64,000 bases of DNA from the IMG/VR virus record IMGVR_UViG_3300028400_000003, positions 20,086 through 84,085 of that record, one strand, 5' to 3'. This document shows positions 1 through 64,000 of the stretch, piece after piece. This DNA comes from a virus. The translations under genes and the position numbers were made by a program. Under the pieces are notes generated by a model. That model worked only from the letters and a program-made list of their open reading frames with translations. It ran no database searches and had not been told where the DNA came from. Positions within the stretch are counted from its first letter, which is position 1. The number at the start of each line of letters is the position of its first letter.

Positions 1-219
1 AATACGTGGCCGGGGACAAGCGTGACCTTTCGGGATGGCGGGCATGTGCTCGATGTTCGGGTAGGCACCAACCACAAAGCCTTCAAGCTTAGCGGGGCGG
101 CGCGTAAGGTGGTCAATCGCTTGCTCCTTGCGGGCGACCTGATCGTTGGGGCTGCTCGGAGCGGGGCGCTCATGGCGACGCTCAAGGAGGAGACCCTTTA
201 CGGGGTTTTGTCTGAGTAG
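1..219 (+). CDS. hypothetical protein, probably 5'-truncated by the window edge
   Basis: Frame is open from position 1 to TAG at 217-219. Confidence 0.55.
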   Translation, partial: NTWPGTSVTFRDGGHVLDVRVGTNHKAFKLSGAARKVVNRLLLAGDLIVGAARSGALMATLKEETLYGVLSE

Positions 220-222
220 ATC

Positions 223-822
223 GTGGAGGATGAAATGAAGACCAACACCAGGGTTCCTAGCTTAGACCGGGCGGCTGAAATACAAAAGGCGTTGTGGGAT
301 GCCTATCAGGCCAACCTTGCGCTTCGCAGAACGGCCAACAACTGGGGCGGGTACGGTGAGCTTGAAGGCTATGATGACAAGGTAGGTGACTGCGTGGGCC
401 TTGTGGCCGAAATGGAGCAGAAGTTCCGTGAAAGTGGCCTGCTTACCTGCAAGGAGCGCATAGATGGCGACGGTATTCTGCTCAGGCCGTTCCTCATAGC
501 AGACCTTGAGGATGAGTTTGCACCTACTACGCCGGGTAAGGCTATGATCGGATGCTTTGCCTATGACGACCTACCCGAGTGGTTCAGGAAAATCGTGGAT
601 GACCGGCTAGGTCCTGAAGAGCTTAAGCGCGGCGATGGAATCGAGGTCTGCGTCATGCTGGATTACGAGAATGCCCGCACGGACATCTACGTCGAGGCTT
701 CCGGCAACAACGGAATCATCGCTGGTATTAGCTGGATAGCTTACGGCGCGGCTTCGCCGCTGGAGCTTGCTCAGGCTATGGCAGCTGACGTAAGCCTCGC
801 CCTGGTCCTGCTTGGCCGATAG
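223..822 (+). CDS. hypothetical protein
   Basis: 199 aa ORF; alternative ATG at 235 follows GGAGG. Confidence 0.7.
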   Translation: MEDEMKTNTRVPSLDRAAEIQKALWDAYQANLALRRTANNWGGYGELEGYDDKVGDCVGLVAEMEQKFRESGLLTCKERIDGDGILLRPFLIADLEDEFAPTTPGKAMIGCFAYDDLPEWFRKIVDDRLGPEELKRGDGIEVCVMLDYENARTDIYVEASGNNGIIAGISWIAYGAASPLELAQAMAADVSLALVLLGR

Positions 823-850
823 TTTCGTGCTGGAGCGGTATCATGGTAGC

Positions 851-1966
851 GTGACTGATGACCAGTACCGCATTCTCGCAGCTAGGTTCCTACAGGAGGC
901 GATGTACACCAAGAATAAGCGGACTGGGTACCGTAGCTTCAGGGCGTGGTTAAAGAACAATGGCTATCCGGCCCCCGGTACTGATCGGGGGTTGCGCATT
1001 TTGAAGAGCTTAAAGGCTGCTCGTATTCGCACCAACACATGGGAGAGCCCCGGCCCCGATGGACCGGTACAACTGAACCAGGTACGTATTGATTGGGATA
1101 GCGTCGAGTCTGATCTACGGGCCTCGATCCTCGACTTTATACGCAGGGAGGTTGAACCGGTTAGGATTAAACCGGCAAGGCTTGGAAACAAGTTGGGCGT
1201 TCTGTCCATACCCGATATTCACGTCGGGAAACTGGCATGGGGTGATGAGGTAGGCAGTAGCTATGATACCAAGATCGCGGTAGCCGTTTACAGGGATGCA
1301 GCTTCACACCTGATAGGCGAGTTGCGGCGCAACGATGTAGGAGAGGTGGTCTATGTCGTTGGAAACGACCTGCTACACGTAGATGGCTTTGACAATGCCA
1401 CTACCGCAGGCACCCCGCAGGATACCGACACCAGGTTCCAGAAAGCTTTTTTACGGGCCAAGGACATGATCGTGGCCACGGCTTGCGCCCTAGCCGAGTT
1501 TGCTCACGTTCACCTTGTGGTTCAGCCTGGAAACCATGACCGTATTCTTTCGTGGACCCTAGGCGAGGTGCTGGCCGCCTACTTCAAGGACTCGAAGGCG
1601 GTGAAGGTTGACAATGCACCTGCCTATCGCCGGTACGTGCAAAAGGGGCGCATCTTGTTCGGCATCACTCACGGTGACAAGGTGAAACCAACCGACCTTC
1701 CCTCGATCATGGCCACGGAGGCCCCGGACAGCTGGGGGAGTACGGTGTACCGCGAGTGGTTTCTTGGGCACCGCCACCGCAAGCAGGAGTTTACGACGTT
1801 GAGCATAACCGAACAGGGCGGCGTTCGCATTCGCTTCCTCCCAAGCTTGGCCGGTCAGGACCGCTGGCATTTCGAGCGCGGATACTACAACGTGCGTTCG
1901 GCCGAGGCTCACGTCTACGCTCCTGAAAAGGGGCACCAGCTGATGAGCTTCTACTACCATCTTTAG
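851..1966 (+). CDS. calcineurin-like metallophosphoesterase
   Basis: Motifs DIHVG, GNDLLH, GNHD, THGD, GHRH. GTG at 851 lies 6 nt after TATCAT (leaderless pattern). Confidence 0.85.
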   Translation: MTDDQYRILAARFLQEAMYTKNKRTGYRSFRAWLKNNGYPAPGTDRGLRILKSLKAARIRTNTWESPGPDGPVQLNQVRIDWDSVESDLRASILDFIRREVEPVRIKPARLGNKLGVLSIPDIHVGKLAWGDEVGSSYDTKIAVAVYRDAASHLIGELRRNDVGEVVYVVGNDLLHVDGFDNATTAGTPQDTDTRFQKAFLRAKDMIVATACALAEFAHVHLVVQPGNHDRILSWTLGEVLAAYFKDSKAVKVDNAPAYRRYVQKGRILFGITHGDKVKPTDLPSIMATEAPDSWGSTVYREWFLGHRHRKQEFTTLSITEQGGVRIRFLPSLAGQDRWHFERGYYNVRSAEAHVYAPEKGHQLMSFYYHL

Positions 1967-2093
1967 GCGGTATTGACAAAGCTATTACCTTTGTGTCGTT
2001 TTTACTCCTACCATAAATGCGTCTGTGGCCCTATTGTTTATGTTTGTATATTGACAAATGGCGAGCGCGTTAATAGTTTGTTGATTATTGCCC

Positions 2094-2122
2094 TTGACTT
2101 ATTTATGCTGGCACGCTATACT
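2094..2122 (+). promoter_or_regulatory. sigma70-type promoter for tmRNA
   Basis: TTGACT-N17-TATACT. Extra TTGACA boxes at 1973 and 2051. Confidence 0.8.
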
Positions 2123-2163
2123 GCGAGTAGGCGGTGAGGTTCAAGCCCAAGCCGCCGAAAACT

Positions 2164-2482
2164 GGGGGCGAACAGGGTTCGACGGAGCAGAAGGTAGCCG
2201 TGGCGCGGGGGCGAGGTGCCGGAGGCCTCGTAAAACACCGGCAAGCTGTAACTGGCAACGACACTTTTCTCGCCGCTGCTTAGCAAAGTCTAGGCAGCCG
2301 GGTCAGCGTCAGACCTGGGAACAGAAATGACGCCCTCGTGCAAGATGCCTACCTCCAAGGGTATACCGCTACCCGCTCGCACGGGCAAAAGGCGGTGTTA
2401 GTACGGCGTGTTCATACCCCCAACGAGTAGCGCCACGCCTACCCTGTTTCGGACGCGGGTTCAATACCCGCCGCCTCCACCA
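2164..2482 (+). ncRNA. ssrA: tmRNA, tag peptide (A)GNDTFLAAA*
   Basis: 5' GGGGGCG pairs with 3' CGCCTCC-A-CCA, including G3:U70. T-arm GCGGG-TTCAATA-CCCGC; PK1 GAGG/CCTC; TAACT before the resume codon; tag ORF at 2254-2283. Confidence 0.95.
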
Positions 2483-2485
2483 CTC

Positions 2486-2508
2486 GGGCCGCCTTCGGGC
2501 GGCCCTTT
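2486..2508 (+). terminator. intrinsic terminator after tmRNA
   Basis: GGGCCGCC-TTCG-GGCGGCCC followed by TTT. Confidence 0.8.
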
Positions 2509-2522
2509 GCTTGTGTCAACAC

Positions 2523-2551
2523 TTGACAAAAATAGTAGGGTCATATATAAT
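2523..2551 (+). promoter_or_regulatory. consensus sigma70 promoter of the tRNA operon
   Basis: TTGACA-N17-TATAAT. Confidence 0.9.
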
Positions 2552-2599
2552 ACAGCTGGCAGCCGCAGGCGGCCGGTGGAGCTTGAAAACCTAGATCGT

Positions 2600-2675
2600 A
2601 TAGGGGTGGCGCAATTGGTAGCGCACCGGCTTTGGGAGCCGGGGGTTGCGGGTTCAAGCCCCGCCCCCTATACCA
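2600..2675 (+). tRNA. tRNA-Pro(TGG)
   Basis: Cloverleaf; CCGGC-TTTGGGA-GCCGG; encoded CCA; A1-U72 pair. Confidence 0.93.
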
Positions 2676-2677
2676 TA

Positions 2678-2721
2678 TGGGCGGCATGGATGCAAGCTGG
2701 GTTCAAGCCCCAGCCCGCCCA
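2678..2721 (+). ncRNA. tRNA-like minihelix (acceptor stem plus T-arm only)
   Basis: TGGGCGG/CCGCCCA plus GCTGGG-TTCAAGC-CCCAGC. Only 11 nt replace the D and anticodon arms. Confidence 0.5.
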
Positions 2722-2725
2722 AGAG

Positions 2726-2909
2726 CGCGGGAGTTGCACCATGATGCGCAGAGCAGCCGATGGAAGGTGCAACAGGTTGCCGCCGAAGGCGGGGTCGGCG
2801 GTGGAAACAATGGAGCGGGTTTGGGAAGATGCGGCCAGCTACGCTGACCAACGCATCGGCCCGAGCGTAGGGGAACCCGCAGGGGCTACGGTAGGTGGGG
2901 ACCGTAGCT
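2726..2909 (+). ncRNA. putative structured ncRNA, copy 1
   Basis: Stems 2733-40/2766-73 and 2815-21/2874-80. Hairpin loops AGGCGGGG (2787-94) and AGGTGGGG (2893-2900). Internal pseudoknot. Confidence 0.65.
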
Positions 2910-2915
2910 GTTTAT

Positions 2916-2991
2916 GGGCGCGTAGCTCCAACGGGAGAGCGGCCGGTTTGCACCCGGCAGGTTGCAGGTTCAAATCCTGTCGCGTCCACCA
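2916..2991 (+). tRNA. tRNA-Ala(TGC)
   Basis: Cloverleaf; G3:U70; GCCGG-TTTGCAC-CCGGC; CCA. Confidence 0.95.
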
Positions 2992-2994
2992 TGC

Positions 2995-3084
2995 GGTGGG
3001 GTGGCGGAGCCAGGTTTAACGCACCCGGTTGCTAGCCGGGCGGTCTGAAAAGGCCCGTAGGTTCAAATCCTACTCCCACCGCCA
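2995..3084 (+). tRNA. tRNA-Ser(GCT)
   Basis: Long variable arm; G73; CCCGG-TTGCTAG-CCGGG. Confidence 0.93.
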
Positions 3085-3087
3085 GAT

Positions 3088-3165
3088 GCCAGCGTAGCCC
3101 AATCAGGCAGAGGCACCCGGCTTAGGACCGGGGTAGTGCAGGTTCAAGTCCTGCCGCTGGCACCA
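3088..3165 (+). tRNA. tRNA-Leu(TAG) with a short variable loop
   Basis: CCCGG-CTTAGGA-CCGGG; 5-nt variable loop GTAGT; A73; CCA. Confidence 0.9.
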
Positions 3166-3166
3166 T

Positions 3167-3241
3167 GCCCGGTTAGCTCAACGGTAGAGCGTTCGCCTTG
3201 TAAGCGAGGGGCTGGGGGTTCAAATCCCTCACCGGGCTCCA
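3167..3241 (+). tRNA. tRNA-Thr(TGT)
   Basis: Cloverleaf; anticodon loop CTTGTAA; CCA. Confidence 0.93.
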
Positions 3242-3246
3242 GAGGG

Positions 3247-3451
3247 GCGTCTGCACGACGCATGCGGCCTGGCGCGGGCGGGGCGGGCCGTCGCGGGAGC
3301 CTGTTCGGAGCCGGAGGGCTGCACTAGATCATGGGAACAGGCAGGCTGCACCGGAGGTGGGGCCGGTGTGGAAGCGGAGCAGACCTAGTAGGCTTCATGC
3401 CTGCGGAGCGTAGGTGGGGTCTGCACATCATGATCGGCGGGGGTCATGATG
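3247..3451 (+). ncRNA. putative structured ncRNA, copy 2, with two leading hairpins
   Basis: Stems 3299-3306/3335-42 and 3379-85/3418-24. Hairpin loops AGGTGGGG (3355-62) and CGGCGGGG (3435-42). A leading hairpin loop ends in GGGCGGGG. Confidence 0.65.
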
Positions 3452-3457
3452 ACTCGA

Positions 3458-3533
3458 TGGCCGGTAGTTCAAATGGCAGAACAACGGACTTTGGATCCGT
3501 GGGTTGCAGGTTCGAGTCCTGCCCGGCCAGCCA
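3458..3533 (+). tRNA. tRNA-Gln(TTG)
   Basis: U1-A72; ACGGA-CTTTGGA-TCCGT; CCA. Confidence 0.93.
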
Positions 3534-3536
3534 GAC

Positions 3537-3623
3537 GGAGGGGTCGCCAGTAGGTGCGGCAACCGGTCTTGAAAACCGGGGCGGGTAACACCGTTGCAGG
3601 TTCGAGTCCTGTCCCCTCCGCCA
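3537..3623 (+). tRNA. tRNA-Ser(TGA)
   Basis: Long variable arm; anticodon loop CTTGAAA; G73; CCA. Confidence 0.92.
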
Positions 3624-3626
3624 TAT

Positions 3627-3701
3627 GGCCCTGTCGTCTAATGGACAGGACATCTGCCTACGGAGCAGAAGATCGGGGTTCGAGTCCCTGCGGGGCCGCC
3701 A
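3627..3701 (+). tRNA. tRNA-Arg(ACG)
   Basis: TCTGC-CTACGGA-GCAGA; CCA. Confidence 0.93.
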
Positions 3702-3721
3702 GAAAGAAAGGGGCGACCGGT

Positions 3722-3901
3722 GTGGAAAGACCTTATTGCCTTCTCGTTGATAACTTTGTGACCGCCTGTGGAAAGTACAGGTTTGCCATCGTTGACTTCC
3801 CCTACGTCGCAAGAACACTCGATGAGGTCACATGCGAAGAGTGCAAACGCTCCAAGGAATACCAGAAGTTGGTAGACATGGCCCCGTCGTCTAATGGATA
3901 G
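3722..3901 (+). CDS. small Cys-rich protein inside the tRNA cluster
   Basis: GTG after GAAAGGGG; motifs TACG and VTCEEC; 3' end overlaps tRNA-Arg(TCT). Confidence 0.5.
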   Translation: MERPYCLLVDNFVTACGKYRFAIVDFPYVARTLDEVTCEECKRSKEYQKLVDMAPSSNG

Positions 3902-3954
3902 GGCAGCGGGCTTCTAACCCGCCTGTGCAGGTTCGAGTCCTGCCGGGGTCACCA
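3880..3954 (+). tRNA. tRNA-Arg(TCT)
   Basis: GCGGG-CTTCTAA-CCCGC; CCA. Confidence 0.93.
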
Positions 3955-3966
3955 GAAGGAGGGACG

Positions 3967-4437
3967 ATGACGAGGGAGATATGCAAGGCGTGCGGTCGGG
4001 TCAGTCGCGTAGGGTTCAGCGTCCCGGATGACCTTTGGGCCGAGGTGGTGCCCGAGGTCTATCGCGATAACGTCGTGTGCCTGGCGTGCTTCACGGAATG
4101 GGCTGATGAGTCGTTGAGGCCCTGGGACGAGAAGATCGAACTTTACCCGGTTTCCTTGAAGACGCTTCTATCCTATGAACAATCTGGCATAGTGGATACC
4201 CCAGAAGTAGGGCTGCGGCGCTTGCTCGACGAACTTGTTAGTCAGGGGCGCATCCTCAAGGCCACCTTTAATAGAATGCAACAACGCTACTGGAATGTTG
4301 TCCTTGAGGTTGACGAGGAACAGTACTACAAGGCAGGCTTCCGGCTTGGCATCATTTCCGAAATAACCGAAAAGATAGACCGGCAGTATGGAATCTACAC
4401 GAACATCACCATGCATCCAAAACGGGTGGAAACATGA
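3967..4437 (+). CDS. hypothetical protein with N-terminal CxxC...CxxC
   Basis: RBS AAGGAGGG before ATG 3967; CKACG and CLAC. Confidence 0.7.
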   Translation: MTREICKACGRVSRVGFSVPDDLWAEVVPEVYRDNVVCLACFTEWADESLRPWDEKIELYPVSLKTLLSYEQSGIVDTPEVGLRRLLDELVSQGRILKATFNRMQQRYWNVVLEVDEEQYYKAGFRLGIISEITEKIDRQYGIYTNITMHPKRVET

Positions 4438-5093
4438 AACGGGCGCTTCGTAAGCATCATAGAACTTACCATCTTCCTTGGAGCGAAGGCGCGTCACGGG
4501 ACGATCTGATTGTGCCAAGCGACGATCATTTTACCGGCCTGCCAGTCGTGGTAACGGAGAAGATGGACGGCGAAAACACATCACTCTACCGCCACACCGT
4601 ACACGCGAGGTCGGTAAACAGCGGCCACCATCCATCTAGGGCATGGATCAAGGGCTTCTGGGCGAAGATCGCCCATGCCATACCGGACGGCCTGATCATT
4701 CGCGGCGAAAACCTTTATGCAACGCATTCCATCTACTACGCCGATCTACCAAGCTACTTCATGGGGTTCGCCGTCGAAACCGCAGAGGGGCTTGTGTGGT
4801 CATGGAGAAGGACCGTTGAGTTGTTTGAAGCGCTTGGCATCGAGCCGGTTCCGGTGATATATGAAGGGCTATACAATCGCGACGTGATACACCGGGCGGC
4901 TATGGAATATTTCGCCAAGACTGGCGGCCTTGATCGTCATGAGGGGTACGTCGTTCGGGTGAGCGGTGGATACCTAGCCTCAAAGCATAAGACGAGGATC
5001 AATAAATGGGTTCGCAAAGACCATGTGACCACGGACGGGCATTGGATGCATGGTAAGTTAGTGGTAAATGGGTTGGCAAAGGAGAGGGGGTAG
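4434..5093 (+). CDS. ATP-dependent RNA ligase family protein
   Basis: Motif I TEKMDGEN; RGENL; FMGFAV; EGYVVR; KWVR. Confidence 0.85.
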   Translation: MKRALRKHHRTYHLPWSEGASRDDLIVPSDDHFTGLPVVVTEKMDGENTSLYRHTVHARSVNSGHHPSRAWIKGFWAKIAHAIPDGLIIRGENLYATHSIYYADLPSYFMGFAVETAEGLVWSWRRTVELFEALGIEPVPVIYEGLYNRDVIHRAAMEYFAKTGGLDRHEGYVVRVSGGYLASKHKTRINKWVRKDHVTTDGHWMHGKLVVNGLAKERG

Positions 5094-5095
5094 GA

Positions 5096-5317
5096 GTGCG
5101 GCGAAGACGTAGAGGTCTAGCGGCAAGGAAGGCCAAGCAGGTGGCCAAGACGCTTATTGGCGGCATGTTAGGTACGGCCTTCGGGGCCGTGATGCTCCCA
5201 TTGGAGGCGCTTCATCGGGCCGAAACCGGCTTGACGGATGAACCCTATCTAGTCGAGGAGGGCTTAGGCAACTTGTTTGGCGGCCTCGTGGAAACCATGT
5301 TTGACTGGGAGGAGTAG
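5096..5317 (+). CDS. hypothetical protein
   Basis: Coupled ORF with an RBS. Confidence 0.6.
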   Translation: MRRRRRGLAARKAKQVAKTLIGGMLGTAFGAVMLPLEALHRAETGLTDEPYLVEEGLGNLFGGLVETMFDWEE

Positions 5318-5326
5318 GAGGATACG

Positions 5327-5593
5327 ATGACCAAGAAGGAGATGCAGAAACGCATTAACACCCTGGAAGAAGAGGTGGCCTTTCTGCGGGAGCTAGTGCG
5401 TATGCTGACGCATGGACAGATGCCACAAACCCCAACCTATCCCACGCCTACGCCCTGGCAGCCGCTACCCAGACGAACGAATCCGGTATGGCCGCAACTC
5501 CCGTGGGACATCTGGGTTGGCGATAATACAGGCGGTAAGCCGAAGCACTGGAGCAGTAGCGCTAGCGGGGTTGAAGTCAGCGCCTTTCACTAG
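5327..5593 (+). CDS. hypothetical protein
   Basis: RBS AGGAGG; N-terminal coiled coil and Pro-rich tail. Confidence 0.7.
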   Translation: MTKKEMQKRINTLEEEVAFLRELVRMLTHGQMPQTPTYPTPTPWQPLPRRTNPVWPQLPWDIWVGDNTGGKPKHWSSSASGVEVSAFH

Positions 5594-5705
5594 TAGAATG
5601 GTCTTACATCCCCCTCGACGCTGCGGCGTTGAGGTGCACCCCCGCCGAACCGTCACCGTAGGTGGCTTGCCGAAGGGCTAGGCGGGGGTTGCGTTATGAT
5701 CAGGT

Positions 5706-6260
5706 ATGAAACCCTTACGCGATGGAAAGATTGTAGGCGTTGATCCAGGCACGGGTAAGGTTCACGTGGCTGTCCTGCGAGTATCGGATGGCCGGCTTTA
5801 CTATGAAACCAGTGGCTCCTACGGGGTAGGCGACCTTGAACCGGTCAAGGAGCTGCTAAGCACGGCCAAGAGGTTGGTTGTAGAGAAACCCGGCGGTACC
5901 CTGTACGGAAAGGTGCGCTACGATCACCTGGTAATGATCAGCGTCAACGCAGGCCGCGTGTTCCAAATGGGCATAGACCAGGGGCTCGAGTCCCGCCTGG
6001 TAAACGCGCATGGTCCTGGAGGCTGGCGGCCCGCATTGCTTAAGAGCGGAAAGGGCTACCGTCGAAAGGGGCAAGAGGTAGCGGAGCTTGAGGCCCTGCT
6101 GCCTTACCTGATCCGTGAGCTACCGCTTCGCAATGGTAGGTTGAAGGGGGTGGTGAGTGAGCACCAGCGGGACGCCTTGGGCATAGCCGTGGCGGGCGCG
6201 TTGGGGCTTAACCCGCTACCCCGTAGAGGCAAGCAGCGCCGTGGACCCATAGCTCAATAG
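5706..6260 (+). CDS. RuvC-like Holliday junction resolvase
   Basis: VGVDPG, VVEKP and HQRDALGIA acidic motifs. Confidence 0.7.
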   Translation: MKPLRDGKIVGVDPGTGKVHVAVLRVSDGRLYYETSGSYGVGDLEPVKELLSTAKRLVVEKPGGTLYGKVRYDHLVMISVNAGRVFQMGIDQGLESRLVNAHGPGGWRPALLKSGKGYRRKGQEVAELEALLPYLIRELPLRNGRLKGVVSEHQRDALGIAVAGALGLNPLPRRGKQRRGPIAQ

Positions 6261-6319
6261 GTTAGAGCACCCGGCTCATAACCGGTAGGTTGCAGGTTCA
6301 AGTCCTGCTGGGTCCACCA
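6243..6319 (+). tRNA. tRNA-CAT, most likely Ile2 (lysidine), otherwise elongator Met
   Basis: GGACCCA acceptor; loop CTCATAA; no initiator features (no C1:A72 mismatch, no GGG/CCC anticodon stem). Confidence 0.88.
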
Positions 6320-6329
6320 TTTTACACCG

Positions 6330-6357
6330 GTGCCTAGTTGAAAATTTGACTAGGCAC
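6330..6357. terminator. hairpin (terminator or operator) after the tRNA
   Basis: Inverted repeat GTGCCTAGT...ACTAGGCAC. Confidence 0.5.
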
Positions 6358-6375
6358 ATATTTAGCCGCATGCCC

Positions 6376-6420
6376 TTGACAAGTAGTGTAATACCCTATA
6401 TACTAAGGACAGGAGGTAGG
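6376..6420 (+). promoter_or_regulatory. early-type promoter plus RBS cassette
   Basis: TTGACA-N17-TATACT followed by AAGGACAGGAGGTAGG. Confidence 0.88.
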
Positions 6421-6422
6421 CA

Positions 6423-6803
6423 ATGGCGAAGATCGCACATATACTGACTGATGACCAAGAGATCAGCATCTTCACCACTGGGGGCAACGTGGACGTAAAA
6501 GGGGTTTCTTCGTTCGCGGAAGGCGTTCAGCGGTCTAAGGAGCTTGCTGAGGAGTACCGTGAAGCCGGGTATGAGGTGACCGTGTACGTCAAGTTTGACT
6601 TGGGCGAGGACGGCGCTATGTACGCTAGCAGCTTCGAGTTTGGCCCTGAAGGCGCGGAGATCGCCGGTGTCTATGAAAGCCCCGAGGGTGAAATTCCGGG
6701 CAAAATTCACGTGTACACGGTTCACGGCGGCGATGGTCTGCGCATTCCGGCCACGGTCGAGGACCTGAACAACGACTGGAACGAATGGGGGTTTAAAGAA
6801 TGA
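6423..6803 (+). CDS. acidic hypothetical early-type protein
   Basis: First ORF after a strong promoter/RBS. Confidence 0.8.
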   Translation: MAKIAHILTDDQEISIFTTGGNVDVKGVSSFAEGVQRSKELAEEYREAGYEVTVYVKFDLGEDGAMYASSFEFGPEGAEIAGVYESPEGEIPGKIHVYTVHGGDGLRIPATVEDLNNDWNEWGFKE

Positions 6804-7732
6804 ACGCACGTGACATTGCCCGCTACTGGAATTGGTCTTCAACGGACCCAGAGGCCCGCGCTCAGGAAGCACTCGACTACATGCGTGGTAACCTGCGGCG
6901 CTTCCTTGAGCACGTCAATAAGCTGGCGGGTATGGATGGCGTGGACCCCAGCTTTGACCCTGCCGAAGAGTACGGACGCTTCGTGGCCAAACACAAGGAG
7001 CTTCACCGCGCCTACTGGGAGGCCATCGGCCGCACGGCCAACCCGATGATCACGGGCCGCGCTAAGTTTCCGGTCGAGCGCAACCGACGGGCCAACGAGA
7101 TCGCCGTTAAACGCTTCGAGGCCATCGAGGACCACCTGGAGAAGGCGATGAAAGCCGCTGAGCGCAAGGCGTTCCCTTACGGCATGAAGGGCGACCCGGT
7201 GAAAAACGAAGACCCGGAGGCCGTTAGCAAGCTCGAAGAGAGGCTTGAGCGGCTTAAGGGGTTGCAGGCCAAGATGAAGGAGGCTAACCGGCTGTTCCGG
7301 AGTGGTGATGACCAGGCCCTTATCGAAATGGGCTTCAGCCCCGAACAGGTCGAGGAGTGGCGGACGAGCACGGATATCTTCAAGGCCGGCCCTCCCTTCA
7401 AGAGCTTCGACCTGGCCAGCGTTCGCGGCAAGATCAAGCGGGTAGAGGAGCGCCTGGTCGTGCTCAAGCGTCGGGCCGAACGCCTTGAGCGCGAGGGCGG
7501 GAACCCAACTTACGTTGTTGTGCCCGGCATGCGCATCGTTGAAAACCTGGAGCTAGATCGTCTACAGTTGTTCTTCGACGGCAAGCCCAAGGACGAGGTT
7601 CGCGCGTTGCTCAAGCGCAATGGCTTCAAGTGGGCTCCCTCGAAGGGGGCCTGGCAGCGCAAGCTCACGGACAACGCTAAACGCGCTGTGCGTTACATCG
7701 TTGACGAAATCCTCAAGGGGGGTGGGCTATGA
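6800..7732 (+). CDS. DUF3560/polyvalent-protein-like early protein
   Basis: MITGRAKFP; C-terminal LQLFFDGKP...LKRNGFKWAPSKGAWQR. Confidence 0.65.
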   Translation: MNARDIARYWNWSSTDPEARAQEALDYMRGNLRRFLEHVNKLAGMDGVDPSFDPAEEYGRFVAKHKELHRAYWEAIGRTANPMITGRAKFPVERNRRANEIAVKRFEAIEDHLEKAMKAAERKAFPYGMKGDPVKNEDPEAVSKLEERLERLKGLQAKMKEANRLFRSGDDQALIEMGFSPEQVEEWRTSTDIFKAGPPFKSFDLASVRGKIKRVEERLVVLKRRAERLEREGGNPTYVVVPGMRIVENLELDRLQLFFDGKPKDEVRALLKRNGFKWAPSKGAWQRKLTDNAKRAVRYIVDEILKGGGL

Positions 7733-8175
7733 TTGCCCACCCTCCGAAGGCTTACTATGTAGGCGTTCGCCAGCCTATGCGCGATCTATTCCAGCCCGTA
7801 AAAAACGCCATGCCCTATAGCGGGCTTCCGAAAAAACCGGAGGGCGGGTTGTGGATGAGCCCGTGGTCTTCATACGCGCCTGCGTGGGTTGAGTTTCTGC
7901 TAGACAGCGGACTCAGGTTTAAGGATTGGGATCGGTTGGGCGTGTGGGAGGTTGACGTGAGCGGGCTCAAGACGGCGCGTGTGGCCCCAACCGACCCGTA
8001 CCCCGACTTCGAGGAGCTGGCCCGTGAATACGACCTGTTCTTTTTAATGGCCAGGGACGTTTGCGGCTGGACCTACACCTGGGACATACCAACCTTCGTG
8101 TTGCTCAGGTGGGTTGACGGACTCGAGTTCCGCAAGATCGCGGACAGCGTGAAGCAGTTTAAGGACAGGAGGTAG
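7729..8175 (+). CDS. hypothetical protein with KPxGGLWxSP motif
   Basis: ATGA-coupled ORF. Confidence 0.7.
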   Translation: MIAHPPKAYYVGVRQPMRDLFQPVKNAMPYSGLPKKPEGGLWMSPWSSYAPAWVEFLLDSGLRFKDWDRLGVWEVDVSGLKTARVAPTDPYPDFEELAREYDLFFLMARDVCGWTYTWDIPTFVLLRWVDGLEFRKIADSVKQFKDRR

Positions 8176-8178
8176 GCA

Positions 8179-9105
8179 ATGAACCGAACGGCTATCAAAG
8201 GAGCAGGCAGGGTGAGCGTGCACCAGGGGTTCCTCAAGGCCCTGATCGGCGATCTTGAGGTTGACTGGCTTCTTCCGGAGGTCAGCGGTGAGGGGCACCT
8301 GGTCAGCCTGAACGACTGGAAAAAGATCAACGCTACTGTAGCCTTCAAAAAGGGTGAGGTCTTTACCGCTGGAAGTACCCTCAACTTCAAGCACGGGAAA
8401 GTCACCGTCAAAGCAGAGGTCTTTGAAGACGCGGTGGATGGCGAGCCCTTGCCGCGTGACTCCAGTGAGGCCATGCCGTGGGAACCCGGCATCATGGAGG
8501 TAAGGGTTGCGTCGTCAAATCAGGACTATCGGGCCGTCTTCAGGGGCGTGCAGTTTGAGCCCAACCGCATCGTTGCCGCGGATGGGTTCAGGCTACATGC
8601 TATGGACGTCAAGACGCCCGCGCGGTCCGCTATCATCATCGAGGGTAGGTTGCTCGACGCCCTTAACCGCCTCCGGCCTACCCGTTACTGGTTCGGGGAA
8701 CACGGCATGTATGCTGCGGGTGAGGACTGGGTGGCCTTTGCGCCTAGCATGGGTGACGTGTACCCGGACTACATGCGCGTCGTGCCTTCCGAGTTTATCG
8801 AGCCGGAGGTGAGGCTGATAGCCGATGATTGGCTCGAGTCCCTGAAGACGGCCGCGCAAACCGTGGACAGCGAAAATGGGTATGTCTTCATCGGCGAGGA
8901 TGGCTCGATCTTTCACGACCGGATCGAGGTCGAGGGGGTCTTTAGCCGGATGCCGGTGAAGCAGGCCTACAATGCCAAGTACCTGATGGAGGCGTTGATC
9001 TTCACCGGAGGCCGGGAGGCCACGCTTATGACCAGCGGTCCTACGGGGTACACCCTGGTCCGGGGCGGTGACCGTTGGGCCGTACTCAGGCCCTATGCCT
9101 TTTGA
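8179..9105 (+). CDS. DNA polymerase III beta-clamp-like protein
   Basis: IVAADGFRL, YPDYMRVVP, YNAKYLMEAL and AVLRP resemble DnaN domains 2-3. Confidence 0.78.
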   Translation: MNRTAIKGAGRVSVHQGFLKALIGDLEVDWLLPEVSGEGHLVSLNDWKKINATVAFKKGEVFTAGSTLNFKHGKVTVKAEVFEDAVDGEPLPRDSSEAMPWEPGIMEVRVASSNQDYRAVFRGVQFEPNRIVAADGFRLHAMDVKTPARSAIIIEGRLLDALNRLRPTRYWFGEHGMYAAGEDWVAFAPSMGDVYPDYMRVVPSEFIEPEVRLIADDWLESLKTAAQTVDSENGYVFIGEDGSIFHDRIEVEGVFSRMPVKQAYNAKYLMEALIFTGGREATLMTSGPTGYTLVRGGDRWAVLRPYAF

Positions 9106-9134
9106 AGTCTTGACTGAGTACAACGCCACCCTAC

Positions 9135-9180
9135 TTGACAAGTATGGTGGCGCAATATATACTAAGGACAGGAGGTAGGC
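9135..9180 (+). promoter_or_regulatory. early-type promoter plus RBS cassette
   Basis: TTGACA-N17-TATACT followed by AAGGACAGGAGGTAGGC. Confidence 0.88.
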
Positions 9181-9181
9181 G

Positions 9182-9529
9182 ATGAAGCGCACGCTGGTCT
9201 TCAAGTACACGGAGAAGGGGGTCACGGCCACGGGCTACACCTACCCGTACCGCGAGGCCCTGAAGCGCAACGGCTTCAAGTGGGACCCTGAGCGGAAGGC
9301 GTGGGTTCGCGATGAGTACCTTCGCCCTACCGCTGAGTTTTACGACGCGCTGGTTTACGCGCATCGTAAGGCGGGACTGGCCCGCAAGATGACCCGCGTC
9401 GAGGTCTACAGCAACGCGCGTCTCAACCCTGATGAGCCCGCTATCGGCTGGGTCCACGGCTACGGCTACTCGCGCCCGCTCACGGAGAAGGCACATAAGC
9501 GTATTTACGGCGCTTACAAGCGCCAGTAA
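9182..9529 (+). CDS. hypothetical protein with GFKWD...KAW motif
   Basis: TYPYREALKRNGFKWDPERKAW. Confidence 0.75.
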   Translation: MKRTLVFKYTEKGVTATGYTYPYREALKRNGFKWDPERKAWVRDEYLRPTAEFYDALVYAHRKAGLARKMTRVEVYSNARLNPDEPAIGWVHGYGYSRPLTEKAHKRIYGAYKRQ

Positions 9530-9539
9530 GGAGGGTGTC

Positions 9540-9782
9540 ATGAGGAAGCGGCTCACTAAGCTGGTCAAGATGTTGGGAGGTATCGGCGGGGCGCGTGCGG
9601 CGTTCAGGGGTTGGGACGAAGATAAGGAGACCGGCGTTTTGCAGCACGAAATCGAGGGCATCCCTGGTGACCTGATCGAAAAGGTAACGCTGAGGGCTGG
9701 GGATAAGCCTTGGGCCGTCATCGTGGTTGTCATCACGCTGAAGAACGGCAAGGAGATCGTTCGCACCATCGCGGAGGTCTAG
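9540..9782 (+). CDS. hypothetical protein
   Basis: RBS AAGGAGGG before ATG 9540. Confidence 0.7.
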   Translation: MRKRLTKLVKMLGGIGGARAAFRGWDEDKETGVLQHEIEGIPGDLIEKVTLRAGDKPWAVIVVVITLKNGKEIVRTIAEV

Positions 9783-10448
9783 GTGGTGTTCCTGAGCCCG
9801 GATCAGCTTATACGGGTTTGCAAGTGGCATGACGCCGCTATCAACCTGTTCCACGACTTTGGGAGCCGGTATGAGTCCTACAGCATAAGTATGACCCGTA
9901 GGCAGTCGGATCTCCAGGTATATATCAACGATATTGGCATAGAGTTGTACCATCTTGCATATACTAGAAGCACTTCACCGGTATGGCTAGTCAAGCCGCC
10001 ACGCGTGGATGGATATGACAACGAGGAGTACATAATTAGGCAAATCTACCTTGGCCGCTTTCACGGAATGATGCCAACGTCACAGAAATGCGGGTTTGAG
10101 ACTAGATACGACACCAGATACTTGCTTGACCAGGTATACGAAGAGGGCGTGGATCGGTTCATCATGGAGGCAACACGGGCCTATCTGGACTATGCCAGGC
10201 ATATCAAGCACCTATGGTTTATGGACCCAGCCCTACCCGCCCTCAAGGGCTTTGCTGAGATGATGCGGCTGGCGGGTGTGACGGATATCATACCCGAAGA
10301 TACCTTTTCCCTGGGCGACTTCGTGCGGGCGGTGGCGAAGGCGCAGGGGATAAAAATGAACCAGAGGATGCAAGTCACCTTCAATGGAATGACGCCCTCC
10401 AGGGCCATAGAGCGGCTAAGGGAGCTTGGGATCGAGGTGGTGGTGTGA
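9783..10448 (+). CDS. hypothetical protein, paralog 1 of 3
   Basis: HLWFMDPALPAL...LRELGIEV. Confidence 0.8.
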   Translation: MVFLSPDQLIRVCKWHDAAINLFHDFGSRYESYSISMTRRQSDLQVYINDIGIELYHLAYTRSTSPVWLVKPPRVDGYDNEEYIIRQIYLGRFHGMMPTSQKCGFETRYDTRYLLDQVYEEGVDRFIMEATRAYLDYARHIKHLWFMDPALPALKGFAEMMRLAGVTDIIPEDTFSLGDFVRAVAKAQGIKMNQRMQVTFNGMTPSRAIERLRELGIEVVV

Positions 10449-11095
10449 CCAGTATGCCGACTAGGGGGTTATGTAACCGCATTAAGGAGGCAAACACACT
10501 CTATGACCGGTATGGAAGCCCGTGGATTAACTACAGCCTGGTTATAAACCACTACAAAGTGCCCATCTCCGTAAGGGTTAGCGTCCTTGGTGTTGAGATT
10601 CTTGAGCGGCGGACCATAGTAGGAAAGCTGGAGTTTCGCCATACGATCAACCTGCATGCCGAACACCGGCTGGATTTGCTAATCGGCGTGGTAGAGGATG
10701 ACGACGGTGGGGCATGCAGGCTAAGACCAACCAGGCTCCGCCCTCTAAACGCAACGGCGGATGAAATCTGGATGTGGCTTAAGGTCGAGCTTAGCGTTAA
10801 GGATATGATCTACGCGGCGGTGGAAGAATACTATGCCTATGCCGATCATCTCCGCCACCTGTGGGTTAATGACCCCGCCCTCCCGGCCTTGCAGCGCTAT
10901 GCGGTGATGATGCAGATAGCGGGGATCAGTTGGTTTCCAAAAGACAAAAACACGCTGAGCGGGTTTATGATTGACCTTGGAAGACTCCACAACCACAAGC
11001 CGTGGGAAAAAGAAACGATGGCCGCCTTCATGGACCTTACACCATCGGAGGCCGTGGAAAAAATCAAAGAGCTAGGGGTGGAGATCATTCCATGA
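10445..11095 (+). CDS. hypothetical protein, paralog 2 of 3
   Basis: HLWVNDPALPAL...IKELGVEI. Confidence 0.8.
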   Translation: MTSMPTRGLCNRIKEANTLYDRYGSPWINYSLVINHYKVPISVRVSVLGVEILERRTIVGKLEFRHTINLHAEHRLDLLIGVVEDDDGGACRLRPTRLRPLNATADEIWMWLKVELSVKDMIYAAVEEYYAYADHLRHLWVNDPALPALQRYAVMMQIAGISWFPKDKNTLSGFMIDLGRLHNHKPWEKETMAAFMDLTPSEAVEKIKELGVEIIP

Positions 11096-11760
11096 CGCGC
11101 TTACAGCAGCTTTGCAGCAAAATGAAGCGGGCTCACGACCTGATCGAGCGCTACGGAAACTTTTACGATGACCACACGGTGGCCCTATCGCACTATCGGC
11201 CTTCGTTCAGGGTTGCGGCAACTGAAAACGGCTTGCAGGTGTACCTACTGTACCCGCTTAAGTGGCCTTGGTTTGAGCCCTATGCTCCACGATACTTTAG
11301 TCTGGTTTACCCTATGGCCAGGCACCGTGACGGGCGTTACTTCCTGGGGGCTATCAAGGATGATGGAGACGGTTGCCGATACTGGCCGGTAAAAGAGGTG
11401 GAGCGTAAGAGGTTCAGGGAGCTTGTACGGGAAAACCCTAAGTTGGCCGATCTTATGGCGCTCACCGCCAGGGCCTATCTTGATTATGCCGAACGCCTTA
11501 AGCGTGAATGGGAGGCTAACCCGCTGCTGCCTCGATTGCAGGGGTATGCCAGGATGCTCAAGCTTGAAGGTGTGGTGCATACGGTTCCGGAAGATAGGCC
11601 TACGCTCGACGCTTTCATAAATGAGCTAGTCGAGAGCAGCGACGTTTTACAGGCTATGGGTTACGGAGGCTACCGCATGCACGATGTTTCCCCTAAGATG
11701 GCCGCTGGGCTTCTTAAGCGTATCGGCGTTGACCTGGACCCAGCTATCCTTGACAAATAG
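11092..11760 (+). CDS. hypothetical protein, paralog 3 of 3
   Basis: REWEANPLLPRL...LKRIGVDL; ATGA overlap at 11092. Confidence 0.8.
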   Translation: MTRLQQLCSKMKRAHDLIERYGNFYDDHTVALSHYRPSFRVAATENGLQVYLLYPLKWPWFEPYAPRYFSLVYPMARHRDGRYFLGAIKDDGDGCRYWPVKEVERKRFRELVRENPKLADLMALTARAYLDYAERLKREWEANPLLPRLQGYARMLKLEGVVHTVPEDRPTLDAFINELVESSDVLQAMGYGGYRMHDVSPKMAAGLLKRIGVDLDPAILDK

Positions 11761-11778
11761 AGCAGGGCAATATATAAT
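11750..11778 (+). promoter_or_regulatory. consensus sigma70 promoter
   Basis: TTGACA-N17-TATAAT. Confidence 0.88.
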
Positions 11779-11806
11779 AGGCGAGAGGGGAAGAAAGGCG
11801 GTGAGT

Positions 11807-12019
11807 ATGGGAAAGCCGAAACTAGAGCTTACGGGTGAAAACGGCAATGCCTTCGCCATTCTTGGCCGTGCTCGGGCCGCGCTCAAAAAGCACCTGCGTG
11901 AGCAAGGCAAGACGCCTTTGCAGGTCAAGGATGAGGTCGAGCGCTTCACGCGCGAGGCCACTAGCGGGGATTACGATCACCTGTTGATCGTGGTCAATCA
12001 GTGGTTTGAGGTCGAGTAG
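11807..12019 (+). CDS. small conserved phage protein (GNAFAILG...SGDYDHLL type)
   Basis: Lies between a promoter and a terminator. Confidence 0.8.
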   Translation: MGKPKLELTGENGNAFAILGRARAALKKHLREQGKTPLQVKDEVERFTREATSGDYDHLLIVVNQWFEVE

Positions 12020-12025
12020 GTATGA

Positions 12026-12060
12026 AGCGCCCCTAGCCCCCTCTAGGGGCGCTTTTGCTT
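12026..12060. terminator. terminator between convergent genes
   Basis: AAGCGCCCCTAG...CTAGGGGCGCTT followed by TTGCTT. Confidence 0.75.
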
Positions 12061-12623
12061 AGGAGGTGGAAAGTGCGGGAGCGGCGGTCTTTGGCCCTAC
12101 GGCGGTCTATCGCGCTCGGACCCACTCGATGATCGGCCGGGTTGGGCAAGCAAATCCAAAGGCGCTCCTTACGCGACTTCAGAAAATCGGAGACCATAAT
12201 GTCTACGCCGGTCGGGTCTTTATCAAACCCCGGCCATACTGGGAAATAGGATAGCAGCTGCTTTGAATAGCCCTGCGGGAGGTAAAAGCAAAGGGCACCC
12301 CAAAGCTCGCGAGTCCACCGCCCGCCAGCGGTGAGGTGTTTGGGGTTGAGGTCTTCCTTGCGTCTGGAAAAGAAGTTGATCACGGTTTGAGGGCGTTGCT
12401 CGATGCAGGCCGAGGCGATCCGGTCGAAGCCTGGGGCAAGGATAACGTCGTCTTCGAGGTGCAAGGCCGGGCCGTCGCCTGCTGCGGCCAGCGCGGCGAT
12501 GAACGTATCCATAGCGTTGCGCGTCTTGTCCCAAACAACCTTGGCCTCCGGGATTCGGGCCGTAAGTTCTGACACCATTTCGCGCCGTTCGTCTATGGCC
12601 CTGATGATGGTCGGGATGTTCAT
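12033..12623 (-). CDS. GT-A-fold glycosyltransferase-like protein
   Basis: LHLEDDVIL; later D and DH motifs; TATCAT-N6-ATG leaderless start. Confidence 0.7.
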   Translation of the reverse strand: MNIPTIIRAIDERREMVSELTARIPEAKVVWDKTRNAMDTFIAALAAAGDGPALHLEDDVILAPGFDRIASACIEQRPQTVINFFSRRKEDLNPKHLTAGGRWTRELWGALCFYLPQGYSKQLLSYFPVWPGFDKDPTGVDIMVSDFLKSRKERLWICLPNPADHRVGPSAIDRRRAKDRRSRTFHLLSKSAPRGG

Positions 12624-12674
12624 GGGACCATGATAGCACCGGCCCTATATGGCGTAGTCGTATATAATGGGCGC

Positions 12675-13274
12675 ATGGGCCAGGAACAGGTGGTGTACAG
12701 AACGGCGCTGCGGAAGAGGGGGCCGCTGAGCCGTCAGGCACCGGGCTCAAGTGTTGAGATCGTTCAGCGGGTCGAGTTTGACCGTGGCGTTGTTTTTAAG
12801 CACGATCTAAGCCACGGGCTGCCGCGTGAGTACCGCGAGGTCGAGGCCGTTTACTGTGAGGTTCCCTTCAGGGGAGGCTATGAAGGCGATCAAGCCTATA
12901 CGGATTTTATCAGCGTAGTGGCCTCAATTTACGATACATTAGGGGTGCCAACCATCGTTGCTGGACCGCGTGCCATCGAAAAAGCGGGTGAGCCGCACCG
13001 CAAGCTAGATGAGTATCAAGTGGTATCATCCGTGATACCGCTTTACGCTTGGGGTTGGGATGGGCCGCTGCCTGACCGCTGGGACAAAATGCTGATCATG
13101 CTATCAGGTCACTTCGAGTCCATAGGGGACCCCGTGTGCGGCTTCGGCAATACCGGGTTGGTGTTCGCGTTGCGCGGGAAGGGGTTCGTTATGTCGGACG
13201 TGAATGCGGTAGCCGTATCTGTAACGGCCAAGCGCATCGAGGAAGCTTTAAGGAGGCAGAATGACGCTAGATGA
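12675..13274 (+). CDS. methyltransferase-fold protein
   Basis: DPVCGFGNTG...MSDVN SAM-binding-like motif; TATAAT-N6-ATG at 12675. Confidence 0.6.
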   Translation: MGQEQVVYRTALRKRGPLSRQAPGSSVEIVQRVEFDRGVVFKHDLSHGLPREYREVEAVYCEVPFRGGYEGDQAYTDFISVVASIYDTLGVPTIVAGPRAIEKAGEPHRKLDEYQVVSSVIPLYAWGWDGPLPDRWDKMLIMLSGHFESIGDPVCGFGNTGLVFALRGKGFVMSDVNAVAVSVTAKRIEEALRRQNDAR

Positions 13275-13533
13275 GTTTCGCGAGTTTGTCAAAGCGGGCC
13301 GGTGGCACTTCGCCAAAACGATGCCTAAGCATCCCCACTTCTACGTGCGAAAGCGCGAGTCTGACCCTAAGCGGTTCATGGAAGCCGCGAGGTTCGTGTG
13401 GGAAAACGGGACGCCGCGCAAGTGGTTCAACCGCGTTTATCGTTACCTTGAGGTGGATGGGTATGAATACTGGTTGGCCGCGCCGTTTCAGAAGGATACC
13501 GTGATTATCAACCGAAGGCCACTCGATGAGTAA
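13261..13533 (+). CDS. small protein with WHFAKTMPKHPHFY motif
   Basis: Translationally coupled inside the cluster. Confidence 0.75.
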   Translation: MTLDEFREFVKAGRWHFAKTMPKHPHFYVRKRESDPKRFMEAARFVWENGTPRKWFNRVYRYLEVDGYEYWLAAPFQKDTVIINRRPLDE

Positions 13534-14677
13534 ACCACGCCTCCCTGACAGCCGCATTACCCTGCCGCTCACCGTTTACGAGGCGGCTCAGCGCCGGATT
13601 GCGTATGTGTTTGACGAGTTTGACCACGTGGTTGTGGAGATGAGCGGCGGTAAGGATAGCACGGTGGTCTTCAACCTTGCGCTCCAAGAGGCGCAAAGGC
13701 GCGGGAGGCTACCGCTTACCGTAAGATGGCTTGACCAGGAGTTCGAGTGGCAGGCCACCGTGGACTACATGACGGCCATTTTCGAGCGTGATGATGTAAG
13801 GCCCGAATGGTTCCAGGTCGAAATGATTATGAGCAATGCGTCTTCTTCCTCAGAAGACCAGATCGTGGTTTGGGAAGAGGGCATGGAGGACAGGTGGATT
13901 CACCCGAGGCACCCGCTTTCGATCAAGGACAAGAGCCTGTTCCCAAAGCTCGACCGGTTCCACGCCTTCCTGAAAAAGGTAGACCGCTTCTTAAATCCTA
14001 ACAACCCGGTGGCCGTCTTCACTGGAATGCGGGCGGAAGAAAGCGCTGGCCGTAAAGCAGGGCTGACCACTCCCAGTTACAAGGGATGGGTTAGTTGGGC
14101 TAGCGCCCTTGACAAGCGGCGCAACCACTACGCTTTTCACCCGATATACGACTGGTCCGTGACGGATGTTTGGGGGGCCATTGCAAAGAACGGGTGGCCG
14201 TACAACCGTGTCTATGATTACCTGTTCGCCACCGGGAGGCCGCTCAGTCGTATGCGTGTCAGCAACCTAATCCACGAGAACGCCATTATTGACGCCCCCG
14301 TGTTACAGGAGTTCGAGCCTCGCACCTATGAGCGCATCGTGGCCCGCACCGGCGGTATTGACGCCATCGGCAAGGTTGGAAACGACTTCTTTAAGGTCGA
14401 GTTGCCGCCGATGTTTGGAAGCTGGGAAGAGTACACGGAATGGTTAGCGCCGAAGCTGATCACTGACCCGAAAAAGCTTGCCCGGTGGAAGAAGGAGGTA
14501 AGGACGTTCAGGGAGAAGCTTAGCGGCGCAATACCTGACGAGGCCATTAACAAATTCATCGTCAAGTCGTTGATACGCAACGACTGGGAAGGTGCCTGGT
14601 TGAAGATCAAGATGTCGCAGTGGTATTACAAGGCCCGGCAACGGGACCGTGGCGAGCTAGAGGGGGTCAATCAGTGA
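13526..14677 (+). CDS. PAPS-reductase-fold protein (IbrA/YbdN-like)
   Basis: PP-loop SGGKDS; WLDQE; GMRAEES; HPIYDW; MRVS. Confidence 0.88.
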   Translation: MSKPRLPDSRITLPLTVYEAAQRRIAYVFDEFDHVVVEMSGGKDSTVVFNLALQEAQRRGRLPLTVRWLDQEFEWQATVDYMTAIFERDDVRPEWFQVEMIMSNASSSSEDQIVVWEEGMEDRWIHPRHPLSIKDKSLFPKLDRFHAFLKKVDRFLNPNNPVAVFTGMRAEESAGRKAGLTTPSYKGWVSWASALDKRRNHYAFHPIYDWSVTDVWGAIAKNGWPYNRVYDYLFATGRPLSRMRVSNLIHENAIIDAPVLQEFEPRTYERIVARTGGIDAIGKVGNDFFKVELPPMFGSWEEYTEWLAPKLITDPKKLARWKKEVRTFREKLSGAIPDEAINKFIVKSLIRNDWEGAWLKIKMSQWYYKARQRDRGELEGVNQ

Positions 14678-15357
14678 GCAGCAAGGCGGCGATGGAAAAG
14701 GCTATAACGCAGTATGTGCAAGATGACCCTGACCGGCTGCAAGAGGTTCGTGACCTGCTTGCCAGGCTAAGCCCGTTCAAGGTCATGCCCGTGGACGCGG
14801 TGCGGTGGGTTCCGATTGGCAAGCTGGTTGCTAACGACTACAACCCCAACGCGGTGCCTCGCAGGGAGATGGCGCTGCTCTACCGCTCGATCAAGGAAGA
14901 CGGTATCACGCAGCCGATTGTCACGTTTTACGACTCCGATAAGGACCGCTACATCATCGTGGATGGCTTTCACCGTTATACGGTCATGCGGATGCATCCT
15001 GATTTGCTCAAGCATACGCAGGGTAGGGTTCCTGTTGTGGTCATTCAGAAGCCGCTCGTTGAGCGCATGGCCTCGACGGTTAGGCACAACCGGGCGCGGG
15101 GGAAGCATAGCGTGGCCGGTATGGCCAACCTGGTTTTCAAGATGCTAAGCGAGGGCGTAACCGATGCCGAGGTCTGCGAAAAGCTTGGACTCACCAGTGA
15201 GGAGCTTGTTAGGATCAAGTACGTTACCGGTTTTGCCAAGCTATACGAGGATGTGGAATATACCAACGCTTGGGAGCTTGATAGAATGACGAAGGCGCGT
15301 ACCGCCGCTGAAAAGAAAGGGGAACAGAAGATTTATGGGAAAAAGAGCCGTAGCTGA
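14674..15357 (+). CDS. ParB/Srx-domain protein (IbrB/YbdM-like)
   Basis: ANDYNPN; DGITQPIV; IVDGFHRY; STVRHNRARGKH. Confidence 0.88.
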   Translation: MSSKAAMEKAITQYVQDDPDRLQEVRDLLARLSPFKVMPVDAVRWVPIGKLVANDYNPNAVPRREMALLYRSIKEDGITQPIVTFYDSDKDRYIIVDGFHRYTVMRMHPDLLKHTQGRVPVVVIQKPLVERMASTVRHNRARGKHSVAGMANLVFKMLSEGVTDAEVCEKLGLTSEELVRIKYVTGFAKLYEDVEYTNAWELDRMTKARTAAEKKGEQKIYGKKSRS

Positions 15358-15997
15358 GAATATCGAGGTCTGGCCGCTGGACAAGATCAAGCCGTACTGG
15401 AGGAACCCGCGTAAGATTGACCGCAAGGCCATCGAGGCCGTTAAGGCCTCCATTGCTGAATACGGTTATGTACAGCCGATTGTTGTTGACGCCGAGGGGA
15501 TTATAGTTATTGGACACGTTCGTTATAGGGCCTTGCAGGAGTTGAAGGTCAAAGAGGTTCAGGTGATCGTTGCCGATCTTCCAGAAGAAAAAATCAAGTC
15601 GCTTAGGCTCGTTGACAACCGGGTTGGCGAGTTGAGCCGTTGGGATGAAGACAAGCTGTTCCAGGAGCTTGCAGAGCTAGTGGGCGAAGCTACTGAGGTC
15701 ACCGCCTTCTTTCCGGAATTCGACCTTCCAGACGTTGACGCTATTGTGGACACTCTAGGCGACATCGGGGCCGATCTTGTACAAGCGCAAGAGGGCGAAA
15801 GCGCCGGCTCCGACGATGACCCGTACTCCGTTAGCAACGCCGATATCGTCAACGCCGAGGTGAAGCTGGAAACCGCCCCGGCTTCACAGAAACCGGCCGA
15901 TCACACCGTACAGGTCACATGCCCGCATTGCGGCGAGGAGTTCGGGGTTGACGTGAAGCGTCTGATGCTCATCCTCGAGTCCCAGAAGCAGCGCTAG
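15335..15997 (+). CDS. ParB N-terminal domain protein with C-terminal CPHC
   Basis: PYWRNPR; QPIVVD; GHVR; LVDNR. Confidence 0.85.
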   Translation: MGKRAVAENIEVWPLDKIKPYWRNPRKIDRKAIEAVKASIAEYGYVQPIVVDAEGIIVIGHVRYRALQELKVKEVQVIVADLPEEKIKSLRLVDNRVGELSRWDEDKLFQELAELVGEATEVTAFFPEFDLPDVDAIVDTLGDIGADLVQAQEGESAGSDDDPYSVSNADIVNAEVKLETAPASQKPADHTVQVTCPHCGEEFGVDVKRLMLILESQKQR

Positions 15998-16009
15998 CCT
16001 CAAGCATTG

Positions 16010-16040
16010 GGCGGGTGGTTAATGGCCGCCCGCCTTTATT
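16010..16040 (+). terminator. intrinsic terminator before terS
   Basis: GGCGGGTGGTT-AAT-GGCCGCCCGCC followed by TTTATT. Confidence 0.65.
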
Positions 16041-16056
16041 GTTGTAATATACAGGT

Positions 16057-16590
16057 ATGACGAGAAAGGGCGGGAAGCCTAGGAAGAAAGCCAAGGACTC
16101 GCTTGATCCACAGGCACGTGAGGGCATACGCCTGGAGTACGTAACGCGCAACGCGAGCCTGAGCAGCCTGGCCAACCGTCACAACGTACCCCTGGAAGAG
16201 CTACGGAGCATAGCCGATGAAGAGGGCTGGCACGGTCAGCGTGATGAGTATTGGCGCGGGGTGTACACGGACGTCATTCACGCTACTCGCGCGGCTACGG
16301 CCAACCTAATGGCCGGTACGGTTAGCTCCGCCGATAGGTTGGTGCGTTGGGCCAAGGAGCAGATGGCGGTCAACGAAAAGACGGGCGAGGTCAGAATTGG
16401 CCCTGACCAAGTAATTGATATCGCCAGGGCGATCAGGGTCTCCCTTGACGTGCTCAAGTTTACACTTGGAGAGCCTGACAGCCTGGTAGTTTCCACAGGG
16501 GTTGAACCGGCGGTAAAAAGTTACGTCATGGAGGAGGCGGCTCGCGCGTTGAAGGACATTATCGGCGAAGACGACGGTGACGATGAATGA
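16057..16590 (+). CDS. terminase small subunit (putative)
   Basis: N-terminal HTH; directly upstream of TerL. Confidence 0.65.
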   Translation: MTRKGGKPRKKAKDSLDPQAREGIRLEYVTRNASLSSLANRHNVPLEELRSIADEEGWHGQRDEYWRGVYTDVIHATRAATANLMAGTVSSADRLVRWAKEQMAVNEKTGEVRIGPDQVIDIARAIRVSLDVLKFTLGEPDSLVVSTGVEPAVKSYVMEEAARALKDIIGEDDGDDE

Positions 16591-18122
16591 AGTGGTTCCT
16601 GGAAGAGCTAGCCCGCAGGGGCGACGTATCCCTAGACAAGATCGCCGAAGCCCTGGAAAACCCGCACAAGGTCGAGGAGCTTGTGCGGCTGGCCAGTCAC
16701 TTCGACGCCGTGGCGTTCGGGTTGCGCTTCCTACCTCACCATTTTCGTTCTCCGCCAGCGCCCTTTCATTACGTTATCAGTGAACGATTGGCGAAGCGTG
16801 ACTACTATGCCGTAGCCGCGCCGCGCGGTCATGCTAAGTCAACGCTGGTAGGTCTAGCCCATCCGCTGCTTGAAGCGGCTTCGGGGCGGGCGAAGTTTAT
16901 CTTGCTCATCGGGGCTGATGCCGGGGCGGCAGAGGACCGCCTTGAGGATGTGCTTAACGAGTTGGCCGATAACGACGCATTGCTCGATGAATTCCCACAC
17001 CTGCGGCCGCCTGATCCCGGCGAGTTGAAAAAATGGGCCAAGGCGCGAAAGAAGTTTAAGCAAAGGCGCTCCGACTTTGTGTCCGTAGGCGGCATCCGCT
17101 TTTCTGCAAGGGGTGCGGGCCAGGCGCTACGTGGCATGAAGCAGGGAGCGCAGCGGCCCGATCTGATTATCCTCGATGACGTTGACACGGATCAGCGCTG
17201 CGACAGCCCCCGCCAGCTGGTCAAGCTAGCCCGGTGGTTTGATACGGTGATCATGAACCTGGAAGGGGTCGAGCGGGCACGTATTCGTATTGCGGGAACA
17301 AAATTGTGCCACCGGGCGTTGATATCGCAGCTGGTTGAAAGGTGGCACGGGGACACGTTCAAGGCCATTGTTGACGAGGAGCGAGGCAAAACGTTATGGC
17401 CTGCGGTATGGCCGTATGAGCGCCTGATCGAGAAACGGGATGGCGGCTATGATGATGATGGTTCATGGGTCCAGGGTATCGGTCCGCGCCGTTTTGCACG
17501 GGAATATCAGAACGACCCCGCGTCCGAAGATGAGACGTTTTTGACGGAAGAACAGGTAACGTTTGTGGCCACGCCGCCACCTGGCTATCCCAAGTCTGGA
17601 TACTACACAGCAGGGCTTGACCTGGCAGTAGGTATGAGTGAAAAATCATCACAGAATGCGATAGTCCTAATGTGGCACAGCCCGGCAAACGTTACCTACA
17701 TCATTGCCGCTGAAAGATGGCGCGGTGTGGCGGGACTCGAGGACCGGGTGCGTCGCTTCATCGAGGAGAACGCCCTGCAAACACCACGGTTGATTGCCGT
17801 CGAGGCCGTACAGTATCAGATGAAAGCCGTACTCGATCTTACCAGCGCCATGCCCTACCGTTTCGTTCCCGTGCATCCGGACCGCAGCAAATCGGCGCGG
17901 TTTGCGCTCATAGCGGACCGCTTCGTCAACGGCCAGATCACGATGCTCAACGGCCTTCCCACCTGGTTCAAGGAGGAGCTGTTTTCGTTCCCTATTGGAA
18001 CCTTCACCTGGGACGGCATAGACGCTACGGTATACGCCTATCTAGCTAAGTTTGAAAAGGGGAGGAGCAAGAGGATGTCAACGGCCATACTGCAACCTAG
18101 CGGAGGGGGTGACTGGCAGTGA
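16587..18122 (+). CDS. terL: terminase large subunit
   Basis: APRGHAKST; RPDLIILDD; EYQNDP; GLDLA; DGIDA. Confidence 0.92.
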   Translation: MKWFLEELARRGDVSLDKIAEALENPHKVEELVRLASHFDAVAFGLRFLPHHFRSPPAPFHYVISERLAKRDYYAVAAPRGHAKSTLVGLAHPLLEAASGRAKFILLIGADAGAAEDRLEDVLNELADNDALLDEFPHLRPPDPGELKKWAKARKKFKQRRSDFVSVGGIRFSARGAGQALRGMKQGAQRPDLIILDDVDTDQRCDSPRQLVKLARWFDTVIMNLEGVERARIRIAGTKLCHRALISQLVERWHGDTFKAIVDEERGKTLWPAVWPYERLIEKRDGGYDDDGSWVQGIGPRRFAREYQNDPASEDETFLTEEQVTFVATPPPGYPKSGYYTAGLDLAVGMSEKSSQNAIVLMWHSPANVTYIIAAERWRGVAGLEDRVRRFIEENALQTPRLIAVEAVQYQMKAVLDLTSAMPYRFVPVHPDRSKSARFALIADRFVNGQITMLNGLPTWFKEELFSFPIGTFTWDGIDATVYAYLAKFEKGRSKRMSTAILQPSGGGDWQ

Positions 18123-19483
18123 GGATAAGGGAGGGCATTACGATACCGCAGCCCCTTGGCGAGTCAACCCTAGACTCCGTTGGGTTTACCGTCTACCGTG
18201 GAACGCTCACGCAGAACACCATGACGCTCGCCCAAAACATGCTGCAAGCGTACAAGGCTGGCAGCACGATCAGCCGGGTGGTCAACCAGATCGTTGAGCA
18301 GGTCATGGCCGATGGCAATATTGCGCCGGCCATCCAGGCACCCGAAAAGATCAGTGAACCCTTGCAGGGGTGGTGGAATAGCGAGAGCATCACGCACCTG
18401 CTACGCCAGTCGTTCAAGGAATACCTGTTAAGCGGTGAGGTGTGGTTGTACGTGCCTCGCCGAAACAAGAAGGAAGGTGTCAAGGTCTACACGCTGGTTC
18501 CGTGGTATATCAACACCGTTGAGGGCACCAGCGCTCGGGCATGGAGCAAGGCGAGTTACGTCAACGCCAAGACCGGCGAAAACTATCCGCTCACCCCTGA
18601 AAACACCGTTTTCGTTGCGCACGATGCCCTGTTCGGCGAGTTGCGCGGCATCACCCCGTTCGCCTCACTCTACTTCGCCACGCAGACGTATGAGGACTGG
18701 TTGCAAGGCCGCATCAGGATTAACCGGCTATCGGGCAACATTATCGGCAAGATGCATTTCCCGGACCTTGAAAGCGCCGCGTCGAGCCTACTCAACGCGC
18801 GGGTGGTGCATGATCCCGATGGAGACTACCTTGAGGTAGATGGCCCGGTGGAAATACCTAAGCCGGGCACGATGGCCGTATTGATCGGCGAGGGCTCGGA
18901 CTTTCAACTGGTGACGCCCAACGTCGGCGCTTCGACGGCTAAGGACGACGGTGAAGCCATATGGCGTATGGTGATTGAGGCCACCCGCCTGCCTGAGTTT
19001 TTGTCTGGTTGGGGTAGGGGCGTTAACGTGGCCACCGCACGGGTACAGTACCCGTTCGCCGTTCGCATGATGCTGGCCCTCCGGGATGAGTTTGACGATG
19101 CCATCCAGATGATGGTGCGACTGGTGCTACAACGCTTTGCGCAAAACCGCATCATACCCCCGACGTGGCGCGATGATAACGGCAACGAGTGGACCCCGGC
19201 CACGGTTCCAGTGCACATTAGCTGGCCCGAGGTTCGCGAGCTTGACTTCGACGCTATCAGCCGCACGGTGCTGGAGCTGCTAAAGCTTCAGGTGATTGAT
19301 CCTTCGGCCGGGTTGTACATGCTCGGGTGGAGCAAGGACGAGCTAGAGCAGATCGCAATGGCGAACGAGGCCGTAGGCGGCGCAACCGATCCCAGCAAGA
19401 TAGCCCAAACGATACAGGAGGCGCTAAATGCCTGGCTTGAGCAAAAGCTTAACGAAGGGGCACCTGATACTAGCGCTGACTGA
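18119..19483 (+). CDS. portal protein
   Basis: Position after TerL; size; LLSGEV, RGITPF and NVATA motifs. Confidence 0.8.
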   Translation: MRIREGITIPQPLGESTLDSVGFTVYRGTLTQNTMTLAQNMLQAYKAGSTISRVVNQIVEQVMADGNIAPAIQAPEKISEPLQGWWNSESITHLLRQSFKEYLLSGEVWLYVPRRNKKEGVKVYTLVPWYINTVEGTSARAWSKASYVNAKTGENYPLTPENTVFVAHDALFGELRGITPFASLYFATQTYEDWLQGRIRINRLSGNIIGKMHFPDLESAASSLLNARVVHDPDGDYLEVDGPVEIPKPGTMAVLIGEGSDFQLVTPNVGASTAKDDGEAIWRMVIEATRLPEFLSGWGRGVNVATARVQYPFAVRMMLALRDEFDDAIQMMVRLVLQRFAQNRIIPPTWRDDNGNEWTPATVPVHISWPEVRELDFDAISRTVLELLKLQVIDPSAGLYMLGWSKDELEQIAMANEAVGGATDPSKIAQTIQEALNAWLEQKLNEGAPDTSAD

Positions 19484-20273
19484 ACGCAGACCGCCGCCGC
19501 GAAAGGTGGCCAAGGAGCACAAGCGGGTTCGTGAGGTCTATGACCGGACGGCTGAGCGGTTTGTTGGGGTTTACGAGCGCCAAGCCTACCCTACGATCCT
19601 CGACTACATTGCGCGGGGGTATACGGATGACGCCCTGCTTCAGTCGCTTGCTGTTAGCCTCATGACAGACTGGCCAGCCGAACGGCTGGCCGCCCTGGAT
19701 GACTTCACTAAGGTTTTCCTCAGTAACCTGCTTTACGGGTACAACTACGGGGCGCAAATTCAGTACCGCGCGATTGGGGGCAAGGGTAAGTTTGAACTAA
19801 AGAACCTTGCCGAGCTTGAGCGCCTGGAACGGCGGGCCGTTTCCATGTCCAGGTACGCCGTCGTTCGCACGCTTGAGCGCAAGCTATTCATGTGGACCAC
19901 ATCGGGGGTACTGGCCGGTTACAAACCCTCAGAGGTCCCCATGAATTACGGCTACTTGGTTGACGTGAGTCATAAGGTTGGGATACTCGGAGGCTACAAC
20001 GAAGGGCGTAGCCGGGTGGTTAAGAAGTCTTGGAAAGGGGGTGAGATGCAGAAAACATGGGCACACGCCGGGGCCGATCTTAAGAGGCGGGATAGCCACG
20101 TGGCCGTCGAGGGCATGACCATTGGCCTCGAAGAGCTTTTCCCAGTGGCCAACGGGGTGAAATACCCGCACGACTGGGAGAATGCGGGGTGTGACGAGTG
20201 GTGCAACTGCCACTGCTATGTTGAGTACGTTCCTGGCCGCAACGCTACCGTTGAGCCGTGGAATGGAGAATAG
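19428..20273 (+). CDS. head morphogenesis protein (MuF/SPP1 gp7-like)
   Basis: KTW...RDSH...YP...NCHC; start position uncertain. Confidence 0.75.
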   Translation: MPGLSKSLTKGHLILALTERRPPPRKVAKEHKRVREVYDRTAERFVGVYERQAYPTILDYIARGYTDDALLQSLAVSLMTDWPAERLAALDDFTKVFLSNLLYGYNYGAQIQYRAIGGKGKFELKNLAELERLERRAVSMSRYAVVRTLERKLFMWTTSGVLAGYKPSEVPMNYGYLVDVSHKVGILGGYNEGRSRVVKKSWKGGEMQKTWAHAGADLKRRDSHVAVEGMTIGLEELFPVANGVKYPHDWENAGCDEWCNCHCYVEYVPGRNATVEPWNGE

Positions 20274-20285
20274 GGGGTTAGTAAT

Positions 20286-21935
20286 GTGAGCAAGGGAAGA
20301 ATCTTGAAGGAGCAGGCTATCGGCTACGTCCTGCTAGAGCAGGAGGGCAACGGTAGCCCGGTGGCCAAAGTTACCCTAATCAAGGCGGGGCTTTCCCTGA
20401 ACAATGTGAATTACCCGCCTGACGTGCTGGCCGCAGCCGCTCACCTGTACAACGACAAGCCTTGCATGCTGGATCATAGCTGGTCACCAAGCGTGCGTGA
20501 CATTGCGGGTTGGTTCCGAAATGCCCGCTGGAACGCACAGGATCAGGCCATCGAGGCCGATCTGTACCTGCTCGACACGCAGGCGGGGCGGGTGCTGCTT
20601 GAGCTTGCGCGTGAGGAGCAGCGGCTTCGTGCTGAGGGTAACATTGGCGAAGGCAGCCGGTTGTTCGGGCTCAGTCACCAGGTCTTTGGCGACGTGGAGG
20701 TTGTAACGGACGAGGGCGGTAACGAGTACGTAAACGTCCGTGAGATCACTGAGGTTATGAGCGTTGACGCCGTGGCCTTCCCCGCCGCCAATGGCGAGGT
20801 TAAGGAGTTGCACGAAAGCGCCGATAACCCCGAAAAGACCTGCATGAGCGCCGAACAGTTTGGCCGAGTCCTAGAGGAAGCCATGAAGCGAGCTACCGAA
20901 GGTGGGGATCGGCTTGCCGAACGCGCCACCCGGTTCCGTGACCTGCCGCTTGCCGAACGCGCCCGCCCCTGGAACGGAGCGGCAGCCCGTCAGCGTCTCC
21001 GCAAATGGGCGAGTGAAGACGGCTCGGGTAACACGGATACGATTGACTGGCGCAAGTACCGTTGGGGCTTCTTCTGGTATGACCATACCGATCCCGAGAG
21101 GCTTGGCAGCTACAAACTGCCTTTTGCTGACGTGCTCGGGGGCACGATCCGCGCTATTCCACGGGGCATCTTCGCCGCTGCCGGGGTAGTGAGCGGGGCG
21201 AGGGGCGGCCCCGACATACCGGAAGAAGACATGGCGGGCGTCAAGCGCCACATTTCGGCCTACTACCGCAAGATGCGGGACGAGTGGGACGACCCCAACC
21301 TGATGCCGCCGTGGGAGCGCGAAGAGTCGAGGCCAACCGATGAAGAGGCTGCGGCCTTTATCGAGGCCTTTGGGCTCGATGCGTTCGTTGAAACCTTCGG
21401 CTACTCTCCCAGCACTAGCGGGGGTGAAGCAATCGAGGAGCAGCACGATGAGAGTAAGGAGGAAGAAGCCATGAGTGAAGCCAACAAGAATCCGGAAGCA
21501 AAGACACCTGAAACCGCGCCGATGCCTGACGAAAAAGGTATCCGCGAGCAGGTGGCCGAGGAGTTCGCCGAAAAGCTTCGGGGGCTCGTTGAGGAGAACA
21601 AGCAGCTTCAGGAAGAGGTCGAGGCCCTGAAGGAGCAGATCAAGGCCTTCGAGGAGGAGAAGGCGGCGGCCGAACGCGCGGCCAAGCTCGAAGAGATGTT
21701 CCTGGCGGCCGGGATCGAGGGGGCCGCTCGCGAGGTGCTTGAGGGCGTCGTGAGCGACCTTCCGCTTGAAAAGGCCGAAAAGGTCATTAAGCTGGCCGCT
21801 GGAACCGAGCCCAAGGAAGCTGACCCCGCGCCCAAGAAGCGGGTTCAGGAGGGCACGGAAGAGGCGAGCCCAACCGACCTTGGACGCAAATACGCTGAGC
21901 AGGTCTTCGGCCTCAAGGTCGAGGAAGCAAACTAA
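20286..21935 (+). CDS. prohead protease with an inserted domain and C-terminal scaffold
   Basis: GLSLNNVNY, DH, GLS, SVDAVAFPAANG; acidic coiled-coil C-terminus. Confidence 0.8.
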   Translation: MSKGRILKEQAIGYVLLEQEGNGSPVAKVTLIKAGLSLNNVNYPPDVLAAAAHLYNDKPCMLDHSWSPSVRDIAGWFRNARWNAQDQAIEADLYLLDTQAGRVLLELAREEQRLRAEGNIGEGSRLFGLSHQVFGDVEVVTDEGGNEYVNVREITEVMSVDAVAFPAANGEVKELHESADNPEKTCMSAEQFGRVLEEAMKRATEGGDRLAERATRFRDLPLAERARPWNGAAARQRLRKWASEDGSGNTDTIDWRKYRWGFFWYDHTDPERLGSYKLPFADVLGGTIRAIPRGIFAAAGVVSGARGGPDIPEEDMAGVKRHISAYYRKMRDEWDDPNLMPPWEREESRPTDEEAAAFIEAFGLDAFVETFGYSPSTSGGEAIEEQHDESKEEEAMSEANKNPEAKTPETAPMPDEKGIREQVAEEFAEKLRGLVEENKQLQEEVEALKEQIKAFEEEKAAAERAAKLEEMFLAAGIEGAAREVLEGVVSDLPLEKAEKVIKLAAGTEPKEADPAPKKRVQEGTEEASPTDLGRKYAEQVFGLKVEEAN

Positions 21936-21944
21936 TGGAGGTGA

Positions 21945-22298
21945 ATGAGCATGGCAACCAAGACATACATTAGCGGTCCCGTTGCACACGTTCGCGTCAA
22001 CGTCGGCGCGGCCAGCTACTCGAAGGGTGACTTTTACAAGGCCGGGCGTCTTAGCGGCTTTGTGGTCACGGAACCCGACAGCAGCGGCGATATGATTATC
22101 GCCGTCGAGGGCGTTTTCATCGTGCCCTTCCTTGGCACCAACGCGGTGGTTGCGGGTGACGTGGTTGAGTACAACTCCGGAAGCGCGGCCTTCGAGAAAC
22201 CCGCCACCCCTACCGCCGCAGACGCCATTGTGCTTGAGGACCACGCAGCGGCCAATGGAACCCTCAAGGTTCTGCTTGTTCCCGGACTGAAGCTCTAG
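21945..22298 (+). CDS. head decoration/cement protein (DUF2190-like)
   Basis: Size, EGVF motif and position between scaffold and capsid genes. Confidence 0.7.
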   Translation: MSMATKTYISGPVAHVRVNVGAASYSKGDFYKAGRLSGFVVTEPDSSGDMIIAVEGVFIVPFLGTNAVVAGDVVEYNSGSAAFEKPATPTAADAIVLEDHAAANGTLKVLLVPGLKL

Positions 22299-22322
22299 GT
22301 TGAGTGAGAGGAGAGTAACGAC

Positions 22323-23252
22323 ATGAAAAACATTACAAGCCTGCGAGAAATGGCAACCCTGGCCGATGCCCCGGTTGCCCTGGGTACCGCCGTCAACCTG
22401 CTTGTGCTTGACGCTTATCAGCGTGCCTCGCATGACTGGCAGAAGTACACCAAGATTGACACAGTTCCCAACTTTAACGACGTGAAGCGCGTCATCGTGG
22501 ACACCGGCGATGATGACCTGGAAAAGGTGCTTGAGGGTGAATATTACCCCGAGATGGGCATCACGGAGACAACCAACACCTGGCGCGTGGTCAAGTGGGG
22601 TCGTCTCCTAAAGGTCACCTACGAGATGATCGTCAACGATGACAACCGTAAGCTGCGTGACCTTGCGGCCGGTGTTGGGCGGCTTGCCGCTATCGCGGAA
22701 AGCAAGCTGGTGACCAGTCAGTACAGCGGCCTTTCCGTTAGCACGGGCTATGACGGTAACCCGCTTTCGGGCACGATGGACACCACGCTGATGGATAAGG
22801 CGATGGCGACTTACGCCCAGCTTACGGACAGCAACGGTAACGCGCTTGAAATCGCGCCTGCCTACGTGGTCACCCCGCCCGCCTACCGCTCGTTCCTGGA
22901 GAGCTACTTCCGCCCCAGCACCGCGCTCGACTTCAACCCATACGCCGGGGCCGCTGAGGTGGTTGAAAACCGCTACCTGACCGGCAACAAAATCTTCATC
23001 TTCCCCAACCCCAACGACTTCCCCGCGCTGGAACTTGACTACCTGAAGGTGCCCGCTGATCCGCGTGAAGACTACAGCCGTGGCCCCCGCGTGCTCGTTG
23101 ACCAGGCCAGCAGCGCCGCCGCTGTGCTGCCCGGTGACGTTGGCACTTCGGGTGACGGCTTCCGTTACGACAGCATCTCTTACAAGGTCCGCCACGTGTT
23201 CGGCGCTGGTGTCGTTGAGTCCAACGCCATCCTCGTTGTTGAGTTTGTCTAA
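22323..23252 (+). CDS. major capsid protein (Mu gpT-like)
   Basis: EGEYY; KWGRLLKVTYEMIVNDD; YKVRHVFGAG. Confidence 0.85.
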   Translation: MKNITSLREMATLADAPVALGTAVNLLVLDAYQRASHDWQKYTKIDTVPNFNDVKRVIVDTGDDDLEKVLEGEYYPEMGITETTNTWRVVKWGRLLKVTYEMIVNDDNRKLRDLAAGVGRLAAIAESKLVTSQYSGLSVSTGYDGNPLSGTMDTTLMDKAMATYAQLTDSNGNALEIAPAYVVTPPAYRSFLESYFRPSTALDFNPYAGAAEVVENRYLTGNKIFIFPNPNDFPALELDYLKVPADPREDYSRGPRVLVDQASSAAAVLPGDVGTSGDGFRYDSISYKVRHVFGAGVVESNAILVVEFV

Positions 23253-23272
23253 TGATCCATTAGAATAGGGCT

Positions 23273-23740
23273 ATGGACTTCAAGGAAGCCTACAGCCGGT
23301 TCAGGTCATTTGACACCAAACGGCGCGTCACGGTACGCGAGCACCTGTTTGATTACATCACGGAGGTGCTCGCGTACTATGGCGGCGTTGAGGAGGCGCG
23401 GCCACCTTCGGATGAAGCGCTTGAGCAGGTGCACGCTGAGCTAAACCGTCGGACTTTCGATAGCCTGCAAAAGTCGCGTGACGAAATCACCCTTGCAGGG
23501 CTCCGCAGGGTCAGGGATGACGCCTTGCCACCCGATCTTAAGAACGCCCTCAAGGGCATCGGAATAACGACACCAGGCCATCTGCTCAGCGCCATTCGGG
23601 AGAAGTCGTTACCCGATGACGCGTTCAAGTCGGTCCTGGACTACCTTGGGTTGCAGCGCAAGGGTGGGCGTCCGCGGAAGGCCGGCCAAGAGGGGAAGGA
23701 GGTAGAGGTTGCAGGTAACGCTGGAGGAAATAGCGGCTGA
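23273..23740 (+). CDS. hypothetical protein
   Basis: TAGAAT-N6-ATG leaderless start. Confidence 0.7.
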   Translation: MDFKEAYSRFRSFDTKRRVTVREHLFDYITEVLAYYGGVEEARPPSDEALEQVHAELNRRTFDSLQKSRDEITLAGLRRVRDDALPPDLKNALKGIGITTPGHLLSAIREKSLPDDAFKSVLDYLGLQRKGGRPRKAGQEGKEVEVAGNAGGNSG

Positions 23741-24116
23741 TACCCTACCGGGCGCTGACGGGCCAGCCGGTCCGCTGCCCGCCTCCCCGCTTGGGGTTAA
23801 GCCAGACACGGACGAGTACCGGGAAATCGTTGAGAACGTCAAGCGGCAAATCGAGGCTCACCTGGCCGCGTTTTCCGCCCCAACTACCCTGCTCAAGCTG
23901 GCGCTCATACGATACTACGCGGCACAGGCCGTATTGTCCCGAGCACGCACAGGCAGCGTCAAAGACCCGAGCGGCGCTTCCATCACGCTTAGCGGTAGTG
24001 ACTTAGCTCCCTGGCAGAACATGAAGGAGGAGGCCGCCGCTGAGATCAACCGCTACGTGCCAAGCCGGAGCCGGGGCGGGGTTTACTTCGCCGAAATCGA
24101 AGTCGAGGATGACTGA
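23709..24116 (+). CDS. head-tail adaptor (putative)
   Basis: Position and size; RBS before TTG. Confidence 0.55.
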   Translation: MQVTLEEIAADTLPGADGPAGPLPASPLGVKPDTDEYREIVENVKRQIEAHLAAFSAPTTLLKLALIRYYAAQAVLSRARTGSVKDPSGASITLSGSDLAPWQNMKEEAAAEINRYVPSRSRGGVYFAEIEVEDD

Positions 24117-24118
24117 CC

Positions 24119-24787
24119 ATGCCGTTACCAGATGATCGGTTTGACGAAATGCTGGCGCGTGTAATGAGCGCCCTGCCGCCTAGCACGTTCACCGTTACTC
24201 GTGGTTCAACTACGGAGAGCGTTGAGGGATACCTGCGTGAGCGGGCCTCGAAAAGCGAAAGCGGTATGGGCGAGGTTGGCCGTTCGGCCACCTTCTACAT
24301 TACCAGCGGTTCCCTACAAACCGGTGACCTCCTCGATGGCGCTGACGAAGACTACGTGGCTTACGACACGGCTCCGTCACACGGCTTCGCTTCGGCGTGG
24401 AGGCTGATACGCATTCCTCCCTTTAGCGCCATGCAGACCTACAGCCTCGACTTCGAGGCTCAGGGCACTACATGGAGCACAGACCCCGACACCGGCAACC
24501 GGGTACCCTCGCGCTCAACCCAGACCGTAGAGGCCGTCCTTAAGGCTTCGCGTGATCCTAAGCTGGCCGATGTCCTTGGGGTTAGGCCTGGGGAGGTAGT
24601 GCTTGAGGGCTACTGCGTCAACCCAACGACGCTTCCAAGCGGAGTGAGTGAAGGTTCGGAGGCCACCCTGACCATCGGCGGCGTGGCGGGTACGTTCGTG
24701 CTGGGGCCACGCGTGCCTGACCCGATGACCGCTAAACAGGTCGCGTTCGGCGAGTACCTGGTTGGGAGGTGGTCATGGCAAAGCTAG
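24119..24787 (+). CDS. head closure/neck protein (putative)
   Basis: Position. Confidence 0.5.
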   Translation: MPLPDDRFDEMLARVMSALPPSTFTVTRGSTTESVEGYLRERASKSESGMGEVGRSATFYITSGSLQTGDLLDGADEDYVAYDTAPSHGFASAWRLIRIPPFSAMQTYSLDFEAQGTTWSTDPDTGNRVPSRSTQTVEAVLKASRDPKLADVLGVRPGEVVLEGYCVNPTTLPSGVSEGSEATLTIGGVAGTFVLGPRVPDPMTAKQVAFGEYLVGRWSWQS

Positions 24788-25191
24788 TTTGGCATGGCCC
24801 CAAGTTTAAGGAGGCCATGATACGGGCGTTCATCGAGGCTCAGCCCAAACTGGTGCGTAGGTTCACTGAGGAGGTCAACGCCGATAAGTGGACCTGGCCT
24901 AACCCACCTTCTCCTCGCGATATCGTGGACACCGGCCGTCTGCGTGACAGCCTGAACAACCCCAACCACACTGGACCTAGAACGCCGACGGTGGAGAAAA
25001 CGGGCGACCTGGTTCGGGCCGTGCACACCTGGCACGTTCCTTACGCCGTTTATGTGCATGAAGGGTACACGCTGAGGAGCGGCTTCTTCGGCCCCCCAAG
25101 GCCGTGGACCGAGCCCGCAGTCAAGGGCTTCAAGTGGCGTGAGCACTTGATCGGCGTGCTTCATGAGCAGCTGCGGAGGACAAGCCAATGA
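24775..25191 (+). CDS. HK97 gp10-like tail completion protein
   Basis: VDTGRLRDS; YAVYVHEG; PRPW. Confidence 0.8.
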   Translation: MAKLVWHGPKFKEAMIRAFIEAQPKLVRRFTEEVNADKWTWPNPPSPRDIVDTGRLRDSLNNPNHTGPRTPTVEKTGDLVRAVHTWHVPYAVYVHEGYTLRSGFFGPPRPWTEPAVKGFKWREHLIGVLHEQLRRTSQ

Positions 25192-25577
25192 GTGAAGTGC
25201 TCGATCTACGCCAGGAGCTTGAAACCTTGCTAAGCGACCTGCTTGGAACCTACACCTACCCTGACGGGGCCACAACCCCGGCGATCAACGTAGGCTTCAA
25301 GGTTCCAGAGGGGGTTACCGCTACGGGGCTCGAAGTGGTCATATCGCCTGAGCCGTCGTCGCAACCTATGGCCATGCAGGGTGACAAGGGGGTGTACCGC
25401 GAGTGGTTGGTTGTGCTCAGGCAATGGGATGACGCTGACGTAGACTCCCTGCGGCTGGCGGTGGAGCGCATGATCGCGAGGTGGCCCGAAATGACGGCTC
25501 CGGTTGTGGTTCCGGCCACATACGAAACCCTAGCCCAAGCGAGGGTGAGTGTACCCCAGAGGGTACAGGTGAAGTGA
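25188..25577 (+). CDS. tail terminator (putative)
   Basis: Position before the tail tube gene. Confidence 0.55.
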   Translation: MSEVLDLRQELETLLSDLLGTYTYPDGATTPAINVGFKVPEGVTATGLEVVISPEPSSQPMAMQGDKGVYREWLVVLRQWDDADVDSLRLAVERMIARWPEMTAPVVVPATYETLAQARVSVPQRVQVK

Positions 25578-25590
25578 AAGGAGAACAAGC

Positions 25591-26268
25591 ATGCCCTGGA
25601 AAGACGACTTCGTTCTTGGAAAAAGCCAGGCGCTTTACGTCTACCTGCTTCCAGCCGGTAGCCGTGACGCACCTAGCAGCGTGACTTTTACGGTTAGCAA
25701 CGCCGGCTCCGACGTGGCGGCTGGCAGTACGAGCATCCCGCTGGCTTCGGCCACGGGGGTAATTGTCCCGGAGGGGACGATCCTTACCTTTGGCAGCGTT
25801 GAGGTCTACGTCGCACAGACGGCCCAAGCCACGGACACCAGCCTGACGGTTGATCCAACTTCGGCCGCGATTACGGACGGCTCGACGGCCACCTGGGACC
25901 AGATGGTGCGGGTTCACGGTGGCACCAACAGCCCGTTCCAGGGGTCGAGCAACGAGCAGACCACCAACACTTACGAGTCGGGCGGTTGGACTGACGGTAA
26001 GGTGGTCAGCAACACGTGGACGATCAACTGGTCAGGAAATTTCCGGCCCGATGACTACGGCTACAAGTACGTGCGGGATGCCTGGATGAACCAGCAAGAG
26101 CTTTACGTTCGCCAGGTACGTACCCGTGAGGATGGCAGCACCGCTGAAAAGCGCGAGGGGGTTTGCGCCGTCACCAGCTTCCAAGACGACGCACCCGCCG
26201 ATGGCGTGGTCACCACTAGCTTTACGCTAGTCGGGCGCGGTTCTCCGACCATCACGGAAACACCCTAG
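25591..26268 (+). CDS. major tail (tube) protein
   Basis: WTINWSGNF; VTSF...DGVVTTSFTLVGRG. Confidence 0.8.
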   Translation: MPWKDDFVLGKSQALYVYLLPAGSRDAPSSVTFTVSNAGSDVAAGSTSIPLASATGVIVPEGTILTFGSVEVYVAQTAQATDTSLTVDPTSAAITDGSTATWDQMVRVHGGTNSPFQGSSNEQTTNTYESGGWTDGKVVSNTWTINWSGNFRPDDYGYKYVRDAWMNQQELYVRQVRTREDGSTAEKREGVCAVTSFQDDAPADGVVTTSFTLVGRGSPTITETP

Positions 26269-26272
26269 TTCC

Positions 26273-26302
26273 AGAGGGGGCTTCGGCCCCCTCTTTTCTT
26301 TT
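26273..26302 (+). terminator. intrinsic terminator
   Basis: AGAGGGGGC-TTCG-GCCCCCTCT followed by TTTCTTTT. Confidence 0.9.
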
Positions 26303-26313
26303 GGCCTATACAC

Positions 26314-26342
26314 TTGACAAATAGGGCAAAGTCATATATAAC
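26314..26342 (+). promoter_or_regulatory. early-type promoter
   Basis: TTGACA-N17-TATAAC; same CTTGACAAATAG family as the others. Confidence 0.75.
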
Positions 26343-26363
26343 GAAATTAGAAAGGGGGCAGAG

Positions 26364-26555
26364 ATGGAAAAGAGGTTATTGGTTTACGAGGGGAATGTCA
26401 GGGAGGCACGCGAGGAGGCCCGTGCCGCGCTCAAGGCCGGGTATGTCGTCACCCTGGTCTTCGTTGGAACCGGTAAGAGCATCGAGGTCGAGCGCGTTCA
26501 GGAACTCGAGAATGCCCTGGCCATCTTTGAAGGGCGAGCGCTGGAGGTCGTGTGA
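26364..26555 (+). CDS. hypothetical protein
   Basis: First ORF after the promoter; RBS present. Confidence 0.65.
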   Translation: MEKRLLVYEGNVREAREEARAALKAGYVVTLVFVGTGKSIEVERVQELENALAIFEGRALEVV

Positions 26556-26794
26556 TGATCAAGGTGCTGGATCAAAAGGGTAGGCTGCACCTGTTTGGGC
26601 CTCACACGGTGTTTGAGCGGACAGGCACCCAGGTCGTGGCCCATGTGCTTGCTGGACTGGCCGTGCTCCACGGGGTTGGTGATCCGCACTACCACTCGAT
26701 CACCCTTGCCGAATACACTTCGGAAGCCGCTGCCGAAAGCGCCGTCATGAGCCTGGCCAGCGCCCAACCCACGGAGTTTGTCTACTTGGCGTAG
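26552..26794 (+). CDS. hypothetical protein
   Basis: GTGA-coupled. Confidence 0.6.
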   Translation: MMIKVLDQKGRLHLFGPHTVFERTGTQVVAHVLAGLAVLHGVGDPHYHSITLAEYTSEAAAESAVMSLASAQPTEFVYLA

Positions 26795-26801
26795 GTGTAA
26801 C

Positions 26802-27032
26802 ATGATACTGCTTTCATTCTTCATCCTGTTGTTTCTGGCCCTGGTGCTCGTGCTACGCGCCGAGTTATCGCCTATGGACAAGGGGCGGCTGGCGCTTTTC
26901 ATCGGCGTGCTGGCCGTTGCGGGTATGGTGTTCGCACTTCTGTTTGCCACGATCAACGCGATTGACCAGCACGAAAAAGAGGTGGACCGCCTGCTCATAC
27001 AACTTGAGTCCGAGTTGAACCAAGGGCGGTAA
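26802..27032 (+). CDS. small two-TM membrane protein
   Basis: Two hydrophobic segments. Confidence 0.65.
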   Translation: MILLSFFILLFLALVLVLRAELSPMDKGRLALFIGVLAVAGMVFALLFATINAIDQHEKEVDRLLIQLESELNQGR

Positions 27033-27041
27033 CCCCTTGAC

Positions 27042-27086
27042 TTGACAAATAGCGCGTTACCATATAAGATAAAGGCAGGAGGTAGG
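27042..27086 (+). promoter_or_regulatory. early-type promoter plus RBS
   Basis: TTGACA-N17-TAAGAT followed by AAAGGCAGGAGGTAGG. Confidence 0.8.
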
Positions 27087-27087
27087 T

Positions 27088-27423
27088 ATGCGAGTAAGCA
27101 AAATGCAGGTTGACCCCAAACTTGTTGCTAAGCTGGCCAAGATGAACTACGGCCCACACCTTCCGCTCAACATGAGGCGGGTGGAGAGCACAGAGGCCAC
27201 GTTCATAGGGGCTATGTTCCCCGAGTATCGGGTGACGCGCGGTCTGGCCGGTGAGGTGGTCTTTCACGAGGATGGCAAGATCGTGTTTGTTACCGCAGCC
27301 TACAACACCTACACCGGCGACCTTGAGATCAAGGGGCTTGCTGGCTTGGGGCCACGGGCAAGAGGGACCGTCGAGCGTCTGGCAAGAGCAGCCCTTGGGT
27401 TGAAGCAGGAGGTGAGGTCGTGA
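27088..27423 (+). CDS. hypothetical protein
   Basis: Strong RBS. Confidence 0.7.
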   Translation: MRVSKMQVDPKLVAKLAKMNYGPHLPLNMRRVESTEATFIGAMFPEYRVTRGLAGEVVFHEDGKIVFVTAAYNTYTGDLEIKGLAGLGPRARGTVERLARAALGLKQEVRS

Positions 27424-27740
27424 AGCACCGGCATAGGTACGTCTATGAAAGCCCACGTGGCTTCGCCAACGAGTTTGTGATCTATGTGGTCCCGGAGAGT
27501 TGGAAGGTTGCGAGCATCTTCAGTTTTTCAAAGGCCGGGCGGTCGCTTCATCCCATCACTCGCAAGAAGGCCGTGGAGTCTTTACGCGGCTATCGCGGCA
27601 AGGATAGCCGGCGCTCGTTGTATGCGTGCCCGGTGTGCGGCTATGTTCCGGAAGGGGTGGCCGCAGGCGAGGTTGAGCGGCCGTGGTGGTCCAAGGCTGG
27701 CGATCTAAAGGCCTACCTTGATAATGGCAGTTACTACTGA
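27420..27740 (+). CDS. hypothetical protein with CPVCG
   Basis: Coupled ORF. Confidence 0.65.
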   Translation: MKHRHRYVYESPRGFANEFVIYVVPESWKVASIFSFSKAGRSLHPITRKKAVESLRGYRGKDSRRSLYACPVCGYVPEGVAAGEVERPWWSKAGDLKAYLDNGSYY

Positions 27741-27748
27741 GGGCGGTC

Positions 27749-28792
27749 ATGGAAAAGGATTTCAGCTTTAGCTTGGTAGACGATATTCGCAACGACGGTA
27801 ACGCGTTGCTGCTGATCACGCGGTACGGTTCCCATCTGTACGGGACAGCAACAGAGGACTCAGACGAAGATTACGCAATCCTTTACGCCCCACCGCTTGG
27901 TGATATCCTGCTTGGCACAGAAAGGCACTCCTACCGGTACAATTCCAACGCGGACGGCAAGAACCACGCAGGCGACGTTGACATACAGGCGTCAAGCGTT
28001 AACGGGGTGGTCAAGCGGTTCATGAAGGGAGAGCTTGTAGCGCTCGATCTGCTTCATGCTCCAACCAATCCGCATGCGTTAATCTACATACACCCCGCCT
28101 TCATGCAGTTTCTAGAGGGCTACATTTGGAACCACCGGTTGACACCGGTACGCATGGCGGGCGTGCTCGGTTACATGCGCAACCAGGCTAACAAGTACGG
28201 GATGAAAGGCACCAAGCTTGGTGTAGCGTTGGAGCTTGATCGGGCGGTCAACCGCTTGATCGAGCGCTACGGTGGGGATACACTTATCAGCGCCGTAGCT
28301 AACGACATACCCGTAAACAAGCCGCATGTGCAATGGGCATGGATGGACGCCCTCGGAAAGGGCGGTTCCCATAAGAAGGTGCGAGCCCTGAACGTGTTCG
28401 GCCGCTTTGCCCCTGAATACTGGACGCTCGATCAGTTGAGCGTAGCCGTGCGTAGGGTGGTTGACGGTTATGGACACCGCTCACTCAAGGCAATGGAGCA
28501 AGAAGGCGTTGACTACAAGGCGCTAAGCCATGCGCTCCGGGCCGCGCATGAGTATGAGGCTTACATCGGCGGCCACCTACGCTTCCCGCTGCCGCCGAAC
28601 GTGGTAGACACCGTGCGGGCCATTAAGGAAGGTAGGATGGATTTTGCTCAGGCCAAGGCGGTAGTCGAAGCGGCCGTTGATCGGGTCATGCGGCTGCATG
28701 AGGCCAGGCAGGCGGACAACGAGGCGGTGGAAGAAAATTATGCGCTGGCCAAGCAGGCGTTGAAGAACCTGTATGCCGCGCTTTGGGGGTAG
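27749..28792 (+). CDS. Pol-beta superfamily nucleotidyltransferase (RlaP/YcgL-like)
   Basis: GSHLYGTATEDSDED; DYKALSHALR. Confidence 0.8.
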   Translation: MEKDFSFSLVDDIRNDGNALLLITRYGSHLYGTATEDSDEDYAILYAPPLGDILLGTERHSYRYNSNADGKNHAGDVDIQASSVNGVVKRFMKGELVALDLLHAPTNPHALIYIHPAFMQFLEGYIWNHRLTPVRMAGVLGYMRNQANKYGMKGTKLGVALELDRAVNRLIERYGGDTLISAVANDIPVNKPHVQWAWMDALGKGGSHKKVRALNVFGRFAPEYWTLDQLSVAVRRVVDGYGHRSLKAMEQEGVDYKALSHALRAAHEYEAYIGGHLRFPLPPNVVDTVRAIKEGRMDFAQAKAVVEAAVDRVMRLHEARQADNEAVEENYALAKQALKNLYAALWG

Positions 28793-28794
28793 CT

Positions 28795-29079
28795 ATGAAG
28801 TCCGGAAAGGTGCTCGGGTACAGGGTGACGGTAGACGGTCAGACGCTCACCGTAAACGACTGCCAGTTTTCGCCGTCGAGAGCCAGTTTTGGACCAGCGG
28901 CGAGCGGCATCAGGGTGGAATGCGCCGATGGTATCAAAGCCAGCTTCATGCTTGGGCGGTCCTTCTTCGTGGTAACCGTCAACGAAGCAGGTTGGAGAGT
29001 GGTGGCCAAACGCGCTCAGATCGTGCCTCGCGTGTTTGGGGGCGAGTGGGAGAGCGAGCGGAAGGCAAAGGTTACTTGA
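28795..29079 (+). CDS. hypothetical protein
   Basis: ORF in a same-strand gene run. Confidence 0.6.
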   Translation: MKSGKVLGYRVTVDGQTLTVNDCQFSPSRASFGPAASGIRVECADGIKASFMLGRSFFVVTVNEAGWRVVAKRAQIVPRVFGGEWESERKAKVT

Positions 29080-29104
29080 CAAATATAACCAGGCAATATA
29101 TAAT
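29076..29104 (+). promoter_or_regulatory. consensus sigma70 promoter
   Basis: TTGACA-N17-TATAAT. Confidence 0.88.
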
Positions 29105-29124
29105 CAGGCAGGAGGTGCGAGGTA

Positions 29125-29211
29125 ATGGCGAAGTTGATCTGGGGGGCCGTAGGGATTCTGGCCGTGGCCGTGGCGTTGTGGCTTGACATCAGGCGTGAGG
29201 GTTTGCCGTAG
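29125..29211 (+). CDS. 28-aa single-TM peptide
   Basis: MAKLIWGAVGILAVAVALWLDIRREGLP*; RBS GAGGT; not in the ORF track. Confidence 0.6.
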   Translation: MAKLIWGAVGILAVAVALWLDIRREGLP

Positions 29212-29216
29212 GGGGA

Positions 29217-29759
29217 GTGATGAAGGTTTATCTCGTAACGACTGAGCACATAGAAAATTGGGAGGGTATGGTAACCCGGGTGTGGGTTGCGGCGCAAAAT
29301 GAGCGGCAGGCTGCCGCCATCGCCGCGCTCGCCTTCGATAAGATGCTTGGTAACTACCAGCCGGGCATCATCGGCAGCGATCCTCTAGACCCCTATGTCT
29401 ATCCGCTGAGGGCTTCGTCTTATGCCCTTCTGGGCATCCTTGGCCAGAACCAGGTTTACGACATCGGAAAGACCCCGCAGCTGATCGAGGTAACCGAAGA
29501 GCAGGAAAAGCAGCTGATGAACCTGTTTTGGGGAACGCCGCCCGGTTCCGTGTATGAGCGTGGCGGCTTCACCCAGCCTGCCGAAGACTACATCTGCAAG
29601 AACTGCGGAACCGAGGTGGACTGCTTCGGGAGCTATCGGGAAGATGGGGAAGACGTTTGGCTTGCCGTTGACTGCGAAAACGGAGCACCGCTCGAAGCCT
29701 GCCCGCATTGCGGCCACGGTGGAGTTTGGTGGAGGAAGAGGGGCAATGTCAAGAATTGA
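29217..29759 (+). CDS. hypothetical protein with a Zn ribbon
   Basis: CKNCG...CPHCG. Confidence 0.7.
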   Translation: MMKVYLVTTEHIENWEGMVTRVWVAAQNERQAAAIAALAFDKMLGNYQPGIIGSDPLDPYVYPLRASSYALLGILGQNQVYDIGKTPQLIEVTEEQEKQLMNLFWGTPPGSVYERGGFTQPAEDYICKNCGTEVDCFGSYREDGEDVWLAVDCENGAPLEACPHCGHGGVWWRKRGNVKN

Positions 29760-29904
29760 GCAGATCTTCGACTTTATTGGCAAGGCCATTCTGATCGCAG
29801 CGGCGGCCTGGATCATCTTTTACATCGTCTACGTATCTATCACGGTGGCGGTGGACTGCAACATCGAGGCAGGACCATGCATTGAGGAGGTGAGCAGACC
29901 ATGA
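29746..29904 (+). CDS. small membrane protein
   Basis: One TM segment; RBS GAGGGG. Confidence 0.55.
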   Translation: MSRIEQIFDFIGKAILIAAAAWIIFYIVYVSITVAVDCNIEAGPCIEEVSRP

Positions 29905-30287
29905 CGGTCAAGAGCACCACGGGTAGCACTCACCCACTCAAGCATCTTGATCTGGCCATACAAACCCTACGGGATGCACAGAAGCGCGTGCGTGAGCGTG
30001 GTTGCCACGAAGAGTATGACCTGGCGAATGTGGAGTTTGACATTGGCACGGCCATGTTACAGATCAAACTGGCAGAACAAGCCTTCAAGTGGAGAGAGGT
30101 GGACAAGGTGGCCCCGCCAAAGGACGGGTCGCTTTTGATTATCGAGGAAGGGGGCGGTGAGTATGCGGTAGTACGGTGGAGTGAGAGGGACGGTCTCGAA
30201 GCCTGGCACAATGCCTATGGAGGCCCGGCAACCTTCATGAGAGACGAAGACATCGAGGGGCTGCGGTGGAGGCCGCTCACCCCCTAG
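29901..30287 (+). CDS. hypothetical protein
   Basis: W...APPKDGS...WRPL C-terminal phage domain. Confidence 0.7.
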   Translation: MTVKSTTGSTHPLKHLDLAIQTLRDAQKRVRERGCHEEYDLANVEFDIGTAMLQIKLAEQAFKWREVDKVAPPKDGSLLIIEEGGGEYAVVRWSERDGLEAWHNAYGGPATFMRDEDIEGLRWRPLTP

Positions 30288-30297
30288 GAGGTCACAT

Positions 30298-30765
30298 ATG
30301 CATGTTATCGAGAAACCAGACGGCTCGGGCTTTTACATTGCCACACTTGAGGTGTTTGACGAAGGCGAGTGCGGCGTGAAAAGCCTGTTCACCTACGTGG
30401 GCTCGGGCCGCAACCCCGAGGAGGCCCTTGAGGAGGCTAAGAAGCAGCCCTGGTATGCATCGTTCGCTCCAAACCGCCATCTTCAAAGGGGAGACAGCGG
30501 CCCGCTCTTCGCCCCACGGTCCATCAGCCTCAACATCTTCAAGGCCAAGCCGTGCCCATCCTGCGGCAATCATCATCTCACCTACGTTGCAAGTCAGAGA
30601 AACTGGATCGCGGTGACCTGCGAGAACTGCCTTCTGATTGGCCCCAAGGTAGGCGGATACACCATCAACGATCCAGCTACCACACCATCGGCCAAGCTAC
30701 GGGCGGTCCTAACTTGGAACACTTGGATCAAAACGTTTAAGGGAGAGAAGAAGGATGAAAGTTGA
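30298..30765 (+). CDS. protein with a Lar-like zinc finger
   Basis: KPCPSCG...VTCENC...WN. Confidence 0.6.
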   Translation: MHVIEKPDGSGFYIATLEVFDEGECGVKSLFTYVGSGRNPEEALEEAKKQPWYASFAPNRHLQRGDSGPLFAPRSISLNIFKAKPCPSCGNHHLTYVASQRNWIAVTCENCLLIGPKVGGYTINDPATTPSAKLRAVLTWNTWIKTFKGEKKDES

Positions 30766-31132
30766 TCGGCGCATCTACTTGATTTTCGTGAATTACGCCC
30801 CTGACAAGGACCCTCCGGTTGAGCTTGACCTGACCAAGCGCTACCTTCACCCCCTCGGCGAGGCCGGATTCACGGTGGATCCGAGGATGGTCAACTACCG
30901 CGCCGAGGACTACGCCAGGCATGTTTGGGCCAGCATGCATGATCCGGACCCTTACCAGGGCCTCGACTTCGCGGCCTACATGGTGACCGGCCCTAGTACG
31001 GCTGCTTTGGTTTGGTGGAAACGGGCAGGTCGTGTACGCGGACGGTGGGCATCGTGGCACGGCAACCCGTCACACAAGCGGATCAAAGGTAAGTGGATCA
31101 AGAGTGAGGTAAACGAAGGGAGTGACGCATGA
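30755..31132 (+). CDS. hypothetical protein
   Basis: Coupled ORF. Confidence 0.65.
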   Translation: MKVDRRIYLIFVNYAPDKDPPVELDLTKRYLHPLGEAGFTVDPRMVNYRAEDYARHVWASMHDPDPYQGLDFAAYMVTGPSTAALVWWKRAGRVRGRWASWHGNPSHKRIKGKWIKSEVNEGSDA

Positions 31133-31476
31133 GCGATCAGACGGCAGGCACACTTATCGAGGAGCTTAAGGAAGCGACGCAACGGTACAGCAAGGCGAGG
31201 GAAGAGTACATGAAGGCGGCCATCGAGCACCGCAAAGCTAAGGCGTGGCTGAAGGAGCTTGAAGCTAACCTGCTCATCGAAGGATCGGTGACGGGCAAGA
31301 ATGCACAAGAGCGCGAGGCCTCACTGATGGCGCTCACATCGGATAAGCGGGATCAGGTCCTCGCGGCTGAGCATATGCTGAGCAAGGCATCCGCCAAGCT
31401 GGACATCGCCAGCGAGGAGCTGAAGACGGTGCGTGCGGCCATGAACTTTCTGGCCGCTAAAGAAGGTGGTAAGTGA
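31129..31476 (+). CDS. coiled-coil hypothetical protein
   Basis: Helical; GKNAQEREA motif. Confidence 0.7.
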   Translation: MSDQTAGTLIEELKEATQRYSKAREEYMKAAIEHRKAKAWLKELEANLLIEGSVTGKNAQEREASLMALTSDKRDQVLAAEHMLSKASAKLDIASEELKTVRAAMNFLAAKEGGK

Positions 31477-31880
31477 TGGTGAAAAAGGTACTGCTTCTTC
31501 TGCTGCTCATGATTCCACTTGGGCTGTTTGCGGCTTGCAGTCAGGCTGACGTAGTTTCCAGCAACATCAGCCGAAAGGCCGATCAGTTTCAGGTTTACCG
31601 CCGGATCATCTTCTACAACGGCATCACCGGCGAGTACATGCTGAACATCGAGGGCTACTGCTCGCTTGGGAACTACGATAAGGATGGCGAAGTATCGGTT
31701 ACCTGCAAGGTAGGCCGGGGCAAGTACGTCAAGCACTACCTTGGACTAAGCGATAACGTGACCTACTTCGCGGAGCAGACCGTGGCCACCCCTGAAGACC
31801 CTTACCACTATGTGGTTTACTTCAGGCCAACCACCATCGTCCCCAACTTTGAGCTTGACGTGCCAGGGAGCCAGCGTTGA
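31473..31880 (+). CDS. conserved phage lipoprotein
   Basis: Lipobox-like FAAC; RRIIFYNGITGEYMLNIEG; KHYLGLSDNVTYF. Confidence 0.8.
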   Translation: MMVKKVLLLLLLMIPLGLFAACSQADVVSSNISRKADQFQVYRRIIFYNGITGEYMLNIEGYCSLGNYDKDGEVSVTCKVGRGKYVKHYLGLSDNVTYFAEQTVATPEDPYHYVVYFRPTTIVPNFELDVPGSQR

Positions 31881-32086
31881 GTGGCAAGCGCCAGGTCTAT
31901 GCCGTTTTGCGGCTTACGAACGGGATCGTGGTTGAGGTGACGGGCATAGACGGCCACGGCCGCGAGGCGGTGGTGAACCTGCCGGAAGGAAGGTACCTTA
32001 TACCGGTTTTTGATTCACTGGAAGAGGCGCGAGAGCAGTCCGAAGGTGGGAAGTACGATATCCTGGCGCTTGAAGTAGGCGAATGA
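31877..32086 (+). CDS. hypothetical protein
   Basis: Coupled ORF. Confidence 0.55.
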   Translation: MSGKRQVYAVLRLTNGIVVEVTGIDGHGREAVVNLPEGRYLIPVFDSLEEAREQSEGGKYDILALEVGE

Positions 32087-32124
32087 CAACCTAGGAGGTA
32101 CTGCGTGCTGTGGTAGGCTAAGCT

Positions 32125-32376
32125 ATGGTCTACTACAGCACGCATAAACGTGGCGGAGAGCCAGTAGTGTGCTTGTTTGGGGCCAGAAGGTTGACGGATG
32201 GAACGCTGGCCGTTGACATACTCGCCGTTGCTGAGCGTTGGTCCCAAGCTGAAGTCGAGGTGCAAACACCACCCGATCACTCGCGCTCGCAAAAGATGCG
32301 TATACGCCTTCCGGAAGATGCCCTGAACCGCAGCGTGCCCATCATGATGCGGGAGGTTAGAATAGAGCAGATATGA
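32125..32376 (+). CDS. hypothetical protein
   Basis: Coupled to the chaperone gene. Confidence 0.5.
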   Translation: MVYYSTHKRGGEPVVCLFGARRLTDGTLAVDILAVAERWSQAEVEVQTPPDHSRSQKMRIRLPEDALNRSVPIMMREVRIEQI

Positions 32377-32792
32377 GCCTACCGTTCAAAACACCAAAGC
32401 CGCAGCAAACGATTGAGGTTGGAGACAAGGCCACCGGCAAGGTCAAGGTCCCCGTTTACGGAGGCCTTCTTACCGGCGAAGCCATCGAGATTGCCAAGCT
32501 ATTCCAGCAGGTGAGCAACGAACTTGGCAAGAGCGTTGACGACATTACGGATCAAGACCTGGTAGCCTACAAGGACGCGCTGGCGCTGATTGCGCTGAGG
32601 TATCGGGTCAAAGGTGGAGAACAGGCCACCCTTGAAGACCTGCAAACGGCCCCGTGGTCCGTAGTGGATGCACTGGCCAAACTAATGATCAACGAACTAA
32701 ACGCCGAAGCCCTCCGGAACTTGCAGGCTGTCATCGCGGAGGAAGACGAGGGCGGTGAAACAAAAAAAGAAAAAAGCCAGCCGCGCAGCTAA
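32373..32792 (+). CDS. tail assembly chaperone (G-like)
   Basis: Position before the tape measure gene; slippery A AAA AAA at 32762-68. Confidence 0.8.
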   Translation: MSLPFKTPKPQQTIEVGDKATGKVKVPVYGGLLTGEAIEIAKLFQQVSNELGKSVDDITDQDLVAYKDALALIALRYRVKGGEQATLEDLQTAPWSVVDALAKLMINELNAEALRNLQAVIAEEDEGGETKKEKSQPRS

Positions 32793-33169
32793 CGGATGAC
32801 GATTGGACCCAGCTATTTGCGCGGCTGGCCTACCACTATCCAAGCATCATTCACCACGAAAACTTCGCCTGGCTTCCGCTTGGGCTTGTCATGGCCCTCG
32901 ACCACGCACTCCAAACAATAGAATACGACCGGGCACAGCTATTGTCCTGGGGTGATGCGATGGTGGCCTACATAGTAGCTAAAACGGGTTTCGCAAACAT
33001 ACCCGATGCGAGGTTGGAGGACTTCAACCCGTTTGCCGTCGCACAGAAACGCTGGCCGCGCAAGGGAGCCAGGGAGTTTATACGCGAGGTCAAGGCCGGG
33101 CGTGTGCCTAGGTGGTTGCTAGGGTTCGCGCCTATCAACGAGCTTAAGTATGCTGCGGGGAATGATTAA
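32762..33169 (+). CDS. -1 frameshift extension of the chaperone (T-like segment)
   Basis: The -1 frame is open from 32762 through ORF 32891-33169. Confidence 0.8.
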   Translation, partial: KKRKKPAAQLTDDDWTQLFARLAYHYPSIIHHENFAWLPLGLVMALDHALQTIEYDRAQLLSWGDAMVAYIVAKTGFANIPDARLEDFNPFAVAQKRWPRKGAREFIREVKAGRVPRWLLGFAPINELKYAAGND

Positions 33170-36100
33170 TGGCGAGTTACTCTCTTGGCCGCGCCATATT
33201 TGAAACCGGAGTAGACCTAACCGGGCTGAACCGTGGCCTCACGAAGGCGGAGCAGCGGGTCAAAGCCTTTGGGCTGAAGATCGAGCGTCAGGTCAAGGGC
33301 GGGAAGGCGTTTAGCTTCACCGCGCCGCTCGAAAAGCAGACCGCAGCTATCAATAAGTTTTCCAAGCAGGCCGAGCAGTCGCTTGGGCGGGTCAAGCGAG
33401 CAAGCGCTGGAACCAGTAACGCCCTTGGCAAGATGGTGACCAAGTACCTGGCCGCCGGTGCGGTCCTATACGGCGTGCAAAAAGCCTTCCGCGCCACTAT
33501 CAACGCCGCAAAAGACTTTGAGGTGGCCATAACGAATATTGACACCCTGGCCGCCAACACTACGGAGCAGATGGCTTTGCTCCGTCAGGGCGTGCTCGAT
33601 CTTGCTTCCGTGGTAGGCGAGGGACCAACGAAGCTCGCGAGCGCCCTTTATGACGTAGTTTCAGCCGGGTACTCCGGAGCCGAAGGGCTGAAGGTGCTTG
33701 AGGCATCGGCTAAGGCCGCTCGCGCTGGTTTGACCACAACGAAGGTGGCGGCCGATGCCGTGACGACTACCCTCAACGCCTACGGACTGGCCGCTGAGCA
33801 GGCCACGCACGTTACGGACGTTTTGCAGACCACGGTCAAGTACGGTAAGACCACCTGGGGTGAACTGGCTCCCGTGATAGGTCAGGTGATTCCACTGGCC
33901 GCCGCAGCGGGGGTGAGCATCGAGGAGCTTGGCGGTGCCCTGGCCGTGCTAACCGGCAACGGTGTGCAAACGTCTCAAGCCGTCACGCAGGTGCGTTCCC
34001 TGATCGCCGCACTCCTGAAAGACACTTCGCAAGCTCGCGAGGTGATGGATAAGTACAACTTCAGTATTTCCGCCAGCACCCTACAGCAGAAGGGGCTGAT
34101 CGGAACCCTCAAGGAGCTTCAAGGGGCTATCGGCGGCGACACGGAAGCCCTGTTCAAGTTCCTAGGCCGCGTCGAGGCCGTCAACGCAGCCCTCGCCCTG
34201 ACCACGGATCAGGGGTTCAAGAAGCTGGTCAGCGTTACGGAAGAGATGCGGAAGGCCGGGGGTGTGGTTGACGAGGCCTTTAACAAGCAGCTAGGAACGG
34301 CTCAGGGGCAGATTGATCGGTTTACGGCGGCCCTTGACGCCCTTAAGATCACTCTTGGAAACGAACTTTTGCCTACCATCGGCATTGTAGCCGGGGCGCT
34401 TGCCGGGTTGATCGAAAAGATCAACGACCTTGCCAACCCTCGCCTTGCTGCGGCCAAGAAGCTGGTACTTGAGGCGGGCGTGGCGGAAGAGCAGGTTTCG
34501 CCCGAGCAGCTAAGCAAGATCGCCGGTATCCAGGAGCAGCTGCGTGAATTGCGCGAGGTCGAGCGCCGCCTTAAAGACCTGGATACCGTGATGCGTACAT
34601 CCGGGGTTGGGGCCTTCATCTCCGGGCTCGAAACCGTGGCCGCCCGCCTTGGTATGACCAAAGAGGAGCTAGCCGAGGTTCACAAGGAGGCACGTAAGGC
34701 GCTTCGCGAGGGGCGTGGTGAAGAGTTTGCTGCTCAGTTTGCGGCTCGCGTCAATCAGATGCTCCAGTCTCAGAAGTCAGAGCTACAGGCGTCCCTCGAT
34801 GAAGCGCTCAAGCCGGGGCCTGGGGCCGAAGACCTTTCGCAGAAGATCGAGCAGATCAACCGCAGCCTGAACAACGCTCGCCAGCAGGCGCAACAGCTAG
34901 GTAGCGCCGACATCTTCAAGACGGCGGCGGCCAAGGCCGTGGAAAGCCTCAAGGCGTTGAGGCAGGAATTTGCCAGCAACGAAGAGGTTGTACAGAATAT
35001 TGACAACCTTATCAAGTCCATCGAAACCGAGGCGGCTAACTTCAAGGTGGCCCCGCAGGCCCCGAGTGAAGCTGAGGCCGAAGACTTCCTTAAGCCCTAC
35101 CGCGACGCCTTGCAGAACATCACCCTGAAAAGCAAGCTTGGGTTGATTGACGAAGGGACGGCGCGGCGGCAGCTTGAGGACATACGCAACCGCCTGCAAA
35201 AGGTGCTCGAAGGTACCGGGGATCAGGCTAAGCAGAACAGCATCATGACCTTGATCCTGAGCCTCGATCTGGCCATGAAGGGGTTGCAAACCCAGGCCAA
35301 GAGCACGGATGATGCCTTCCAGGCATGGTTGCAGAAGCTTGAGGTACAGGCCAAGCGAGGGCTCCGGCCCGTGTCTGAGATCAAAAACGAAGTGGCCAGC
35401 GCCCGCCAGAAAATACTTGAGCAGATACGAGCCCTTGGGCCGCTGGACACTCGCGAAAAGGTGGAAATACTCTTTGAGCTAAGCGCAAAGCTTGACCGGC
35501 TCGATGGGCTAAGCGAAACGCTTAAGGGGGCCACGGACAGGCAGCTTGAGGCGTATCGCGAATACTACCGCTCCCGCGTCGAGGGGCTGGGTTATGAGAT
35601 GGCCGATGAAGCACGGGCGGCCATGCAAACGCTGGCCAGCGCCCTTAGTGGTGAAGCCGATTTCTCCCAGGGGCTCGCCGCCGCAGAAAAACTGCGTGGC
35701 TTGATCGAGCAAAGCGTTGTCCCGATACCGGATGCGGTCAAGACGGCGGCGTTGGAACTTCTTGACGCCTTCGATGCCTACGGCGCGGCCATAGCGGATG
35801 GCTTCGAGAAAGCTGCACGAGCCGTCAATCAGGCCCGCTTCGGAGAGGGCATACTGGCCACCGCTGACGCCTTCAGGCGCTCCTTCGATACCGTAGGCGA
35901 GGCGCTGGTTTACCTTGGTAAGAACGGTCAGCTTACGGAAGAAAACATGCGGGCTTTGGGGGTGGCCTATGGTGAGGTTGGCCAGACCCTAGAACAACTT
36001 TTTACCGGGGCTAGCGCCCTCAACCTGGCCTTCAAGCTTGGAATCATCAGCGCGGACGACTACCGCAAGCGCCTATCCGAGGCGCGTGATGTGTTGCAAA

Positions 36101-37713
36101 CCATAATCCAGACCGTCGAGGTTGGCAGCCCCGCCTTTGATCAGCTGGCCGATGCGCTCCTGCGGGTTAACGAGGCCCTTAACCGGCTTGGGCGGGATGC
36201 TGGTGACCCGTTGCAGGGCATAGACGACCTAAGCGAAGCGCTAAGCACTTTGGCCGCAGACGGGGCCATATCGCGTGAAGAGGCCGTGCGGCTGGCCAAG
36301 GGGTTCGGCGGTCTTGGCGAGGCGGTGGCCGGGGCCGTTGGCGGCCTTGGCACCTGGAACGCAAGGTTGCAGGCGGGCTTGATCACGGAAGACGAGTACC
36401 GCACTAAGCTAGAGATGACCCGCGACATACTGCAAGAGCTTGCTCAAAGGTACAAGGACGACCCAGTGCTCCTTGAGCTTTATGCTGGGGCATTGGATAG
36501 CGTAAACCAGCAGCTTGCCACCTTGAGTGACACCGGCGGGCAGCTGAGTGACGACAGCCTCTTGCCTGAAGAACTTGACCGCAGGGCGTCCCTGCTATCG
36601 GCCAGATTCCGGGAGGTTGGCGAGGCGCTGGCGAGCCTGGCCAAGGATGGCCGGCTAACCGAGCAGGAGATGAGCCTACTCAGCCGTGCTTTTGGTGACC
36701 AGGGGCAGGCTATACTCGACGCCTTTGACGGTTTTCGCGAGATACGAACGGCGTTTGAGATTGGTCAGATCGGAGCCGAAGAGTTTCGGAGTGCGGTAGA
36801 GGGCATACTGCCTCAGCTGGAAGAGGCCATCCAAAACGTCGAGCGGGGTACCCCAGCATGGTATATGCTCGCCGAAGCGATCAAGGCGGCCAAGAGTGCA
36901 CTAGGCGATGGCGGTAGCGAAGCGTTTGACCTTGGCAAGGAGATTGCGTCAGGGCTCAGTAACATATCAAGCCGGGCTCAAGTCGGGCTTCTAGGCAACG
37001 GCCTTGAGCAGCGTAGGCAGGTGCTCGAAGAAACGGCTTCCTTGCTCCGGGAAAAGATCGCCGAGGGCCTAAAGAACGGCCTAGACCCTGACAATCCAGA
37101 GATACAGGCGGCGCTGGAAAAGTTGCAGTCCACGGAGATTGAGTTGAAGCTGGTCACCGCCGGGGCCAAGATTGCGGACGCCTTCGTTGACGCGGCGGCT
37201 TCGGTTGGTCAGGCGTTGGGCGAGTACCTGGTCAACGGTGGCGCTGAGGCCGGGGCCAGACTTTACGACGCCCTGGTTTCTGCGTCAGAAACCTTTTCCA
37301 ATGTGCTCAAGTCTACCCTCACGGACCTTGGAGCCGACCTAGGCGGCAAGCTAGGGCAGCAGCTAGGTGAGTCCATCGGCGGGGCCGTTGGCGGGGCGCT
37401 CGGGGCCGCAGGCGGGCCGCTTGGCATGGCCATAGGTACGGCTATCGGGGCCGCCGTGGGTTCGTTGCTTGGGAGCCTGCTCGATTTCATCTTTAAAGCT
37501 CCCAAGGCAAAGCCTGAACCTGATACCCTGGACAAGAGGGTGACGACAAGCGTGTCGGAGGTCAACTACACCGCCATTGCCAACCTGAACGTAACCGAGG
37601 GGGCCAACATGCGCGATCCACAATTCCGGTCTGAGCTACGTGGGTTCGTCAGGCAGACGGCTACGGAACTGCTCGATCAGTTAGGGCTCGTCAAGGGAGG
37701 CGCGAATGCCTAG
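33169..37713 (+). CDS. tape measure protein
   Basis: 1514 aa, helical and Ala-rich; TP901-type N-terminal domain; Gly-rich hydrophobic C-terminus. Confidence 0.92.
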   Translation: MASYSLGRAIFETGVDLTGLNRGLTKAEQRVKAFGLKIERQVKGGKAFSFTAPLEKQTAAINKFSKQAEQSLGRVKRASAGTSNALGKMVTKYLAAGAVLYGVQKAFRATINAAKDFEVAITNIDTLAANTTEQMALLRQGVLDLASVVGEGPTKLASALYDVVSAGYSGAEGLKVLEASAKAARAGLTTTKVAADAVTTTLNAYGLAAEQATHVTDVLQTTVKYGKTTWGELAPVIGQVIPLAAAAGVSIEELGGALAVLTGNGVQTSQAVTQVRSLIAALLKDTSQAREVMDKYNFSISASTLQQKGLIGTLKELQGAIGGDTEALFKFLGRVEAVNAALALTTDQGFKKLVSVTEEMRKAGGVVDEAFNKQLGTAQGQIDRFTAALDALKITLGNELLPTIGIVAGALAGLIEKINDLANPRLAAAKKLVLEAGVAEEQVSPEQLSKIAGIQEQLRELREVERRLKDLDTVMRTSGVGAFISGLETVAARLGMTKEELAEVHKEARKALREGRGEEFAAQFAARVNQMLQSQKSELQASLDEALKPGPGAEDLSQKIEQINRSLNNARQQAQQLGSADIFKTAAAKAVESLKALRQEFASNEEVVQNIDNLIKSIETEAANFKVAPQAPSEAEAEDFLKPYRDALQNITLKSKLGLIDEGTARRQLEDIRNRLQKVLEGTGDQAKQNSIMTLILSLDLAMKGLQTQAKSTDDAFQAWLQKLEVQAKRGLRPVSEIKNEVASARQKILEQIRALGPLDTREKVEILFELSAKLDRLDGLSETLKGATDRQLEAYREYYRSRVEGLGYEMADEARAAMQTLASALSGEADFSQGLAAAEKLRGLIEQSVVPIPDAVKTAALELLDAFDAYGAAIADGFEKAARAVNQARFGEGILATADAFRRSFDTVGEALVYLGKNGQLTEENMRALGVAYGEVGQTLEQLFTGASALNLAFKLGIISADDYRKRLSEARDVLQTIIQTVEVGSPAFDQLADALLRVNEALNRLGRDAGDPLQGIDDLSEALSTLAADGAISREEAVRLAKGFGGLGEAVAGAVGGLGTWNARLQAGLITEDEYRTKLEMTRDILQELAQRYKDDPVLLELYAGALDSVNQQLATLSDTGGQLSDDSLLPEELDRRASLLSARFREVGEALASLAKDGRLTEQEMSLLSRAFGDQGQAILDAFDGFREIRTAFEIGQIGAEEFRSAVEGILPQLEEAIQNVERGTPAWYMLAEAIKAAKSALGDGGSEAFDLGKEIASGLSNISSRAQVGLLGNGLEQRRQVLEETASLLREKIAEGLKNGLDPDNPEIQAALEKLQSTEIELKLVTAGAKIADAFVDAAASVGQALGEYLVNGGAEAGARLYDALVSASETFSNVLKSTLTDLGADLGGKLGQQLGESIGGAVGGALGAAGGPLGMAIGTAIGAAVGSLLGSLLDFIFKAPKAKPEPDTLDKRVTTSVSEVNYTAIANLNVTEGANMRDPQFRSELRGFVRQTATELLDQLGLVKGGANA

Positions 37714-38110
37714 CGTAACGGTTACACCACTGAGTGGCGGGTCAGCCGTCACCCTGCCACAGTTTAATGACATATCCTACGGGTCGCAGCGCGAGGTATC
37801 CTTCGGCTGGCAGACTCCGCTTAAGGACATCTACGCCGATATCGTTGGGCTTGCGGCCACGAACGTACAGGTCGAGCGCAACCGCAATGGAACCTACGTG
37901 GCCATAGCTGATCCAGGTGCTCAGGCCGTGGAGGTCAGCTGGACGGAGTACGAGCTTGATACTAGAGTGCCACTATCCAAGACGGCCAAGGGTGTGATCA
38001 CGCTGAGCGGGACGACGTACCGCAACCTGGCCGAAACGACAACCATGACCCTATGGCGGGTGCAATGGTTGTTCATCAGGGCCACGGGTGAATCCTATGA
38101 ACTGGTGTAG
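37706..38110 (+). CDS. distal tail protein (putative)
   Basis: Position after the tape measure gene. Confidence 0.5.
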   Translation: MPSVTVTPLSGGSAVTLPQFNDISYGSQREVSFGWQTPLKDIYADIVGLAATNVQVERNRNGTYVAIADPGAQAVEVSWTEYELDTRVPLSKTAKGVITLSGTTYRNLAETTTMTLWRVQWLFIRATGESYELV

Positions 38111-38117
38111 GTGAGGC

Positions 38118-40274
38118 ATGGATCCCAAACCGCTTACGCCCTCTACCAAAGTGGTTCCAGACCCCAAGCCGTTGTCACTTTCGGCTCAGCTGCCGGTGGC
38201 GGCCTTGGGCTCCTACAACCACTTCTACGGGAGCGCCGGCGGCTACTCGGTTTACTACCCCGATCTGAATTCCTACACCTGGTTTGAGGCGGCGCGGCTC
38301 AACGACCCCGTAAGGGTCCACCTAGGTGAGTCTTTGGGCGGGCGGTTCGTTGATTCGGATATTTCGTTTACTTACCTATCCGTAGCCCCGCTTGAGGTTG
38401 GAGATACACACTTCATCGGGGCCGAGATAACCCCGAACGAACCACTACGCACCTTCTGGATTACCACGAAGGCGGAGGAGGCGGGCCTGATCACCTACGG
38501 CGGGGCTACCCTGCTATCCAGGCTTCACTCAACCGTGGCCCCCGAGGTAGTCGAGAATGGGCCGTTTACCCCGCAAGAGGCGCTGGAAAAGATACTTACC
38601 AGCTGGCGTGACGCCGGGCATGACTGGCTTGTGTGGGAGCCGATACCTAGCATTGGCATCAGGGTCGAATCGGGCATCTACATTCCAACGATCAACGCGC
38701 TGGCCCTATTCCAGGACAAAGACCTTGCGATTGAGCAGAAGACGATGCGGCAATGGCTTGAAGAGTTTATTGCCCCATTCTCCGACTATTACTTCCGCGT
38801 CACGAGCGCTGGCAAGCTGCAACTGGTTAGGCTTGGCGAGGGATACGAAACCGGAGGGGTGCTGAGCAAAGACTGGGGCGTCAGCGGCAATGCAAGCGAT
38901 ACCTTCACTTCATCCGCAACGAGCCTGACCATTAACCTTACTCCGCGCATCTACAGGTATGAAACCCTTGTGCTCGCCCCTACACCTGCTAGCATAACCG
39001 TACTCAACGACGGCGTGGCCGTATCCAACACATTCACGGGCACAGGTACGGATGGAAACGCTTACGACTTGACCGTTGAGGCCACACTTGACGCGGCAGG
39101 CAATGGCACCATAGCCGTCACCTCCTTCAAGCTCAACGGGGTCGAGGTTACCCGCGAGGCGGTCGGGTATAGGGTTGACTGGACGGCTTCGCCTACGGAT
39201 CGGGTGCTCAAGGTGCTTGGCAACGATGACCTGACCCCGGAGGAAACCCTAACCACGCTCACGGATGAGATCGTCAACATCTGCAAGGTGACGAGCAAAG
39301 GATACGACTTCGTGAGCACCACGGACATTCTTGAACCTGCGTGTGGGATCATGAACGTCCAATGGTGGTGCGGCGGCGGCCAGCAACTCCTCTCCCCGAC
39401 CCCTTCGACGGTATGCCCCACGGGCCGCTACAATTTGGGTACGGGCACGACATCATGGCAGGAGCGGGCAACCCGCTACGTAGTGCTACCCGAGGTGTGG
39501 AAGGTAGCGGCCAACACGCTGGTAGGTGGAACCACGATTGACGTTAGCACGCAAGTGCATTGGTATTTTGACCGCTGCGGCGATACCGCCCCGCAGGGGT
39601 ACTACACCTCCCAAACGGTTACTGGAACGGCTCAGATCAACAACGGGGACTGGCAGCTGGTTGGAAACGCCTACCTTGACCCGAGCGCCTGGGGCGACCT
39701 TAACGCCTATGTCTATGTGCAAAGCGTGTTTGACGCTGATGGCACGTTCCAGGGTTTTAGGGTGAAGCTTGGTTTGCGCATGGGCGATCTACAGAGCGTT
39801 TGGGCTTTCGGGGTGCAGCTGAACGCCGATGGCACATCGTTTAGTGAACGCCAGGAGAACATCGTGGCCGTGTACGGCGAGGCCACGGAAGACCCCGGCG
39901 TTGGAGGTAGTCAACAGGTCTACGGTAGGCGCATCCGCGAGATTGACATGGGCTGGTTCCCGGTTAGTTACGATGACGCCCTCTCCATTGCCCAAGCGGT
40001 GGTCACCAACAACTACAACCCGAAGCGCGAGTACACGCTTGAGCTTATGCCGCCCTACACGGCACTTAAGCCCGATGACATTGCCGCACCGGTGAAGTTT
40101 AAGGACATCGAGGGGGTGCTTTGGGCCTGGAAGTATACGGAGATTCATAGCGCGGCCACATCGCGCTCGCGCATGGAGATCACGGTTCGCGAGACCAGTC
40201 ACGTGCTCAGTGACGTACTCGATGAAACAGCCTACGGGGATGCCGTGTATACTGTGTCTAAGTACCTGGAGTGA
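38118..40274 (+). CDS. tail tip/baseplate hub protein (putative)
   Basis: Position; SQQVYGRRIREI hub-like motif. Confidence 0.6.
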   Translation: MDPKPLTPSTKVVPDPKPLSLSAQLPVAALGSYNHFYGSAGGYSVYYPDLNSYTWFEAARLNDPVRVHLGESLGGRFVDSDISFTYLSVAPLEVGDTHFIGAEITPNEPLRTFWITTKAEEAGLITYGGATLLSRLHSTVAPEVVENGPFTPQEALEKILTSWRDAGHDWLVWEPIPSIGIRVESGIYIPTINALALFQDKDLAIEQKTMRQWLEEFIAPFSDYYFRVTSAGKLQLVRLGEGYETGGVLSKDWGVSGNASDTFTSSATSLTINLTPRIYRYETLVLAPTPASITVLNDGVAVSNTFTGTGTDGNAYDLTVEATLDAAGNGTIAVTSFKLNGVEVTREAVGYRVDWTASPTDRVLKVLGNDDLTPEETLTTLTDEIVNICKVTSKGYDFVSTTDILEPACGIMNVQWWCGGGQQLLSPTPSTVCPTGRYNLGTGTTSWQERATRYVVLPEVWKVAANTLVGGTTIDVSTQVHWYFDRCGDTAPQGYYTSQTVTGTAQINNGDWQLVGNAYLDPSAWGDLNAYVYVQSVFDADGTFQGFRVKLGLRMGDLQSVWAFGVQLNADGTSFSERQENIVAVYGEATEDPGVGGSQQVYGRRIREIDMGWFPVSYDDALSIAQAVVTNNYNPKREYTLELMPPYTALKPDDIAAPVKFKDIEGVLWAWKYTEIHSAATSRSRMEITVRETSHVLSDVLDETAYGDAVYTVSKYLE

Positions 40275-40284
40275 GGTGTAGCTA

Positions 40285-40998
40285 ATGGCCCAGAATCCGA
40301 TTTACACCACGATAAGCTCCCTGCCTGGTAGCACCACGGGCAAGGTGCGGGTGGTCAAGTTTCACCTGGACGATAACCATGACGTGCTCAATCAGGCCAT
40401 CGAAAATGCTATCCTCGCGACCTACAGTCAGGGCGGGGTGACCAAGCAGGGGACCACTTCGCTTTCGGGCACCACCTTTTCAATCACGGATCATGCCGGT
40501 ATCAGCATAGACATGACGGCGGCGGGCTACATCACCTCCGCAAGCCATGATGTAGCTTCGGCCGCGGATGGCAAGCATCGGCTCGTCATGATGATCACTC
40601 CCTCAACGACCGCCCGCACCTACACGGACCCTGAAACAAGCGAAACGATCACCCACGACATGGCCACGGCCATTGGGGTGCTCGGGGTGATTGAGGGCGA
40701 CGCTACCAACTACCCCACCCTCACCGGCAACGTCGTTCCGATTATCAAGTTTGAGATGAGCAGCGGGACGGTGACTACGTGGTCTGATGACGGCGACTAC
40801 ATTGCCACGGCCTACACCGTAGACAACCACGAAGCGGCAAGCGACCCGCACCCGCAGTATCAGAAGGAGCAGGCTGGGGCTACGGCTAGCCGCCCGGCCA
40901 GCCCGGCCACCGGCGAAATGTACTTTGACACTACCCTAGGCAAGCCCATCTGGTATGACGGTAGCAACTGGGTTGACGCAACGGGGACAACAGTCTGA
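40285..40998 (+). CDS. tail fibre/baseplate protein
   Basis: HEAASDPHPQY; GEMYFDTTLGKPIWYDGSNW. Confidence 0.7.
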   Translation: MAQNPIYTTISSLPGSTTGKVRVVKFHLDDNHDVLNQAIENAILATYSQGGVTKQGTTSLSGTTFSITDHAGISIDMTAAGYITSASHDVASAADGKHRLVMMITPSTTARTYTDPETSETITHDMATAIGVLGVIEGDATNYPTLTGNVVPIIKFEMSSGTVTTWSDDGDYIATAYTVDNHEAASDPHPQYQKEQAGATASRPASPATGEMYFDTTLGKPIWYDGSNWVDATGTTV

Positions 40999-41012
40999 TG
41001 ATGGGGGGGAAG

Positions 41013-42062
41013 ATGAACCCGAGAGTTAGCAAGCGCGGAGATCGGTACATACCGGAGCTTGCCCTTGCTCAGGGGCCGGTGGCGATTGGAACCGGCTCGA
41101 CCTATGCTGAACTGTTCGGGTACATCTGGGCGGTAGAAGTCAGCGAAGCCGACGAGGTGGTGCTGTATCAATACGATGAGGCGACTTCGGCATGGGACGA
41201 GAAGCATACGATTGCGGATGCTCCCACCCCACCGGAGAAGATGCGTCACATCAGCCTCGCTTTTGATCAAGCCGCGCGTCCGATTATCGCTTACGAGCAC
41301 AAGGACACGCAGCAGATCTACGTGAGGCAATGGGATGGACTTAGCAACACATTTGTCTACCGGGGGCCATTCGACGGGGTTGATCCGGTGCTAATCAACG
41401 ACGTTGTGGTTCATTATCAGATAGGACAAAGCGACATTCTGTGCTATCACCTGACAAAAGACAGGCAAACATTGGTTGCTCGGGTACAAAGCGAGCAGTA
41501 TGGCACTCAACATGATCAAACAACCTTTACCGCTCAGGTATACCTTGATCAGATTGCCAGCTACGATTATCGGCTGGCCGTCGTGGGAAGCTATTGTTCA
41601 GACCAGGACTCAACCGACGTAGTGCTTGATACTGGTCCATATCCACAATACTTGTCGGATGTCGTTCACCAATCAAGCTACATTGCCGGTACCGGGAATT
41701 ATATACCCAAGATTGTCGCCGAAGATGTAGGAACCGACAATGTAGCGGCCGCATCCTATACGGTTGGAGCAGGCAACTATATCCCACTAACCGTGATTAT
41801 TGACGTTGGAAGTGATGGCGTAGCATCGGTGGCTTATATTGTTGGAAATACCGATTATGCAACGGTCGTGGTTGTTCATGACCTTACGGCCTCGCAGTAT
41901 ACATCACCAGACGCCGTGACCACAGCATCGTTTATTGCGTCTACGGTCATATATTCCATTGTCGTGGTTGTTCATGACCTTACGGCCTCGCAGTATACAT
42001 CACCAGACGCCGTGACAAGCTCAAGCTACATAGTTGGAGGTGGCACCTATGCAACAGCATAG
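41013..42062 (+). CDS. tail-associated protein A1
   Basis: Paralog of 43189-44253; C-terminal repeats of about 28-32 aa. Confidence 0.75.
   Translation: MNPRVSKRGDRYIPELALAQGPVAIGTGSTYAELFGYIWAVEVSEADEVVLYQYDEATSAWDEKHTIADAPTPPEKMRHISLAFDQAARPIIAYEHKDTQQIYVRQWDGLSNTFVYRGPFDGVDPVLINDVVVHYQIGQSDILCYHLTKDRQTLVARVQSEQYGTQHDQTTFTAQVYLDQIASYDYRLAVVGSYCSDQDSTDVVLDTGPYPQYLSDVVHQSSYIAGTGNYIPKIVAEDVGTDNVAAASYTVGAGNYIPLTVIIDVGSDGVASVAYIVGNTDYATVVVVHDLTASQYTSPDAVTTASFIASTVIYSIVVVVHDLTASQYTSPDAVTSSSYIVGGGTYATA
41865..42016 (+). repeat. perfect 56-bp direct repeat, period 96 bp
   Basis: 41865-41920 is identical to 41961-42016. Confidence 0.9.
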
Positions 42063-43179
42063 CAGATTTGAGAAAAGCGGCAGATTCTACCTTCCAAAAG
42101 TTAGAGTGCTTGGCGAGAGAAGACCGCCAGCGCCCAAGCAACATGTTCGCATGCTTGGACCACAGGAGATGTTCTGGCAGATCATCGAGGGCAATGATGT
42201 CGTTAGGGAGGCCGAAAGCCCTGTACATAACATCGTGCTTACCAACTCCCTTGATCTTGCTGCATCCTATGGTTTTACGGGCCAGGCCAACTACGCCGTT
42301 GTGGGTACCGGCTCCAGCACCCCCGCAGCTTCGCAGACCGGACTAGACAACGAAGTAGCGAGGACCAACTACCTACCTGACGGCGAAACGGTTACGGTGA
42401 CCCGAAATGCAGACGGCGATTACACATTCCAAGTCGTAAGGGAGTTTACGGAGGCTGAGGTTGGCGGCCAAAACCTTACGGAGTGGGGCTTTAGCGGGGG
42501 CGGAACCGCTGGAAATAATCTGATGAGCCGCGAATTGTTCAGGGATGGCAGTGGAAATCCGATTACGATCACCCTTGCTTCAGATCAAAAACTTCGACTG
42601 ATCTATGCGACCAGATTTACGGTTGGGCCAGTGACGGCTACCGCAACCGACTTGACGATTAGCGGATATGGAACGGTGAGCGGGAAAAGCATTGCCTTTA
42701 AAAGCGCTTCAATCTTTGGGCTTACTCAAGGGGCGGTAGATATTTATACTGCCGACATGGTGGCCAAAGCATCGAATGGTACGCCATTTTCTCGTTATAT
42801 TCCATCTGGCGACCCAGGATATGAACTGAATTTATATCTCATGTTTTGGATTACATCTTCATTGTATACAGCGGATTATAACACCAACGCTGCGGCGCAA
42901 AGCGCTGGTACCATGCGCTCCATTGACGACGGCAATCTGCCTTTCAATGCCTATACATCGGGTTCATACCAACGAACGATCAGCTCAGCACTCTTCGGCA
43001 CCACTGAAGCAAACTACAATATAGCAAGTATTGGATTTGCAGTTTCGGATTCATCTACTGAGTCAAACAGGGGATTTGGTTGGGCATGGATAGCTAACGA
43101 TAGCAACAACACCATTAATAAAGACAACCTGCATAAGATAGACTTCTCCGGCTGGGGTATTTCCTGGAGCGCCCTGTGA
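42049..43179 (+). CDS. tail-associated protein B1 (candidate receptor-binding)
   Basis: YAVVGTGSS; EFTEAEVGGQNLTEWGFS; paralog of 44265-45305. Confidence 0.75.
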   Translation: MQQHSRFEKSGRFYLPKVRVLGERRPPAPKQHVRMLGPQEMFWQIIEGNDVVREAESPVHNIVLTNSLDLAASYGFTGQANYAVVGTGSSTPAASQTGLDNEVARTNYLPDGETVTVTRNADGDYTFQVVREFTEAEVGGQNLTEWGFSGGGTAGNNLMSRELFRDGSGNPITITLASDQKLRLIYATRFTVGPVTATATDLTISGYGTVSGKSIAFKSASIFGLTQGAVDIYTADMVAKASNGTPFSRYIPSGDPGYELNLYLMFWITSSLYTADYNTNAAAQSAGTMRSIDDGNLPFNAYTSGSYQRTISSALFGTTEANYNIASIGFAVSDSSTESNRGFGWAWIANDSNNTINKDNLHKIDFSGWGISWSAL

Positions 43180-43188
43180 GGTACATGG

Positions 43189-44253
43189 ATGAACCCTAGA
43201 GTATCCAAGCGTGGCGACTACTGGTTCCCAGAGCTAGCCCTAGCTCAGGGGCCGGTGGAAATAGCCGTTACTGGTTCAGATTACGCAAGCCTTTTCGGCC
43301 ATGTTTGGGCCGTAGCGCTCGAAGAGGCAGGCGAGGTGGCGTTGTATCAATACGACGCTGCGGCCACAACCTGGAACAAGAAGAGCACGATCACGGATGT
43401 ACCTACACCGGTCAATAAGATGCGCCACATCAGCCTGGCTTTCGATCAGGCAGCCCGGCCCATCATTGCCTATGAGCACGTAGACACGCAGCAGATTTAC
43501 ATCCGGCAATGGGATGCTACGGCCAGCGCTTTTGTCTACCGGGGACCGTTTGACGGGGTTGATCCGGTGCTGGTCAACGATGCCGTAGCCCACTATCAAG
43601 TGAACGACAGTGATATTTTGTGCTACCACTTAACAAAAGATAGGCTTACGTTGGTAGTGAGGGTTCAGCGTGAGCAATATTCCACCGCATACACACAGGA
43701 AACGCTTGCAGAGGCGGTATATCTAGACCAGGTGGCGGCGTTGCCGCTTCGGCTTGAGCTTGCTGGCTCCACCCTTGACGCACCTAATACCACAGGCTAT
43801 GCACGTGTCACCGGCCTGTATCCTTATAACGCAGATGACCTGTTAGCTACAGCTAGCTATGTACCTGCACAATCCGCAATCTACCATCCGATAGTCGTTG
43901 TTGTTGACGTTGGCGAGGATGCTATTGGGTCTGCATCATGGGATAACGCACAAACTGCCACCTACTATCCGCTGGTCATTGTTCGCGACATTGGTACTGA
44001 CCTGCTTGGCACCACATCCTGGCAACCAGCAGGTGGCACCTATTATCCAGTAGTCATTACAGAAGACCTTACGGGGGCTGGCTATACCAGCCCGGACAAT
44101 CTTGGAACAGCTGTATGGAGCCATCCCAGTACGGGGACTTACTATCTGGTAGTCGTTACGGTTGACCTAACCGGTGCGGGCTACACCAGCCCGGATGACC
44201 TTGGAACAGCAACGTGGTATCATCCAACCACGGCAACCTATCAAGCGATTTGA
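43189..44253 (+). CDS. tail-associated protein A2
   Basis: Starts MNPRVSKRGD, as A1 does. Confidence 0.75.
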   Translation: MNPRVSKRGDYWFPELALAQGPVEIAVTGSDYASLFGHVWAVALEEAGEVALYQYDAAATTWNKKSTITDVPTPVNKMRHISLAFDQAARPIIAYEHVDTQQIYIRQWDATASAFVYRGPFDGVDPVLVNDAVAHYQVNDSDILCYHLTKDRLTLVVRVQREQYSTAYTQETLAEAVYLDQVAALPLRLELAGSTLDAPNTTGYARVTGLYPYNADDLLATASYVPAQSAIYHPIVVVVDVGEDAIGSASWDNAQTATYYPLVIVRDIGTDLLGTTSWQPAGGTYYPVVITEDLTGAGYTSPDNLGTAVWSHPSTGTYYLVVVTVDLTGAGYTSPDDLGTATWYHPTTATYQAI

Positions 44254-44264
44254 GAGGGGGATGA

Positions 44265-45305
44265 ATGATCATCATCAGAAGGGCGCTCACTAGGAAGCCG
44301 CAGATCAGCGTTGGCCTGCGGGCGCAGCATTTGCTATGGCAGCTTGGGCATTATCAAGAGAGCTTTACCATAGGCTACGGTGGAAGATCAATCAAGCGCA
44401 GATGGATCGTTGATGCGGAAGCAGAGCAGCACAACCTTGTGCTCGATCAGACATACGATGACCTGATCGCATCTCATGGCTTTGTAAATATCAGCAGCTA
44501 TGCCGTCGTTGGCACTGGCTCAAGCGCTCCGGCGGCATCCCAGACCGGGCTCGACTCGGAGCTGGTCAGAACGAACAACGAGGCACAAGCGACTGACATC
44601 ACGCGGACGGCAGATGGCGTATACGAAGTAACGAGATACAAGGAGTTCACCGAGGCCGAGGTCGGTGGTCAAAACCTTACGGAATGGGGGTTTTCACCAA
44701 GTAGCACCGCTGGCAACAACCTGATGAGCCGTGAGCTTTTTCGTGACGGTAGTGGAAATGCGATCACGGTAACCGTTGCATCGGATCAACGCTTGAGGCT
44801 TATTTATAAGACAAAGATCACGTTCAGCCCGGTTACTGCAACGGCGACAAGCATTAACATTGCTAATCTAGGCACACGCACAGGCAAGTATTTATGGAAC
44901 GTAGATAGGTGCGGTAGTGCATCATATGGCTATCCAGACCAAGGCGATTTGAAGGTCGCCAATGGGTTTGCCGTTGGATCGGTTGATCGCTTCACAGTAA
45001 GCGATACTTCATATACTGGAACCTATACTGAAAGTACGGCGGAGCCGGGAAAACCATACAAGGCTCCAACGTTTCAGGCGTACACTTCTGGGGATCGGCA
45101 ACGATTGACCAATCAGATCACCTTCGAGGCAAACGAGGCCAATATTCTGATTGCTTCCTGGGGGTTTGGTTCCCTTAATGATCCGTGCGGCTCCGGGTAT
45201 TATACCAAGAACATGCTTTTTGTGTTTGATAGCGGTCAGGAAGTTGATAAACAGAATACCCATAAACTGATCATAGACCCATTCACGATGACATGGGGTC
45301 CATAG
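44265..45305 (+). CDS. tail-associated protein B2 (candidate receptor-binding)
   Basis: Same core as B1 with a divergent C-terminal half. Confidence 0.75.
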   Translation: MIIIRRALTRKPQISVGLRAQHLLWQLGHYQESFTIGYGGRSIKRRWIVDAEAEQHNLVLDQTYDDLIASHGFVNISSYAVVGTGSSAPAASQTGLDSELVRTNNEAQATDITRTADGVYEVTRYKEFTEAEVGGQNLTEWGFSPSSTAGNNLMSRELFRDGSGNAITVTVASDQRLRLIYKTKITFSPVTATATSINIANLGTRTGKYLWNVDRCGSASYGYPDQGDLKVANGFAVGSVDRFTVSDTSYTGTYTESTAEPGKPYKAPTFQAYTSGDRQRLTNQITFEANEANILIASWGFGSLNDPCGSGYYTKNMLFVFDSGQEVDKQNTHKLIIDPFTMTWGP

Positions 45306-45352
45306 CCCTACGTGGCCCGCTCCGGATGCTATAACGGGAAGGAGGTGAGAAC

Positions 45353-45643
45353 ATGCTGACCAACATCTTCAAATACTGGACTTTCATCAAGAGTCTGATC
45401 ACGGTCTTTCCAAAGGTGCTCGAAGTGGTGAAGAAGGTCGAGGTGATCAATTCGGCTTCCACCGGTGAGCAAAAAAAGATGTTCGCCAAGCAGCTGCTCG
45501 GGGATACCCTACCCGTACCCCCGACCTGGTGCAAGAAAGACTGGGAGGAGTTTTACGGCGGCCTGATTGACGCCGTAGTCGCCCTGCTGCATTGGCGTGG
45601 CATCTTCAAGCATGGCCAGGGCCACCCCTGCTACAAGGGGTAG
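45353..45643 (+). CDS. putative holin-like protein
   Basis: TGEQKK...LIDAVVALL pattern; precedes the endolysin candidate. Confidence 0.5.
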   Translation: MLTNIFKYWTFIKSLITVFPKVLEVVKKVEVINSASTGEQKKMFAKQLLGDTLPVPPTWCKKDWEEFYGGLIDAVVALLHWRGIFKHGQGHPCYKG

Positions 45644-45645
45644 AC

Positions 45646-46143
45646 ATGCTAAATGACGCCATTCTTGAAGCAGCCTATCGCGCTATCCGGGGCACCCTCG
45701 CGGTCGAGGATCGTCCCGGATATTGCCTCAAGACGGTTCGCCAGATCATCGAGGATGGCCTTGACCTTGCACCTGGCGACTTCTATCGCCTTTGGGTCTA
45801 TCCGAACTTTCACCTTCGACCCGATGAAACCCCGGAGGACATCAAACCCTACTGGGCGAGGGGCGCTGAGAGGGCTTTGAGGAACGCGGGGCAGGCGGTT
45901 CGTTCCATCGAGGACGCCAAGCCTGGCGACCTGGTGTTTTGCTATCGGGTGAGCAAACCCTACGGGCACGTGGGCATCCTGCTCGACGGGAAGCTGATCC
46001 TGGAGAACACCTATGCCCTCAACCGGGGGTGGAAACGCGACGGATTGAAGGCCATCAGGATCACTCCGATGCGGCAATGGGATCCGATCACTACCGTCAT
46101 CAGGCTGAGGCTGCCGGAGGGTGGAAATGCTGGCCAAGTTTAG
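45646..46143 (+). CDS. putative endolysin (NlpC/P60/CHAP-like cysteine peptidase)
   Basis: GYCL; PGDLVF; YGHVGI; LEN. Confidence 0.7.
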   Translation: MLNDAILEAAYRAIRGTLAVEDRPGYCLKTVRQIIEDGLDLAPGDFYRLWVYPNFHLRPDETPEDIKPYWARGAERALRNAGQAVRSIEDAKPGDLVFCYRVSKPYGHVGILLDGKLILENTYALNRGWKRDGLKAIRITPMRQWDPITTVIRLRLPEGGNAGQV

Positions 46144-46417
46144 ACGCTTCATGTTTACACCGCTGGCGATCACGCTGGTCTTCATCGCCCTACCGATCTG
46201 GACCTATCTCATGCTTGGATGGGAGGCAGCCTGGCGGTTTGGTATCCTGCTTGCGGTGCTCGGTGCCGCCGATCTCGCCATCGGCTGGGGCAAGGGGCTC
46301 ACCCTCTCAGAGCAGGTGAATAAGGACTGGCATCGCGACCCGAAGCGCTACATCATGTGGATTGCTGGCATTGTAGTAGGGCTTGTGCTTTTGCATTTCC
46401 ACTTCACGGGTAAATAG
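46127..46417 (+). CDS. three-TM membrane protein (holin candidate)
   Basis: Hydrophobic segments; next to the endolysin candidate. Confidence 0.6.
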   Translation: MLAKFRRFMFTPLAITLVFIALPIWTYLMLGWEAAWRFGILLAVLGAADLAIGWGKGLTLSEQVNKDWHRDPKRYIMWIAGIVVGLVLLHFHFTGK

Positions 46418-46434
46418 GAGGGAGGTATGAAGCG

Positions 46435-46671
46435 ATGAATTGGAGGAGCGTGCTAGAGAACACGATCACGCAATGGGCCGATGGGTATGAAGCGGTTCAG
46501 GATGGTGACATTGTGCGATATACAATATTTAGGGGAGGGTATCTGTTTGCGTTTGAGATCGACTATAAGGCTGACATGCCGAGCATTGCCTGGAGCGACG
46601 CCTTCCCAACTGATGAGGTTGCTGGGTTCATGGAGGGCCTACATGCCCTACTAACATCTGCGGGGGCCTGA
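46435..46671 (+). CDS. hypothetical protein
   Basis: RBS present. Confidence 0.55.
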   Translation: MNWRSVLENTITQWADGYEAVQDGDIVRYTIFRGGYLFAFEIDYKADMPSIAWSDAFPTDEVAGFMEGLHALLTSAGA

Positions 46672-46672
46672 T

Positions 46673-48913
46673 ATGCCAAGAGTCCGCGATACTAGCACGG
46701 CGGCCGACTCGACTGATACAACCAGTCACTCTATCGTTGTTCCAAACACTCAATCTGGCGACCTGCTACTTTGGTTTGTCGTTAAGGATACGACGGCAGG
46801 CGACGGCCCAAATCCACCGGCTGGTTGGAATACATATTATACAAGGGTTAAGTATGCTAGGTTCGCCGTATTTTGGCGCAGGTCTGATGGAACAGAATCT
46901 GGAACGACCGTGACAACAACTAGTAGCGACGCGGACGCCTGGGTATCGGTTATGGCAAGCCTAGTTGGGGCCTCTGATCCGGACTCGGTTAGCACGGTTT
47001 CTGAGTTTTTGTTTTCGACGGCTGGACACGAGTTTGTGGTGCCAGCTACCACCCTGCCCGGCTCGAATCGGATGGCGTTGTGGTTTGCATGGACTAATGC
47101 CACCCCAGCCGCAACTGGCGGACCTGGCGGGGTCATGCTTGGGGCACTTGACGCGACTAGTATTGGCCTCCTTGTACACGCCGACAACTTCTTTAACGAA
47201 TCACAAACTTACCCATTTGGCCTCCAGGCATCGGCTTCTGTTACCTTTGCTGGTGCGGTAATGTTTGTGCCAGATGATGGAACAGGATGGCACGCCCGCG
47301 TAAATAATGGGTGGGTTGAGCGGGCGATCAACTATCTTGCGTGGGACGACGGCTTTATTGACGATGCAAGCACCGACACGTATACCATACCTGTGACGAG
47401 CATTGCCGGTAGAACAGCCCAAGCGGCTCCAGCAAGCAATACAAACTATCAGGTAGACGCCGGTATTTATCCGATGCAGAAGGGGTGGCGTACTGCGGCC
47501 CCAAAGGGTGCAAACTGGAGAGCCACCTATGGGGCGCTATCTAGAAAATCCGAGGCACCAGCAGACTTGAGCCAGCCTGGCACATTCCTTTTGTATGGTC
47601 TGTATCCACAAGAACCACGACGCTTTTTGCAGCTCGGCCCCGTGGATTTTGGGGCTGGCCTCGGTCTGATTGATACCAATGGCAATATGGCATTCTGGCC
47701 AACCAACGGCGCGGACGACGTTACTTATCTAAGCGCTGGGTTTCTGAGCTTGCTCCTTGACCCATACTATCAAAGTGGAGCATTGCAATATGATGCCGGT
47801 TTTGATCCCGCCAACATAGACAAGTTTCTCTTTGCCGCCCATTCGGCTAACGGAAACGCCTATACCATAGCCTCACGCTTGTTTATTGTGAGCAGTCCAC
47901 AGATCGTAGGTGGTTCAACGACCCACACGGTCGGGATCAGCGAATTGATCAGGTGGTTTTCCGGATCGTATCACCGCCCCTATCGAACGATAGGTGGACT
48001 CTTTGAATTGAGGATACCATTTGACATTGGGGACGGCTCAATCGAAACACATTTCCAGATGAGCGGCCAATCACTACTATTTCCAAGGTCAGGGTCAGTT
48101 TCCCTGAGAGATGTAACACACCAGGTCGCACCTGGAAAAATGGGCATCAATCTCAACCTTACTTCGACGAGTACGGCCAGTTTTACATCAAGCTCAATAT
48201 CATGTCCCAGCGGATTTTATATCAAACATTCTGGCGCTGGTTCAGCTACCATTGACGGATGTAACCTGGGGCATCCGATCCTAGTCGAAGCGAAGAGTGG
48301 CTTTGCTTTTACGAATTCCAATATTGAAGGTGGACATAATATTCACGTTTACTCTGGTTCCACATTTAGTGGAAATAGGTTTTCCGGACGACTCAACAGC
48401 GCTGACCCGACGGTGATACTTCACGACGTTTCATCACTATCTGACACAACGGTGGATGGTGCTTATATAGCTATACGCCTCACCGATCCGACAATCACCA
48501 ATTACACCTTTGACGGTGTGGTGCTATCGAATAACGATTACGACATCGAGAATACTAGCGGGGTTAACGTGACGATTGCGATGGTTGGGGGTTCGGTTGC
48601 TGATCAGGCTAAGCTGCTAGAAACCAGCGGGAGCATCACTCTTGACTATCAAGCCACCGTGACCGTCACTGGATTTGTGTCTGGTAGCAGAATTCTAGTC
48701 CAAAACGTGGATTCTGGCACGATCTTATACAACGACATACCAGCATCAGACCCGCTTGTGGTTAACTTCTCCCTTGGAGGCAATCCATCGGCTAATATTT
48801 TGGTTAGGGTTCGTAATGCATCTGGGTACCCAAGATATAAGCCGTGGGAACAGAGCGCTGTCGTTGATTCCACCGGGGCTACGTTTAGGGTCACCCAAAC
48901 GATAGATGAATGA
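46673..48913 (+). CDS. large virion appendage protein with a possible beta-helix
   Basis: Ser/Thr-rich; beta-helix-like C-terminal half. Confidence 0.6.
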   Translation: MPRVRDTSTAADSTDTTSHSIVVPNTQSGDLLLWFVVKDTTAGDGPNPPAGWNTYYTRVKYARFAVFWRRSDGTESGTTVTTTSSDADAWVSVMASLVGASDPDSVSTVSEFLFSTAGHEFVVPATTLPGSNRMALWFAWTNATPAATGGPGGVMLGALDATSIGLLVHADNFFNESQTYPFGLQASASVTFAGAVMFVPDDGTGWHARVNNGWVERAINYLAWDDGFIDDASTDTYTIPVTSIAGRTAQAAPASNTNYQVDAGIYPMQKGWRTAAPKGANWRATYGALSRKSEAPADLSQPGTFLLYGLYPQEPRRFLQLGPVDFGAGLGLIDTNGNMAFWPTNGADDVTYLSAGFLSLLLDPYYQSGALQYDAGFDPANIDKFLFAAHSANGNAYTIASRLFIVSSPQIVGGSTTHTVGISELIRWFSGSYHRPYRTIGGLFELRIPFDIGDGSIETHFQMSGQSLLFPRSGSVSLRDVTHQVAPGKMGINLNLTSTSTASFTSSSISCPSGFYIKHSGAGSATIDGCNLGHPILVEAKSGFAFTNSNIEGGHNIHVYSGSTFSGNRFSGRLNSADPTVILHDVSSLSDTTVDGAYIAIRLTDPTITNYTFDGVVLSNNDYDIENTSGVNVTIAMVGGSVADQAKLLETSGSITLDYQATVTVTGFVSGSRILVQNVDSGTILYNDIPASDPLVVNFSLGGNPSANILVRVRNASGYPRYKPWEQSAVVDSTGATFRVTQTIDE

Positions 48914-48977
48914 ACCGACATGGCACAAACTGGCCCCTGCTGAGTAGTAGCATTATGGTTGATAGGAGGAGATACCA

Positions 48978-50696
48978 ATGGCAAGCTATGCAACATACGA
49001 CGCGACCGCTAAAGCCGCTATAGCTGCGGACATGACGGTCACCTACAACAGCGGTACCGGCGGGTATGACATCCGCATGGTAGGTAGCCCGAGCGGCGAC
49101 CGGTACTCTGTGCTGGTCCTTCACCGCTGGCTTCAAGACCTGGCGGATGAAGGGGCCATTAGTGGCGATGACGAGGTGGCCATCACCGTCCCCAACCCGT
49201 CCGAGCGTAAGACGGACAATGTTATTGTGCTACAGAATGGCTTCAATATTGACGATACCGTAGCGCAATACCTGTTCAACGGCTCCATCGAGCAGGATAC
49301 GGGTAACGTGCTTTATGCCGGTCTCCAGGTGATCGGCAGCGTCGTGGATGGTACGACTTTGCAGATCGTCCAGAACAACGCTCTACTCACGGCCTTCTGG
49401 GGAGCCGCCCCGAACGCGCTGAACGCCGGATACCCGAGCGCCGATACCATCATGAACATCCTGGTAAAGGTGAAGGATGCCGGCTCATGGATTGACGGCG
49501 GTCGCATCAGAGTGCAGGCGCGGTACTGGGGCGCTACCTACGCCTACGCCTACGCCACGTTGGGCACGGGCATTACCCCGGTAGCGGTTTCCACTAGTAC
49601 GGACCTCAACAACACCAGTACGGAAGCCAACGCGGCCAGCTACTACACAGCGCTTACCATCACGGAGGGGTACCTAACCCAAGACCTTGACAACGACGGG
49701 ACCAGCGAGCCCTATTATGTCAAGGTTGACTATGGCACGAACTCCGCCGCCCAAACATACGAGGCCCTGAAATACATTCAGCGCGAAGGAAGTGCTGAAA
49801 CGATTTTCGGCCTCAGCGGTGAACTATTCCTGGGCATTACACACAAGATTCCAGTAAGCAGTGTCACCGGCTCGTTCCAGACGGCAGAGCAGATCAGCTG
49901 GGCAGGTACCAAGTCGGGGACCGCACAGGTGCTCGCCTATGACGGTAGTACTACCCTTTGGGTTCAGCTGCTCACTGGCGAAGCTCCTGCGAGTGGTGAT
50001 AGCATCACCGGCGCTACCAGCGGGGCCACGGCTACCGCTGGCGCGGTTGCTAGCTACAACCCACCCTCCTACGTTTGGGCCGGTCAGTTTACGGGTTCGG
50101 CGTGGATCGGCGGTTATGGTTTCTCGATTGACTTCTCCGATGTCACCAAGGATGACACTTACACGGACCTCAACGATGTCACACACACGCCGCCGAACTA
50201 CCAGCAGGGAGTCGTCACCAACCTGACTGCGGGCGAGTTTTACGTGTTGGTGGCCCCATCCACCGGTTCTGGGTCTACCACGATCCAGTTTGACCAGTTG
50301 AGCGTGTCGGGCTCACACTCTAGTACGGATACCACGCTCACCGTGAGCACGGCCATACCTGCGGATACTCCAGCTTCCGGTTACATTCGCGTGCAAAAGG
50401 CCAGCGGTAGCGCTGACTATGCGAAGGTGCAATACACATCGTGGAGCGGTAGTACCTTTACCCTGGCCGCGCAACTTGGGTTTGCGCTTGCTGGCGGCGA
50501 GAACGTGTTTGTGGCTTACCTTGACACTCTTGCATCGGCTACGTCTGAGTCCTTTACGGCGGTTTACACGGCGGATCGTCCGATGGTCGTCCGCGTTCGT
50601 GACGGTGGAGCAACGCCGATCAAGCCCTTCGAGACACCGGCGACATTTACCTCGACCGGCTTCTCCGTGGCCACTATCGTCATTGCTGACGAGTAA
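48978..50696 (+). CDS. virion structural protein
   Basis: Thr/Ser/Gly-rich; strong RBS. Confidence 0.65.
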   Translation: MASYATYDATAKAAIAADMTVTYNSGTGGYDIRMVGSPSGDRYSVLVLHRWLQDLADEGAISGDDEVAITVPNPSERKTDNVIVLQNGFNIDDTVAQYLFNGSIEQDTGNVLYAGLQVIGSVVDGTTLQIVQNNALLTAFWGAAPNALNAGYPSADTIMNILVKVKDAGSWIDGGRIRVQARYWGATYAYAYATLGTGITPVAVSTSTDLNNTSTEANAASYYTALTITEGYLTQDLDNDGTSEPYYVKVDYGTNSAAQTYEALKYIQREGSAETIFGLSGELFLGITHKIPVSSVTGSFQTAEQISWAGTKSGTAQVLAYDGSTTLWVQLLTGEAPASGDSITGATSGATATAGAVASYNPPSYVWAGQFTGSAWIGGYGFSIDFSDVTKDDTYTDLNDVTHTPPNYQQGVVTNLTAGEFYVLVAPSTGSGSTTIQFDQLSVSGSHSSTDTTLTVSTAIPADTPASGYIRVQKASGSADYAKVQYTSWSGSTFTLAAQLGFALAGGENVFVAYLDTLASATSESFTAVYTADRPMVVRVRDGGATPIKPFETPATFTSTGFSVATIVIADE

Positions 50697-50707
50697 GGAG
50701 CAGGCCC

Positions 50708-51370
50708 GTGGCCTACTCCGTTGACTGGACAAACCGTATCGTTACGGTCCCGCAGTCTGACCTAACGCTCATACAGGCGGCGGGGGCTAATGCCCTCGCC
50801 GTGTATGAGCTTGACGTTGCCGATTTCTGGCGCGAGGTTCGGAGGCTCGAGTCCGAAGTGCCAGGCTTGCCGAATCCGATCATCGTTTCCAACACCGCCC
50901 CGGCGGCCACGGATAGCGTGACTACCCTTCCGCGGGTGGTGCGGGTCATAAACGGCTACCGGGTGGAGTTTGACGATTCGCCCGGCAACTATCAGGTACG
51001 GCTCGTTGGCGGCAACACCAACATTCACGATACTTCCGTACTGGTGCCCAACGGTGTGAGCGTGGTGCCCTCTAACTCCGCCGGTCTCGTGCTCGCACCT
51101 GATTCCAGCGGTGCGGATGTCAACGTCACCAGCGTGGGCGGGGTCACGGTAAGCGGGCCGGATGACCTGAAGGCCGATCTTACATTCCTCGAAGCCATCG
51201 AGGGTGGAACCTGGAAGATCGAAGACGATGGAAGCGGTAATGCCGTACAGGTGTTTTACGATGCTTCCAACGTTGAGGTAGCACGGGTGCAACTGTACCG
51301 CAAGGATGGCCAGCCGGTGAGCATGACGGAGTTTGACGCGGCGAGCATCACGGAGCGGAGGAGGGTCTAG
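50708..51370 (+). CDS. virion-associated protein (putative)
   Basis: INGYRVEF...SNSAGL. Confidence 0.6.
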   Translation: MAYSVDWTNRIVTVPQSDLTLIQAAGANALAVYELDVADFWREVRRLESEVPGLPNPIIVSNTAPAATDSVTTLPRVVRVINGYRVEFDDSPGNYQVRLVGGNTNIHDTSVLVPNGVSVVPSNSAGLVLAPDSSGADVNVTSVGGVTVSGPDDLKADLTFLEAIEGGTWKIEDDGSGNAVQVFYDASNVEVARVQLYRKDGQPVSMTEFDAASITERRRV

Positions 51371-51552
51371 TGCCAGGCCCGCACAGTCAGATCATCACGC
51401 GCGGATATGGCACCCTCGCCTCGCAGAGCCGCATCATCATGAGAGGCTATGCTGGGGCGGTAACCGCCGTGACCCGTAAGGTTGCTGAGATCGTCAAGCT
51501 AGCTGGAACCCTTACCAGCATAGTTAACTTGGAGGGAACATGGCGCAGGTAG
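51370..51552 (+). CDS. small protein with an internal SxIIxRGY repeat
   Basis: SQIITRGY and SRIIMRGY. Confidence 0.55.
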   Translation: MPGPHSQIITRGYGTLASQSRIIMRGYAGAVTAVTRKVAEIVKLAGTLTSIVNLEGTWRR

Positions 51553-51716
51553 AAGTTATTGAGCTTGAGGCCAGTGTAAATATTAAGGGCGAGCACGACG
51601 CTTCCGTAGCCCTTGGCGTAGATCGTGACGCCAGCCTGATCCAGGTGCTCGAAGTAACGGCCAGTGTTACGCAGATTGTGGAAGCCGATACCGAGTTTTT
51701 GCTTGAGGAGGCATAA
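51540..51716 (+). CDS. 58-aa acidic protein
   Basis: RBS GGAGGG; MAQVEVIELEAS...; TAATG coupling to the next gene; not in the ORF track. Confidence 0.6.
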   Translation: MAQVEVIELEASVNIKGEHDASVALGVDRDASLIQVLEVTASVTQIVEADTEFLLEEA

Positions 51717-52027
51717 TGGCACAGAAAGTCTATGTTGGAGATACCGGGACCATCATACGCTTCAGGTTTTCGAGCGCCGAAACTTTTCCCGATGGTCCTT
51801 ACACGGCAAAGATCAAATACCGGAAGCCATCAGGACAGACGGGCGAGTGGGGTGGCACGGTTACTCTTAACCCCGATCCAGCATACGCAGCCTACGTTGA
51901 CTACACCACGCTTGCGGATGACCTCGATGAGGCAGGAACGTGGTGGTTGCAGGCCTACATTAGCGGCGCTTCATGGACCGGCCATAGCAATTCCGTCAAG
52001 CTTACGGTGTATGACCTTTTCGAGTAG
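51716..52027 (+). CDS. BppU N-terminal-like virion protein
   Basis: VGDTGT; KPSG; DLDEAGTWWLQA. Confidence 0.65.
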   Translation: MAQKVYVGDTGTIIRFRFSSAETFPDGPYTAKIKYRKPSGQTGEWGGTVTLNPDPAYAAYVDYTTLADDLDEAGTWWLQAYISGASWTGHSNSVKLTVYDLFE

Positions 52028-52113
52028 GGTGCTTCACATGGTTCATTCTGGCTTCCCAATTAGATTACCATTGGGGCGGTGGGTGGTTATGAATCCCATG
52101 ATGGGGGTCTTAA

Positions 52114-52323
52114 GTGAAGCGCGAGTTAATCATAGAGCTAACCTTGCTCGTGACTACTGCCATTGCGTTTCTCGCGCTAGTAGTCAAAAGCATCCTTACA
52201 GGGGACGACATACCCCCAACGCTGGCCTACCTGATCGGCCTGAGTTGGGGGAGCTTGCTTGGTGTTAAGGAGGTCGTCAGGAGAATCGGGGGCGGTCGTT
52301 GTGAAGAGGACGTTGAAGAGTAA
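52114..52323 (+). CDS. two-TM membrane protein
   Basis: Hydrophobicity. Confidence 0.55.
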   Translation: MKRELIIELTLLVTTAIAFLALVVKSILTGDDIPPTLAYLIGLSWGSLLGVKEVVRRIGGGRCEEDVEE

Positions 52324-52672
52324 CCCGCATGCGCTTACCGCATTAATCATAGCTTCATTTGTTGGTGTTATTCTACTTGAGGTTTACATTTCCAACAACG
52401 CACTCACCGCTTTGCTGGTGTGGCTTGGCCGATCTGTTATTATCGCCTACGCCGTGCATCAGGCGATCATCGCGCTGGCCGGGATGGCCGATGACATGCT
52501 TGAGTTGTTCTCCGGTTTGGGCGGCCTGATGTACCTTGTGGGCGTTCATCTATGGACCATACAATCGTATCAAGGACGCTATGACCTTGACCTGCTGTTG
52601 CGGGTGCTTGGTATAGCCCTAATGCTGCTACCGCGCGTTTGGCGCGTTACCAAGTTAGCCCTAACCGGCTGA
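52301..52672 (+). CDS. four-TM membrane protein
   Basis: Hydrophobicity. Confidence 0.55.
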   Translation: MKRTLKSNPHALTALIIASFVGVILLEVYISNNALTALLVWLGRSVIIAYAVHQAIIALAGMADDMLELFSGLGGLMYLVGVHLWTIQSYQGRYDLDLLLRVLGIALMLLPRVWRVTKLALTG

Positions 52673-53704
52673 TAGACCACGCAGCATTTGCACCACGTCA
52701 CTCACGGGTTCGCGCCCGTGAGCCTTTCTGTACCTGACGTAGGCCTCCGCCACACCTCCATGAGCAAAGCCCCCGATTACGGCCTTGGCCACCTCATTTA
52801 TACGGATGGCCGGCTTACGTATGATTTCAAAGCGCTCGACCCCGGCTAGCCGTAACGTGGTATCGGCCATACTGGCTTCTTCTTCCGTGGTGCAAACTGC
52901 CTTGACGATATCGGAAGTGTTACCGGTCCAATCCTCGAAACTGACGAACCTACGGCCGGAGTCAAGTCCACGCCACTCTACAGTGTAGTGGCGTCCATTG
53001 CTGAGCCTTTCGATGTGGATGGTTACGTACCCGGGTCGCCCTTCGCCGTGCCCGGTCTGTACTGTTGGGCCGGTGTAATAGACGTGCCAGCCGTTACTAT
53101 CCACGAAGTCGTGTGCGGCATGCAGGTGACCTAGCACCATTATTCTGCGGGTGGAATCGGCATCGTCCGCAGCGCTAGCGCCGGTAAGCACGATTTCGTC
53201 TTTCCCAAGGTGCTCGGTTGGCGGGGCGTAGGGACTCTCTGGATGCGTACCGTGCCCAACGTAGATTTGCCGCATGCGACCATCGGGGTAAAGCGAGCCC
53301 TCTCCCCAATTGAAGATCGTGATTCCGGCATCTTCAATATCGGCATAGCCTACGCTGATACCGTTTTTCAACCAATAGAGGGATTTGAACGCATCGAGGG
53401 CTGAGTGGTTGTGCCCGTAGTCGTGGTTTCCATGCACCATAAGCGTGCGAAAAGGTGAGGTCAACGGCCTTTCCATAATGGCGTCGGTTAGCCCTGCGAT
53501 CAGCTTGGGCTGAGGCTTCGAGGAATCGAAAACGTCACCGGCCATGATTAGTAGGTCAGCGCCCGTGGCCACTGTAGTTACGGCGTCGAGCACGTCATGA
53601 TCCCGTTCGGGATACAAGCGGTGCCGCTTTCCTAGATGGAGATCGCCCAAGATGGCCACCCGATAATGTTTTTTGCGACGCTTCGTTCCATTGCCTTCAA
53701 TCAT
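52661..53704 (-). CDS. SbcD/Mre11-like nuclease
   Basis: GDLHLG; AGDVFD; GNHD; LGHLH. Confidence 0.82.
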   Translation of the reverse strand: MIEGNGTKRRKKHYRVAILGDLHLGKRHRLYPERDHDVLDAVTTVATGADLLIMAGDVFDSSKPQPKLIAGLTDAIMERPLTSPFRTLMVHGNHDYGHNHSALDAFKSLYWLKNGISVGYADIEDAGITIFNWGEGSLYPDGRMRQIYVGHGTHPESPYAPPTEHLGKDEIVLTGASAADDADSTRRIMVLGHLHAAHDFVDSNGWHVYYTGPTVQTGHGEGRPGYVTIHIERLSNGRHYTVEWRGLDSGRRFVSFEDWTGNTSDIVKAVCTTEEEASMADTTLRLAGVERFEIIRKPAIRINEVAKAVIGGFAHGGVAEAYVRYRKAHGREPVSDVVQMLRGLSAG

Positions 53705-55784
53705 TGCTATGCTCCCAGACCTTCAACCACGTTGAGCGGTTGTTACCACGGCGCTTGACGCCCATAGCTAGCATTCGACTATCGGCATGCAGGTAAAGCA
53801 CTTCCTTGGCCCGCGTGAGGGCGGTGTAAATTATTTCCCGGTTCGCCATTACGTAGTGCCCCCTGTCCAGCACGAACACGACGCGCTCCCACTCCGAACC
53901 CTGCGACCGGTGCACGGTGATGGCATAGGCGAGCGCCAGGTTGGTGAGGGAGGTACCGCCGCTTTTGCGGTTGATTTCTACGTGCTGATCGCCAAGGTTA
54001 ATCACCACGTTCTCCTTCGTGATTTCCCTGACGATGCCAACCTCCCCGTTCATGATGCCTGCGTCATAGTCGTTAGACATGCCGATGACGGGATCACCTA
54101 CGTTGATTTCGGCACCACCCGCGCCGGTGAAGGTTAGGGTTGAGCCGCCCAACTGAAAGAAGATTCGGCGAGGGGAGCCTGGCGCGTTGACCTTGCCTTT
54201 AATGGCCTGGTTGAGCCCCCAAACCCCGAGCGGCCCCCTGTTCATGGGCGTGAGCACCTGAACCTCTTGACCTGCGTTCCACATATCGGCTACCCGTTGA
54301 ACAATGGCATCGGGGTCGTTCGGGTGGACTTGCAACGTATCTGGGAACCGGCCTTCGAGCACCTGGTAGGCCGCTTTGACGATGGGGCTTTGCTCAGCCT
54401 GACGGTAGATGCGGGTAAGACGCACAACCGGCCCGCCGCGCCGTACAAGGTCGTGAAAGACCTGGCCAGGGCCTACGCTTGGCAACTGGTTGGCGTCGCC
54501 AACGAGCAGCAGCTTGGCTCCCTTCGGCATGGCCTCGATGACCCGTCGCATGAGTGAAACGTCAACCATGCTCGCTTCATCAATCACCAGCAGATCAATT
54601 TGGAGCGGGCGGCCTGGTCCATAGGCCCATTCGCCTCCCGGCTTATATCCCAGCAGGCGGTGAATGGTTGACGCGTCTTCAATCCCAAACGCCCGTAGCC
54701 TGGCCGCCGCCTTTCCCGTAGGCGCGGCCACGGCCACGCGCATTTTGCCGTGAGCCTGAGCAGCGGCTATGATCGAGGCCAGGGTGTGGCTTTTGCCTGT
54801 TCCAGGGCCGCCGGTGAGTATGACGAGGTTGTGGGCTTGCAGCAGCATAGCCGCTCGCACCTGCTCGGCGCTCAGTTTGTTTTGTAACGAGATGGCCACG
54901 TCAACGAAGCGGTCATCCCTGTCCCCTTTGACAAGCCCGCGCTGAGCCGTGTAGAAGTCGTGGATGGCCGTTTCGGCGGCGTGGTGCTTTTTGAGGCCAA
55001 CCCAATCGTCTTCTTCTATGGCAAGACCTTTCTCGATGGAGAATCGTAAACCGCGCTCCAGGTCTTCGCGGCTTACGTCTATGTTTTCGGCTTCGGCTAG
55101 GAACTCTTCGAGTGTGACCGCCGTATGGCCTCGCTTGCTGGCCAGTTGATCGAGCACGTAAACGGACATGGCTTGCAGACGGCGCGGGTCTGTTTTTTCG
55201 ATTCCCATGCCCTCGGCAATCTCATCGGCCAGCTTGAACCCGATACCCTGGACCATAGTGAGTAGGTAGGGGTTGGCCCTCACCGTTTTTACCGCGCCTA
55301 CCCCGAAGTGCTTGAAGGCGCGGTATGCGTAGGCGTTGCTCAGCCCCATCTCGATGAGCGTGCCAACCTCCTCGATTTCGTGCTGGCGCTCGCGCCACAA
55401 TGAGCTTATGCTTTCGGCCTTTTCGCGGTTTACACGTTTTATTTTTTGCAAGAACTCCACATCGCCAAGCCTGGAAAGTTTGTCACCTACCGCCTCCATG
55501 ATCTGCTTAGCCGTAGACGGCCCCACGCCATCCACGTTATCGGCTAACCAGCTAGCTATGGCGGATGCGCTGTTGTCACGCACCACGCGAACCTTGCTAG
55601 GCGTTAGTTGAGTACCGTATTTGGGGTGTTCCCTTGGTTGAAACTCCCCTTCGAGGATATCACCCGGTTCTACTCGCCCAAGTTGCCCGGCCACGACTTC
55701 CTGCTTGCCGTCAAAGTCTACCAACGTTACGGTAAACCCGCTACCTTCGTTTGCATAGATGATACGCTCGACTTTTCCCCTCAC
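53697..55784 (-). CDS. recD2: RecD2-type SF1B helicase
   Basis: HPKYG; HhH; GGPGTGKS; DEASM; QLPSVGPG; HRSQGSE. Confidence 0.93.
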   Translation of the reverse strand: MRGKVERIIYANEGSGFTVTLVDFDGKQEVVAGQLGRVEPGDILEGEFQPREHPKYGTQLTPSKVRVVRDNSASAIASWLADNVDGVGPSTAKQIMEAVGDKLSRLGDVEFLQKIKRVNREKAESISSLWRERQHEIEEVGTLIEMGLSNAYAYRAFKHFGVGAVKTVRANPYLLTMVQGIGFKLADEIAEGMGIEKTDPRRLQAMSVYVLDQLASKRGHTAVTLEEFLAEAENIDVSREDLERGLRFSIEKGLAIEEDDWVGLKKHHAAETAIHDFYTAQRGLVKGDRDDRFVDVAISLQNKLSAEQVRAAMLLQAHNLVILTGGPGTGKSHTLASIIAAAQAHGKMRVAVAAPTGKAAARLRAFGIEDASTIHRLLGYKPGGEWAYGPGRPLQIDLLVIDEASMVDVSLMRRVIEAMPKGAKLLLVGDANQLPSVGPGQVFHDLVRRGGPVVRLTRIYRQAEQSPIVKAAYQVLEGRFPDTLQVHPNDPDAIVQRVADMWNAGQEVQVLTPMNRGPLGVWGLNQAIKGKVNAPGSPRRIFFQLGGSTLTFTGAGGAEINVGDPVIGMSNDYDAGIMNGEVGIVREITKENVVINLGDQHVEINRKSGGTSLTNLALAYAITVHRSQGSEWERVVFVLDRGHYVMANREIIYTALTRAKEVLYLHADSRMLAMGVKRRGNNRSTWLKVWEHSND

Positions 55785-55801
55785 CGTCGCCTCCCTGACT
55801 T

Positions 55802-55830
55802 ATTATATAGGCTAGGGTAATATAAAACAA
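55802..55830 (-). promoter_or_regulatory. promoter for recD2-sbcD
   Basis: Minus-strand TTGTTT-N17-TATAAT followed by GGGAGG. Confidence 0.7.
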
Positions 55831-55936
55831 GGGGTTGCGCTGGGTTATGGAGAGCACTAAAATACCCGCATGGCCCTAGGCGTTAAGAAAGCAGGTGTGC
55901 CCCCTCTAGGCGAAGGGGGCACAGAAGGGAGAGACG

Positions 55937-56236
55937 GTGAGATCTCCGATAACTATTATACACCGCTTCAGTCATGGATCAACCCTCGATAGCGTACCGG
56001 TGCCTACGGAACTTTTACATGACGTAGGAGTGTCACTGGGGGCGAAGGGGGTTTACATCATGCTTGCGTCCAAGCGATCCGGTGAACGGGTTGACTTCGA
56101 TGCCATCCTCGAGGATTACCTGCAAGAACTGGAGAACGCCGGTTGGGTTGTGGTGACCAACCGGCGAACGAGAAGGACCGTGGAGCTTTTGCAGCGGCAA
56201 CCAGACCACGCAAGGATTGGGGGATACGAGGTATAG
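55937..56236 (+). CDS. winged-HTH-like protein
   Basis: SLGAKGVYIML...LQELENAGWV, similar to the initiator N-terminus. Confidence 0.6.
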   Translation: MRSPITIIHRFSHGSTLDSVPVPTELLHDVGVSLGAKGVYIMLASKRSGERVDFDAILEDYLQELENAGWVVVTNRRTRRTVELLQRQPDHARIGGYEV

Positions 56237-56241
56237 CTGCC

Positions 56242-57873
56242 ATGACCATTATACCATCTACACGCCAGCCCGTTAAGGGGTCAACAAAGGTGGCGCATTC
56301 GATTCTCAAGGACCGCTCGCTTACGGACGAGGCCAGGGGTTTGTTGATCTACCTGATGAGCAAACCCGAGGGGTGGATTTTTACCGTAGGCCGGATAGCC
56401 AGACACAAGCATTTGTCCGAGGCGAAGGTGAGGCGGGCGCTCAGGTTGATCGAGGGGGCTGGGTACCTTCAGCGCATGCCGGTTAGGAAAAACGGACGCA
56501 ACGCGGGCTTCAGGGTGGCCGTCAAGCGCCAAGCTGGCCGGTTCGCCCTGATCCCCAACCGCTACGTGTCAGCCCTGAGCATTCAGGCCCTTGGCCTTTT
56601 GGGCGTGCTGGCCGCCGCGCCGCCGGGGTGGGTTTGGACGGCTCGGGGCTTGTTACGCGCGACGGGCGTTGGAGCCTACACCCTACAGCGCCTCCTGGGA
56701 GAACTGGTAACGGCCGGGGCCGTCGAAAAGGAGCGGGTGCGGCATACGAACGGCCAGTACGGAGGTATGATCCTCACCGTGGTTGGAGTGCCAAAACCAG
56801 CGTTGGTTTTACCAAAGGCTGAAAAGCCAAAGCCTGAAAAACGCAAGGCTGAAAAACGCGTACACGCTCCGCCAGGCACGCTGGAAACGGCCGCCCTAAG
56901 TAAGAAGGAAACTTCGAGTAAGAAGAAAGAAGAGAAAGAAGACGCTACGCTAAGTATCGGAGATGGAGGAGCCGAAGCCAAGGCCAGTCATCCACAACCC
57001 GCTGCAGGAGGGGTAACGCCTTCACCCCAAAAGACCAGGACCAAAAAGCCCAAGAAAAAGGAGCCAAGCCCTGCGTTCCGCGCGGCTCAATCGTTGAAGA
57101 TGCCGGAGAAGCACCGCCGCCGCTGGATGGGGCTGGCGCGGAACCTGACCAGCCGGGGAGCGGCCAACGGGATTGCGGCCAAGTGGCCGGACCTGATACC
57201 AGCGCTCATGCACTTCAGTTTTGCGGCGCGGTTGACGGCACATACCACCGCGATCTGGACGCAAGACGTTTACCGTGCGGCCAAAGAGCACGGCCCTAAG
57301 CGGGTAGCCGCAGCCCTGGAGCGGGCAAGCCGCAGTCGTGATCCACTCACCACCTTCAAGCGAGCCCTTGCTGAGGAGCCTTTTGATCCGATGGCGGTGC
57401 AACCGCCGATCAACCCGGACCTATGGCGGGTGCTCGTGCTTCATCTTGAGCGCATGAACGGCTCCCTTGGTAGGCCACAGGTCGAGTTGTTGCTTGGCAA
57501 ACTGGTGCGGTGGATCAAAAAACACGGCCACAAGGCCACAGAGGAGGCGGTGAGCCGTGCGGTTGAACGCGGTTGGCGCAATGTATACGAGCCCAAACCC
57601 GGAGGCATGGCGTGGAACCACAAACCAGCAAGCAACGGCAATGTGCCCCGCCTCGCTTCCGAGCACGAGGTGTTTGGTCACCGTGATCCCTGGCGCTACC
57701 CGTGGCCCAAGCGCTTGCTCGACGTAGTGGGGCCGCCGCCCGATCCGGACAACATCGAGGCTTGCCGTGAATGGTTTTGGGAGGTTGGGGAAAAGGCCCT
57801 TTATGCTGAACATTTCGACATACCGCAGGGCGAGGCGGCCAAGGTATGTGAGGATTGGGGGTTTAAGTTGTGA
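56242..57873 (+). CDS. phage replication initiator with tandem wHTH domains
   Basis: ARGLLIYLMSKPEGW and ALGLLGVLAAAPPGW repeats; upstream of the DnaC-like gene. Confidence 0.72.
   Translation: MTIIPSTRQPVKGSTKVAHSILKDRSLTDEARGLLIYLMSKPEGWIFTVGRIARHKHLSEAKVRRALRLIEGAGYLQRMPVRKNGRNAGFRVAVKRQAGRFALIPNRYVSALSIQALGLLGVLAAAPPGWVWTARGLLRATGVGAYTLQRLLGELVTAGAVEKERVRHTNGQYGGMILTVVGVPKPALVLPKAEKPKPEKRKAEKRVHAPPGTLETAALSKKETSSKKKEEKEDATLSIGDGGAEAKASHPQPAAGGVTPSPQKTRTKKPKKKEPSPAFRAAQSLKMPEKHRRRWMGLARNLTSRGAANGIAAKWPDLIPALMHFSFAARLTAHTTAIWTQDVYRAAKEHGPKRVAAALERASRSRDPLTTFKRALAEEPFDPMAVQPPINPDLWRVLVLHLERMNGSLGRPQVELLLGKLVRWIKKHGHKATEEAVSRAVERGWRNVYEPKPGGMAWNHKPASNGNVPRLASEHEVFGHRDPWRYPWPKRLLDVVGPPPDPDNIEACREWFWEVGEKALYAEHFDIPQGEAAKVCEDWGFKL
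56813..56857 (+). repeat. three 15-bp iteron-like repeats
   Basis: CAAAGGCTGAAAAGC / CAAAGCCTGAAAAAC / GCAAGGCTGAAAAAC. Confidence 0.6.
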
Positions 57874-58112
57874 GCTTTCTCGAAGGCCTTGAGCGCGAGC
57901 TTGCTATCAAGTGGGGAAGGGGCCAGTTTCAGCTAGAGGCCATTCATTACGTTGACGGGTCCAAGTCTGATACAGAGATTGATTACGAGATGTCTTTCAT
58001 TTACCCCAAGTTTAGGAATGGGCGGGTCGTGCGGTGGTATGTAGATCATGGCGGCTCGGGTTTGCCGCATACGGTCTACGTTTTCTCCGTCAAAACGAGC
58101 AACGGAGGGTAA
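57870..58112 (+). CDS. hypothetical protein
   Basis: Coupled ORF. Confidence 0.55.
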   Translation: MSFLEGLERELAIKWGRGQFQLEAIHYVDGSKSDTEIDYEMSFIYPKFRNGRVVRWYVDHGGSGLPHTVYVFSVKTSNGG

Positions 58113-58114
58113 GG

Positions 58115-58867
58115 GTGAGCAGCCTAACGCGCGATGAGCTTGTTGCCTGGAAAGAAAACCCCATGCAGGTAGACCATGAGGCGCATGAAGAGGCGTGTTC
58201 GGATGGGTTCGTCTACCTAAACGACGGTTCGGCCGCGAGGTGTCCCGTCTGCGACTGGCAGCGTCACCGGGAGAAGCTGCTTGTTGAGATGGAGCGGGCT
58301 GGAATCAGCCGCCGGTACCTGCTAACCGAGTGGTCCAAGCTTGAGATGACCCCGATGTTTTCGAGGCTTAAGGAGGCCGTTGCGAAGATCGGCGAAGTTT
58401 TGGAGAGCGGTATGAGCGCCGTATTCACGGGGCCGCCAGGGACAGGCAAGAGCACGGCGGCGGCGCTGATGGCCAGGGCCGCCATCGAGCGCGGTCACAC
58501 GGCTCACATGGCCAACATCGGCCGCATAAGCGCCTTGGTGCGGTCGGGGTACGACGGTGACGGCGACGGGTGGACGGAGGCGGGAGCGATTGAATGGTTG
58601 GCCACGCCCGATCTGCTCGTGCTTGACGATCTTGGAGCCGGTGAAACGCGCGAGGGGTCGCATGAACTGAAGTTGCTGTATCTAGCGCTGGAACAACGTC
58701 AGGCCAACGGCCTGATCGCCGTAGTGACTACCAACCTGTCGGAGGATGCGCTGCGAGACCGCTTAGGCGAGCGGGTGATGAACCGGCTCATGCCCTACAA
58801 GGTCTTTAGGTTTGGCGGCAAAAATTACAGACGGCATAGGGCCGCCTCCTGGCCTGGGCTTGAATAA
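58115..58867 (+). CDS. DnaC/IstB-like helicase loader ATPase
   Basis: GPPGTGKS; LLVLDDLG; TTNL; GERVMNRL. Confidence 0.88.
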   Translation: MSSLTRDELVAWKENPMQVDHEAHEEACSDGFVYLNDGSAARCPVCDWQRHREKLLVEMERAGISRRYLLTEWSKLEMTPMFSRLKEAVAKIGEVLESGMSAVFTGPPGTGKSTAAALMARAAIERGHTAHMANIGRISALVRSGYDGDGDGWTEAGAIEWLATPDLLVLDDLGAGETREGSHELKLLYLALEQRQANGLIAVVTTNLSEDALRDRLGERVMNRLMPYKVFRFGGKNYRRHRAASWPGLE

Positions 58868-58888
58868 TATAGCCGTGCAATATATAAT
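58860..58888 (+). promoter_or_regulatory. sigma70-type promoter
   Basis: TTGAAT-N17-TATAAT, with the family CAATATATAAT motif. Confidence 0.7.
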
Positions 58889-58899
58889 GAGATCGGGAG

Positions 58900-59292
58900 G
58901 TGAACCGTTTGACGGAAAAAGAGGTGAAGAGGCTGGCGTTGACCGCCGTAGGCAACGAAAAGGTGGCCGAGGTGCTGCGTCGGCTGGCCGAAGGACCGGT
59001 CAAGTCGTGGGATGTACTCGAAATGTACCCCGACCTGTCAACGTCCACGGAATGGATATGGCCCAAGCTAGGCGAGGCCGGGTTCGTCCGGGTGGAATCG
59101 GGTATCGAGTACAACCCGAAGAAGCAGCGCTCCACCCGCGTGAGGACGTTTTACCAGGGGCCTAACTTTGGTAAGCTTTATGCCCTACTCAGGGCGGCTG
59201 ATGACATCGGCGGCTTTGAAAACGTCACTCCAGTCACGACGGGCGGCACCATGAAGCCAGTACCCGAGGGCGAGCCCGTAGAGGAGGTGTAA
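58900..59292 (+). CDS. hypothetical protein, possible wHTH
   Basis: Follows the promoter; KLGEAGFV motif. Confidence 0.65.
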   Translation: MNRLTEKEVKRLALTAVGNEKVAEVLRRLAEGPVKSWDVLEMYPDLSTSTEWIWPKLGEAGFVRVESGIEYNPKKQRSTRVRTFYQGPNFGKLYALLRAADDIGGFENVTPVTTGGTMKPVPEGEPVEEV

Positions 59293-59520
59293 GTTGTCTG
59301 ATTCCCACCGTAGGCCTTCGCCGGTGTGCTGGACCCAACCGTGGCACTCACGGCATAGCGGTACCACAAGGTCACTGCTACGTCTCCGCCCGAGGTCCGG
59401 TGCTGGCAGGTGGTGCGGGTCGCACCATTGCTCGATTCCACACCGCACGCACCGCTGAGGCGTAGAGCGTATAAGGTGGAGAACGTCAGGGCGTTTGATT
59501 GATAAAGGTTTGTCTAGCAT
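59185..59520 (-). CDS. HNH-like zinc-binding protein (DUF968-like)
   Basis: CVRCG...DPHH...VPLCRECH; TATACT-N6-ATG. Confidence 0.7.
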   Translation of the reverse strand: MLDKPLSIKRPDVLHLIRSTPQRCVRCGIEQWCDPHHLPAPDLGRRRSSDLVVPLCRECHGWVQHTGEGLRWESDNLHLLYGLALGYWLHGAARRDWSDVFKAADVISRPE

Positions 59521-59546
59521 GTTAGCAGTATAAGGGAGATGGTGAG

Positions 59547-59924
59547 ATGACCGACCTAGAGGTTGCCCTTACGGAAGAGATGCAGCAGATCGCACGGGCC
59601 GCACTCCTGGAGGGCAGCTACTATGCGAAGCCTGAGCACCAGCAAGATCAGCGCTGGAAGGACACCGCCCCAAGCAAAAGGCAGCTTCGCCTGATCCGGA
59701 TGCGACGGGGCGGCCCTTCGTTTAACTACCCTATTCCGGAGGCGCTTTATAAAGCGATGATGATAGCCCTGACGGGTGAACCCACGAGCAGGGCGATCAC
59801 CACCCGTGAGCAGGCCGTAACTTACCTGGATGCCGTGAGCCATATTGACCCCGAGCACCTAAAACGCATTGCGTTGATCATTGCGCGTATCAAGTTTGGA
59901 GGCGCAGGCCATGCTCACCCTTGA
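59547..59924 (+). CDS. hypothetical protein
   Basis: ORF upstream of sbcC. Confidence 0.6.
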   Translation: MTDLEVALTEEMQQIARAALLEGSYYAKPEHQQDQRWKDTAPSKRQLRLIRMRRGGPSFNYPIPEALYKAMMIALTGEPTSRAITTREQAVTYLDAVSHIDPEHLKRIALIIARIKFGGAGHAHP

Positions 59925-61656
59925 AGTCGAGCGGTATGGAATTATAAAGGGGCGTCAGTTTAGCTTTGGTGATGGCGTAACGGCTATTGTAGGCGGCAAC
60001 GGCTCGGGTAAGAGCACGTTGCTGGATGCCATCGTCTACGCCATGTACGGCGTGAACCGCTTCTCCGAGCCGTCCAACGTAAAACTGCTCATAGACAACG
60101 ATGGGCTAGCTATATTTGAAAGGTCGAGAGCGGGCAAGAATACCAAGGTTGAGGTCACGCTGCCAGGAGAGGGGGTGTTGACACAGCACCGGCGGGCCTT
60201 GGAAGTGATGCTACAGAACGGGTGGTTGTCCTATGAGCAGGCCGCCATCACCTGGTTTGGAAAGCAGCAACACCTTGGCTTCCTAGGTCTGAGCGCTAGG
60301 GACCGCCGGCTGGTTGTTGAAGAATTGCTAAGGCTTGACGTGTGGGATTCTGCAGTTGAAACGGCCAAGCGCAAACGCCAGGAGGCGCAGCGCGGGCTCG
60401 AAACCGCGCGGGGGCGGTTACAGCAGCTCCTTGACACACAAAAAAGCCTTGAGGAGCGAGCGCGGTCTATTGGTAAGGAACTCGAGGCCCTGCCACCGCT
60501 CGACGGGGTTATGGAAGAGCCGCCGCCTTATACGATTGAGCAGGTAGAGCAGGCGGAGGCCGAACTGGCCGGTGTAGTCGAAGAGCTTGATAGCCTGCAG
60601 TCAGAGGTAGCTAAGGCCGAAAGCCACCTGAACGAGGTCCGGGGGCGTTTGGAGTTTTTAGATGAAACCCTGGCGCGGTTGTCTAAGGAGCTAACCCGTG
60701 CTGATGATGAGGCCAAGGCCTTGACCCTGGCCATCGAGGTTGTGGACACTGAAACCCCATGCACCAATGATCAGAAAACGGCTTGCCCGTTCGTCATAGC
60801 CGCCCTTGGCCAGGCGCGGCCCGACCGTGAACGTCTGGCCGAACTGACTACCCTCCGCGAGGTTTTAGAGCGCGACCTTAAGGAAGCGGCCAAGCGCCGC
60901 AATGAACTGCACTCCGACCTTGCCAGCGGCGAAAAAGCGCTTGTGGCGTTGAAGCAGCGGGTGAAAGAACTTGAGCGTAGGCGGGCGCGTTTGCTGCCTA
61001 TCGTTGAAAAGCGGGAGCAGGCGACTACGTGGACCAATGAGCAGCGTCAGAAGCGCGAGATGCAAGAGCGTCGCAGCAAGCTTGAAGCCTCGTTACAAAC
61101 CCTTGAAGCCACGCTGGAGCAGGCGAGGGCTGATTCAGAGCGGGTAGAAAAGAGTATCGAGGCGCTGACCCGTGAATACACCACCTGGACTGAGGCGGTC
61201 AACGACCTTGGCCCGAAGGGTGTGCGTCACCACCTACTGATTTCGGCGCTTCCACAACTGGCCCAACGGGCGAACGACGTTTTGCTTGAGCTAGGGGCTC
61301 CCTTTCAGGTGGGCTTTCGCACGGAAAAGGAGTTGACTAAAGGGGGCAGGGGTGAAACCTTGGATGTCATGCTGGTGCGTGACGGAGTAGAGGTGGATGC
61401 CAGCACGGCCTCGGGTGGCGAGCGGGTGCTGGCCGATCTGGCGTTCCGGCTGGCGCTCATGGATGCTTACCGTGGTGCGGGGTGGAAGGTGCCTAGCCTG
61501 CTTGTGCTCGATGAGACCCTAGCACCGCTTGACGCTGAAAGACGCGTTACTGTCTTGAGCGGTCTACGTAAGCTTGGTATTGAGTCCATCGTGCTTACAA
61601 GCCACGTCGAGGAAGTAGCCGATTATGCCGATTACGTAGTTGAGGTGAAACGATGA
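59911..61656 (+). CDS. SbcC/Rad50-like ATPase
   Basis: GGNGSGKS; coiled coil; SGGE; LVLDE; TSH. Confidence 0.88.
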   Translation: MLTLEVERYGIIKGRQFSFGDGVTAIVGGNGSGKSTLLDAIVYAMYGVNRFSEPSNVKLLIDNDGLAIFERSRAGKNTKVEVTLPGEGVLTQHRRALEVMLQNGWLSYEQAAITWFGKQQHLGFLGLSARDRRLVVEELLRLDVWDSAVETAKRKRQEAQRGLETARGRLQQLLDTQKSLEERARSIGKELEALPPLDGVMEEPPPYTIEQVEQAEAELAGVVEELDSLQSEVAKAESHLNEVRGRLEFLDETLARLSKELTRADDEAKALTLAIEVVDTETPCTNDQKTACPFVIAALGQARPDRERLAELTTLREVLERDLKEAAKRRNELHSDLASGEKALVALKQRVKELERRRARLLPIVEKREQATTWTNEQRQKREMQERRSKLEASLQTLEATLEQARADSERVEKSIEALTREYTTWTEAVNDLGPKGVRHHLLISALPQLAQRANDVLLELGAPFQVGFRTEKELTKGGRGETLDVMLVRDGVEVDASTASGGERVLADLAFRLALMDAYRGAGWKVPSLLVLDETLAPLDAERRVTVLSGLRKLGIESIVLTSHVEEVADYADYVVEVKR

Positions 61657-62615
61657 AGAAGAGAAAATCAAAGGTGAGAAAGAAGCCTGGTGATGATTGG
61701 TTCAAGGTCGCGGAGATGGCCGAGGTAGCCGGTCTGTCTAAGAGCGCGATGGCGGCGCGGGTGGAAAAGGTCATTAACGAACACCCTGAAGAAGTCAAGG
61801 GCAAGGTGGTGCTATGGCACAACTCCACCTACGTACACCCGAAGGTCTTTGACCTGGTGATGACCCTCTACCCGGTGCCCGTGGTCAAGAGGCCGCCTTC
61901 GGGCTGGAAGCGCACCCGTGAGCTTTCCGAAGAGCTTGGGATACCGCAGTCAACGATTAGCAACTGGGTTCGGGTTGGAAAGGTCAAGGCCGTTCGGGTT
62001 GGGAAGGCCTTCTACCTTAACCCCAGATCGGCCATGCGCCTGATCGAGTTGCACCGTGCCTCCTCCAGCAATCCAGGTCAGCCCTGGTTGCTTATTTTCA
62101 AGGCGGCGATGATCTACGGCGTGGCCCAACGCACCATTAAGCGCCTGGTCCGTCTGGGCAAGGTACGGGCGCTTGAGCGCGGACGCAAGTTTTACGTCAA
62201 CGAGGATGACCTGGAGGCTCAGTTATCGCAGCGCCGTAGCCGTGACGAAAAGCCACCGGCCAACGCAATAGCTAAGACGGAAATGATGAGGCTTTTGGGG
62301 CGTGACAGCGTAGACCGCATCGTCCGTATCGCCAAAAAGAAGGGGTGGCACTACGGCGAGTATTTTACGGATGGGGCCTGGCGCGTTTACGTAGACCGCA
62401 GGGTGCTTGACGAGATCGCCATTCCCAGCTTGCCTAACGACTGGGTTCCCCTTTACGAGATCGTTCCCCAAAACAAAAAGCACACCACGCGGTCCCTAAA
62501 GCGCAAGCTTCAGGATATGGGATACGAGGTGCGTATCTTCATCTATAAAGGGAGGAAGGTGCTGGCTACACCGGCATGGGCCATCAAAGAGTTGACGGGC
62601 GGGAGGGTTGCATGA
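61653..62615 (+). CDS. multi-HTH DNA-binding protein
   Basis: Repeated MerR/excisionase-like units, e.g. LGIPQSTISNWVRVGKVKA. Confidence 0.7.
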   Translation: MKKRKSKVRKKPGDDWFKVAEMAEVAGLSKSAMAARVEKVINEHPEEVKGKVVLWHNSTYVHPKVFDLVMTLYPVPVVKRPPSGWKRTRELSEELGIPQSTISNWVRVGKVKAVRVGKAFYLNPRSAMRLIELHRASSSNPGQPWLLIFKAAMIYGVAQRTIKRLVRLGKVRALERGRKFYVNEDDLEAQLSQRRSRDEKPPANAIAKTEMMRLLGRDSVDRIVRIAKKKGWHYGEYFTDGAWRVYVDRRVLDEIAIPSLPNDWVPLYEIVPQNKKHTTRSLKRKLQDMGYEVRIFIYKGRKVLATPAWAIKELTGGRVA

Positions 62616-63277
62616 AGAAGAGGATCTCGGTTGAAAACGACGGATTCGTTGAGTTGATTGACCACATGGGCGATGATACCCGGATCGTCGAGGCGGCGCG
62701 GGTGAGCTATAAAGGAAGCCGGCCGAAACGTGATGACGAGCGTCTGATTCACTACCTAATGGACAACGGGCATATGAGCCCGTTTGAACACGTCGAGTTT
62801 GAGTTTTACATCAGGGCTCCAATCTTTGTAGCCCGCCAGTGGTTCAGGCACCGCACGGGTCAGCCCAACGAGGTCAGCCGCCGCTATCGCGCCTTCGACG
62901 GCGGGCTTTGGAGGCCGTCAAGCTGGTTCAAGCAGAGCAAGAAGAACAAACAGGCTAGCGCTGGTCTGCTTGCAGATGAAGCGGCGGCCGAAGCCACCCG
63001 AGCCCTGGATAAGGCCTACAGGGCGGCGCAAGACGCCTACGCTCGCTTGCTCGACCTCGGGGTATCGAGGGAGCAGGCCCGCGCCGTATTGCCCCTGGGT
63101 TCGTATACGGAGTTTTACTGGAAACAAAACCTGCGAAACCTGCTCAACCTGCTCGATCAGCGCTTGAGCCCGCACGCCCAAACCGAGACGCGGGCCTACG
63201 CCGCCGCCGTGCTTGCACTTATCAAGCCAGTCGTTCCCGTTGCAATGGCCGCTTGGGAGAAAGCGAGGGGTTTCTGA
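62612..63277 (+). CDS. thyX: flavin-dependent thymidylate synthase
   Basis: HMSPFEH; RHRTGQPNEVSRRY; HAQTE. Confidence 0.95.
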   Translation: MKKRISVENDGFVELIDHMGDDTRIVEAARVSYKGSRPKRDDERLIHYLMDNGHMSPFEHVEFEFYIRAPIFVARQWFRHRTGQPNEVSRRYRAFDGGLWRPSSWFKQSKKNKQASAGLLADEAAAEATRALDKAYRAAQDAYARLLDLGVSREQARAVLPLGSYTEFYWKQNLRNLLNLLDQRLSPHAQTETRAYAAAVLALIKPVVPVAMAAWEKARGF

Positions 63278-63960
63278 TGATTCTTGGAGCATGGTTTTGG
63301 CGGTGGTTTGGCCGCAGCATCGTTGAGCCCTTCGACCCTGGACAGATCAGCCCCGCAAGTTACGACGTAAGCCTTGGAAACCGGGCGATCTTCTATCGCT
63401 TCAAGGGCGTTGACCTTCCGGGGCTCAGGGTTGAGCTTGACGACGGTAAAATCTTTGTGCCAGTCCCCGGAGAAGATCGGGTTTTGACCTTTGACAACCA
63501 GCTACGGGCGGGCGACATCTTCCTCGCCGAAACGGCGGAATTTTTCAGGCAGCCGCGCGGGATTAGCCTGAGCCTGTACCTTAAATCCAGCACGGCACGC
63601 TCGTTCCTGGAGCACCTTCACGCCGGTTGGGGAGAACACGGCTTTCACGGCCGCTACACGCTGGAGTTCAAGGCCGTGGCACCGGGACGCCTCTACCCTG
63701 GAAAGCCAATAGGTCAGATGGTGGCCCATGCTACGCTAGGCTGGCACTCGTATAGGGACAAGCAGAACCGCCACTATCAAAACCAGAGTGGGGTCACGCC
63801 TAGTCTCAACGACGGCCTGGCGTGGAGGCCGTGGTGGAAAGACCCTGATCTTTGCGAGCAATGGCGCGTCGAGCACGGTATTGACCTCCGTATGCGGTGC
63901 AACCATGCGGCAGCGGTACAAGCCCTTGAGCAGCTTATGGGTTTCGGGTGGCGAGGATGA
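63277..63960 (+). CDS. dcd: dCTP deaminase
   Basis: PASYDVSLG; KSSTAR; GFHGRYTLE; YQNQ. Confidence 0.88.
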   Translation: MILGAWFWRWFGRSIVEPFDPGQISPASYDVSLGNRAIFYRFKGVDLPGLRVELDDGKIFVPVPGEDRVLTFDNQLRAGDIFLAETAEFFRQPRGISLSLYLKSSTARSFLEHLHAGWGEHGFHGRYTLEFKAVAPGRLYPGKPIGQMVAHATLGWHSYRDKQNRHYQNQSGVTPSLNDGLAWRPWWKDPDLCEQWRVEHGIDLRMRCNHAAAVQALEQLMGFGWRG

Positions 63961-64000
63961 GGCCCACCTTTCGCATTCACACCTTTGGCGGCGTTGGGGT

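What the first reader, a model, noticed from the sequence alone, without database searches (positions are those of the whole stretch)
2726..3451. Two structurally matching, sequence-divergent ncRNA candidates with NGGYGGGG hairpin loops inside the tRNA operon
Seen: the Pro-Ala spacer (2726-2909) and the Thr-Gln spacer (3292-3451) share one layout: CGCGGGA-[8-bp stem...ATGG...stem]-AGG-[hairpin, loop AGGYGGGG, ending GTGG]-AA-N-GGA-[7-bp stem...GAGCGTAGG...stem]-A-[hairpin, loop NGGYGGGG]. Every stem differs in sequence yet still pairs: GTTGCACC/GGTGCAAC vs GCCTGTTC/GAACAGGC; GCCGCCGA/TCGGCGGT vs GCACCGG/CCGGTGT; GCGGGTT/AACCCGC vs GCAGACC/GGTCTGC; GCTACGGT/ACCGTAGC vs CATCATGAT/GTCATGATG. Linkers and loops are conserved. 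Each RNA is itself two copies of a 'GGA-stem-A(GG)-G-loop hairpin' unit. Inference: selection acts on RNA structure; the RNAs would be transcribed from the 2523 promoter and released by tRNA processing. They could act as protein decoys or sponges (for example antitoxin or anti-defence mimics) or as scaffolds. I do not recognise this as a named RNA family.
Basis: partly seen in the sequence, partly recalled or inferred. Interest (0 to 1): 0.9.

Follow-up and report, generated by a model that had tools for sequence, protein, structure and literature searches.

The report
Modular G-loop RNAs in phage tRNA operon
Two spacers in a hydrothermal-vent phage's tRNA operon encode paralogous folded RNAs that match no catalogued RNA family, are built from a repeated stem-plus-G-rich-loop module, and are kept by selection in related phages, but their job is still unknown.

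Summary
Copy A (2726-2909) and copy B (3292-3451) share a four-helix layout. A covariance model built from B alone finds A at 44.4 bits (E 3.7e-9). All 33 modelled pairs form in both copies, and 18 of the 33 changed on both sides. A strict descriptor of the unit hits 4 times in the window, all in these spacers. It also hits once in relative L226 and 0 times in the other loci scanned, 3.87 Mb scanned in all.

No Rfam 15 family matches, even at E<=10 on the spacers alone. T4 rnaC/rnaD do not match either.

One metagenomic relative (L226) keeps copy B at 86% identity with compensatory changes. It also holds a rearranged copy A, split by a tRNA-like minihelix. Contigs in three vent-metagenome runs carry further variants.

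Expression, processing and function are untested. My best guess is a stable RNA released by tRNA processing that acts in trans through its GGNGGGG loops.

Earlier notes of this scan cover the same stretch of this genome only. Other phages yielded different tRNA-cluster RNA families.

The parts
2523..2551 (+). Promoter-like site (TTGACA, 17 nt, TATAAT) upstream of the tRNA/ncRNA operon
   Evidence: 12 of 12 consensus positions. A terminator-like hairpin of the preceding tmRNA lies at 2486-2505. This is a consensus match only.
2600..2675 (+). tRNA-Pro(UGG), the first gene of the operon; its 3' end would set the 5' side of the A spacer
   Evidence: ARAGORN; Rfam tRNA 68.4 bits.
2679..2721 (+). 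tRNA-like minihelix (acceptor-like stem plus T-arm with a 7-nt T-loop; no D or anticodon arm), 4 nt upstream of copy A
   Evidence: Fold. Weak mascRNA-type tRNA-like match, 16.1 bits. In L226 a near-identical element lies inside the rearranged copy A.
2726..2909 (+). Copy A, 184 nt. Unit 1 is P1 + P2 with loop AGGCGGGG. Unit 2 is P3, whose interior holds GAGCGTAGG at 2863-2871, + P4 with loop AGGTGGGG.
   Evidence: R1 match 44.4 bits, E 3.7e-9. All pairs form. Held at about 95-97% identity in contigs of runs X2 and X3.
2916..2991 (+). tRNA-Ala; RNase P cleavage at its 5' end would create the 3' end of copy A (6-nt tail)
   Evidence: ARAGORN. The processing step is inferred.
3242..3291 (+). 5' part of the Thr-Gln spacer: two small hairpins, the second with a G-rich loop that includes GGCGGGG at 3277. 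Possibly a degenerate third unit.
   Evidence: Fold; motif position. L226 has a clearer extra unit at the same place. Assignment is weak.
3292..3451 (+). Copy B, 160 nt. Unit 1 is P1 + P2 with loop AGGTGGGG. Unit 2 is P3, whose interior holds GAGCGTAGG at 3406-3414, + P4 with loop CGGCGGGG.
   Evidence: The minimum-free-energy fold contains all four helices. Homolog in L226 at 138.5 bits. Held in contigs of runs X1, X2 and X3.
3458..3533 (+). tRNA-Gln; RNase P cleavage at its 5' end would create the 3' end of copy B (6-nt tail)
   Evidence: ARAGORN. The processing step is inferred.

Best explanation
The two spacers are genes for a previously uncatalogued family of modular structured RNAs carried in the tRNA operon of a group of hydrothermal-vent phages.

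Each RNA is a string of two or three copies of one unit. A unit is a 7-8 bp stem preceded by GGA. The stem encloses a variable hairpin and a conserved purine-rich strand (..RUAGG; GAGCGUAGG in the second unit). A short linker, usually AGG, follows, and then a 7-10 bp hairpin that displays an 8-nt loop with the invariant pattern GG-N-GGGG.

Inferred, not shown:
- The RNAs are co-transcribed with the tRNAs from the promoter at 2523.
- They are cut out by the tRNA-processing enzymes. RNase P would cut at the next tRNA, and also at the minihelix where one is present.
- They accumulate as stable RNAs of about 85-215 nt.
- They act in trans. The repeated, identical G-rich loops give several binding sites for one partner, either a C-rich RNA (a sponge by base pairing) or an RNA-binding protein (a decoy or scaffold).

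The partner is unknown.
For: Structure under selection:
- 33 of 33 pairs form in A, B and the L226 homolog (99 of 99 cells), and 19 pairs changed on both sides.
- Stems differ while loops and linkers stay the same.

Sequence-level constraint beyond structure:
- All loops seen keep GG-N-GGGG: 4 in the window and 5 in L226.
- In run X2 both changes in loop 2 of copy A fall outside the fixed G positions. 2787 A>G changes the loop's first letter, and 2790 C>T changes the free N position.
- B and its L226 homolog are 135 of 157 identical (86%). The neighbouring exonuclease gene is 67% identical at DNA level, and beyond that gene, the tRNA/RNA pieces and three short protein matches I found nothing alike between L226 and this genome.
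- The 32-nt interior of P3 differs at 1 position between B and the L226 homolog.

Modularity:
- Units occur as 2+2 in the window.
- In L226 they occur as 3 in a row, plus 1 + minihelix + 1. This fits a unit that works on its own and can be released separately.

Context:
- Same strand as the tRNAs, inside the operon, 4-6 nt upstream of a tRNA in 4 of 4 cases.
- A consensus promoter lies upstream.
- Gene order around the RNAs differs between relatives while the RNAs persist.

Against a coding reading:
- Single-base insertions and deletions separate B from its homolog, and they remove the only ATG.
Against: - No transcript data: no listed run is on record as RNA. Expression, ends and stability are all inferred.
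- Only two phage lineages plus contig variants from three runs carry the family. Covariation therefore rests on three full sequences, and the alignments were fitted to the model's structure.
- No partner was identified. CCCCRCC is not enriched in the window (13 seen, 12.2 expected).
- The fixed short distance to the next tRNA would also suit a cis-acting leader.
- Folding energy of the A spacer is not unusual (z -1.49). The first unit of the L226 copy A has one mismatch in P1 and an alternative minimum-energy fold.
Confidence: 0.55

Rival explanations
1. The structures are cis-acting leaders or spacers of the polycistronic tRNA transcript. They would guide or time RNase P/RNase E cleavage, protect the precursor from exonucleases, or keep neighbouring tRNAs from misfolding. 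They would have no life of their own after processing.
For: The last hairpin ends 6, 6, 6 and 4 nt before the next tRNA in the four cases seen.
Against: Most tRNAs in both arrays are 1-4 nt apart with no such element, so processing does not need it. A purely structural spacer would not need invariant 7-nt loop sequences. Nor would it need a 32-nt interior that differs at 1 position between otherwise dissimilar phages.
Confidence: 0.18
2. They are Y-RNA-like partners of an RNA-surveillance or RNA-repair machine, with the adjacent tRNA-like minihelix as the tRNA-like domain. The machine could be host Ro60/Rsr with PNPase, or the phage's own ligase, phosphoesterase and CCA-enzyme kit.
For: A tRNA-like minihelix sits next to copy A in the window and inside it in L226. 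An RNA ligase (PF09414, 3.2e-28) and a phosphoesterase-type exonuclease (phrog_704, 2.6e-66) flank the RNA island. Earlier notes of this scan report Y-like RNAs in other phage tRNA clusters (leads only).
Against: No TROVE (PF05731) match in the 84-kb record, which is 82% complete, while the control genomes did match. The only YrlA match is 26.2 bits against a cut-off of 69, and it lies on tRNA-Leu/Thr, not on the spacers. Copy B has no minihelix in the window.
Confidence: 0.1
3. They are antisense or mimic RNAs aimed at the translation-rescue or tRNA-Ser system. The conserved GAGCGUAG would pair with the Tyr-Ala-Leu codons of a host-type tmRNA tag frame. The loops repeat the first seven bases of the phage tRNA-Ser genes.
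For: A contig in run X1 that overlaps the phage tmRNA at 2212-2244 runs on as a different tmRNA. I read its tag frame as G-N-D-N-Y-A-L, and it contains CUACGCUC, the exact complement of GAGCGUAG (table 7). The phage's own tmRNA (tag GNDTFLAAA) lacks that word. GGUGGGG and GGAGGGG are bases 1-7 of tRNA-Ser(GCU) at 2995 and tRNA-Ser(UGA) at 3537.
Against: The match is 8 bp and was found after the fact. Among about 720 nt of loose-end text I estimate roughly a 2% chance of such a hit. Complementarity does not extend beyond it. The first units lack the motif. tRNA-Ser genes of G+C-rich organisms commonly start with such G runs (recalled, not tested). No tmRNA was found in the 17.5 kb of L226 that I hold.
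Confidence: 0.05
4. The G-rich loops and linkers assemble into G-quadruplexes, within one RNA or between RNAs, and that fold is the functional state.
For: Seven GGYGGGG words cluster in 650 nt (7 of 23 in the window). GG doublets flank every stem. An earlier first-reader note raised this idea (e1-6124795).
Against: G-quadruplex-aware folding predicts none for B and only a marginal two-layer one in an alternative fold of A. The covarying stems show that the hairpins form, which places each G run in a separate 8-nt loop.
Confidence: 0.04
5. The pattern is not a functional RNA. It could be chance palindromes in G+C-rich spacer DNA, remnants of decayed tRNA genes, or a short selfish repeat.
For: Narrow distribution: nothing in IMG/VR or in 185,579 species genomes by four motif scans. 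The energy z-score of the A spacer is unremarkable.
Against: Full-length match between the paralogs at E 3.7e-9. 18-19 doubly compensated pairs. 86% identity between phages that otherwise share little. No tandem repeat. No tRNA or other Rfam signal in the cores.
Confidence: 0.03

Closest known systems
Bacteriophage T4 species 1 and species 2 stable RNAs (rnaC, rnaD), annotated in NC_000866 next to tRNA-Arg in the T4 tRNA cluster
   Same: Small non-tRNA RNA genes that sit in a phage tRNA gene cluster on the same strand as the tRNAs. From recall, not from a call: they are cut out by tRNA-processing enzymes and their function is still unknown.
   Different: No sequence or structure relation: the best R1 match in the T4 region is 3.8 bits, E 0.98, with filters off. 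T4 has two different single RNAs, not paralogs built from a repeated unit with G-rich loops.
Multi-site sponge or decoy RNAs: CsrB/RsmZ-type protein sponges, and the RosA sponge of the C-rich sRNA RoxS in Bacillus subtilis (PMC8216469; search listing and start of abstract seen only)
   Same: Works-like comparison only. The same short motif is displayed several times, in hairpin loops and linkers of one RNA. G-rich display would suit a C-rich RNA partner.
   Different: The loops are GG-N-GGGG, not the GGA-containing loops of Csr/Rsm sponges; only 1 of the 9 loops seen contains GGA. No Rfam match to any such family. No partner is known.
Bacterial Y RNAs of the YrlA type with Ro60/Rsr (Rfam RF02553)
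   Same: A structured RNA joined to a tRNA-like element, next to RNA-repair genes.
   Different: YrlA model not matched on the spacers. No TROVE protein in the record. The minihelix is absent from copy B.
GOLLD and ROOL large ornate RNAs, which a paper notes lie near tRNA genes in phages (PMC12286853; search listing and start of abstract seen only)
   Same: Phage-borne structured RNAs of unknown function found beside tRNA genes.
   Different: From recall, those RNAs are several hundred nucleotides long with their own Rfam models. None matched here. These RNAs are 160-184 nt and modular.

Membership tests
Any Rfam 15 family | Covariance-model score at or above the family's gathering score | tested here: not met
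   At gathering score the window gives 12 matches (tmRNA, 10 tRNAs, DUF3800-IX) and none in the spacer cores. At E<=10 on the spacers alone the best scores are 16.1 bits (on the minihelix), 15.2, 12.0, 9.2 and 2.9 bits, all far below the cut-offs. At E<=10 over 2100-6500 one weak tRNA-like match (15.8 bits) runs 17 nt from tRNA-Thr into the B spacer. The L226 homolog region has tRNA matches only.
T4 rnaC/rnaD-type stable RNAs | Non-tRNA RNA gene inside a phage tRNA cluster, same strand | tested here: met
T4 rnaC/rnaD-type stable RNAs | Homology in sequence and structure to rnaC or rnaD | tested here: not met
   R1 against T4 69000-74000 with filters off: best match 3.8 bits, E 0.98.
T4 rnaC/rnaD-type stable RNAs | Accumulates as a discrete stable RNA after tRNA processing | not testable with these tools
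   No listed run is on record as RNA.
Csr/Rsm-type protein sponge RNAs | Many hairpin loops or linkers carrying the GGA core motif | tested here: not met
   Loops are AGGYGGGG or CGGCGGGG. Only the P4 loop of the L226 homolog contains GGA. GGA does precede each P stem, but as a linker.
Bacterial Y RNA (YrlA) with Ro60/Rsr | Match to RF02553, and a TROVE-domain protein in the same genome | tested here: not met
   The YrlA match is 26.2 bits (cut-off 69) and lies on tRNA-Leu/Thr, not on the spacers. PF05731 has 0 matches in the 84-kb record, which is 82% complete; 2 of 14 control genomes matched. A host-encoded Rsr cannot be excluded.
Bacterial Y RNA (YrlA) with Ro60/Rsr | tRNA-like domain within or beside the RNA | tested here: inconclusive
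   A minihelix lies beside copy A, and inside the L226 copy A, but none is present at copy B in the window.
Type III antitoxin RNA arrays (ToxI-like) | Tandem, near-identical direct repeats | tested here: not met
   Tandem Repeats Finder gives 0 rows in 2500-4000 at minimum score 30. Units share layout, not sequence: A against B is 73 of 127 aligned letters. I did not test for an adjacent toxin gene beyond Pfam on 8 neighbouring ORFs, of which 1 matched above its curated cut-off, the RNA ligase.
Known self-cleaving ribozymes found beside phage tRNAs (HDV-like and others in Rfam) | Match to the Rfam ribozyme models | tested here: not met
   No such match at E<=10. An unknown ribozyme class cannot be excluded by this test.
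RNA G-quadruplex element | A predicted stable quadruplex competitive with the hairpin fold | tested here: not met
   ViennaRNA with the quadruplex option predicts none in B, and a two-layer one only in an alternative fold of A that breaks P2.

The most novel reading that the evidence does not exclude
The G-loop units are a multivalent RNA weapon in a fight over the host's tRNA and ribosome-rescue machinery.

They are released from the tRNA operon next to a phage tmRNA with an altered tag, an RNA ligase, a phosphoesterase and, according to an earlier first-reader note, a CCA enzyme.

The loops copy the 5' acceptor strand of tRNA-Ser. They would therefore pair with C-rich 3' strands or C-tails of the kind that MenT/AbiE-type nucleotidyltransferase toxins add to serine tRNAs (PMC11541572, passages read). 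The internal GAGCGUAG would pair with the Tyr-Ala-Leu codons of the host-type tmRNA, but not with the phage's own tmRNA.

If so, this would be the first RNA decoy or antisense that a phage directs at trans-translation or at a tRNA-acceptor-end toxin.
Probability: 0.08. Interest if true: 0.85.

Novelty: new variant of a known kind. Interest (0 to 1): 0.62.

Why it matters
Phage tRNA clusters have been known since T4 to hide small stable RNAs whose function was never explained. This adds a clearly defined family with an unusual build: one unit reused two to five times, each showing the same G-rich loop.

The family sits inside what looks like an RNA repair and ribosome-rescue island (tmRNA, RNA ligase, phosphoesterase). 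It is conserved at tRNA-like levels between phages that otherwise share little.

The repeated display of an invariant loop gives a concrete handle for finding a partner, by pull-down or by a complementary-RNA search once the host is known. It could reveal a new RNA-based way for phages to interfere with host RNA metabolism or defence. The narrow distribution and the absence of any expression data limit its weight for now.

Tried and rejected
Searches for more homologs, mostly empty:
- Phage GenBank records with blastn of 2100-4000: tRNA matches only, and 0 records covered 80% of the query.
My hairpin scans found nothing like the element in them.
- A stricter central pattern: 2 stretches, neither with the element's hairpins or nearby tRNA genes; I read them as coding sequence.
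- A B-specific 19-mer: 0 in IMG/VR and 0 in the species genomes.
- A generic unit-1 pattern: 0 in IMG/VR and 61 in the species genomes, of which 0 of 61 close a stem of 5 bp or more.
- A relaxed unit-2 pattern: 56 stretches in IMG/VR. None has both a P3-like stem of 6 bp or more and a G-loop; 1 of 56 has a 7-bp stem only.
- R1 on 82 RNA-ligase-neighbour and exonuclease loci (1.17 Mb): 0 matches.
- R1 on 21 further exonuclease-relative loci (0.31 Mb): 0 matches.
- R1 on 48 metagenome loci: only L226 matched.
- R1 on the whole 84-kb record: full-length match only at copy B, plus a weak partial match in copy A's P4 hairpin, and none elsewhere.

Expression: no RNA holder listed. All laid runs were contigs, so they show no starts, ends or levels.

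Ideas dropped or left unsupported:
- Coding reading. The open frames over the spacers run through tRNA genes, and the ATG at 3331 is lost in the relative.
- Minus-strand RNA with C-rich loops. The G-U pairs would become A-C mismatches.
- Shine-Dalgarno mimicry. By my own reading, only some loops fit the anti-SD, and the conserved GGGG tail does not.
- A pseudoknot between the loops and the stem interiors. I found no conserved complement by eye.
- A target inside the phage. CCCCRCC and the complement of GAGCGTAGG are not enriched in the window.
- A base rate for tmRNA complementarity. Too few tmRNAs lie in my loci: 9 calls, 4 of them this phage.
- Host identification. I found no way to draw relatives for a virus record.
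- MAFFT alignment of the two copies or of the three first units misplaces the stems. I used model-based alignments instead.

Supplementary files of papers were not consulted.
Full report
WHAT IS THERE. The window is bases 20086-84085 of an 84-kb IMG/VR virus record, about 82% complete. The best-matching public run is a hydrothermal-vent metagenome. On the + strand lie these features:
- a tmRNA at 2164-2482, with tag GNDTFLAAA;
- a terminator-like hairpin at 2486-2505;
- a 12-of-12 sigma-70 consensus promoter at 2523-2551;
- nine tRNA genes between 2600 and 3954, with a tenth at 6243.

Most tRNAs are 1-4 nt apart. Two spacers are long: Pro-Ala (2676-2915) and Thr-Gln (3242-3457). An RNA ligase gene (PF09414, E 3.2e-28) follows the array. 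A phosphoesterase-type exonuclease gene (phrog_704, E 2.6e-66) precedes the tmRNA.

CHECK OF THE OBSERVATION. It finds copy A over its full length at 44.4 bits, E 3.7e-9. The next best match in the 64-kb window scores 10.0 bits, E 0.43. On the resulting alignment all 66 pair cells are standard pairs, and 18 of 33 pairs differ on both sides. No shuffle of 500 reaches this. Sliding the partners by 1-3 columns gives 26-54% pairing and 1-2 such pairs. The alignment has two sequences and was fitted to the structure, so these figures lean towards the structure.

G-loop hairpins are rare elsewhere. The window has exactly four with a GGYGGGG loop, with 9-10 bp stems, all in the spacers and all on the + strand. 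In 3.30 Mb of other DNA, both strands, there were 14 of 7 bp or more with a GGNGGGG loop, and 4 of those lie in the relative L226.

A composite descriptor of one unit gives 4 hits in the window, which are the four units. The descriptor is: GGA, a stem of 6 bp or more around 15-59 nt ending in ..GG, a linker of 1-5 nt, and a G-loop hairpin of 6 bp or more. It gives 1 hit in L226 and 0 in the rest of 3.87 Mb. Unit 2 of A also aligns without gaps to unit 1 of B at 71%. So the claim that each RNA is two copies of one unit holds too.

G-U pairs in P2 and P4 show that the tRNA strand is the folded strand. Energy alone is weak evidence: z is -1.49 for the A spacer and -3.70 for the B spacer. For B the minimum-energy fold contains all four helices. 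For A the four-helix fold is 4 kcal/mol above the minimum.

RELATIVES. The element is absent from the phage GenBank records and from IMG/VR and the species genomes by four motif scans. I therefore aligned 16 relatives of the upstream exonuclease and scanned IMG/VR and the JGI metagenomes with that alignment.

One metagenome contig, L226, has an exonuclease 60% identical to the window's. It carries a tRNA array on the opposite strand with a homolog of copy B at 138.5 bits, E 1.9e-30. B and this homolog are 135 of 157 identical. The differences include an A-U to G-C exchange in P3, several exchanges in P4 and a G-U to G-C change in P2. The P4 loop reads GGAGGGG, so the invariant pattern is GG-N-GGGG. 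With three sequences 99 of 99 cells pair and 19 pairs changed on both sides.

L226 also holds a further unit directly upstream of the B homolog, and a rearranged copy A. That copy consists of:
- a first unit, with one mismatch in P1;
- the same tRNA-like minihelix that precedes copy A in the window;
- a shortened second unit, with a 5-bp stem;
- a P4 hairpin almost identical to that of A.

Between L226 (17.5 kb held) and this 84-kb genome I found DNA or protein similarity in only a few places. These are the exonuclease (67% DNA identity), the tRNA and RNA pieces, one small ORF at 51% protein identity, and two further short protein matches of 33-37%. The RNA is therefore conserved about as well as the tRNAs and far better than its surroundings.

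Laying Logan contigs of four runs (three studies) on 2150-4450 showed the following:
- Copy A is held at about 95-97% identity in X2 and X3.
- The L226-type copy B is held in X1, X2 and X3.
- The listed changes are a C-G to U-G in P2, two loop positions that keep the G pattern, one linker deletion, a G-C to G-U in the inner hairpin of P3, and an A-U to G-U in P3 of B.
- The joints show that gene order around the RNAs differs between relatives.

X1 is probably the source sample, so it is not independent evidence.

WHAT IT IS NOT.
- No Rfam 15 family matches, at gathering score or at E<=10 with only the spacers given.
- T4 rnaC and rnaD, the classic stable RNAs of a phage tRNA cluster, do not match the model (3.8 bits).
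- There is no tandem repeat, so it is not a ToxI-like array.
- The loops lack the GGA of Csr/Rsm sponges in 8 of the 9 loops seen.
- The record has no TROVE protein, and the YrlA model does not touch the spacers.
- G-quadruplex-aware folding does not favour a quadruplex.
- The open frames across the spacers run through tRNA genes. Single-base indels between B and its homolog remove the only ATG.

HOW IT MOST LIKELY WORKS.
Shown:
- The fold is conserved and compensated.
- The loop pattern GG-N-GGGG is invariant.
- GAGCGUAGG is conserved in the second unit, and an ..RUAGG-like end in the interiors.
- The unit number is variable.
- The RNAs sit inside the tRNA operon on the tRNA strand.
- The last hairpin ends 4-6 nt before a tRNA in 4 of 4 cases.

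Inferred:
- The RNAs are co-transcribed from the promoter at 2523.
- They are released by RNase P and the 3' tRNA-processing enzymes.
- The minihelix acts as an extra cleavage signal, so that single units can be freed.
- They are stable.
- They act in trans through the repeated loops, on a C-rich RNA or on a protein.

I put 0.55 on this picture as a whole. I put about 0.9 on the narrower claim that these are genes for a selected structured RNA. The main rival is a cis-acting leader role (0.18). It is weakened because most tRNAs in both arrays do without such an element, and because a spacer would not need invariant loops.

LEADS THAT I COULD NOT SETTLE.
(a) GGUGGGG and GGAGGGG are also the first seven bases of the two phage tRNA-Ser genes (2995, 3537). 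The L226 sequence reads the same way in my reading.
(b) A contig in run X1 that overlaps the phage tmRNA continues as a different tmRNA. I read its tag frame as G-N-D-N-Y-A-L. It contains the exact 8-nt complement of GAGCGUAG, and the phage's own tmRNA lacks it. This was found after the fact, and I estimate a chance of about 2%.
B has no such partner, so the pairing is not conserved.
(d) MenT3, of the AbiE-related toxin family, extends serine tRNAs with C-tails (PMC11541572, passages read). G-rich loops would be complementary to such tails. This is speculation only.

COMPARISON AND NOVELTY. In kind, the closest known things are the T4 species 1 and 2 RNAs: same setting, function unknown, no homology. 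In likely mode of action, the closest are multi-site sponge RNAs, which is a resemblance and not membership. My literature searches for structured RNAs in phage tRNA clusters, phage RNA decoys and the second tag peptide found nothing that describes this family. I saw listings and abstract starts only. Earlier notes of this scan on this family concern this same genome only. Other phages gave different tRNA-cluster RNA families (not checked here). I class it as a new variant of a known kind, with interest 0.62. It is real, well defined and unusual in build, but it is narrow in distribution and has no expression or functional data.

Noticed in passing
window 2679-2721; L226 about 12925-12966 (-) and about 13507-13553 (-): tRNA-like minihelices: an acceptor-like stem plus a T-arm with a 7-nt T-loop, and no D or anticodon arm. 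They are not called by ARAGORN or the Rfam tRNA model. The window copy and one L226 copy are about 91% identical over 44 nt, but sit at different places relative to the G-loop units.
   Followed up: partly
L226 13066-13192 (-) and 12414-12519 (-): Two longer tRNA-like elements (127 and 106 nt). Each has a 7-bp acceptor-like stem closed on a T-arm, with unrelated hairpins in place of the D and anticodon arms. ARAGORN and Rfam call neither as a tRNA or tmRNA.
   Followed up: partly
window 5636-5696 (+); L226 11140-11197: A DUF3800-IX RNA (RF02968, 48.9 bits; cut-off 36.8) lies upstream of the ORF at 5706-6260, which has no Pfam match. A stretch about 90% identical that overlaps its 5' end (window 5594-5651) recurs in L226, next to the exonuclease gene and on the opposite strand.
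   Followed up: no
window 2164-2482: Phage tmRNA whose tag is GNDTFLAAA. Run X1 also holds a second tmRNA that shares its 5' part. I read the start of that second tag as G-N-D-N-Y-A-L.
   Followed up: partly
window 2995-3001 and 3537-3543: The first seven bases of tRNA-Ser(GCU) and tRNA-Ser(UGA) are GGUGGGG and GGAGGGG. These are the same words that the hairpin loops of the spacer RNAs display.
   Followed up: partly
window 812-1966, 4434-5093, 13526-14677, 27749-28792: RNA- and nucleotide-related genes around the RNA island: a phosphoesterase-type exonuclease (phrog_704), an RNA ligase (PF09414), a PAPS-reductase-like gene (phrog_2302) and a nucleotidyltransferase (phrog_388).
   Followed up: no
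window 2150-4450 against runs X1-X4: The order of tRNA genes and RNA units differs between related contigs. Examples: tRNA-Pro joined directly to tRNA-Ser(UGA), and copy A followed by 85 other letters and then tRNA-Gln. The island appears to be reshuffled gene by gene (tables 5 and 8).
   Followed up: no
window 3709-3727: A 19-nt stretch just after tRNA-Arg(ACG), ahead of what looks like a short ORF between the two tRNA-Arg genes (not checked), is 84% identical to the loop and 3' strand of P2 of copy B through the GGAA linker (D10). This may be chance.
   Followed up: no
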